NCBI RefSeq assembly: GCF_001194135.2
Contig: NC_068997.1
Location: 9,584,344 to 9,619,874 of the forward strand
Reading direction: 5' to 3'
DNA: 35,531 nt
Source: Octopus bimaculoides
Taxonomy: Eukaryota
In this document: in pieces, positions 1-35,531 of the stretch
Numbering within the stretch: the first letter of the stretch is position 1
Layout: every line of letters begins with the position of its first letter
Program-made: the position numbers and the translations under genes
Notes under the pieces: model-generated
What the model saw: only the letters and a program-made list of their open reading frames with translations
Told to the model about the DNA's origin: nothing
Databases searched by the model: none

Positions 1-368
1 ATGTCCATACCAGCGCAATCGTCTCTCTTGCACGCCACAACTGATGCTTCTAATGTTCAGCTTTTCTCTCAAGATACTTACACTCTGACGGGTATTCACA
101 TTGACATTACACATCCAACGGAGCATACTGGCTTCATTCCTTGCGAGCTTACGTATGTCCTCAGCAGTTACAGCCCATGTTTCACTGCCATGTAGCATGG
201 TTGTTCGTACGCATGCGTCATACAGTCTGCCTTTTACTCTGAGTGAGAGTCCCTTTGTCGCCAGCAGGGGTAAGAGCTCTCTAAACTTTGCCCAGGCTAT
301 TCTTATTCTAGCAGCTACACTTTCAGCGCACCCACCCCCACTACTAACTTGGTCGCCCAGATAGCGGA
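1..368 (-). mobile_element. RTE-clade non-LTR retrotransposon ORF2 fragment (RT thumb/C-terminal region), 5'-truncated at ~368 and running off the window start
   Basis: Manual translation of the reverse complement 366->1 gives 122 stop-free codons: RYLGDQVSSGGGCAESVAARIRIAWAKFRELLPLLATKGLSLRVKGRLYDACVRTTMLHGSETWAVTAEDIRKLARNEASMLRWMCNV...QERRLRWYGH. The YLG, AW.KF, K..LY, GSETW and RLRW.GH motifs are typical of RTE ORF2. There is no ATG, so it is absent from the ORF track. Confidence 0.93.
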
Positions 369-635
369 TTCATTATATATGCATATAACCATTACAGATA
401 CATATAACCATTATATATATGTGCATATAACCATAACATAAACATCAGCCATATAAATATACACACACACGTATATACATACATATACACACACACATAT
501 ATATATACATATGCACACACATATACATATATACACATGCACACACACATATACATACATATACACTCACACATATATATACACATGCACACACACACAT
601 ATATACACATGCACACACACATATACACACACACT
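369..635. repeat. Compound (TA)n/(CA)n low-complexity microsatellite
   Basis: Direct inspection. Confidence 0.9.
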
Positions 636-832
636 TCATTATTAAAGCTGCAAAAACATCACAAAAAACTGTTACTCAGAGTTTCACGCCCCTGTTCATC
701 GGACAGTTTTGGTTGAGAACATCTAAATGGCTACAACCATTTCTGCAGCTTTGACAATAAAGTATATTACTCTACCTCTGGTATTCGAGTACTATTTTTT
801 TCCACCTTGTTTCACATTTATGTGCTTACCCT
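636..832 (-). mobile_element. Probable Penelope-like element (PLE) terminal/pLTR fragment carrying a hammerhead motif
   Basis: Contains a minimal type I hammerhead with a palindromic helix III (the PLE-associated type) and an inverted repeat (644-657 vs 739-752). No PLE protein-coding sequence is visible, so the class is inferred. Confidence 0.5.
665..710 (-). ncRNA. Type I hammerhead ribozyme motif (minimal, U4C variant, predicted dimeric)
   Basis: Minus strand reads AAAACUGU-CCGAUGA-ACAGGGGCGU-GAAA-C-UCUGA-G-UA^-ACAGUUUU: perfect 8-bp stem I (703-710/665-672), core CCGAUGA (696-702) and GAAA (682-685), short stem II, 1-bp stem III, and GUA cleavage triplet (675-673). Confidence 0.72.
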
Positions 833-895
833 GGTGTGTGTGTGTGTATATATAAATATGTGTGTGAATGTGTGTGTGTGTGTGTGTATATATAT

Positions 896-1043
896 NNNNN
901 NNNNNNNNNNNNNNNNNNNNNNNNNNNNNNNNNNNNNNNNNNNNNNNNNNNNNNNNNNNNNNNNNNNNNNNNNNNNNNNNNNNNNNNNNNNNNNNNNNNN
1001 NNNNNNNNNNNNNNNNNNNNNNNNNNNNNNNNNNNNNNNNNNN
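896..1043. other. Assembly gap (N run)
   Basis: Run of N flanked by microsatellite. Confidence 1.
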
Positions 1044-1049
1044 ACCACA

Positions 1050-1896
1050 CAGGGTGTGATGGGTAAATTGTAGCCATCATATATTTTTAATTTTGCACAT
1101 GTGCATTGTTTTTGATTTTGTCAACTACACAGTATAGTAGGGTCAGATGGGCACCGTCTGTGAGAAAAACAGCACCATGACGCAATTCACTTTGCCAGAA
1201 ATTTAGAAACGACATGCTAAGCTCCAAAATGAACATTTCAGAGTGCTTGGGTGTCAATCTAAGGACAGTGCAATCTGAGAACATGTACGAAGAGTGATAC
1301 AAACCAAACATCCAGTCAACATCATGATGTTTGGAGTGATCACGAGTGAGGGCAACATTATGCTTCCATTTATCTTCCCACATGGCCTCAGACTCAACAC
1401 AGAGTCCTACATCAAGTACCTGGAGGGGGTAGTGCTGCCTTAGATCCCTATGTCTGGCAACACAACTCTGTACCCTGCCACACAAGCAGATGAAGCCAGT
1501 CATGGCTGACAGACAATTTCTGCGACCACATCACCCCTAACATCTGGCCACCTAACTCCTCAGACTGCAGCCCCCTTGATTATTATATGTGGGGTGCAGT
1601 TGAACAAGAGACCAACAAAACTCCTTGTAACACCGAAGATGAACTGAAGACAAGGATTATGGCAGCATTCGCCAACTTAAACAAGGAGAACATCCAGAAT
1701 AGTTGCAGGAGATTCCAAAGCCGTCTGGAGGCCTTGGTTGAAGCCAATGGCAATTTTATTAAATAAATTTACTCCTTAGTATTTCAAGATATTTTTATGT
1801 AATTTTGAATTTTGGTAAATATATCTGTTAAAATGAGATGTCAGTGTTATTTTCATTTATATGTAATTTAGACGACAGTTTGTTCACCGCACCCTG
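1050..1896 (+). mobile_element. Tc1/mariner superfamily, DD37D (maT-type) element, internally deleted and non-autonomous
   Basis: Imperfect TIRs CAGGGTGTGATGGGTAAATTGTAGCC (1050-) and reverse complement CAGGGTGCGGTGAACAAACTGTCGTC (-1896). TA follows the right end (1897-1898) and CA precedes the left end. Internal transposase remnants are present. Confidence 0.88.
1177..1766 (+). pseudogene. Degenerate DD37D transposase
   Basis: 1294-1766 translates ...TKHPVNIMMFGVITSEGNIMLPFIFPHGLRLNTESYIKYLEGVVLP*I / PYVWQHNSVPCHTSR*SQSWLTDNFCDHITPNIWPPNSSDCSPLDYYMWGAVEQETNK...LEALVEANGNFIK*. There are 37 residues between the second catalytic position (now N, 1464) and the third D (1578). Stops at 1441 and 1491, frameshift/deletion at ~1446, and most of the N-terminus is deleted. 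Confidence 0.88.
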
Positions 1897-1934
<38 letters not shown>

Positions 1935-2141
1935 ATGTACAAATATACAATCATATATATACAGACACATATACAAATATGCATATATATATATAGAAAG
2001 AGAGGAGAAAGACACACACATGTATAAATACAAACACATATATATATGCATACATGCACACTTACATAGAGATATACACACAAAGATGCACATATACAAA
2101 TACATACAAATAGATAAATACACATATGTATGGACATACTC

Positions 2142-2178
<37 letters not shown>

Positions 2179-2236
2179 CACATACACAGGCTCATAATAT
2201 ACACACATAGTACATATCATACACACACACACACAG
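1897..2236. repeat. Compound (CA)n/(TA)n microsatellite
   Basis: Direct inspection. Confidence 0.85.
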
Positions 2237-2882
2237 ACCTAAAATAATCTTCAAATTAAATTAATATTCAGCAAATTTTAATTTAACTGAATAGTTCTGG
2301 TATTCTAACATTATCGCCAGAAGTTTTCTGCAGTCAGCATAATTTGAAAGCAGAGGAAAGAAATCGGAAAAGTAGAACACTGAACTACAAGATCGGTTAT
2401 TTATTGTGATGCCACTTTAGTTATTCTGATATTCAAATGTTCTCAGTTCTGCCAGGGTCAGAATTGTCTTTAATTCTTCTGAAGATTGTAAAACAGAAGT
2501 TTTGCTGCTAAGGTTTTAAACAGTTATTCCATTGACAGTGATTTCATAATTATTGTGATTACATTTTTGTAGCTTGAATTTCTCCCTCCCTCCCTCCCTC
2601 TCCCTCTCCCTCTCTCTCTCTCTCTCTCTTCTGACAGTATAGTTTTATGTTTCAGATTAGAAATAGTATTATGCTTAATACTTGGGTTACGGCTGAGTTA
2701 ATGTTACCACATGTTAATTGATTTGGGGGGAATATGAAAGCAAAATTAAATTAATTAAAATATTTTATCAATTAAAATTTTAATTAATTAATTAATTTCT
2801 AAGGCAAAAATCACAAACATTAGGTGGCTCCACCAGTATTAAATGAAATTTGTGCTTAGTTACCAGCAAATTTTTTTATGCA

Positions 2883-2914
<32 letters not shown>

Positions 2915-3136
2915 CGCACACATTGTAGCCATTTAGATGTTCCTATTCAATGTTATAAATTCCTTTATATTTTATTTTTCTGTTATAACAAAAATTTTAA
3001 TGCCATCAAAAAAAAAAAAATGACCAATCAAAAATATGAGAGTATAAAACTTGCCATCCCATTAGAAGGATAGTTAATAATAAAAATAGGATCATTCTTT
3101 GCCATGAAATGAACAAGTATATTGATATTTCTTTAA

Positions 3137-3355
3137 CCCTTTTGATACCAGCCTGCCTTAAATCACCCTTGGTTCTATAACACAAACTTCCCTGCTTTAA
3201 AATAATCTTAATTAATACTTTCATCAAAATTTCATGTTAATTTACATTCCAAATACTTGCTTCATATTGACAAAGTTATTTTACTTAAATTCTTCATAAT
3301 TTTCAAAATTAATTGAAACAAGGTGTATTTCAATAGAAATATGGTAACAAATGCA
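3137..3355. mobile_element. TTAA-flanked MITE (piggyBac-like), diverged copy
   Basis: TTAA-CCCTTTTGATACCA ... TGGTAACAAATGCA-TTAA; internal similarity to the copies at 33091-33310 and 33342-33563. Confidence 0.7.
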
Positions 3356-3806
3356 TTAAATATTAGAGGTAAAGGAAAGAGGTAAAGGCATAAGGAAAGC
3401 AGCTGCTCCTGGGGGCAGGAGTGTCAAGGGTACAAAATGTCCTCTAGTTTATCATACCAGTTAATTAAGGTGCTGCGCCAAAATTGTCTTTACCCGTACA
3501 CTGAGAACTTTCATGAAGTCACTGAACAAGATATCACAAAAAAAAAATATTCTCTAGAAGCCTAAAGGAAAATGACACGAATATCATTTATGATGGTTGA
3601 TTTAAATTAAGATTCAGCAAACCATTTCAATCTAATGCTAAATACGGAAACAGTATGAGTATAAATACTATGAAAATGAAGTGAAGAAAAACACTCAAGA
3701 TAGGCAAACCATGTTTCACCTCTTCAGCAAGACACCTCCACCTGTTCCTCTATCATACTTTTATGTTCCTCAACACTATACTCCACTCAATTGAGGAGTC
3801 TCATCT

Positions 3807-4020
3807 TGCAAGTTACTTGGTGACCTCACTGGTGCTGGTGCCATGTTAAAAGCATCTGGTACACTTTGTGAAGTGGATGGCATTAGGAAGGGTATCCAGC
3901 TGTAGGAATTGTGCTGAAGCAGACACTGGAGACTAGTGCAGCCCTCTGGCTCATCTGCTCATGTTGAACCATCCAACCCATTCCAGTATAGAAAGAGGGA
4001 CATTAAATGATAATGGTGAT
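3807..4020 (+). mobile_element. Diverged RTE-type 3' UTR/tail fragment
   Basis: GGCATTAGGAAGGGTATCCAGCTGTAG ... CCAACCCATTCCAGTATAGAAAGAGGGACATTAAATGAT matches the tail at 28450-28586. Confidence 0.7.
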
Positions 4021-4139
4021 CTCTTTAGCATATAGAACTGAAACATTCAAAGATTTTTGCACCACCAACTAGTTTCATGCAAGACAATTTTATCCACAGC
4101 CCAGGGAATGACATGCATAACAAAATACAATAAACTGCA

Positions 4140-4457
4140 TTATATCATGTGATCATGTGATTGACCAGACTATCAGATGTTATACATCACTGGTCACAAT
4201 GCACTTTGCATCATTTTAGCTTTCAAAGGCAAACAGGCCAACATCTCTCCTGATCTGAAAACTAGTCCATCACAGGGTGATCCATTTACAGCTGAGTGGA
4301 CTGGAGTAATGTGAAATGAAGTGTTTTGCTCAAGAACACAATGCACAGCAGGCCTAGGGATTAGAACCACAATCTTGAGATCATGAGGGCAATGCACCCA
4401 ACCATGAGGGCAATGCACCCAACCATGAGGGCAATGCACCCAACCATGAGGCCATGC
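4140..4457 (-). mobile_element. tRNA-headed SINE with a triplicated A-box region
   Basis: Reverse complement begins GCATGGCCTCATGGTTGGG (A-box-like), has GGTTCTAATCC (B-box-like), then TGTGTTCTTGAGCAAAACACTT (core-like block). Confidence 0.75.
4382..4451. repeat. 21-bp tandem repeat, 3 perfect units plus a partial unit (CATGAGGGCAATGCACCCAAC)
   Basis: Units at 4382, 4403 and 4424; partial unit at 4445. Confidence 0.95.
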
Positions 4458-5301
4458 ATAATATATAATGTAATCATTACATATGTAATTCATATATAAT
4501 GCAAAAAAACTCTCTGCAGACTGCGACAATCAATAGAATAGAAATGAAATTTTAAAATTTATTCTTTCTGTGTGACTTGGTACCAAATGATCCACAGTCT
4601 GGTATTGATCCATGGCCTGGTGGTTGGGGACTCTTGCAGTACAGTACTGATAATAATATATAAACCGATAACCATTCAATTGGTATCAAAATTCAATTGG
4701 ATGCAACAACTTTTCATTTTCCAAACACCCGCTCAAGCACAACTACTACACAAACACACAGATATCTTTCCTCTTCACCAAAAAAAAAAAAAAAAAAAAA
4801 AAGAGGAAGAACAGAAACGAAAAACAATGACAACAAATGGTAAAGCTGTCAAAGTAAATTGCTGATCAACCGTTCAATACAAGTGACAATCATTGTTGAA
4901 GATGACGAAGAAAATTATTATAAAAGTTGGTTAGAAAACATCGGATAATCAGTGTAGTCTTTTGTGAATAAAACTTTAACATAGATAGACTAAGCCGATC
5001 AAAATTCATAAACTACTAATGATAAATCAATATGAAAATGGTTAGAATTTTTTTTTTTTAATCATTCATACAAATGATTTTATGATAGAAAAATAAATAA
5101 AATTTGGAAATTTCCAACAAAGTTAAACCAAAGAATGTTAAAATTCAATAGAAAACAAGAACTAAGAAATATTCTACTTTTACACACAAAACTTGAGCAG
5201 CTGTCATAATATATTTTTAAAAATTTGATATTATTCCAACTAAATCTGCTCAAATAGGTTATCTGATCAAATCCATATGTAGCTTTTTATGAAATTGGAT
5301 A

Positions 5302-5630
5302 NNNNNNNNNNNNNNNNNNNNNNNNNNNNNNNNNNNNNNNNNNNNNNNNNNNNNNNNNNNNNNNNNNNNNNNNNNNNNNNNNNNNNNNNNNNNNNNNNNN
5401 NNNNNNNNNNNNNNNNNNNNNNNNNNNNNNNNNNNNNNNNNNNNNNNNNNNNNNNNNNNNNNNNNNNNNNNNNNNNNNNNNNNNNNNNNNNNNNNNNNNN
5501 NNNNNNNNNNNNNNNNNNNNNNNNNNNNNNNNNNNNNNNNNNNNNNNNNNNNNNNNNNNNNNNNNNNNNNNNNNNNNNNNNNNNNNNNNNNNNNNNNNNN
5601 NNNNNNNNNNNNNNNNNNNNNNNNNNNNNN
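5302..5630. other. Assembly gap (N run)
   Basis: Run of N. Confidence 1.
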
Positions 5631-5669
<39 letters not shown>

Positions 5670-6497
5670 CATACACACACACACATATGTATGTAAAGAT
5701 ATATATATACACACACACATATATGTATGTAAAGACATACACATGCATATATTATGTATGTATAAAACTAATGGGATCAAACAATGGTTGATGCTTCAAG
5801 GCAAGATATACACATAAACGAATCAATTAATAATACAGAACATCATATCACTAACGATATTTCAGATAAATTTACTTTTATATTTGAAAGCAAATGGCAA
5901 ACAAAAATTTAGCTAGCATCATATCTTTTTGAATTATTAAATATGGTTTTAGTGAATAGCTAAACAGTAAATAGCTAGGCTTCATCTAGTTTGTCTAGAG
6001 CTCTTCCATTTTTAGATTAGTAGAAGAACATCCGTCAACTCTTTTTATCAACAACATCGGTTAGGATGGAACATTTTAATTATATTGTGACACTCCACAA
6101 AACAAGTTCTGTTCTACCATCTGGCAATAATTTAAAATTCCTCAAAAGCTTATGTCAGATATCAAATCAAACATTATAATACTTAACCAAGTACAAAATA
6201 ACTGGGCAATGTAGAAAGTGTTTGCAACAGAGTGAAAAAGAAAATAATGGTAACAATGAGATTTATTAAAAGCAAAAACAAAAACATTAACATTCCTTAT
6301 AAAACAAATGGCTGCTTTTTACTGCTTTTTATTTATAAGAACAATCTCTAAATATCTGAAATAAATGACTACGGAAGTCTGCATGAATCATGATGAAAAT
6401 AGTCTTCTATGGAGGACAATATGATAATATTGTAGCAGTTGTCACTCATTTTGGAAATCAGTAAGAGAAAAGCAAAATAATAATCATTTTGAAATAG

Positions 6498-6536
<39 letters not shown>

Positions 6537-6723
6537 TTGAAAAGTTGCTATTTATATTGAGAGAGCATAACAGTTTAACCATTTCTAAGAACTCTGTATG
6601 AATCCATATATATATCCAACTTCTGTAATTTATGAGGTTATAATAAAAAGTTTAACTGAACTTCCTGCTTTATTCAGCTCTTGGATATATATATGGATAT
6701 ATATATATATATATATATATATA

Positions 6724-7051
6724 NNNNNNNNNNNNNNNNNNNNNNNNNNNNNNNNNNNNNNNNNNNNNNNNNNNNNNNNNNNNNNNNNNNNNNNNNNNNN
6801 NNNNNNNNNNNNNNNNNNNNNNNNNNNNNNNNNNNNNNNNNNNNNNNNNNNNNNNNNNNNNNNNNNNNNNNNNNNNNNNNNNNNNNNNNNNNNNNNNNNN
6901 NNNNNNNNNNNNNNNNNNNNNNNNNNNNNNNNNNNNNNNNNNNNNNNNNNNNNNNNNNNNNNNNNNNNNNNNNNNNNNNNNNNNNNNNNNNNNNNNNNNN
7001 NNNNNNNNNNNNNNNNNNNNNNNNNNNNNNNNNNNNNNNNNNNNNNNNNNN
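6724..7051. other. Assembly gap (N run)
   Basis: Run of N. Confidence 1.
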
Positions 7052-7099
7052 NGGGGGGGGGTATGTGTGTGTCTAACTAGATTAGTGAGAACTTATTTG

Positions 7100-7514
7100 T
7101 CAAGCATGCGTGCTTTAAGTAAATTCCAGCTGTGGTGGAGTGGATATGAAGTGGAATTCTTGACTTCAGTCTCCCTGAACACATCTTAGGTAGACAAGCA
7201 GCTGGCTCTTGGTCAGGTGGTGAGCCAACGAAGAGATACAAAGAGATGCTGAAGACAACTTTAAAAAAGTGTAGTTTAAAATGGTCTACTTTGGAATATC
7301 TTGCTCAAGATTGTTCACTGTGGCATAGTGCTGTGTACTCTGAGATATAACACTCAGGGTCAGAAATGATCAGAGAAGCAAAAGGGAGTGGAGAGCTACA
7401 TGGAAAGCAAGAGTACCACCAGGTCCTGATTCTGTTATTACATGCTCCCACTGTAACCATGGATTTCATGCCAAAATTGGCCAAATAAACAACCTCATGA
7501 CCCACAAAATGTAA
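7100..7514 (+). mobile_element. Old RTE/BovB-like LINE ORF2 C-terminal fragment with zinc-knuckle-like end
   Basis: With frameshifts: QLWWSGY...LPEHILG...SGGEPTKRYKEMLKTTLKKC...STLEYLAQDCSLWHSAV and ITCSHCNHGFHAKIGQINNLMTHKM*, resembling the QLRWSGHV, KRYKD.LK, LAQDR..W and CxxC...IGL.SH.RTH end of RTE/BovB-like ORF2. Confidence 0.75.
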
Positions 7515-7639
7515 GGCTGAAAATCTGGTCAACTAGTAAACATTACAATAGAGTAATGTGTTTCATCTTTGCATTAGGCTTGCAAGACTCGGAGCAGAGA
7601 GAGAGAGAGAGGGAGAGGGGGAAGTCACTGAAAAGGTTG

Positions 7640-7830
7640 CGAACAGTGACAAAGGAACTTTGACTTACAAAAAACTGATTGATTGTTTAACCAGTACATT
7701 GATTAGTTAATTGGTTAGTTATTTAATTAATTTAACTAATAACAAAGAACTGATATTGAACCAGTGCATGTGTGTTGTTATTATTGGTGCAATGACCCTC
7801 CCAAGACAAAAACAAGAAATGTATTGTTTC
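7640..7830 (+). repeat. Unclassified dispersed repeat, copy 1
   Basis: Shares collinear blocks (TGACAAA(G/A)GAACTT(T/C)GAC, TTGATTGATT, GAACCAGTGC, TGACCCTCC) with 14890-15090. Confidence 0.6.
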
Positions 7831-8254
7831 TTAGATATGATTCCCAACTATAACTATTTCATTTAACTACATTGCAAATATGAACACTGGGTAAAGAATA
7901 AATGATCCAACAACCCAATTTTCCCTATCTTACAAATATGGAAACTCTGCATTTAGTAAAGTATTTCGCCAATAATATATTTACCGTTACACACAAGAAT
8001 GAGACAAAGAAAAATATCCCAACTGATCAGGGTATTCTATCCAGAGATATTTCTTTATAGATAATTAGACCAACTGACTTAAGATGACAAGTAGCCATTT
8101 CAAAGTTGGGAAACATACACGCTAATGATTTCTCTCTATCAATCATTTTAATTTAACACTTCAAGCTACAATTTACAGCAGTGAATTGTCATACCACAAG
8201 ACATCTATTTGGTGGATTGGGACATTAAGAGTTATATGCCTATATGTCCAAGTT

Positions 8255-8636
8255 CATCATCATCGTCATTTAATGTCCACTTTTCCATGCTTGAAATATA
8301 TTGAGTCAGGTTTTCTACAGCCAGATGTCCTTCCTGTCATCAACACCCACCTGTTTCCAAATAAGGTAATATTTCTCTATGGCCAGTATGTTTTTTATGG
8401 AAGGCTGGAAACAAACAACTTCACTTAGATGTTGATGATGTGGAAAATTTACAACCATCACAGAACATCTAGACAAGGGTAGACACAAGTGCGTGTGCAC
8501 ACACGCACACACACACACAATAGGTTTCTTTCAGTTTCTGACTACCAAATAAATCTACTCACATGGCTTTGGTTGACCCAGGGCTATAGTAGAAGACATT
8601 TTTCCAATGTGTTGCACAGTGGAACTGAATGGCACC
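8255..8636 (-). mobile_element. SINE: head-truncated core, (CA)n, and RTE-like tail ending in (GAT)n
   Basis: 8520-8636 is the reverse complement of the core shared with 27539-27940; 8255-8490 matches 17800-17963 and 30804-31040. Confidence 0.7.
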
Positions 8637-9381
8637 TTTGGCAAATATCTTCAACTACAGCTCTGCACTATTAGTATTTCAATTTTCATTCGTTCTTTCC
8701 CAATTTTTCTATTCTTTAGAGAACTCTGAGAAAATCAAGGCGGAGGTATCGTGAAAATACAGAGTTAGTTAAATATATTTAATCTTATGTTGGAAGGAGA
8801 AGAGAGAGATGTGCAGCAGAAGTGTTTCTTCAAATAAGTCACCGTTTTGGTTTTAGTCCTTGATTTGCTGAAAGTCTTTCAAATGTTCTGACTTTGCTTT
8901 GCTGAACTTTGGAAGTTCCATGGAAACAATTACATTTGATTAACATTCTTTTTCCAACTGACAGTTTTTAAATTCATTCTGAAACTGTAGATGTGCTGGT
9001 GTGGCTATTAAAAGCTGCCATTACAAAGTATTTGCATGTCTTCAGCCATAAGAATGTCAAAGTAAAGAAAATTGCACTAGGAAATATCTGATTGAAAATG
9101 ATCTAAAGAAATGGAAAATAACCATTACCGATGCTGCACATTTGGCAAAACGTACAGACATGGAAGGAAATCCTCTGTGAGTGACAGACATCTTAGGAAA
9201 GAAAGTGGACCAAGGAGAAGATGATAAGATCATTTCTCTACTAAAGGATTCATGATATTGGAAAATTCTTGAACAGTAAAACTGAGTTTCACTTTATTTT
9301 TAATCTTGAACTAAAGTTTAATGAAAGAAGAAAACGAGATCCAGAATAAATCAAATCTAAATAAGAAAAATTGTATATTAT

Positions 9382-9534
9382 AGGTGCAGGCATGGCTGTG
9401 TGGCTAAGAACCTTCCTTCCTAACTATGTGGTCTTGGGTTCAGTCCCACTGTGCAGCACCTCAGGTAAGTGTCTTCTATTTATAGCCCCAGGTCAACCAA
9501 AGCCTTGTAGATAGAAACTGAAAGAAGCCCACCA

Positions 9535-9578
<44 letters not shown>

Positions 9579-9780
9579 TTTTTGTCCCTTATAACTGCTT
9601 GACAATCAGTGTTGGTTTGTTTAAATCCCCATAACTCAGGAGTTTGGCAAAAGAGATCAACAGAATAAGTACCGATCTTTAAAAAGTAAGAACTAAGATC
9701 AATTTGTTCAACTAAACTTTTCAAAGCATTGCCCCAGCATGGTCGCCTTCGAAAAACAGAAAGAAGTAAAAGATAAAAGA
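9382..9780 (+). mobile_element. tRNA-headed SINE (octopus OR/OK-like family), near full length with central (TG)n
   Basis: TGGCTGTGTGG A-box, GGTTCAGTCCC B-box, shared body and CCAGCATGG tail as in 27539-27940. Confidence 0.8.
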
Positions 9781-10288
9781 TACATACATCATATAATTTC
9801 AGCTCTAAGAAAGAAGACGGTTGACATCAACTTTAGAAATCAATGAAATAGATAGATTTCAGATACACTTAGAAGTTATAGGAAACTTTGTAAATCCCAG
9901 ATCAGTGTACTAGCAGCAAAACAAGAACCAGTGAAACAAATCTGAACAGTAAGTCTGGAGGAAAATTCTCTAATTAATCTTTTCATTGAAGACACTTGAA
10001 ACTTAAGAATGTATAGAATATATGTAATTTAAATCTTCCTCTTGAGAGATTTTAATTCAAAAGTCATTTTGGGGTTGTACTAAATATATATATTCTTAAG
10101 ATTGTGATGTAGGATCACATACGCGTTACTCCTGACTTTGTTCAGATGAAAAGCAAAACTTATACTCAAGAATTATAAACAATAGGAATTTCAACTTTAC
10201 AGGATATACAAGAAGACATATGTAGCCAAAAGGAGTTTTTAAGTTGTGAGCTGTCCAAAAGGACAAATGCAGGAAAAGGTTGAAGAAG

Positions 10289-10290
<2 letters not shown>

Positions 10291-10330
<40 letters not shown>
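10291..10330. repeat. (ATT)n microsatellite
   Basis: Direct inspection. Confidence 0.95.
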
Positions 10331-10352
10331 TGTGAATGATAAGTCACAGTCG

Positions 10353-10810
10353 TTTTTGTGTGGTTAAGAAGCTTGCTCTGCAACCATGTGGTTTCAGGTT
10401 CAGTCCTACAGTGCAGCACTTTGGACACGCATCTTCTACTACAGATATGAGCCAACCAATACCTTGTGATTGAATTTGGTAGACAGAAACTGTGTGGAAT
10501 CCCATTCTGTGTGTGTATTCTTTTATTCTTTAATATGTTTCAGCCTTGAGACTGCGGCCATGCTGGAGCACTGCCATTTTTCAAAAGAGATGCTTACGGC
10601 ACCTAGGATTCCCAAGCAGTCACCCACCACCACTTAACAACTGGTGTTGGTTTGTTTACATTCCCATTACTTAATGGCCTTGGCAAAAGTGATTGATACC
10701 AGACTTAAAAACAAAAATAAGTACTGGGGGTCGATTTGTTCAGCTAAAACACTTGAAGGTGCTGCCCCAGCATGGCCAGGGTCTAATGACAGAAACAAGT
10801 AAAAGAAGAT
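10353..10810 (+). mobile_element. Fragmented SINE cluster (plus-strand head 10353-10505, minus-strand tail 10518-10576, plus-strand body/tail 10630-10810)
   Basis: Blocks match the 27539-27940 family in both orientations. Confidence 0.7.
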
Positions 10811-11022
10811 GGAAAAGTTTTACTTATAATTTTATAAAGCAGATAATGTTCAAGTTTTGTTATGAGGTAACTAATTCCAGATTATAAAACAGACAAGTTG
10901 ACTTCTAAAGTCACATTGTTCCATCACCACCACCACCACCACCACAACCATTCCGCATTCAACCAATTTAGAATCAAAATGAAAACAAGAATAGGCTTTC
11001 CCTCTTATATCAAGACAGAAAG

Positions 11023-11086
<64 letters not shown>

Positions 11087-11196
11087 CCAGGTTCATTCCC
11101 ACTGCGTGGCACCTTGGGCAAGTGTTTTCTACTATAGCCTCAGGCAGACCAAAGCCTTGTGAGTGGATTTGGTAGACGGAAACTGAAAGAAGCCCG

Positions 11197-11234
<38 letters not shown>

Positions 11235-11465
11235 ATGTATGTGTCTTTGTATCTGTGTTTGTCCCCCCAACATCGCTTGACGACCGATGCTGGTGTGTTT
11301 ATGTCCCCGTAACTTAGCGGTTCGACAAAAGAGATCGACAGAATAAGTACTAGGCTTCCAAAGAATAAGTCCTGGGGTCGATTTGCTCAACTAAAAGGCG
11401 GTGCTCCAGCATGGCCGCAGTCAAATGACTGAAACAAGTAAAAATAAAATAAAATAAAATAAAAT
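11087..11465 (+). mobile_element. SINE of the 27539-27940 family, 5'-truncated at the B box, with (AAAAT)n tail
   Basis: GGTTCATTCCCACTGCGTGGCACCTTGGGCAAG ... GGCGGTGCTCCAGCATGGCCGCAGTCAAATGACTGAAACAAG(TAAAA)n; preceded by (TG)n at 11025-11080. Confidence 0.88.
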
Positions 11466-11904
11466 AGTATATAATATATGTATGTATTTATGTATGTGTG
11501 TATATGTGTATGTATATATAGTTTATTGTTTGATAAGAATAAATTAGCCCCTCCCCCCGCCTTCCTGGTAAACAAGTTCTCTTTTTGTAAACTCTTGAGA
11601 AAACAATAGAGATAACACTTTAATTTGACCTCGACAAAAGAATTTAAAGTAATTTACAAGTGGCCCTCACCTATGACTGCTGACAACATCAGGATATAAA
11701 TCATATTGATGAAACCCTCCTCCTTCCCCATCGTCATTATTTTTGTTTGGATTTTTTTTTTTGTTATTTTCTTTTTTCTTTTTTGCTTTGTTTTAAGGGA
11801 TAGCATGAGTGAGACACTATATCTCATTATCTATCTTGATCCATTTAGAGGTCATACTGATCGCAGCCTCTCCTTGTCTGAGAAAGCCGGTCCTATATAA
11901 TTTC

Positions 11905-12158
11905 TTGCTGGTCAAGCTGCACAGATGATTTGTTTATAGGGATTAAATGTTCGGGCTGCACATTAGCTCATTCTCTCCATCAAATCAACATTGCTCGTAC
12001 AGGTGCACAAGAAGGCCACACGTTAGGGGTCGAAATGATTGTAGAACAATGCAAGATGAAGTGTTTTGCTCAAAAACACAACACACCACCCAGTCCAGGA
12101 ACTGAAACCGCAATCTCATGATCATGAGTGCAACACCTTAACCATTAAGCCATGCACC
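11905..12158 (-). mobile_element. tRNA-headed SINE, second family
   Basis: Reverse complement head TGCATGGCTTAATGGTTAAGG ... GCGGTTTCAGTTCC; body shared with 22540-22776. Confidence 0.65.
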
Positions 12159-14468
12159 CTAAAAGGCCATATTACATGCAGAACAATTGAAAACAACATT
12201 ATATATTTATTTTAAGCTGAATTGAAAACAGAAATATTTTTTTTCATTTATATATAAATGCATAAATAAAAAATGTAACCTTAATGACTCGTTAAACAAT
12301 CTCGCCATTAAACGAAGAGTTCACAGGAAGCAAAACAACAACAATTACATTTATATTCCTTTCACACTTATAATACAAAGTAACCTAAAACAAAACACGT
12401 AATTATCTCAAGGCCATCAAAGAGCCTTGATTGGCTAATCATATTGTGATGGTCACATAAGCAAAGCACACTTCATATAAATTTCAATTAATTTGTAAGT
12501 TCATATGAAACTATAATGAATTCATACAAATGCACTAAAGAAGTTCAATTTCCTTTGATAATTTCAAAGGGAAATTATTGAAACGTGTGTGTATGCATGT
12601 GTGTGTGTGTGTGTGTGCATTTATGTGTACATGTGTTGTGTGTGAGTGTATATAATTACCATTCTGACACATGACTGTATTGATTTCATAAGTAAACGAA
12701 AAACTCTAAAATTTATGGAAGAAGGAAAATGAGACTGCATGGCATTCATGCCTTTTCTCCAAAAGGCATTTTGTGATGTAATGTGAAATGTTCTGACTAC
12801 AACCAAGAATTGATCCTGGCTTCTGGTATCAGCTCTGTTCAATGGCAGTCACCAAGTCACCACTGACGTACGAATCTATATTTACGTGTTACTGTATCAA
12901 TGTAACACATAATAAATATTATAGCATTCATTAGGCTATTAATTCTCAAAGCATGCATAACAACGTTTTCAAATACTGCTGTTGCTGTTATGAAATGACA
13001 GTATTTCATGGCTACGTTTTCCATGTTTTGTTGCAGTAAAACCTCAGCAATAGATTCATAATTTAAACATAATATGCTTATCTATAAATCAAATATACTT
13101 TCAGAACACAACACAAATCAACAAAATCACATACAAATCTACAGGAAGTTTTAATCACATGATAGCTGTACTTCCTGTTGCAGGCTGCTTTAAGCTGGTT
13201 GACCTTAATATAATCATGCACATTTATAGACTGAATGTCAGCAGCTAATGTACCATCAGTGCCAGAGGAAATAGCACAATGGGTAATAACGCTAACCTCA
13301 TACTTCAATCAACACCAGTAAAATATGCTGTGTCATAGAAAGAGAAGATGGGAATGGTAGCTGTAAATGATGCAGAGATCTTTTTGTGTAGCATGGTGAA
13401 AAATACAACAGCAAAGTCAAAATAACCACAATTTGTTTTTTTTTTTTGTTTAAATTTTCACTAAAAACATTTATTTTTATCAAGTGTTATATGATGACGA
13501 GATATTAAAGGGAAATAAAATAAACCTGATAGTAAATGAAGATTATTTGTATTTAGATATAATACAGCAGACAAATGTACGTGTGTTCAATTGCAACAAT
13601 TAGCAATATTCTACATTAATTAAGGTCAGAAGGAGAATTGCCTGAAGATATAATATTGGAGAAGCTGTAGCAAAAATTGACAATTTTCATGTTATTATGG
13701 TTGAGTTGAATAGCAAGTAAAACATATTTAGAAACATTGCAGTATGAATGGGTGAGATGGAGCGTACACAAACAACACTGTGATTCTGATGAAATCTATA
13801 AAACTAGATAACATTTGTTAAAATTACTCAAGTCAATTGCTAATACATAACAGAGGAAAAGTTCTATAGATTTTAAGCTCTGCAACTGTAAAAGGTTTAT
13901 AAATAAATCAGAGGAACAGCTGTAATGCAGACTATTTTAATCTATTTATTATGTAGATTTCTGCAATCAATTCGAAAAACAAAAACAACAATCAAAACCA
14001 GAAAAAGACAAAATGGTAAGTTGGGGGGGAGACAAAAGAGTGGAGAAACAATGGAGGGATAAAGCTAATAGACCAGTTAATGAGAACAGTAGATATATAT
14101 TCACAATGAAACAAAATTAAGATAGATGCCATTCATTTCAGTCGTTACATACAACGAATGAGGATCCACGAATGTATTATTCCTAATTAGTGTTACTATG
14201 TTGTCAGAAGTGACAGATATTTTAATCATGAATTCTCTTTATAGTTAGAGAATTTAGATAAAGTGTCCGTGTGGTTCCAACATTTCAACATTTCCCTCAG
14301 TTTTCATTTTGTTGTCACAGTCAAGGAGGAAATGTCAAAGTCATGTACTAAAAGACTGAATACAATGATTCTGTTGCCTTTTTCGAAAGAATTATGTTAT
14401 TTAGTTGAAATTCAGTGAAAGATACTATTCAATTTGTTTTGTTCTTGACTGAGGAATGGAGAAGTACA

Positions 14469-14627
14469 CATCATCATCATCATCATCATCGTTTAACGTC
14501 CGCTTTCCATGCTAGCATGGGTTGGACGATTTGACTGAGGACTGGTGAAACCGGATGGCAACACCAGGCTCCAATCTACTTTGGCAGAGTTTCTACAGCT
14601 GGATGCCCTTCCTAACGCCAACCACTC
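14469..14627 (-). mobile_element. Young-looking, severely 5'-truncated RTE 3' tail with (GAT)7 end
   Basis: CpG-retaining copy (CATCAT...CGTTTAACGTCCGCTTTCCATGCTAGCATGGGTTGGACG...CCTTCCTAACGCCAACCACTC) closely matching the reverse complement of 28440-28586. Confidence 0.85.
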
Positions 14628-14714
14628 TATTATAAAGAATTACAATATTATAATATATCATACAGTAAGAATAGTGAACTGGGAGAACCAGTAGATTACA
14701 AAACAACTTGCAAT

Positions 14715-14875
14715 ATTTTGTCATATCCTTTTACATTTTGAGTTCAATTCTCAGCCAGGTTCACTTCACTTTCAGCATAAAATAAGGTTTGGGTCTAGAA
14801 CTACAATCAATTTAATCAACTGTTACCTACCCTAATAAAAATTTGCGGTCTTGTGCTTACTTTAGAAATCATTAC
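14715..14875 (+). mobile_element. Degenerate SINE of the 20375-21045 family
   Basis: TTTGAGTTCAATTC ... AAAATTTGCGGTCTTGTGCTTACTTTAGAAATCATTA resembles the B-box and tail of the 20826-21045 copy. Confidence 0.5.
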
Positions 14876-14889
14876 TATACTATATACGT

Positions 14890-15090
14890 GAATGATGACA
14901 AAAGAACTTCGACGAACTGAGTTGATTGATTAATTGACCAAATTGACCAAACAATCAATCAAATAATCAATTAGTAAATTGATTCAATATTGAACTAGTT
15001 AATTAACACTGTTAAAAGAAGTGAAATAGAACCAGTGCGTATGTGTTTACAATTTGCATAATGACCCTCCTGAGATACAACAAAATCTGT
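14890..15090 (+). repeat. Unclassified dispersed repeat, copy 2
   Basis: Collinear with 7640-7830. Confidence 0.6.
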
Positions 15091-15202
15091 TTCAACAAAG
15101 AATTCACATCAGGAATCCTGCAAACCGAATCCTAAAATGAAGTACAAAATGAAATTATCACAAAACACAATTTTTTTCTCTGAAAACATTTTATCAAGTT
15201 CT

Positions 15203-15543
15203 ATCATGAACATGGCCTGGCTCTCTGTCACTAACAATGGTGAGTGTTCCAGTTGAGCCAATCAACAACAGAACAGCCAGCTCAAGAAATTAATGTGCAA
15301 GTAGCTGAGCACTTGGCAAACATACTTAGCCATAACGTAGTTCTTGGGGAGATTCAGTGTGATATAGAATGTGACAAGGCTGGCCCCTTTTGAATTACAG
15401 GTACAATTCATTTTTGCCAGCCAAATGGATTGGAACAACATGAAATAAAGTGTCTTGCTCAAGGACACAAACATGCCACCAGGAATCAAACTCGTGACCT
15501 TACAACAACAGGCCAAATATCCTAACCACTAAGTCGGGTACCT
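15203..15543 (-). mobile_element. tRNA-headed SINE
   Basis: Reverse complement head GACTTAGTGGTTAGG (A box), GAGTTTGATTCC (B box), then TGTGTCCTTGAGCAAGACACTT core block. Confidence 0.75.
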
Positions 15544-16879
15544 TCATAGATCATGAACATAAACTGAACTAATCTCACAAATCTTGGAGGGATCATGAAG
15601 ATCATGGGCATGGTCCCTTTTCTTAACTAAGGCATGGGAAAAAAATTATATAATTTGCAACAGAGAGAGCAATGAAGAAATTAGAAGTAAATGGTCCATT
15701 AAATAAGAATGCTGTTAAATCTATAGACAAGGTTTGCTAAAAGTTGTTTGAAACATAATAATGGATAATAACCAAAGCGCTAACAACAAAATTAAATATT
15801 GGACACTTTGGTAGTTCTACAGGCAGAATAGTGAGTCTTTCATGCAGAATCAATTAAAATAAATCAAGTATAAATAGGAAATATAAATAGGTTCAAAACC
15901 GAAATTAATCAAAATAGACATAAAATTCTTTTAGTGTGTATTAGGAAACACAGTGAGAAAAAGGTAGCTAAGGTAAGGGTTTAATATTGTTCAATCACTG
16001 AAAGAGTCCACAAAATAGCGAAAGACATAATAAGCCTATCAGGTTCTTTGACAGTGAACCATCAGTTATAGAGCTCTGAATACTTTCATAAAAGACAAGG
16101 CACATAATTCAAGTCCAAGACAATTGCTCATTGACTAAGTAAATAAAGATAATTGTTTAGGAAACCTAATTAGTATTGATAAAGCAATTGTATTACAATT
16201 GTATAACAACCACATTTCATAGTAGTTCTAAATTTAGAGAAATTTTGCTTTTGTTCTGACCAATCAAAAAACAAAACAAAAAAACAAACAAGAAAAACTT
16301 AGTCATTGTTGATGTTTAGCCTCTAATGATGGAGTAGACCTCTGATCAAATCTGTTTCATTCATGATCAGTTCATTATTTTTGCAGACAGTCTATAAGCA
16401 AGCAACCAGCAAAACAAAACACAAATATATATATATATATATACTCCCAACCTACACAAACTTTCAATTAGATACATCATAGAAATACCACCCACCACTC
16501 CAATGACAACCCTGATACAAACATAGAAGTAACTACATGCAAAGATCAGGTACCTCTCCATCAGTCATGCCATTCATCATGCTAATAATGGCAGCCCTTG
16601 GCACAGCAAGCCTGCTGGATGGTTGGCTGCTGGTTCCCCTTCCCCTAAAATACTCAAACAAAAGTAAAAATCCCAGATGTATGCAGTACCCTATTGTCTT
16701 TAGCTTTGTAAAGGCAGCAGCTGATTATTGGAGCTAAAGAATTATCCAACTTTGATGAAAGGTATTTTGGGAATGTAATATGAGTTTACCCCAAGACAAT
16801 TGTAGATTGACAAGAATTGTAGATTGACAACAATCTAAGAGATTCAAATCAGAAGTGACAAATGATCCAATGTTCACAT

Positions 16880-17030
16880 AAGTCTCCCAGGTCTTACTGG
16901 ACTTAAGCTGCCCTCTCCTCATCATGTGGTACTGGTACCTGATGTCCTCATACGCCACACATCTAATAATGGACTCTACCACCTTGAGCTACTTGGCTCT
17001 GATCCTTATTGACCCCAAAGGGGTTATCAT
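16880..17030 (-). mobile_element. Possible very old RTE ORF2 C-terminal remnant
   Basis: RAK*LK...IIR and RRGQLKSSKTWE loosely resemble RLRW.GH..R and RGRP.KTW; weak match. Confidence 0.3.
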
Positions 17031-17624
17031 TGATGAGTCTTAGACTTGCTGGATAAACTTGGCTGTTCCAACAACATCAGATCATTGAGAATGTTTCTTT
17101 CTCTTGGCTGTGGACGACACATCCATCCTGGTTAGAGGCTTCCAACTGTCCTGTTATGACTACATTAAAAAAAAATGGTAATCTCCAAGACACTGAAGTT
17201 AGCACCTAAAGCACTTTCAAGCACTTTCAGCTTTTTTCATTTCCTGTATCACGTTCAAATCTGCCAGGAAAAGAGGATTCTTTAGTCTTGCTAAGAACAA
17301 GGCATCTGCCTTAGAGTTGGCACCATGATGAAATACACCAAGCAAATTCTATAAAGTTATTGGTGAATGAAAGGAAACAATGTAGGGTAGAGAGGACTCC
17401 TTAATCTTGCCAAAGATATGACAACCTCTCTAGTGCTAGTATCACAATAAAATGCACCTGGAACATTCTGTAAAATGGTTGTCTTTATACACCATGCCAA
17501 AGAGTGATTGCACAAGCAAGATGTTCCTGATCTGTTAAGCAGGGAACAGTAATTCTAAATTAGAATTGACTGGAAATGTAATGACACATGCCAGCATGGA
17601 AATGTGGTTGCGAAGTGATAATTA

Positions 17625-17963
17625 ATGGCTGTGTGGTAAAGAAGCTTGCTTTTCAATCATGGGGACTGAGGTTCAGTCCCGGTGTCTGTTACCTTGTACA
17701 AATATCTTCTACTGTAGCCCCTGGTCAACTAATGCAATGTATGTGGATTTGGTAGACAGAAACTAAAAGAAGCCTACATATATGAGAGAGAGAGAGAGAG
17801 CATACCTTCGCCTAGACATCAGGTGTTGATTATAAATGAACATCACCATCATACCAGCAATGAAAAACATGTCTACCTATAGGAAAATATTACTTTGCTT
17901 GGAAACAGGTGAAAGTTGGCAGCAGGAAGGGCATCCAGCTGTAGGAAATCTGGTGACGATGAT
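17625..17963 (+). mobile_element. SINE: tRNA head/core, (GA)n, and RTE-like tail
   Basis: ATGGCTGTGTGGTAA A box, GGTTCAGTCCC B box, GGATTTGGTAGACAGAAACT core, tail CAGGAAGGGCATCCAGCTGTAGG...GATGAT. Confidence 0.75.
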
Positions 17964-18843
17964 ATATATATATAGTTGTACTCTGCAACTCTTGGTGGAT
18001 GATTTCTATTGCTGTTTGTCTTCTGTGTGCCTCTATGCATGTGTGTGCCTCTGTGCATGTGTGTGCCTCTGTGTGTGTGAGCATGTGCATGTAAGTATAA
18101 GTGTTGTAAGAGTTGGAATTGGTTTTAAATGTGAAAGAAGGAACAGAATGAAATCAATGAGGGGAGAGGGGGGAGATTTAGATGGTTTAGTTCAGATATA
18201 TAATAAACGCTGAGTGATGAAACCATGTAAGATAGTTCAAAGAAGTTAAGTTAAACAGAAGCTACATGAAGGTGGGGCAAATCAGTCTAAACATCCCCAC
18301 CACCACCACCAAAAAAAAAAAAGAAATAGAGAAAAAAAAGAAGCAAAGCAAATTATTATTCCTTGATATTTGAATATTTGTGAACAGTTTGGAAATTTTG
18401 TTTAAAAGGAGAAAAGATATTTCATTTCTGCAAATTTAAAATGTTGGCTTTCTGTCAGCTTAAATACAACACTGCCTGGCATAGAGATTAACATCAGCAG
18501 TGACACTAAAATAGCCAAAACAAGTTTAGAGATAATTCACTTGTAAAGACCTGGTATTAATTCTTCCAATCAAATCAATATAATATAGAGAATAGAATGG
18601 GAGTTGGATGGAAATGGTGAGTGGCGGAAGGGGTTAGGGAAGAAGGAATTTTCAGCATTTAGCTTATAGAATAATTGAATATAATCAGTGGAATATCAGG
18701 AGACTAGTCACTGGTGGGCTGCATCAGAAGGAGTCAATAAATAAGAAAAAAATTACTTACATTAGTATATTGTTAAGAGAGGATACTTCTGTCTGATACA
18801 TACACGCATGCATGTATATATACATACATACATACATATACAT

Positions 18844-18898
<55 letters not shown>

Positions 18899-19539
18899 CA
18901 TATTAATATATATACACACACACACATATATATATATACATACACATATGTATAGTAGATATTTTCTCCCCTTTCAGCAACCAAATGAACCACTTTTCAA
19001 TATTTTACCTTCTTTATTTTTTTTTTTCGCTTCATCTTATTGGATAAAAAGCTAGTCAACACACACCATAAACTAAACAACATCTAAAATACCATCATCA
19101 TCATCATTTTTATGTCCATTTTCCTATGCTTTTACAAGTTTGACAAATCCCGCTCTCTCTCTCATATATATATATATGAAGCTCAAGGTTGAATAACCAA
19201 AAGCAGAAACCTGGTTTGTGGATATCCGTAATTGCATAATATTTTTATTTGTGTTGTTAAATGTTTTAATTCGGTCTGTTTTCCTCGCATACTGTTTTTC
19301 TCTGTTATATTGGTGCGCTACGGTGGATTATTTAAGACTTGGCTCTTATTTCTAGCAGATAGATGCTCATTAAGCATCATTACAATATTTCATAGCTCGA
19401 TAAAGCTATCATAACTGTGTTCCACCAATGCTACTACTGGTGATATCATCAAATTTTGAATTTATCCACAGATGATATGAACAGTAGTGACATCTAACTT
19501 CAAATCTCAGTGTTTGAATATTTCATTTAAATATATATA

Positions 19540-19890
19540 NNNNNNNNNNNNNNNNNNNNNNNNNNNNNNNNNNNNNNNNNNNNNNNNNNNNNNNNNNNNN
19601 NNNNNNNNNNNNNNNNNNNNNNNNNNNNNNNNNNNNNNNNNNNNNNNNNNNNNNNNNNNNNNNNNNNNNNNNNNNNNNNNNNNNNNNNNNNNNNNNNNNN
19701 NNNNNNNNNNNNNNNNNNNNNNNNNNNNNNNNNNNNNNNNNNNNNNNNNNNNNNNNNNNNNNNNNNNNNNNNNNNNNNNNNNNNNNNNNNNNNNNNNNNN
19801 NNNNNNNNNNNNNNNNNNNNNNNNNNNNNNNNNNNNNNNNNNNNNNNNNNNNNNNNNNNNNNNNNNNNNNNNNNNNNNNNNNNNNNNNNN
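19540..19890. other. Assembly gap (N run)
   Basis: Run of N. Confidence 1.
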
Positions 19891-19974
19891 ATATATATAT
19901 ATATATATATATATATATACTCCTTTCTCTCTCCCCCTCTCTCACTATATATATATATATATATATATGTATAT

Positions 19975-20005
<31 letters not shown>

Positions 20006-20374
20006 CATGTTGATAGTCAAAGAGGACTTTCACTTATAAAATAGAAAAGAAATACTTTAAAAAAAGTATAAAACATAACTTATGTTAATATTCTGTTTGC
20101 TAAATTGATATCCAAGAGATAGATTGAACATCAAAATAAACTCGAAATGAAAGTAACATATTTAAACATCGACAATGATGAAGAGCTGAGTGTACAAACT
20201 AGATAAGATACAAGAATACGATATGGTGATAGCAACATAGTTTGCATGATATATGAAAACACAGAGGTTAAGGTACGGAGAAAGAGAGGTATAAGTAAAA
20301 TCAAGGGTTTAGGAACATAGAGTAATAACAGGGAGAGAATTTATTGGGAAACATTCAATTAAAAAAGAAAAGAG

Positions 20375-21045
20375 AATAATCTTTTCTGTTCTGGACACAA
20401 GGCCTGAAATTTGGGGGGTGGGGGAGGACAGTTGATTATATTGACTCCTGTATGCAACTGGTACTTAATTTAATGACTCCAAACGGATGAAAGGCAAAGT
20501 CGACCACGGCGGAATTTGAACTCAGAACATAAAGACAGACAAAATACTGCTAAGCATTTCGCCCAGTGTGCTAACATTTCTTATTTCTTTATTGCCCACA
20601 AGGGGCTAAACATAGAGGGGACAAACAAGGACAGACAAAGGGATTAATTCAATTACATCGACCCCAGTGCGTAACTGGTACTTAATTTATTGACCCCAAA
20701 AGGATGAAAGGCAAAGTCGACCTTGGCAGAATTTGAACTCAGAACGTCATAGCAGATGAAATACTGCTATGCATTTCGACCGGCGTGCTAACATTTCTGC
20801 CAGCTCGCCGCCTGAGAAAAAGATTAATAATTTTTTCTACTCTAGGCACAAGGCCTGAAATTTTGGGGAAGGGGGCCATTCGATTAGATCAAATCCAATA
20901 TGCAACTGGTACTTAATTTATCGACCCAGAAAGGATGAAAGGCAACGTCGACCATGGCGGAATTTGAACTCAGAACATAAAGACAGACAAAATACTGCTA
21001 AGCATTTCAGCCAGCATGCTAACATCTCTGTCAGTTTGTCGCCTT
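20375..21045 (-). mobile_element. Head-to-tail trimer of tRNA-headed SINEs (units 20826-21045, 20582-20813, 20375-20581)
   Basis: Each unit carries reverse complement GAGTTCAAATTC (B box) followed by GTCGAC(T/G)TTGCCTTTCATCC...AAATTAAGTACCAGTT. Confidence 0.88.
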
Positions 21046-21339
21046 ACAAAGAAATTAATTATGATAAAAGAATGGATGGGTAAAGAACCAATCCAAGAAA
21101 CTAAATATAAAAATTACTATAATACTATAAGAAATGAGTTGACTTAGTTCTTCATGTTACTCAAAGTTTTATGAACGTCTTTTCATTTCCATGAAACTTG
21201 AAGAAACATGAGGAGTCAAGCCAACTTGTTATTCAATAAATGTGACTGTGTATGTTGAGTGCTACTTCCGTTTGTTTGTTAATCTACTTGTGTGCACATA
21301 TATATATATATTAAAATACAGATGTAGATTACATGAAGG

Positions 21340-21900
21340 CCCTCGGTGTACCTTGATGCAAATAACCTAACCATTTGCAATATGAACTTCAGGAAGCTGG
21401 CTAGCCATCTAAATACCAACCACTTATGTGAACAAGCAAGCCAGATACCAGACAGACTGCTTACTCACCAAGATTCGAGATAGGTTGTTGGTTGTGAATA
21501 TTATGTCATTGCCAGTGAAGAATGTATCACTCAACATAAGCTGGTGAATGGTAACCTTGTGATAAATGTTAAACAGATCCAGAAACACAAGATAACTTGG
21601 AGAAGGAAGACATGGAAGCTGAAGAATCTCTTCAAAGAGGTACTATTTGACATGAATGATGGGAAGGTAGAAAAGACAAAGACTTATAACAGAGAGGAAA
21701 ACTAAGAGTTTCTGTGGGACAAGGTACTAGAAGCCACAGACCAAATCTGTGGATGGAGTGAGGCTGCAACAGATGGAAGGTAACACAAGGGAGGAATGGT
21801 ACCATAGATAGAGCTGTAAAATCAATGATACAGGCCTGGAAGCAGAAGAAAATGAGAAGCTAAGAAGCATGAAACAATGCCAGTATGGACAGAAGTTGAA
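21340..21900 (+). mobile_element. RTE-clade LINE ORF2 fragment (end of AP endonuclease plus linker), degenerate
   Basis: From 21355: DANNLTICNMNFRKLASHLNT...ASQI...SEECITQHKLV...WRRKTWKLK...EFLWDKVLEATDQICGW, with in-frame stops and later frameshifts. Confidence 0.85.
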
Positions 21901-22064
21901 AGGAAAAGGTTTGCTGATCTTCTGCAATGACAGAATCAGAAATGTGATGGACAGTTTGTCAACACGAATGAAGACATTTTGTGGGAAAATGTGATCAACT
22001 CTTCGAATTAGAAGTATAGTCCATCTGAAAATCTTTTATAGTTTCTGTCTACTCAATTTAATTT

Positions 22065-22180
22065 ACAAGGCCTGAGTCAACCTGTGGCAATGGTAAAAGA
22101 CACTTGCTCAAAATGCCATATAGCAGGATTGAACATAGCACCTTGTGATTGTGAAGCAAATTTCCAAATCATTTGGCCAT
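22065..22180 (-). mobile_element. Degenerate SINE head/core fragment
   Basis: AAAAGACACTTGCTCAAAATGCCATATAGCAGGATTGAAC is the reverse complement of the GTTCAGTCCCACTGCGTGGCACCTTGGGCAAGTGTCTT-type block. Confidence 0.55.
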
Positions 22181-22190
22181 GTTACCACAC

Positions 22191-22264
<74 letters not shown>

Positions 22265-22421
22265 NNNNNNNNNNNNNNNNNNNNNNNNNNNNNNNNNNNN
22301 NNNNNNNNNNNNNNNNNNNNNNNNNNNNNNNNNNNNNNNNNNNNNNNNNNNNNNNNNNNNNNNNNNNNNNNNNNNNNNNNNNNNNNNNNNNNNNNNNNNN
22401 NNNNNNNNNNNNNNNNNNNNN
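22265..22421. other. Assembly gap between (TG)n and (TA)n
   Basis: Run of N. Confidence 1.
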
Positions 22422-22474
<53 letters not shown>

Positions 22475-22539
22475 CACACACAGACATCTAGGACTCTTGT
22501 CGTTAGCCAATGGTTGAGTGTTTTGTGATTCCTTGTTGA

Positions 22540-22776
22540 ACAGCCTGCACATACAATTTATGCATAGCGATCAAATGTCTGCACTGCACAAAAGCTCACT
22601 GCAGCCACCAAATCGACACAGTGTCTGAATGGTGTGTCACAATATCAGATGGTGAAGCAGAAAAACACAAGAGGAAATGTTTTACTCAAGGACACAATAT
22701 ATTGCCTGGTTCAGAAATCGAACCCATAATCTCTTGGTCATGAGTGCAATACCTGAACCATTAGGCCATGCACCTT
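22540..22776 (-). mobile_element. tRNA-headed SINE, same family as 11905-12158
   Basis: Reverse complement head GGTGCATGGCCTAATGGTTCAGG ... GGGTTCGATTTC, and TGTGTCCTTGAGTAAAAC core. Confidence 0.7.
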
Positions 22777-23619
22777 CCCATGTAAGTGTATGTGTGTGTG
22801 TAGGTAAATAAATAATGCATATAAATATGTGTGGCAGCATGTATGCATATATGTATTCAAATGAAAATTTGGAGATAGCAGCAGGAACTTTCACTGGGAA
22901 TTTTTTCTTTTTTGCTTTTTTAACATATACACATATACATATTTGTTGTTTTAAAAAGAGTTGTATGCAATGAATGTAAAAATTTTCTCCGAAAATTAAA
23001 ATTCTATTTTATGCTTAAAAATGGTAAAAAAAAAAATTAAAAAATTAACTACAACCAGGAAGCGACGTAAAACTAGGAAGTTCATGGGAAAACTTGAAAC
23101 ACAATTTTTCCAGTAACAAAAATATCAAAAAAAAAATTAGCATTTTTCTATTTTTTTTGGTTTTATAATTTTTCTTTTTTTTTACATTTTTTATTATTTT
23201 CTTTCATTTTCCCCAGCAAAAATGAAACACCACTCGAAACAATCCAGAATTCAGTATTAATATAATAGGAAGAGAAAAAAAAACCCCCGATTTTTTTTCT
23301 CAGGAAAGCATAGTTGTTTATGAATCCAAAAACCAGTAACCATTTGGCTTAAAAGATACAATAAGAGGGGAGGGGAAACAACAACAGCAACAATAATGAT
23401 GATGATGATGATGATGATAATGATGATAATAATAAAATAACAATAACACATAATAGCAGATATAACACATTCCATTAATTGTAAATCCTCTCCATTGCTT
23501 TTCCCAAATTTCCACAATGTTCCACAACAAATATCTATCCAAACATTGTCTTCTAGTCCTTTTCCTATCATGAATTTGTTTGTTAGAGCTACTTTAAATA
23601 CACATACAAACATGTGTGC

Positions 23620-23657
<38 letters not shown>

Positions 23658-23666
23658 GTGTGTGCA

Positions 23667-23720
<54 letters not shown>

Positions 23721-23950
23721 TATATATATATGTATGTATGTATGTATTGGTGCCCGTGTATATATATATACACGCTCACCAATACATACATACATACATA
23801 CATATAGATATATATATATATATATATATATATATGCTCACCAATACATACGTATATATATTTATGTATATTTACATCTATATATATATGCATACATGCA
23901 CACGTGCATACACACACACACACACATATGCATGCACATATATCTACATA
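23620..23950. repeat. Compound (TG)n/(TA)n/(TATG)n microsatellite containing an internal palindrome
   Basis: Direct inspection. Confidence 0.9.
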
Positions 23951-24404
23951 CAAATAATAACAATAACAACCAAACAAACTATTTAGTTCTGTTCCACCCA
24001 CCATGAAGATAATGGCTTATCCCTCCCCTCCATCTCTCTTTCCCCTTGGTTTTGCTCACTCCTCTCTTTCTCCTGCTCCCTTTCATTTCATCACTCTTTC
24101 TCCTTCTGTTCCTCCTTCTCATAACTAAATATGAATTCTTTCTTGCATTTTACTATAACATTAGCCTTTTTCAAAACCTTTCTGTTATTAAAGATTACAG
24201 AAGCAACAGGAAATTTCTTAACAATTAACTTTCAAGATGGCAAAGTGTTCATCTAAGACTGCAACTTTTCCATTGAAATGTTGATATTAGCAGTTCACTT
24301 AGAAGTGTCACAGATTTGTTTCCATTCCATTATAATAAGATAGCTTCTAAGATATTTGAAACAGATTAACACTTCTAATGGCAACCATGGAAAGATGATA
24401 ATAA

Positions 24405-24426
24405 TAATAACGATGATGACAATGAC

Positions 24427-24469
<43 letters not shown>

Positions 24470-24490
24470 GTAACAATAATGATGATAAAC
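24405..24490. repeat. (GAT)n trinucleotide repeat
   Basis: Direct inspection. Confidence 0.95.
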
Positions 24491-24651
24491 AGAATACTTG
24501 TGATCACGATGAAGAACAACAAGGCAATAATTAAATAAAATAGCAAAGCTTATTTGATACAAGATACAAGACTAATTCCTTTCTCAAATTGTAGATTTTG
24601 AATAATATCAGAATGGCATCTATTTCAGAAAACAATTAGATAATACATCAT

Positions 24652-24683
<32 letters not shown>

Positions 24684-24887
24684 GCAGTATTATCATCATC
24701 AACGTCAGGTTGTGTTGTGTTGTTTGTCTTTTTTTTTTTTTTACTACCTGTTTTATAATGTTTTATATATAGGTTAAAGATTGCAGATCATAATCACAAC
24801 GGAGAGAACATCTGAGACAGAAATAGGGAAAAGAGCAACAGAGAGAGACCAAGAGAGGAAAGCGGGAAAGAAAAGGGGAGAGAGACA

Positions 24888-24889
<2 letters not shown>

Positions 24890-24957
<68 letters not shown>
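24890..24957. repeat. (GA)n microsatellite
   Basis: Direct inspection. Confidence 0.95.
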
Positions 24958-24958
<1 letters not shown>

Positions 24959-25147
24959 GAAGAGAAAGAGATAAAAGCAGGTAATATCAAAGAAGGCAGA
25001 GAGCATACATATATAATTGAAGGGAAGAGAGACTTTCATAGCTGGATGTCCTCTCTACCATCAACCATATGTCAATATATACAGTGAATTATTTTTATCG
25101 ATTTCTCACAGGGATTGAATCCAAAGAAGGGAAAATATATTCCAAAG

Positions 25148-25230
25148 CATAGGTTCTCAAAACGGGCACTACTGCCCCCTGGTGGGCGTTGAGATGGTCC
25201 AGGTGGGTGCTGGTGCCTGCTGTGGCGGGG
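25148..25230 (+). mobile_element. Probable hAT (Charlie-like) left terminus
   Basis: CATAGGTTCTCAAAACGGGCACTACTGCCCCCTGGTGGGCG resembles CAGTGGTTCTCAA-type TIRs followed by a GC-rich subterminal palindrome. No matching right TIR seen; it may lie in the gap. Confidence 0.45.
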
Positions 25231-25524
25231 GGGAAGCGTTGGGAGGAAGGCAGTGGATTGGGGGATGCTATGAATTTATTTAATATCATTATAGTATTGT
25301 ATACAAATTATATAATATTATATTAAATATCAAATGATTAATAGTATATATAAATTAGTAAAGCATTCTAACCGGATATTAGAGGGATGTGAGTTCGATC
25401 CTCATGGCTGGCTGCTGACAAATTTTTCTGTTTTTAAAAAGAGAAAAGGATTTTATCTTTTATATCTTATACTGTTCAGTATCTATGCATTGAATAAAAT
25501 TTATCTTTCTACTCGTTCTAAAAT

Positions 25525-25727
25525 NNNNNNNNNNNNNNNNNNNNNNNNNNNNNNNNNNNNNNNNNNNNNNNNNNNNNNNNNNNNNNNNNNNNNNNNNNNN
25601 NNNNNNNNNNNNNNNNNNNNNNNNNNNNNNNNNNNNNNNNNNNNNNNNNNNNNNNNNNNNNNNNNNNNNNNNNNNNNNNNNNNNNNNNNNNNNNNNNNNN
25701 NNNNNNNNNNNNNNNNNNNNNNNNNNN
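25525..25727. other. Assembly gap (N run)
   Basis: Run of N. Confidence 1.
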
Positions 25728-26069
25728 ACTTCTGTCCTAAAGTCTCTTCAGAATAAAGAGAATCCAGTTAGTGAAGAGGCAATATCTTAGAGAATCACAG
25801 CTGGCTGAATCAATAGAACAACATAGTTTCCAGCTTTACTGTCCAAAGAATCAAGGGTTCAAATTCTGTCATTGGCAGTGTTTTCTTTGTTTAGTTAAAT
25901 TTTTTTTTTTTTTTCCTCTGGTCAAGAGACGCTGGACTGTGACTAACAAACTATAAACAGATGTACGGAATAAACTAATCAGGATTCTTTTTAACTGGTT
26001 TCATCCCCTGGCTGTGACCATACTGGAGTACTGCCATGAGCTGCTGAACAAGATCTTTTCTCTCACTAG

Positions 26070-26570
26070 TGGTGGTGATGATGATGGTAGCAGTGTGGTG
26101 ATGGTGATGATTGCGATGGTGGTGATGCTGGTGATGATGGTGGTGGTGGTGGTGGTGGTGATGCTGCTGCTGACAGGATGGTAGTGAGGATAATAACAAT
26201 TCTGATAGTGATGATAATAACATTCAGAATTGAGGCTATAATGGGTGGAGAGTGGTGGCGCAGAGAGCAGTGGAACTGATCTTGTGAGTGGCACTAGCCA
26301 TAGTGATGATGACCGACAACAAGGACAGCGGCAGCAATGATGACGATGACGATGACGATGACGGCTGTGAAAGCAGCAGTGATGGTAGTAGTGAAATTAA
26401 TGTCATATATTAGCCTTTGAATAATGTAATTAATAAGATTACATTTTGTAAACAGTTGTGGCAAATGACTCATTAGCCGAAAAATATTTTCTTCCAACTG
26501 ACATCAACGATAATGATGATGATGACAACGGAGATGACGATGGCAATGATGATGATGATGATGATGATGG
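26070..26570. repeat. Cluster of degenerate (GAT/GGT/GAC)n trinucleotide repeats
   Basis: Direct inspection; source of the poly-His/Thr/Ser ORFs. Confidence 0.85.
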
Positions 26571-27538
26571 AGTGGGGGAGGGACTTACGTCAAATTTAAC
26601 CCACCCCAATGAATAATGAAATAAGATCATTTATTGTAAACAACTGTGCTTTAAGATTCATATATGTTAAGTGGAGATTATTGTTTTATTTTTCTGTTTT
26701 CTTTTGTTTTTGTTTTTTTGTTTTTTGTAGCTTTTTTTTCCCCTCCCAACCAGAACTTGTTACAATAAACCGAATGTTCTGACATTTTTCCAGCTGGTAT
26801 TTAATTATGCTACTTCCTTTGTAAATACAAACACATGCATTATGAAAGACAAAAAAAAAAACCAGATTAGTCTCTGTTTTCCGCCATTCTAGCTTAACAC
26901 AGATTCACAGAATCACAGCTGGCTGAGGTTGATAAATCACTCATCTACAGACCCCATGATTGACAGTTCTGAACCCCTGTATTTTATCACTGGTGCCACT
27001 TCAAGTAAAGACACTGTGTACTTTTAATAAAGACACCGAACTCTCAGTGATTGAATTGACCTAACTGTACGTAGGCGGTACCATGCTAAAAAATGGTTAA
27101 TTTTTTTTTCCTTTCGACAGAAACTAATTGTCAAAAAAAAAAAGGGATATACTATATTTGCCAGAGTACAAGACATGCTTTTTTATATTTTCAAATGTAT
27201 CCGAATATTGCCCAGTGTCTAATGCAGTTGTATTGCAGATGGGAGACTGAATATTATAGGCTAAGGAACTGGATAAGCAGAAGTTTGCTAACCACAATAA
27301 TTGCTACTAATTGTTCCAGCATGGTAAATGGAAGTTAAATGATGAAAATGAAGACAAACCAAATTACCAGACTGTTAGCATAAACTTACAAAAAAAATTC
27401 CTTGCAGTTCATTGGCAGCTATGTGATGAAATCACATCATCTCATTATTCCTCCTGTCCCAGCAGACATTACTCACATCTGATATGTGTCTTATATTACT
27501 TAATGGCTGTAATACCTTTAAGATTTTTTTTTTTTACT

Positions 27539-27940
27539 AGGAGTGGCTGTGTCGTAAGTAGCCTGCTTACCAACCACATGGTCCGGGGTTCAGTCCCACT
27601 GCATGGCACCTTGGGCAAGTATCTTCTACTATAGCCTCGGGCCGACCAAAGCCTTGTGAGTGGATTTGGTAGACGGAAACTGGAAGAAGCCCGTCGTATA
27701 TATATATATATATATGTGTGTATGTATGTGTGTATACGTTTGTGTGTCTGTGTTTGTCCCCCCAACATCACTTGACAACTGATGGCGGTTTGTTTACATC
27801 CCTATAACTTAGTGGTTCGGCAAAAATGTGACTGACAGAATAAATACTAGGCTTACAAAGAATAAGTCCTGGGGTTGATTTTCTCGACTAAAGGCGGTGC
27901 TCCAGCATGGCCGCAGTCAAATAACTGAAACAAGTAAAAG
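27539..27940 (+). mobile_element. Full-length tRNA-headed SINE (octopus OR/OK-like) with central (TA)n(TG)n
   Basis: A box TGGCTGTGTCG (27544-27554), B box GGTTCAGTCCC (27587-27597), CTTGGGCAAG core, tail GGCGGTGCTCCAGCATGGCCGCAGTCAAATAACTGAAACAAGTAAAAG. Confidence 0.9.
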
Positions 27941-27943
27941 CGC

Positions 27944-28586
27944 ATCTAAATGAAAACTGCTCCTAGAAAGATGAAAGGAATGTTAAGCAGTTGAATAAAG
28001 AAGTGTTGATCATTTAATGAAGATGAAGCTGGCAGAAAAGGAAGGTCCAGAACGACATAGGACAAAGTGGTGAATACTAATCCCAGGACCCTGAACCTCA
28101 TGGAGGAGGTGACACGTGACCTGAATGAGTGGAAAATGCCTTTCACAAGAAGACCCACCCAAACACAGTAGAATCAAGTTTTGGAAGTCCAGCATGTGTC
28201 TTTTGTATGTATTTATGTAAAAAGCACCATCCGAATGTGGCCAATACCAGTGCCCCCTGACTGGCCCCCGTGCTGGTAGCACGTAAAAAGCACTATCCGA
28301 ATGTGGTCAATGTCAGTGCCACCTGACTGGCTCCTGTAGCGGTGGCATGTAAAAAGCACCATTCGAACGTGGCTGATGCCAGAGCCCCCTGATTGGCTCC
28401 CATGCCAGTGGCATGTAAAAAGCACCCACTACACTCTCGGAGTGGTTGGCGTTAGGAAGGACATCCAGCAGTAGAAACATCGCCAGACCAGACTGGAGCC
28501 TGGTGCAGCCGCTGGCTTTCCAGACTTCAGTCAAACTGTCCAACCCATGTCAGCATGGAAAATAGACGTTAAACGATGATGATGAT
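27944..28586 (+). mobile_element. RTE LINE 3' end: ORF2 C-terminal remnant, 3' UTR with 66-bp tandem units, and (GAT)n tail
   Basis: 28028-28171 translates AGRKGRSRTT*DKVVNTNPRTLNLMEEVTRDLNEWKM...*, like the RTE GRGRP.KTW...DR..W motif; ends GACGTTAAAC(GAT)4. Confidence 0.8.
28217..28426 (+). repeat. 66-bp tandem repeat, 3 units plus start of a fourth
   Basis: GTAAAAAGCAC recurs at 28217, 28283, 28349 and 28415; the units are homologous along their whole length. Confidence 0.92.
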
Positions 28587-28597
28587 ATATGTATAGG

Positions 28598-28790
28598 CTG
28601 CCTCACTAGTGCTGGTGGTATTAAATAAAGCATCCGGCACATGTAAAGTGGTTGGCATTAGGAATGGCATCCAGCAGTAGAAAACATGCCAAAGTAGACA
28701 AAGATTCCTTGGACCCATCAGATCCGGTGAAACCAGCCAACCCATGCCAGCATGGAAAATGGACTTTAAATGATGATGGTGATCATGATT
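28598..28790 (+). mobile_element. Second, more diverged RTE-type tail copy
   Basis: GTGGTTGGCATTAGGAATGGCATCCAGCAGTAGAAA ... CCAACCCATGCCAGCATGGAAAATGGACTTTAAATGATGAT. Confidence 0.75.
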
Positions 28791-28915
28791 ATTCATACAT
28801 TCAGCCCATCTTCACATATATATCATCATCATCATATATGGATGTATATACATCTATCCATATGTATGGACATATATACATCCATCCATCCACATATATA
28901 TGTGGACAGTTATGC

Positions 28916-28963
<48 letters not shown>

Positions 28964-29260
28964 GCGCATGTGTGCACACATAGACATGTATATAAGTATA
29001 TATGTATGAGTGTGTATGTATATATGTGTGTGCGTATGTGTGTGTCTAAACATTGAATAACACTGAGGAACAGCTGAAATTCAATTAACAGATCAAAGGC
29101 AGCATTCTAAAATATTATTGTCTGATGTAAGCAATTTTCGTCCATCTTTTGCAACCTAATGTAGTTTCATTTTCGTCACTAAACAAAGTTTAAAATGTGT
29201 TTAAAAATAGAATATTTATATACACACAACCACATACACTTCATATAATATTGTGTATGT

Positions 29261-29302
<42 letters not shown>

Positions 29303-29845
29303 TTGTAATATCGATGTATTAAAGAGAGGACAGAGTAATATTTGAATTCTCATTTCTTAGATATCTATCTAACTATCTGTCTATGTATCTATCTATCTAT
29401 GATATTGCAATATTTAATCTATCTTCAATCCACTCAACGCAGGTTACTAACTTAGCTAACCTACTACCTTCAAATGAATTATATAGAATAGATCAAATGA
29501 ATTATTAACTGCTTTCCTACATCATCAATCACTTTTCCGTCCACCACCACCGCCACCGCCGCCACCACCACCCCACATATGTTACTGTGGATGGATATTG
29601 AAAAGTGCATCCAACAACAAAACATCCATGTTTAAAGTACTGTCACACAACCTATAGAGTTTCACATGATGAAAGAAGTGGTCAGACAGATGTATCTCAC
29701 TAATGCATATCCATGTGAACAGCGTAAGGCATATTATCACCATTGGCAATGCATCACATGAGCCAATGTGGTAATCTCTATGCTTTCACTCCACTTGCCA
29801 GAAATATCAACCAAGTATCTCTCAGATCACACATGTCTGCGTTAA

Positions 29846-30067
29846 TCATTTAGCATTCAGGCCTGTCATATCCAAACCCAAATATTCTATCCGTTCTATG
29901 TTCAAACTGACCAGATCCAGCCTTTCACACTTTCCCTGCAATGTCTTTCTATAAATAGGCAATCACATCATTGACATCTTGAAGCTACGAGTTAGTGCAT
30001 AATTAATTCAAAACAATGTGAACAGATAAGTATTACATTTGACAGAATAATCTGGAATGCTAAAAAG
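29846..30067. mobile_element. MITE with TTTAGCATTC/GAATGCTAAA terminal inverted repeats and left TTAA
   Basis: 10-bp perfect inverted repeat at 29849-29858 and 30055-30064; ~220 bp long like the other TTAA MITEs; right TSD eroded. Confidence 0.6.
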
Positions 30068-30803
30068 ATAGAAGACAAACAAAGTCTTACAACAGGTCTA
30101 AAAATGTTAAACCTAACAGATGTTAGATCTAACTTATATCACCATGACAAAATATAAAAACTAATAATGATGATTTTTGTGTTATATAATACAAAAAGGT
30201 TTCTGAAAGTCTTAGAGAAGAAACCATGAAAGTCAAAGAGCACAAACTAATGACATAGTATATGGTAGATGTGTGCATATTTTTTTGAGAAATGTCAACT
30301 GGTTACTGGCCAAGTCATTCTTAATAACATATGGTCTGTGGAGATGGTGTAACACTTTCAGTCCATATCACAGAGTATGCATGGCTCAACCACACTGCAC
30401 AAATCATTTATGCTTCCTGGGGCAGAAAAACTTGTGAACTTGTGTTCAGCATATTTATGTAGAATCTGCAATGCAGAAAAACCCATAAATAATTTGATTC
30501 GATTTCTCTTTGAAAAACAAATGTTAGTTAAGAATACTGGTCATAACGACAATGTAGAACGATTTATGGATTAACAGATTTAGAGATAATTAAAGACATC
30601 AGAGTCTAAATAACAATCTATAATAATGATTCCTCATCTGGGTAGAAGACTGACATTTGGTAAGTAAAGGATGTGTAGTCAATTGATCTCATCCTTGAAT
30701 ACATGTGTCTGGCATTTATTTTAACATCTGAAGAATCTTGGAAGGCAAAGTCCATCTTGACAAGATTTGAACACAGAACATAAAGAGATGTAATAATATA
30801 TTT

Positions 30804-31100
30804 ATCATCATTGTTTTAATGCCCACATTTCCGTGTTTGCATGCATCAGATGGGATTTGTGGATGTGGATTTTCTTTGGCTGGATGCCCTTCCTGCTGCC
30901 AACCCTCATCTGTTTCCAAGAATGGTAATATTTCCTCATCAGCAGATACATTTTCAAAGAAGATTGGAAATGGAGGACACTACTTACATAGCAGTGACAT
31001 TCATTGACAAACTACCATGCAATGTCAAGGCAAGGAGATAGTCAGCCGGGAGCTGCACCCAAGACCATGCGATTGGGAACCAAACTGCTTACCGCACACC
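30804..31100 (-). mobile_element. SINE/RTE-tail composite, same type as 8255-8636 and 17625-17963
   Basis: GCTGGATGCCCTTCCTGCTGCCAACCCTCATCTGTTTCCAAG..GGTAATATTT shared block; degenerate tRNA head at 31045-31100. Confidence 0.7.
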
Positions 31101-31173
31101 TATTTGCATATGTGCATGTGCATATATCTATCTATCTATCTATCTATCTACATATATATATATATATATATAT

Positions 31174-31574
31174 CCTTTTATTCTTTTACTTGTTTCAGTC
31201 ATTTGACTGTGGCCATGCTGGAGCACTGCCTTTAGTTGAGCAAATCGACCCCAGGACTTATTCTTTGTAAGCTTAGTACTTATTCTATTGGTCTCTTTTA
31301 CCAAACCGCTAAGTTACGGGAACATAAACACACCAACATCAGTTGTCAAGCAATGTTGGGGGGGGGGGACAAATGCACATATGCACACACACACACACAC
31401 TCACGCACACATATATACGATGGGCTTCTTCAGTTTCCATCTACCAAATCCACTCACAAGGCTTTGGTTGGCCCAAGGTTATAGTGGAAGACACTTGCCC
31501 AAGGTGCCATGCAATGGGACTGAACTTGGAACCATGTGGTTGGTAAGCAAGCTACTTACCACACAGCCACTCCT
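31174..31574 (-). mobile_element. Full-length SINE of the 27539-27940 family, inverted
   Basis: Reverse complement starts AGGAGTGGCTGTGTGGTAAGTAGCTTGCTTACCAACCACATGG and is collinear to the tail. Confidence 0.9.
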
Positions 31575-31849
31575 GTGCCTATGTATATATATATATATTT
31601 TATATACATATGCAAGATGTTTAGCCCAACATGCTCTGCACTCTGCTACTCCATTTCTCTCTGTAGCACAAAATGATAATATGTCTTAACTGTCCAATTT
31701 CTAGTAATCTAGCTGTTGAGTCAAAGGCAAGCAGAATTTTATGCAGCAACTCCAGTGAAGGAAAGTTCTACCATTTTAACATTAGAACTTGTAGGAGATA
31801 GATTCTAAGTGCCAATATCACAAATTAGACATGTGCTTGCGTATATGCA

Positions 31850-31955
<106 letters not shown>

Positions 31956-32818
31956 TAGATACCTTTGATGTATTATTATAATAATCTCAAAACAGATTAT
32001 AAATTTTATGTTTATTCAGTTTTCAGTGATCTTTTCAAGTTGAAATAAATGTTTCAGCCAAGACTATAAAAATAGTCAATTTCGGCTCACTTTAAGTTTT
32101 AGATCATGTAGGAGAAGAAGAAGAAGAAGAAGAAGAAGAAGAAGAAGGAAGGAACAAACAAAAGAAAAAAAAATCAACTGCAAATCATATGAAATGTAAG
32201 AGCAAACAGAAAATTTAGAAAATGCTGACATTTAAACAATGCCTATTGTTAAATAGAAATAATTGAAAGTCTAAAATCTTTGAATAATTATCATTGCTTC
32301 ACTTTCAAAATTATTAGCTCATAGTCTTTCTTTCACTTCTAAATAGCAAGTCTAAAGAAAAGATTTTTCAAAATACATTAAAAGGCAACAAAATTTTGAA
32401 ATTACTAGTAAAGATATTTTGATATCTTGGTAGTGGAATAATAATAACAATAAGAATAATGATAAAAGAAATATAAAAATATTAAATTTAAAACATCTAC
32501 AAATTACCTTGACTTCTCAACGAAATGGCAAATTAGATGGAGAAATGTTGTTTACACTGTATTACCAAAAAGAAATTTCAAAATAACATTCATAAATGCT
32601 ACATATTCTGTGGGTAGGGGTACGTGTGCAGGGGTGGTGGTGGTGGTATGTGGGGATGTATGAGGGGTGTGTGTTTAAATGTATATGTGTAGACACACAT
32701 ATGTATATATATATATATATATATATAAGCAGATATATACATACAGGTATACAAACATACATATATACACATACAAAAGTACACATACACAAACACACAT
32801 ATACACTTAACTTTTACT

Positions 32819-32851
<33 letters not shown>

Positions 32852-33090
32852 AAACAGCATATATAGGTAATTTTAATAAAGAATGTGTGATACTTAAATG
32901 CTTAGAAAGTTTTAGCGCAAACTAAACTGCTTTCTCTCTTTTCTGCATCAACACTGAATCGACTTGATTTTCTTTCAATAGATGGCTAACTTTCTGCAGC
33001 ATACACAACTCGTACTAATAGTTGTAACAAGAACGGAAATTAGTTAAAATATTCGAGGTGTCAAGTTTGAAATGTTAACACAATAATTAA

Positions 33091-33310
33091 CCCTTTCGTT
33101 ACCAACCCGGCTGAAACCGGTTCTGGCTCTGAGTACAAATGTCTTGTTTTCATAAGTTTTGAATTAAAATCTTCCACCAACCTTAGTCACAATTTATGTT
33201 CCTTACACTAGTGTAATGATAACTAAGTTATTTTACTAAATTCTTTGTTATACTTAAAATTAATTGAAAGAAACATAGAGCATCTCAACAGAAATATGGT
33301 AACAAAAAGG
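33091..33310. mobile_element. TTAA-flanked MITE (piggyBac-like), copy A
   Basis: TTAA(33087-33090)-CCCTTTCGTTACCA ... TGGTAACAAAAAGG-TTAA(33311-33314). Confidence 0.85.
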
Positions 33311-33341
33311 TTAAAATATATAATAGAGAAACAATTCTTAG

Positions 33342-33563
33342 CCTTTTTGATACCAACCTGGCTGAAACTGTGTCTGACTCTATAGTACAAATGTCTTGTT
33401 TTCGTAAATTTGGAATTAAAATTTTCCAACAAACCTTAGTCACAATTTATGTTCCTAACTGTAGCTTAATGATAACTAAGTTATTTTACTAAATTCTTTG
33501 TTATATTTAAAATTAATTGAAAGAAGCACAGAGCATCTCAACAGAAATACAGCAACAAAATGG
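33342..33563. mobile_element. TTAA-flanked MITE (piggyBac-like), copy B, direct tandem of copy A
   Basis: TTAG-CCTTTTTGATACCA ... CAGCAACAAAATGG-TTAA; collinear with copy A. Confidence 0.82.
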
Positions 33564-34153
33564 TTAAAAGATGGTAGATTAAAAAGGTAATTTAATTCCA
33601 TAATTACTCCAGGAGTAATGAAGTTAAGTCCTCATTAGGTATTATATAATCCAAGGTATTCCACTAGTTCAATCTGCATCATATGATAGTAAAGTCATTT
33701 GTATAGGTTTAAGATTATTGAAATTTTTAACATTGAGGGAAAAACAAGGAGAAAATGGAGAATAAATGGCTGTAATAACTGATTCATTTGCATGTTTTGG
33801 AGATTCCCATCAACTTATTGGTTTGACAGAAATTAAATACATATGCATGTACATATACATACAAATCCATATGTGCACATATTTAATCACACACACATAT
33901 GAATGTATAATGTGTATATATACATACATATATATATATTATAAGGCAAGGAAGAAATTGGAGATGTTTGTCAACTAATTATCTTCTCTATTTTCTTCCT
34001 TGCCTTATAAATTCCGGTTAAATTTTTGTTTACCTCGACACACACCTATTATTCAATTGCACAACAGTAAGCATTTGGATATATATATAGGTATCCATCC
34101 AGTAGTATATAGGATATTTATTATCCCTTAGATGGCTGTCTAACCTCTAACTC

Positions 34154-34204
<51 letters not shown>

Positions 34205-34646
34205 TTGGAGCACCAGTAATCCGTTACAGCACTTACCTAGCATACCTAATCATTTAGATCACCTATGAACTAAAGCCCCATACTTTGTGTATATATATAT
34301 ATATATGTGTGTGCGTGTGTTATGAATATATATTTCTCTTTTATATCACATGATGTGAATGAACAGTAGAGTTGTTTGTTATATGAGTGCCACAGGTCAA
34401 TCACTGGTTTGATTCACAGGTCAATGACATTGAGGGGGATAAAAGTGTGTTTCTGCAGCCAGGTGCATTTTCTCATTGCTCTCTAGGTCTATTGCCAAAA
34501 GATATAACCACAGACACAAAAACACATACATACATCATAAACACATACGCAAAATATGACAAACTTTTTAATAGTTACAATATAGCATTGCCACTTATTC
34601 AATATTCACCATCCTGAAGCACACATTTTGGGACACACATACACAT

Positions 34647-34687
<41 letters not shown>

Positions 34688-34919
34688 CAGGAAAAAATGT
34701 ATAAACAAACGATGTAACATATACTGAATGTAAGAATGAATGGGAGACAAACAGGAGGTCTGTAATTCTTCATCAGTTATCTCTCCCGTTCAGTTTTTAC
34801 ATTCAGTATACATTACATCATTTGTGTATATATTTTTTCATTTACCAAGTAATGGAACCCAGAACCATGAGGCTGCAGAGCGAGCTTCTTACCACAAAGT
34901 CATGGTTGGTGGGTTGCTT

Positions 34920-35148
34920 AGGCCACATTACTCTGTAAGGAGCATAGGGTTGGTTTCCCTGGTTTTTCTGGCATATATAGTCCTCCCTGGACAGGACACT
35001 GGTCCCTCACAGGATTACCCACTTTTGCCAGCTGAGTGGACTGGAGCAGTATGAAATGGAGTGATTTGCTCAAAAACACAACACATCGCCCAGTCCAAGA
35101 ATAGAAACCACAATCTTACAACCATGAATCCACTAAACCATGCACCTC
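34920..35148 (-). mobile_element. tRNA-headed SINE, family of 4140-4457
   Basis: GCCAGCTGAGTGGACTGGAGCAGTATGAAATGGAGTGATTTGCTCAAAAACACAAC is shared with 4290-4345; head at the right end. Confidence 0.7.
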
Positions 35149-35181
35149 CATACCACACAGCCATGTCTGAATATATATATA

Positions 35182-35500
35182 TCTATATATATAAAAATGA
35201 GAATGTGTGTCTGTCTGTCTGTCTGTGTGAATCCCTAAAACTCGAGAACTACGCAACCAATTTCATTCAAATTTTACAGATGCCTTACTTAGGGTTCCAG
35301 TTGTGTTTTAGTCAAAATTTTTTTTAACTTCTTGCAGAGTTCGAGCCCACGGCAACATAATATCTCCTCCACTATTTAAGTATTACGTGTCAAAAGTGAA
35401 ACAAAAACACTCATGTCAAATACTTTCACTTTAAAATTGAAACTATTCCACTAACTGAAACAATCACATTTCGATACTGTAATGAGAGATACTTTCAGAG
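35182..35500 (+). mobile_element. Probable non-autonomous Helitron-like element, 5' portion
   Basis: Starts A|TCTATATATATAAAAATG, followed by (GTCT)n and CAACCAATTTCATTCAAATTTTAC, the 5' layout of Lep1/DINE-like rolling-circle elements. The 3' hairpin/CTRR end is not visible in the window. Confidence 0.55.
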
Positions 35501-35531
35501 AGAGAGAAAGAAAGAAAGAGAGAGAGAGAGA

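What the first reader, a model, noticed from the sequence alone, without database searches (positions are those of the whole stretch)
665..710. Minimal type I hammerhead ribozyme with a U4C core and a dimer-forming helix III
Seen: the minus strand folds with a perfect 8-bp stem I, core CCGAUGA...GAAA...UA, and a GUA^ site (predicted cut between + positions 673 and 672). Stem III is a single C-G pair, but ACUCUGAGU is self-complementary, so two molecules would form 8 bp with one central U-U mismatch. Established: Penelope-like retroelements carry minimal hammerheads with palindromic helix III that cleave as dimers. Inference: this is a PLE- or retrozyme-type ribozyme in a cephalopod-like genome. 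C replaces the canonical U4 and stem II has an A-C mismatch (one A>G change would restore 3 bp), so this copy may be either a natural variant or decayed.
Basis: partly seen in the sequence, partly recalled or inferred. Interest (0 to 1): 0.85.

Follow-up and report, generated by a model that had tools for sequence, protein, structure and literature searches.

The report
Degenerate solo hammerhead motif in octopus
A 46-base stretch of an octopus genome really does have the shape of a minimal hammerhead self-cutting RNA of the kind carried by retroelements, but it is a lone copy with a weakened catalytic core, so it is most likely an ordinary relic.

Summary
On the minus strand, 710->665 reads AAAACUGU|CCGAUGA|ACAGGGGCGU|GAAA|CUCUGAG|UA^|ACAGUUUU. 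Helix I is a perfect 8 bp, the site is GUA with the cut between 673 and 672, position 4 is C, helix II has 2 bp plus an A.C mismatch, and ACUCUGAGU is a palindrome.

It is the only such motif in the window and is very unlikely by chance (about 0.002 expected per window without the palindrome, lower with it).

The 13-mer GAAACUCUGAGUA recurs in genuine minimal hammerheads from coral-host and marine contigs. There helix I covaries, and one family lies about 100 nt downstream of an RT plus GIY-YIG-like ORF. One marine motif has exactly the same 8 / 3+4+3 / 7 layout. All of those have U4. Every C4 match lacked helix I.

The window is Octopus (a LINE fragment 96-99% identical to O. bimaculoides proteins). 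The motif sits about 30 nt from the 3' end of a 197-bp island between microsatellites. There is no tandem partner, no Penelope ORF and no second copy.

Rfam finds nothing, but it also misses the positive controls.

Best reading: a solo, probably crippled relic of a retroelement-type hammerhead. Whether C4 is fixed in the family could not be tested, because no octopus genome was reachable. This is a known kind of element and of low interest.

The parts
665..710 (-). Hammerhead-like motif, type I topology, 46 nt: AAAACUGU CCGAUGA ACAGGGGCGU GAAA CUCUGAG UA ACAGUUUU
   Evidence: Read directly. It is the sole descriptor hit in the window.
703..710 (-). Helix I, 5' arm (AAAACUGU)
   Evidence: Forms 8 Watson-Crick pairs with 665-672.
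696..702 (-). Core box 1, CCGAUGA (canonical CUGAUGA; C at position 4 = window base 701)
   Evidence: The C4-G5 step is a CpG.
686..695 (-). Helix II, ACA-GGGG-CGU: A-U and C-G pairs, then an A.C mismatch (A693.C688)
   Evidence: ACG>ACA is the CpG-decay direction, and window CpG observed/expected is 0.32.
682..685 (-). Core box 2, GAAA
674..682 (-). Helix III with the palindrome ACUCUGAGU (intramolecular A-U and C-G pairs only). Two copies would pair over 8 bp with a central U.U.
   Evidence: The duplex of the palindrome is -9.9 kcal/mol. The identical GAAACUCUGAGUA occurs in coral and marine minimal hammerheads.
672..673 (-). Predicted cleavage site GUA^A, between 673 and 672
   Evidence: The position follows from the hammerhead numbering applied. 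Cleavage itself was not tested.
665..672 (-). Helix I, 3' arm (ACAGUUUU)
711..738 (-). Side hairpin GGUUG...CAACC, immediately 5' of helix I
   Evidence: Predicted in the 135-nt fold. It overlaps the 20-nt exact repeat 717-736.
739..760 (-). Outer stem, 5' arm (UUAUUGUCAAAGCUGCAGAAAU)
   Evidence: Pairs with 636-657 over 21 bp including 4 G.U pairs. The 135-nt fold is -37.4 kcal/mol, z = -3.0. The plus strand gives -29.4, z = -2.8.
636..657 (-). Outer stem, 3' arm (GUUUUUGCAGCUUUAAUAAUGA)
636..832 (-). 197-bp non-repetitive island carrying the motif. The hammerhead ends 29 nt before the island's 3' end (ribozyme orientation).
   Evidence: There is no other copy in the window.
451..635 (.). (CA/TA)n microsatellite flanking the island
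   Evidence: Tandem Repeats Finder.
834..895 (.). (TG/TA)n microsatellite flanking the island on the other side, running into the assembly gap 896-1043. On the plus strand it is the reverse complement of the left-hand motif.

Best explanation
This is a solitary genomic copy of a minimal type I hammerhead motif of the kind carried near the 3' end of Penelope-like retroelements and their non-autonomous derivatives (retrozyme-like repeats). It lies in a 197-bp retroposon fragment between microsatellites in an Octopus genome.

Inferred mechanism in the parent element: the motif is transcribed on the minus strand. Helix I (8 bp) and helix II form within the RNA. The palindrome ACUCUGAGU of two copies (tandem units or two transcripts) pairs to build the long helix III that a single copy lacks. 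Each composite core then cuts after GUA, which trims the retroelement RNA to unit length.

Inferred state of this copy: it has no partner nearby, C instead of U at core position 4, and a helix II reduced to two pairs. It is therefore most likely catalytically crippled or dead, a relic rather than a working ribozyme.

Shown: the sequence anatomy, its improbability by chance, and its identity of layout and helix III with genuine hammerheads elsewhere. Inferred: descent from a retroelement, the dimer mechanism and the loss of activity.
For: 1. The anatomy is exact, and it is the only hit in the window.
2. Chance expectation is about 0.002 per window, or lower once the palindrome is required.
3. 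A metagenome scan for C[CU]GAUGA-N6-16-GAAACUCUGAGUA returned 38 loci. The AT-rich, gene-poor (eukaryote-like) contigs carry a repeat family with a perfect core. Its helix I pairs with compensatory changes across families: 6 of 8 pairs change on both sides, and 0 of 500 shuffles reach the observed covariation.
4. L020 has the same segment lengths as the candidate: helix I 8 bp, helix II 3 bp plus a tetraloop, CUCUGAG, 46 nt. Its helix II is fully different in sequence.
5. The coral-host family lies about 100 nt 3' of an ORF with a CxCx5Cx5C plus IIYQ..YIG..R..H pattern, preceded by RT-like remnants. It is followed within about 50 nt by a sharp 3' boundary that often abuts TA-rich repeats, and in L039 it has an inverted second copy. 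This matches the published Penelope architecture: hammerhead near the 3' end, inverted truncated copies and insertion bias for microsatellites (PMC8557442).
6. The candidate has the same placement: 29 nt from the island's 3' end, with microsatellites on both sides.
7. Penelope-like elements are abundant and mostly old in octopus genomes (PMC13282606; PMC8967140).
8. U4C is reported to lower activity considerably in vitro (PMC3088659).
9. The hammerhead fold of the monomer is 9 kcal/mol above the MFE.
Against: - No other copy of the island could be found, so homology to a repeat family in this genome is not demonstrated. This covers the window, called proteins of public assemblies and the metagenome hits.
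- No Penelope RT/EN remnant lies next to it.
- It lacks the G10.1-C11.1 pair, the bulged nucleotide after A9 and the long helix II that Cervera and de la Pena list for Penelope minimal hammerheads.
- Pfam, PDB sequence search and fold search did not confirm that the coral ORF is a GIY-YIG endonuclease. The Penelope link of the comparison family therefore rests on motifs read by eye and one weak HTH_animal hit.
- Helix I is perfectly intact. That is odd for an old decayed copy and leaves room for a young or functional copy.
- Rfam gives no hammerhead hit. It also misses the positive controls, so this is uninformative.
Confidence: 0.6

Rival explanations
1. A working natural variant. C4 and the short A-U-closed helix II are features of an Octopus hammerhead family, and the RNA still self-cleaves at GUA^A, as a helix III dimer or with help from the surrounding three-way-junction fold.
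For: - Helix I is flawless, and only two positions depart from an ideal motif.
- A U4C variant keeps enough activity in vivo for viroid infectivity, and natural hammerheads with 2-bp helix II exist (PMC3088659).
- The motif is embedded in a 135-nt fold that is significantly stable, z = -3.0.
- T>C, which creates a CpG, is not the favoured mutation direction in a genome with CpG observed/expected of 0.32.
Against: - All hammerhead-structured relatives retrieved with a pattern that allowed C or U at position 4 have U4. All 12 C4 matches lacked helix I.
- The helix II mismatch fits CpG decay.
- The hammerhead fold is 9 kcal/mol less stable than a competing CAGGG/CUCUG pairing.
- There is no partner copy within the window for dimer formation.
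- Even canonical-core Penelope minimal hammerheads cleave poorly in vitro.
Confidence: 0.12
2. A chance resemblance. The region is a short inverted-repeat (foldback or MITE-like) sequence or the tail of an unrelated repeat, and the loop of its 8-bp hairpin happens to match a one-mismatch hammerhead core.
For: - The core is imperfect, helix II is marginal, and Rfam is silent.
- The nested inverted repeats fold almost as well on the plus strand, z = -2.8.
- The relaxed descriptor gives up to 0.05 hits per window when G-U pairs and microsatellite stems are allowed, so a whole genome would contain some chance motifs.
- No family copy was found.
Against: - With Watson-Crick helix I of at least 8 bp plus a palindromic helix III, none was seen in 80 Mb of simulated strands.
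- The 13-mer GAAACUCUGAGUA is exactly the module of genuine minimal hammerheads, and the segment lengths equal those of L020.
- Chance matches to the same pattern never have a helix I.
- No terminal inverted repeats with target-site duplication are evident at the island ends.
Confidence: 0.2

Closest known systems
Minimal hammerhead ribozymes of Penelope-like elements (Cervera and de la Pena 2014, PMC4209133)
   Same: - Type I topology.
- Helix III reduced to 1-2 bp with a palindromic sequence that could pair between two copies.
- Mostly found as dispersed single motifs in animal genomes.
- Position close to the 3' end of a retroposon-like fragment next to microsatellites.
- Low or undetectable activity expected for a single copy.
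   Different: - C4 instead of U4.
- A10.1-U11.1 instead of the highly conserved G10.1-C11.1.
- No unpaired nucleotide between A9 and 10.1.
- Helix II of 2(-3) bp instead of 6-8.
- Helix I of 8 bp instead of 4-5.
- No RT/GIY-YIG ORF or second motif nearby in the window.
Coral-host contig family found here (L005, L011, L015, L026-L028, L035, L037, L039, L040): GCAGUUGC CUGAUGA UUGCUU..AAGCAU GAAACUCUGAGUA GCAAU
   Same: - Identical GAAACUCUGAGUA (core 2, helix III and cleavage triplet).
- Type I topology.
- About 30-50 nt from a sharp 3' end of the repeat.
- TA/CA-type simple repeats often lie at the junction.
- Decayed solo copies are common.
   Different: - The coral motifs have U4, helix I of 4-5 bp and helix II of 4-5 bp closed by U.U.
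- They sit downstream of an RT plus GIY-YIG-like ORF.
- There is no sequence similarity outside the 14 nt shared with the candidate.
Marine metagenome motif L020 (CEUP01011425.1): GACAACAU CUGAUGA UGCUUCGGCA GAAACUCUGAGUA AUGUUGUC
   Same: Exactly the same segment lengths: 8-bp helix I, 7-nt core, 3+4+3 helix II, GAAA, CUCUGAG and UA, 46 nt in all. The 10.1-11.1 pair is non-G-C (U-A there, A-U here).
   Different: - Canonical U4 and an intact 3-bp helix II with a UUCG loop.
- Helix I and II sequences are unrelated.
- The source organism and the surrounding element are unknown.
Metazoan non-LTR retrozymes (Cervera and de la Pena 2020, PMC7229834) and amphibian satellite hammerheads
   Same: - Type I hammerhead in AT-rich repeats of a few hundred bp.
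- Weak helix III with a palindromic loop that works through dimers (amphibians).
- Self-paired RNA around the ribozyme.
   Different: - Retrozymes are tandem arrays (dimers to long multimers) with canonical cores and usually loop 1-loop 2 contacts.
- Here there is a single unit, no tandem, C4, and no recognisable tertiary-contact loops.
U4C core variant in a viroid hammerhead (cited in Perreault et al. 2011, PMC3088659)
   Same: The same substitution at core position 4 in a natural hammerhead, with reduced activity in vitro.
   Different: The viroid ribozyme has stable helices and tertiary contacts and is under selection for replication. Nothing comparable is shown here.

Membership tests
Hammerhead ribozyme (general consensus) | Conserved core CUGAUGA ... 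GAAA | tested here: not met
   The core reads CCGAUGA ... GAAA, so 10 of 11 invariant core positions are kept and U4 is C.
Hammerhead ribozyme (general consensus) | Three helices around the core in the order I-core-II-GAAA-III-UH-I, with the A15.1-U16.1 pair and a non-G at position 17 | tested here: met
   Helix I has 8 bp. Helix II has 2 bp plus an A.C mismatch. Helix III has A-U and C-G. The site is GUA. Helix II is at the lower limit seen in natural examples (PMC3088659).
Hammerhead ribozyme (general consensus) | Match to a curated Rfam hammerhead model | tested here: inconclusive
   No hit at the gathering score or at E<=10. Perfect-core minimal hammerheads from L039 and L020 are also missed, so the models do not cover this class.
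Hammerhead ribozyme (general consensus) | The active fold is thermodynamically accessible | tested here: not met
   The monomer hammerhead fold is -1.3 kcal/mol against an MFE of -10.3, which uses a competing CAGGG/CUCUG pairing. The z-score of the 46-mer is -1.1. Minimal hammerheads are expected to need a dimer, so this does not exclude the class.
Hammerhead ribozyme (general consensus) | Site-specific self-cleavage | not testable with these tools
   This needs in vitro transcription or RNA end mapping.
Penelope-like element minimal hammerhead | Helix III absent or 1-2 bp, with palindromic 15.2-16.2/loop 3 allowing a dimer | tested here: met
   ACUCUGAGU is self-complementary, and the duplex is -9.9 kcal/mol.
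Penelope-like element minimal hammerhead | Highly conserved G10.1-C11.1 pair | tested here: not met
   The pair here is A695-U686. The feature is as listed in PMC4209133.
Penelope-like element minimal hammerhead | [quoted passage not shown] | tested here: not met
   No register with a bulge gives a better helix II.
Penelope-like element minimal hammerhead | Long helix II (6-8 bp) and short helix I (4-5 bp) | tested here: not met
   Helix II is 2-3 bp and helix I is 8 bp. L020 shows that this alternative layout exists with a canonical core.
Penelope-like element minimal hammerhead | Lies in the terminal repeat of an element with an RT plus GIY-YIG ORF, or belongs to a genome-wide family of such motifs | tested here: not met
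   No RT/EN remnant in the window by tblastn with the coral ORFs or by inspection of the six-frame translation. The neighbouring RT fragment (1-369, minus strand) reads by eye as a LINE-type post-RT region, and Pfam gives it no family. Genome-wide family membership was not testable, because no octopus genome was reachable.
Penelope-like element minimal hammerhead | Second motif in tandem or nearby (the source filtered at under 50 kb) | tested here: not met
   It is the only descriptor hit in 35.5 kb. Six assembly gaps, one of them 63 nt from the island, could hide sequence.
Metazoan non-LTR retrozyme | Tandem repeats of 150-450 bp, each with a type I hammerhead | tested here: not met
   No tandem repeat of the island and no second copy.
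Metazoan non-LTR retrozyme | Low GC and highly self-paired unit RNA | tested here: met
   The island has GC 0.37. The 135-nt segment folds into a three-way junction with a 21-bp outer stem, z = -3.0.
Metazoan non-LTR retrozyme | Expressed as linear and circular RNA of unit length | not testable with these tools
   No transcriptome data were available.

The most novel reading that the evidence does not exclude
C4 and the short A-U-closed helix II are the consensus of an Octopus repeat family. That would be a retroelement hammerhead lineage with a fixed U4C core, embedded in a compact 135-nt three-way-junction RNA (outer 21-bp stem plus side hairpin), that still self-cleaves through helix III dimers.
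Probability: 0.1. Interest if true: 0.55.

Novelty: new member of a known kind. Interest (0 to 1): 0.22.

Why it matters
If the reading is right, it adds one more, probably dead, example to the thousands of retroelement-borne minimal hammerheads known in animal genomes, and extends them by direct sequence evidence to an octopus. That is expected, because Penelope-like elements are abundant in cephalopods.

It would matter more only if the C4 core proved to be fixed and active in a family. That would be a natural experiment on tolerance of a core position generally treated as invariant.

A practical by-product: Rfam's hammerhead models miss this whole minimal class, including perfect-core examples. 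Genome annotation by Rfam alone therefore under-counts them.

Tried and rejected
1. Rfam at gathering and at E<=10 on 336-nt and 76-nt slices gave no hammerhead. I rejected this as evidence against the motif once the positive controls also failed.
2. A search for octopus copies through spurious ORFs found nothing at E<=10. The query was a concatenate of all stop-free frames of 630-835, run against 5.8 billion proteins.
3. The exact 20-mer TTGTAGCCATTTAGATGTTC has no hit in viral contigs.
4. The LINE RT fragment identified the species. It also showed that the contig collections hold almost no octopus DNA, with close hits on contigs of 1.6 kb or less or on none. Harvesting megabases of octopus sequence was therefore not feasible.
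5. Full-text search for GAAACUCUGAGUA or its complement, and searches of the supplements of four papers, found nothing relevant.
6. tblastn of the coral RT/EN pieces against the window found nothing below E = 0.1.
7. I tried to prove that the coral ORF is a GIY-YIG nuclease. All attempts were negative or non-significant:
   - Pfam.
   - PDB sequence and profile searches.
   - AlphaFold model (mean pLDDT 56, core 130-200 at 85-91) with Foldseek against PDB.
   The GIY-YIG restriction enzyme Hpy188I appears only at E = 3.8.
8. tRNA scan for a SINE-type origin of the island: none found.
9. I looked for flank similarity between the island and L020 or the coral repeats. Only the 14-nt hammerhead module is shared.
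10. Extension of the second 20-mer site (2923-2942) into a diverged copy of the island: no further similarity.

Full report
**Observation**

The minus strand of the window from 710 to 665 reads AAAACUGU CCGAUGA ACAGGGGCGU GAAA CUCUGAG UA ACAGUUUU.
- Helix I has 8 Watson-Crick pairs (710-703 with 672-665).
- Core box 1 has C in place of U4 (base 701).
- Helix II consists of A695-U686 and C694-G687, followed by an A693.C688 mismatch around a GGGG loop.
- GAAA lies at 685-682.
- Helix III has only A15.1-U16.1 and C681-G675.
- The 9-nt palindrome ACUCUGAGU lies at 682-674.
- The site is GUA, which places the predicted cut between 673 and 672.

A descriptor of my own allowed one core mismatch and required helix I of at least 5 bp, helix II of at least 2 bp and helix III of at least 1 bp. 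It finds this motif and no other on either strand of the 35.5-kb window.

**Is it more than chance?**

I simulated 6 Mb under first- and third-order Markov models of the window. With G-U pairs allowed, one-mismatch motifs with helix I of at least 8 bp occurred 0 and 9 times. The upper bound is therefore about 0.05 per window.

With Watson-Crick pairs only and 40 Mb simulated (both strands scanned), there were 2 such motifs. Both were built on microsatellite stems, and none had a short palindromic helix III. That gives about 0.002 per window before the palindrome is required and well below that afterwards. A handful per 2-3 Gb genome remains possible.

An empirical control points the same way. 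The pattern C[CU]GAUGA-N6-16-GAAACUCUGAGUA matched 38 loci in the metagenome collection. The 12 matches with C4 come from GC-rich or gene-dense contigs and have a helix I of 0-1 bp. The 8-bp helix I of the candidate is therefore not a property of chance matches.

**Rfam**

No hammerhead family is hit at the gathering score on the whole window, nor at E<=10 on 336-nt and 76-nt slices. This is not informative. The same search misses a perfect-core minimal hammerhead from a coral-host contig (L039) and the perfect-core L020 motif with 8-bp helix I and 3-bp helix II. Rfam's hammerhead models do not cover this minimal class.

**Related sequences**

Among the 26 U4 matches of the metagenome scan, the AT-rich, gene-poor contigs carry a clear repeat family...GCAGUUGC CUGAUGA UUGCUUUGUAAGCAU GAAACUCUGAGUA GCAAUAAAUG.... 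One contig also encodes NACHT and DZIP3-HEPN domains, as cnidarian genomes do.

The copies share a sharp 3' boundary about 50 nt after the cleavage site. They have variable 5' extents, and TA-rich or (TATG)n repeats often lie at the junction.

In L037, L039 and L040 the motif lies about 100 nt downstream of an ORF with three features:
- a CxCx5Cx5C cluster;
- a nearly invariant IIYQ...YIG...R..H...E pattern;
- upstream remnants resembling an RT, with the motif C region reading LHRDGGL in L040 (a YxDD box is not preserved) and an FLDVTL...YVH..S.HPP region.

L039 carries a second, inverted copy of the hammerhead 1.3 kb upstream. By my reading this is a Penelope-like element. The arrangement matches published descriptions: hammerhead near the 3' end, inverted 5'-truncated copies and insertion bias for microsatellites (PMC8557442).

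I could not confirm the endonuclease assignment with tools. Pfam, PDB sequence and profile searches and a Foldseek search of an AlphaFold model were all negative or non-significant. One homologue has a weak precomputed HTH_animal hit. The Penelope link of the comparison family is therefore an inference.

A second comparison matters more for the anatomy. L020, a marine metagenome contig, reads GACAACAU CUGAUGA UGCUUCGGCA GAAACUCUGAGUA AUGUUGUC. It has exactly the segment lengths of the candidate (8 / 7 / 3+4+3 / 4 / 7 / 2 / 8, 46 nt). Its 10.1-11.1 pair is non-G-C, and its helix I and II sequences are entirely different.

I aligned the candidate with L020, L034 and six coral copies. Helix I was not part of the search pattern, yet it is paired with changes on both sides in 6 of 8 pairs. 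None of 500 shuffles reached the observed covariation, and slid controls fall away. GAAACUCUGAGUA is therefore a recurrent module of genuine minimal hammerheads, and the candidate conforms to their structure with its own helix I.

All structured relatives have U4.

**Context in the window**

The minus-strand translation of 1-369 is the C-terminal part of a LINE-type reverse transcriptase. It is 96-99% identical to Octopus bimaculoides proteins, so the genome is an octopus's.

The motif lies in a 197-bp island (636-832). A (CA/TA)n tract lies at 451-635 and a (TG/TA)n tract at 834-895, the latter running into an assembly gap at 896-1043. In ribozyme orientation the hammerhead ends 29 nt before the island's 3' end, the same placement as in the coral family.

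The window holds none of the following:
- a second copy of the island;
- a tandem repeat of the island;
- a tRNA-like part;
- a Penelope RT/EN remnant.

A 20-nt exact repeat of 736-717 occurs at 2923-2942 next to another microsatellite. It has no further similarity and remains unexplained.

Penelope-like elements are a substantial and mostly old repeat class in octopus genomes (PMC13282606; PMC8967140).

**Folding**

The 46-mer's MFE (-10.3 kcal/mol, z = -1.1) keeps helix I but pairs CAGGG of helix II with CUCUG of helix III. The hammerhead fold scores only -1.3. The palindrome duplex alone is worth -9.9 kcal/mol, so a dimer could compete with the misfold.

The 135-nt segment 770->636 folds into a three-way junction with three arms:
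- a 21-bp outer stem (739-760 with 636-657, including four G.U pairs);
- a side hairpin (738-711);
- the helix I hairpin.

Its energy is -37.4 kcal/mol, z = -3.0. The plus strand folds less well (-29.4) but with a similar z of -2.8. The inverted repeat is therefore real, but it does not by itself identify the functional strand.

**The two lesions**

CpG observed/expected in the window is 0.32. The A at 10.3 turns an ACG into ACA, which is the classic CpG-decay product, and restoring G would give a 3-bp helix II as in L020.

C4 creates a CpG (CCG), which is not the decay direction. It is either an ordinary T>C transition or a family trait.

The literature says core changes are generally crippling. 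It also says a U4C variant, although much less active in vitro, supports viroid infectivity, and that 2-bp helix II occurs in nature (PMC3088659). Even canonical-core Penelope minimal hammerheads show no activity as monomers and only low activity as dimers or trimers (PMC4209133).

**Interpretation**

The most likely account (about 0.6) is a solitary relic of a retroelement-borne minimal type I hammerhead. In the parent RNA, two copies would pair through the palindrome into a long helix III and cut after GUA to trim unit-length RNA. This copy lacks a partner, has C4 and has a 2-bp helix II, so it is probably inactive.

A working U4C variant (about 0.12) and a chance look-alike inside an inverted-repeat sequence (about 0.2) remain open.

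On membership:
- It meets the palindromic helix III criterion of Penelope minimal hammerheads.
- It fails the G10.1-C11.1 pair, the bulge after A9, the helix-length criteria and the ORF-association criterion.
- It fails the tandem-array criterion of retrozymes.

It therefore works like that class, with L020-like anatomy, but it cannot be filed as a demonstrated member of either family.

**Limits**

The decisive test is a family consensus from the octopus genome. It could not be run, because none of the searchable collections holds octopus assemblies. I found no paper that describes hammerheads in cephalopods. Their presence is nevertheless expected from the abundance of Penelope-like elements.

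**Verdict**

The feature is real, its kind is known, and this copy is probably dead. Interest is low unless C4 proves to be fixed and active.

Noticed in passing
window 1-369 (minus strand): C-terminal part of a LINE-type reverse transcriptase, 5'-truncated and running off the window start. It is 96-99% identical to Octopus bimaculoides UniRef proteins, which identifies the genome. Pfam gives no hit for this post-RT region.
   Followed up: partly
window 717-736 (minus) and 2923-2942 (plus): Exact 20-nt repeat TTGTAGCCATTTAGATGTTC (0.01 expected by chance). The second site directly follows a (GT)n/(GC)n tract and is followed about 60 nt later by an A13 run. There is no similarity beyond the 20 nt. 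Its origin is unexplained.
   Followed up: partly
window 451-635 and 834-895: The two microsatellites flanking the island are reverse complements of each other on the plus strand: (CA)n on the left and (TG)n on the right. The island does not simply interrupt one continuous tract.
   Followed up: no
window 1087-1763: Stop-free stretches on both strands. One, SQSWLTDNFCDHITPNIWPPNSSDCSPLDYYMWGAVEQ, reads like the C-terminal part of a Tc1/mariner transposase. Pfam gives no hit, so this rests on my own reading.
   Followed up: partly
window 9405-9478, 10365-10438, 17638-17711, 27555-27628 (also about 11059-11194 and 31240-31690): Four or more diverged copies of a SINE-like repeat with a GGTTCAGTCCCAC (B-box-like) segment. 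ARAGORN calls no tRNA in them.
   Followed up: no
window 20421-21062 and 30709-30786: Three tandem units of about 217-231 bp (71-79% identical over the 194-nt unit; 86-90% over a 78-nt core) and a fourth dispersed partial copy.
   Followed up: no
whole window: Strong CpG depletion (observed/expected 0.32, against 1.02 for GpC). There are six assembly gaps (896-1043, 5302-5630, 6724-7052, 19540-19890, 22265-22421, 25525-25727) and very dense (CA)n, (TA)n and (GA)n microsatellites.
   Followed up: partly
window 7344-7511 (plus): Weak BED zinc-finger match (E = 0.003, below the Pfam cut-off) in a short stop-free stretch. This may be a transposase remnant.
   Followed up: no
L039 5541 (minus) and 6864 (plus); L037 3545-4150; L040 5001-6010: Coral-host contigs carry a truncated RT plus GIY-YIG-like ORF followed after about 100 nt by a perfect-core minimal hammerhead. 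L039 has an inverted second hammerhead 1.3 kb upstream. Pfam, PDB and Foldseek do not recognise the ORF, although more than 490 homologues exist.
   Followed up: partly
L039 6800-6960 and L020 1940-2062: Rfam release 15 hammerhead models fail to report perfect-core minimal hammerheads even at E<=10 on slices of about 150 nt. This whole class is invisible to Rfam-based annotation.
   Followed up: yes
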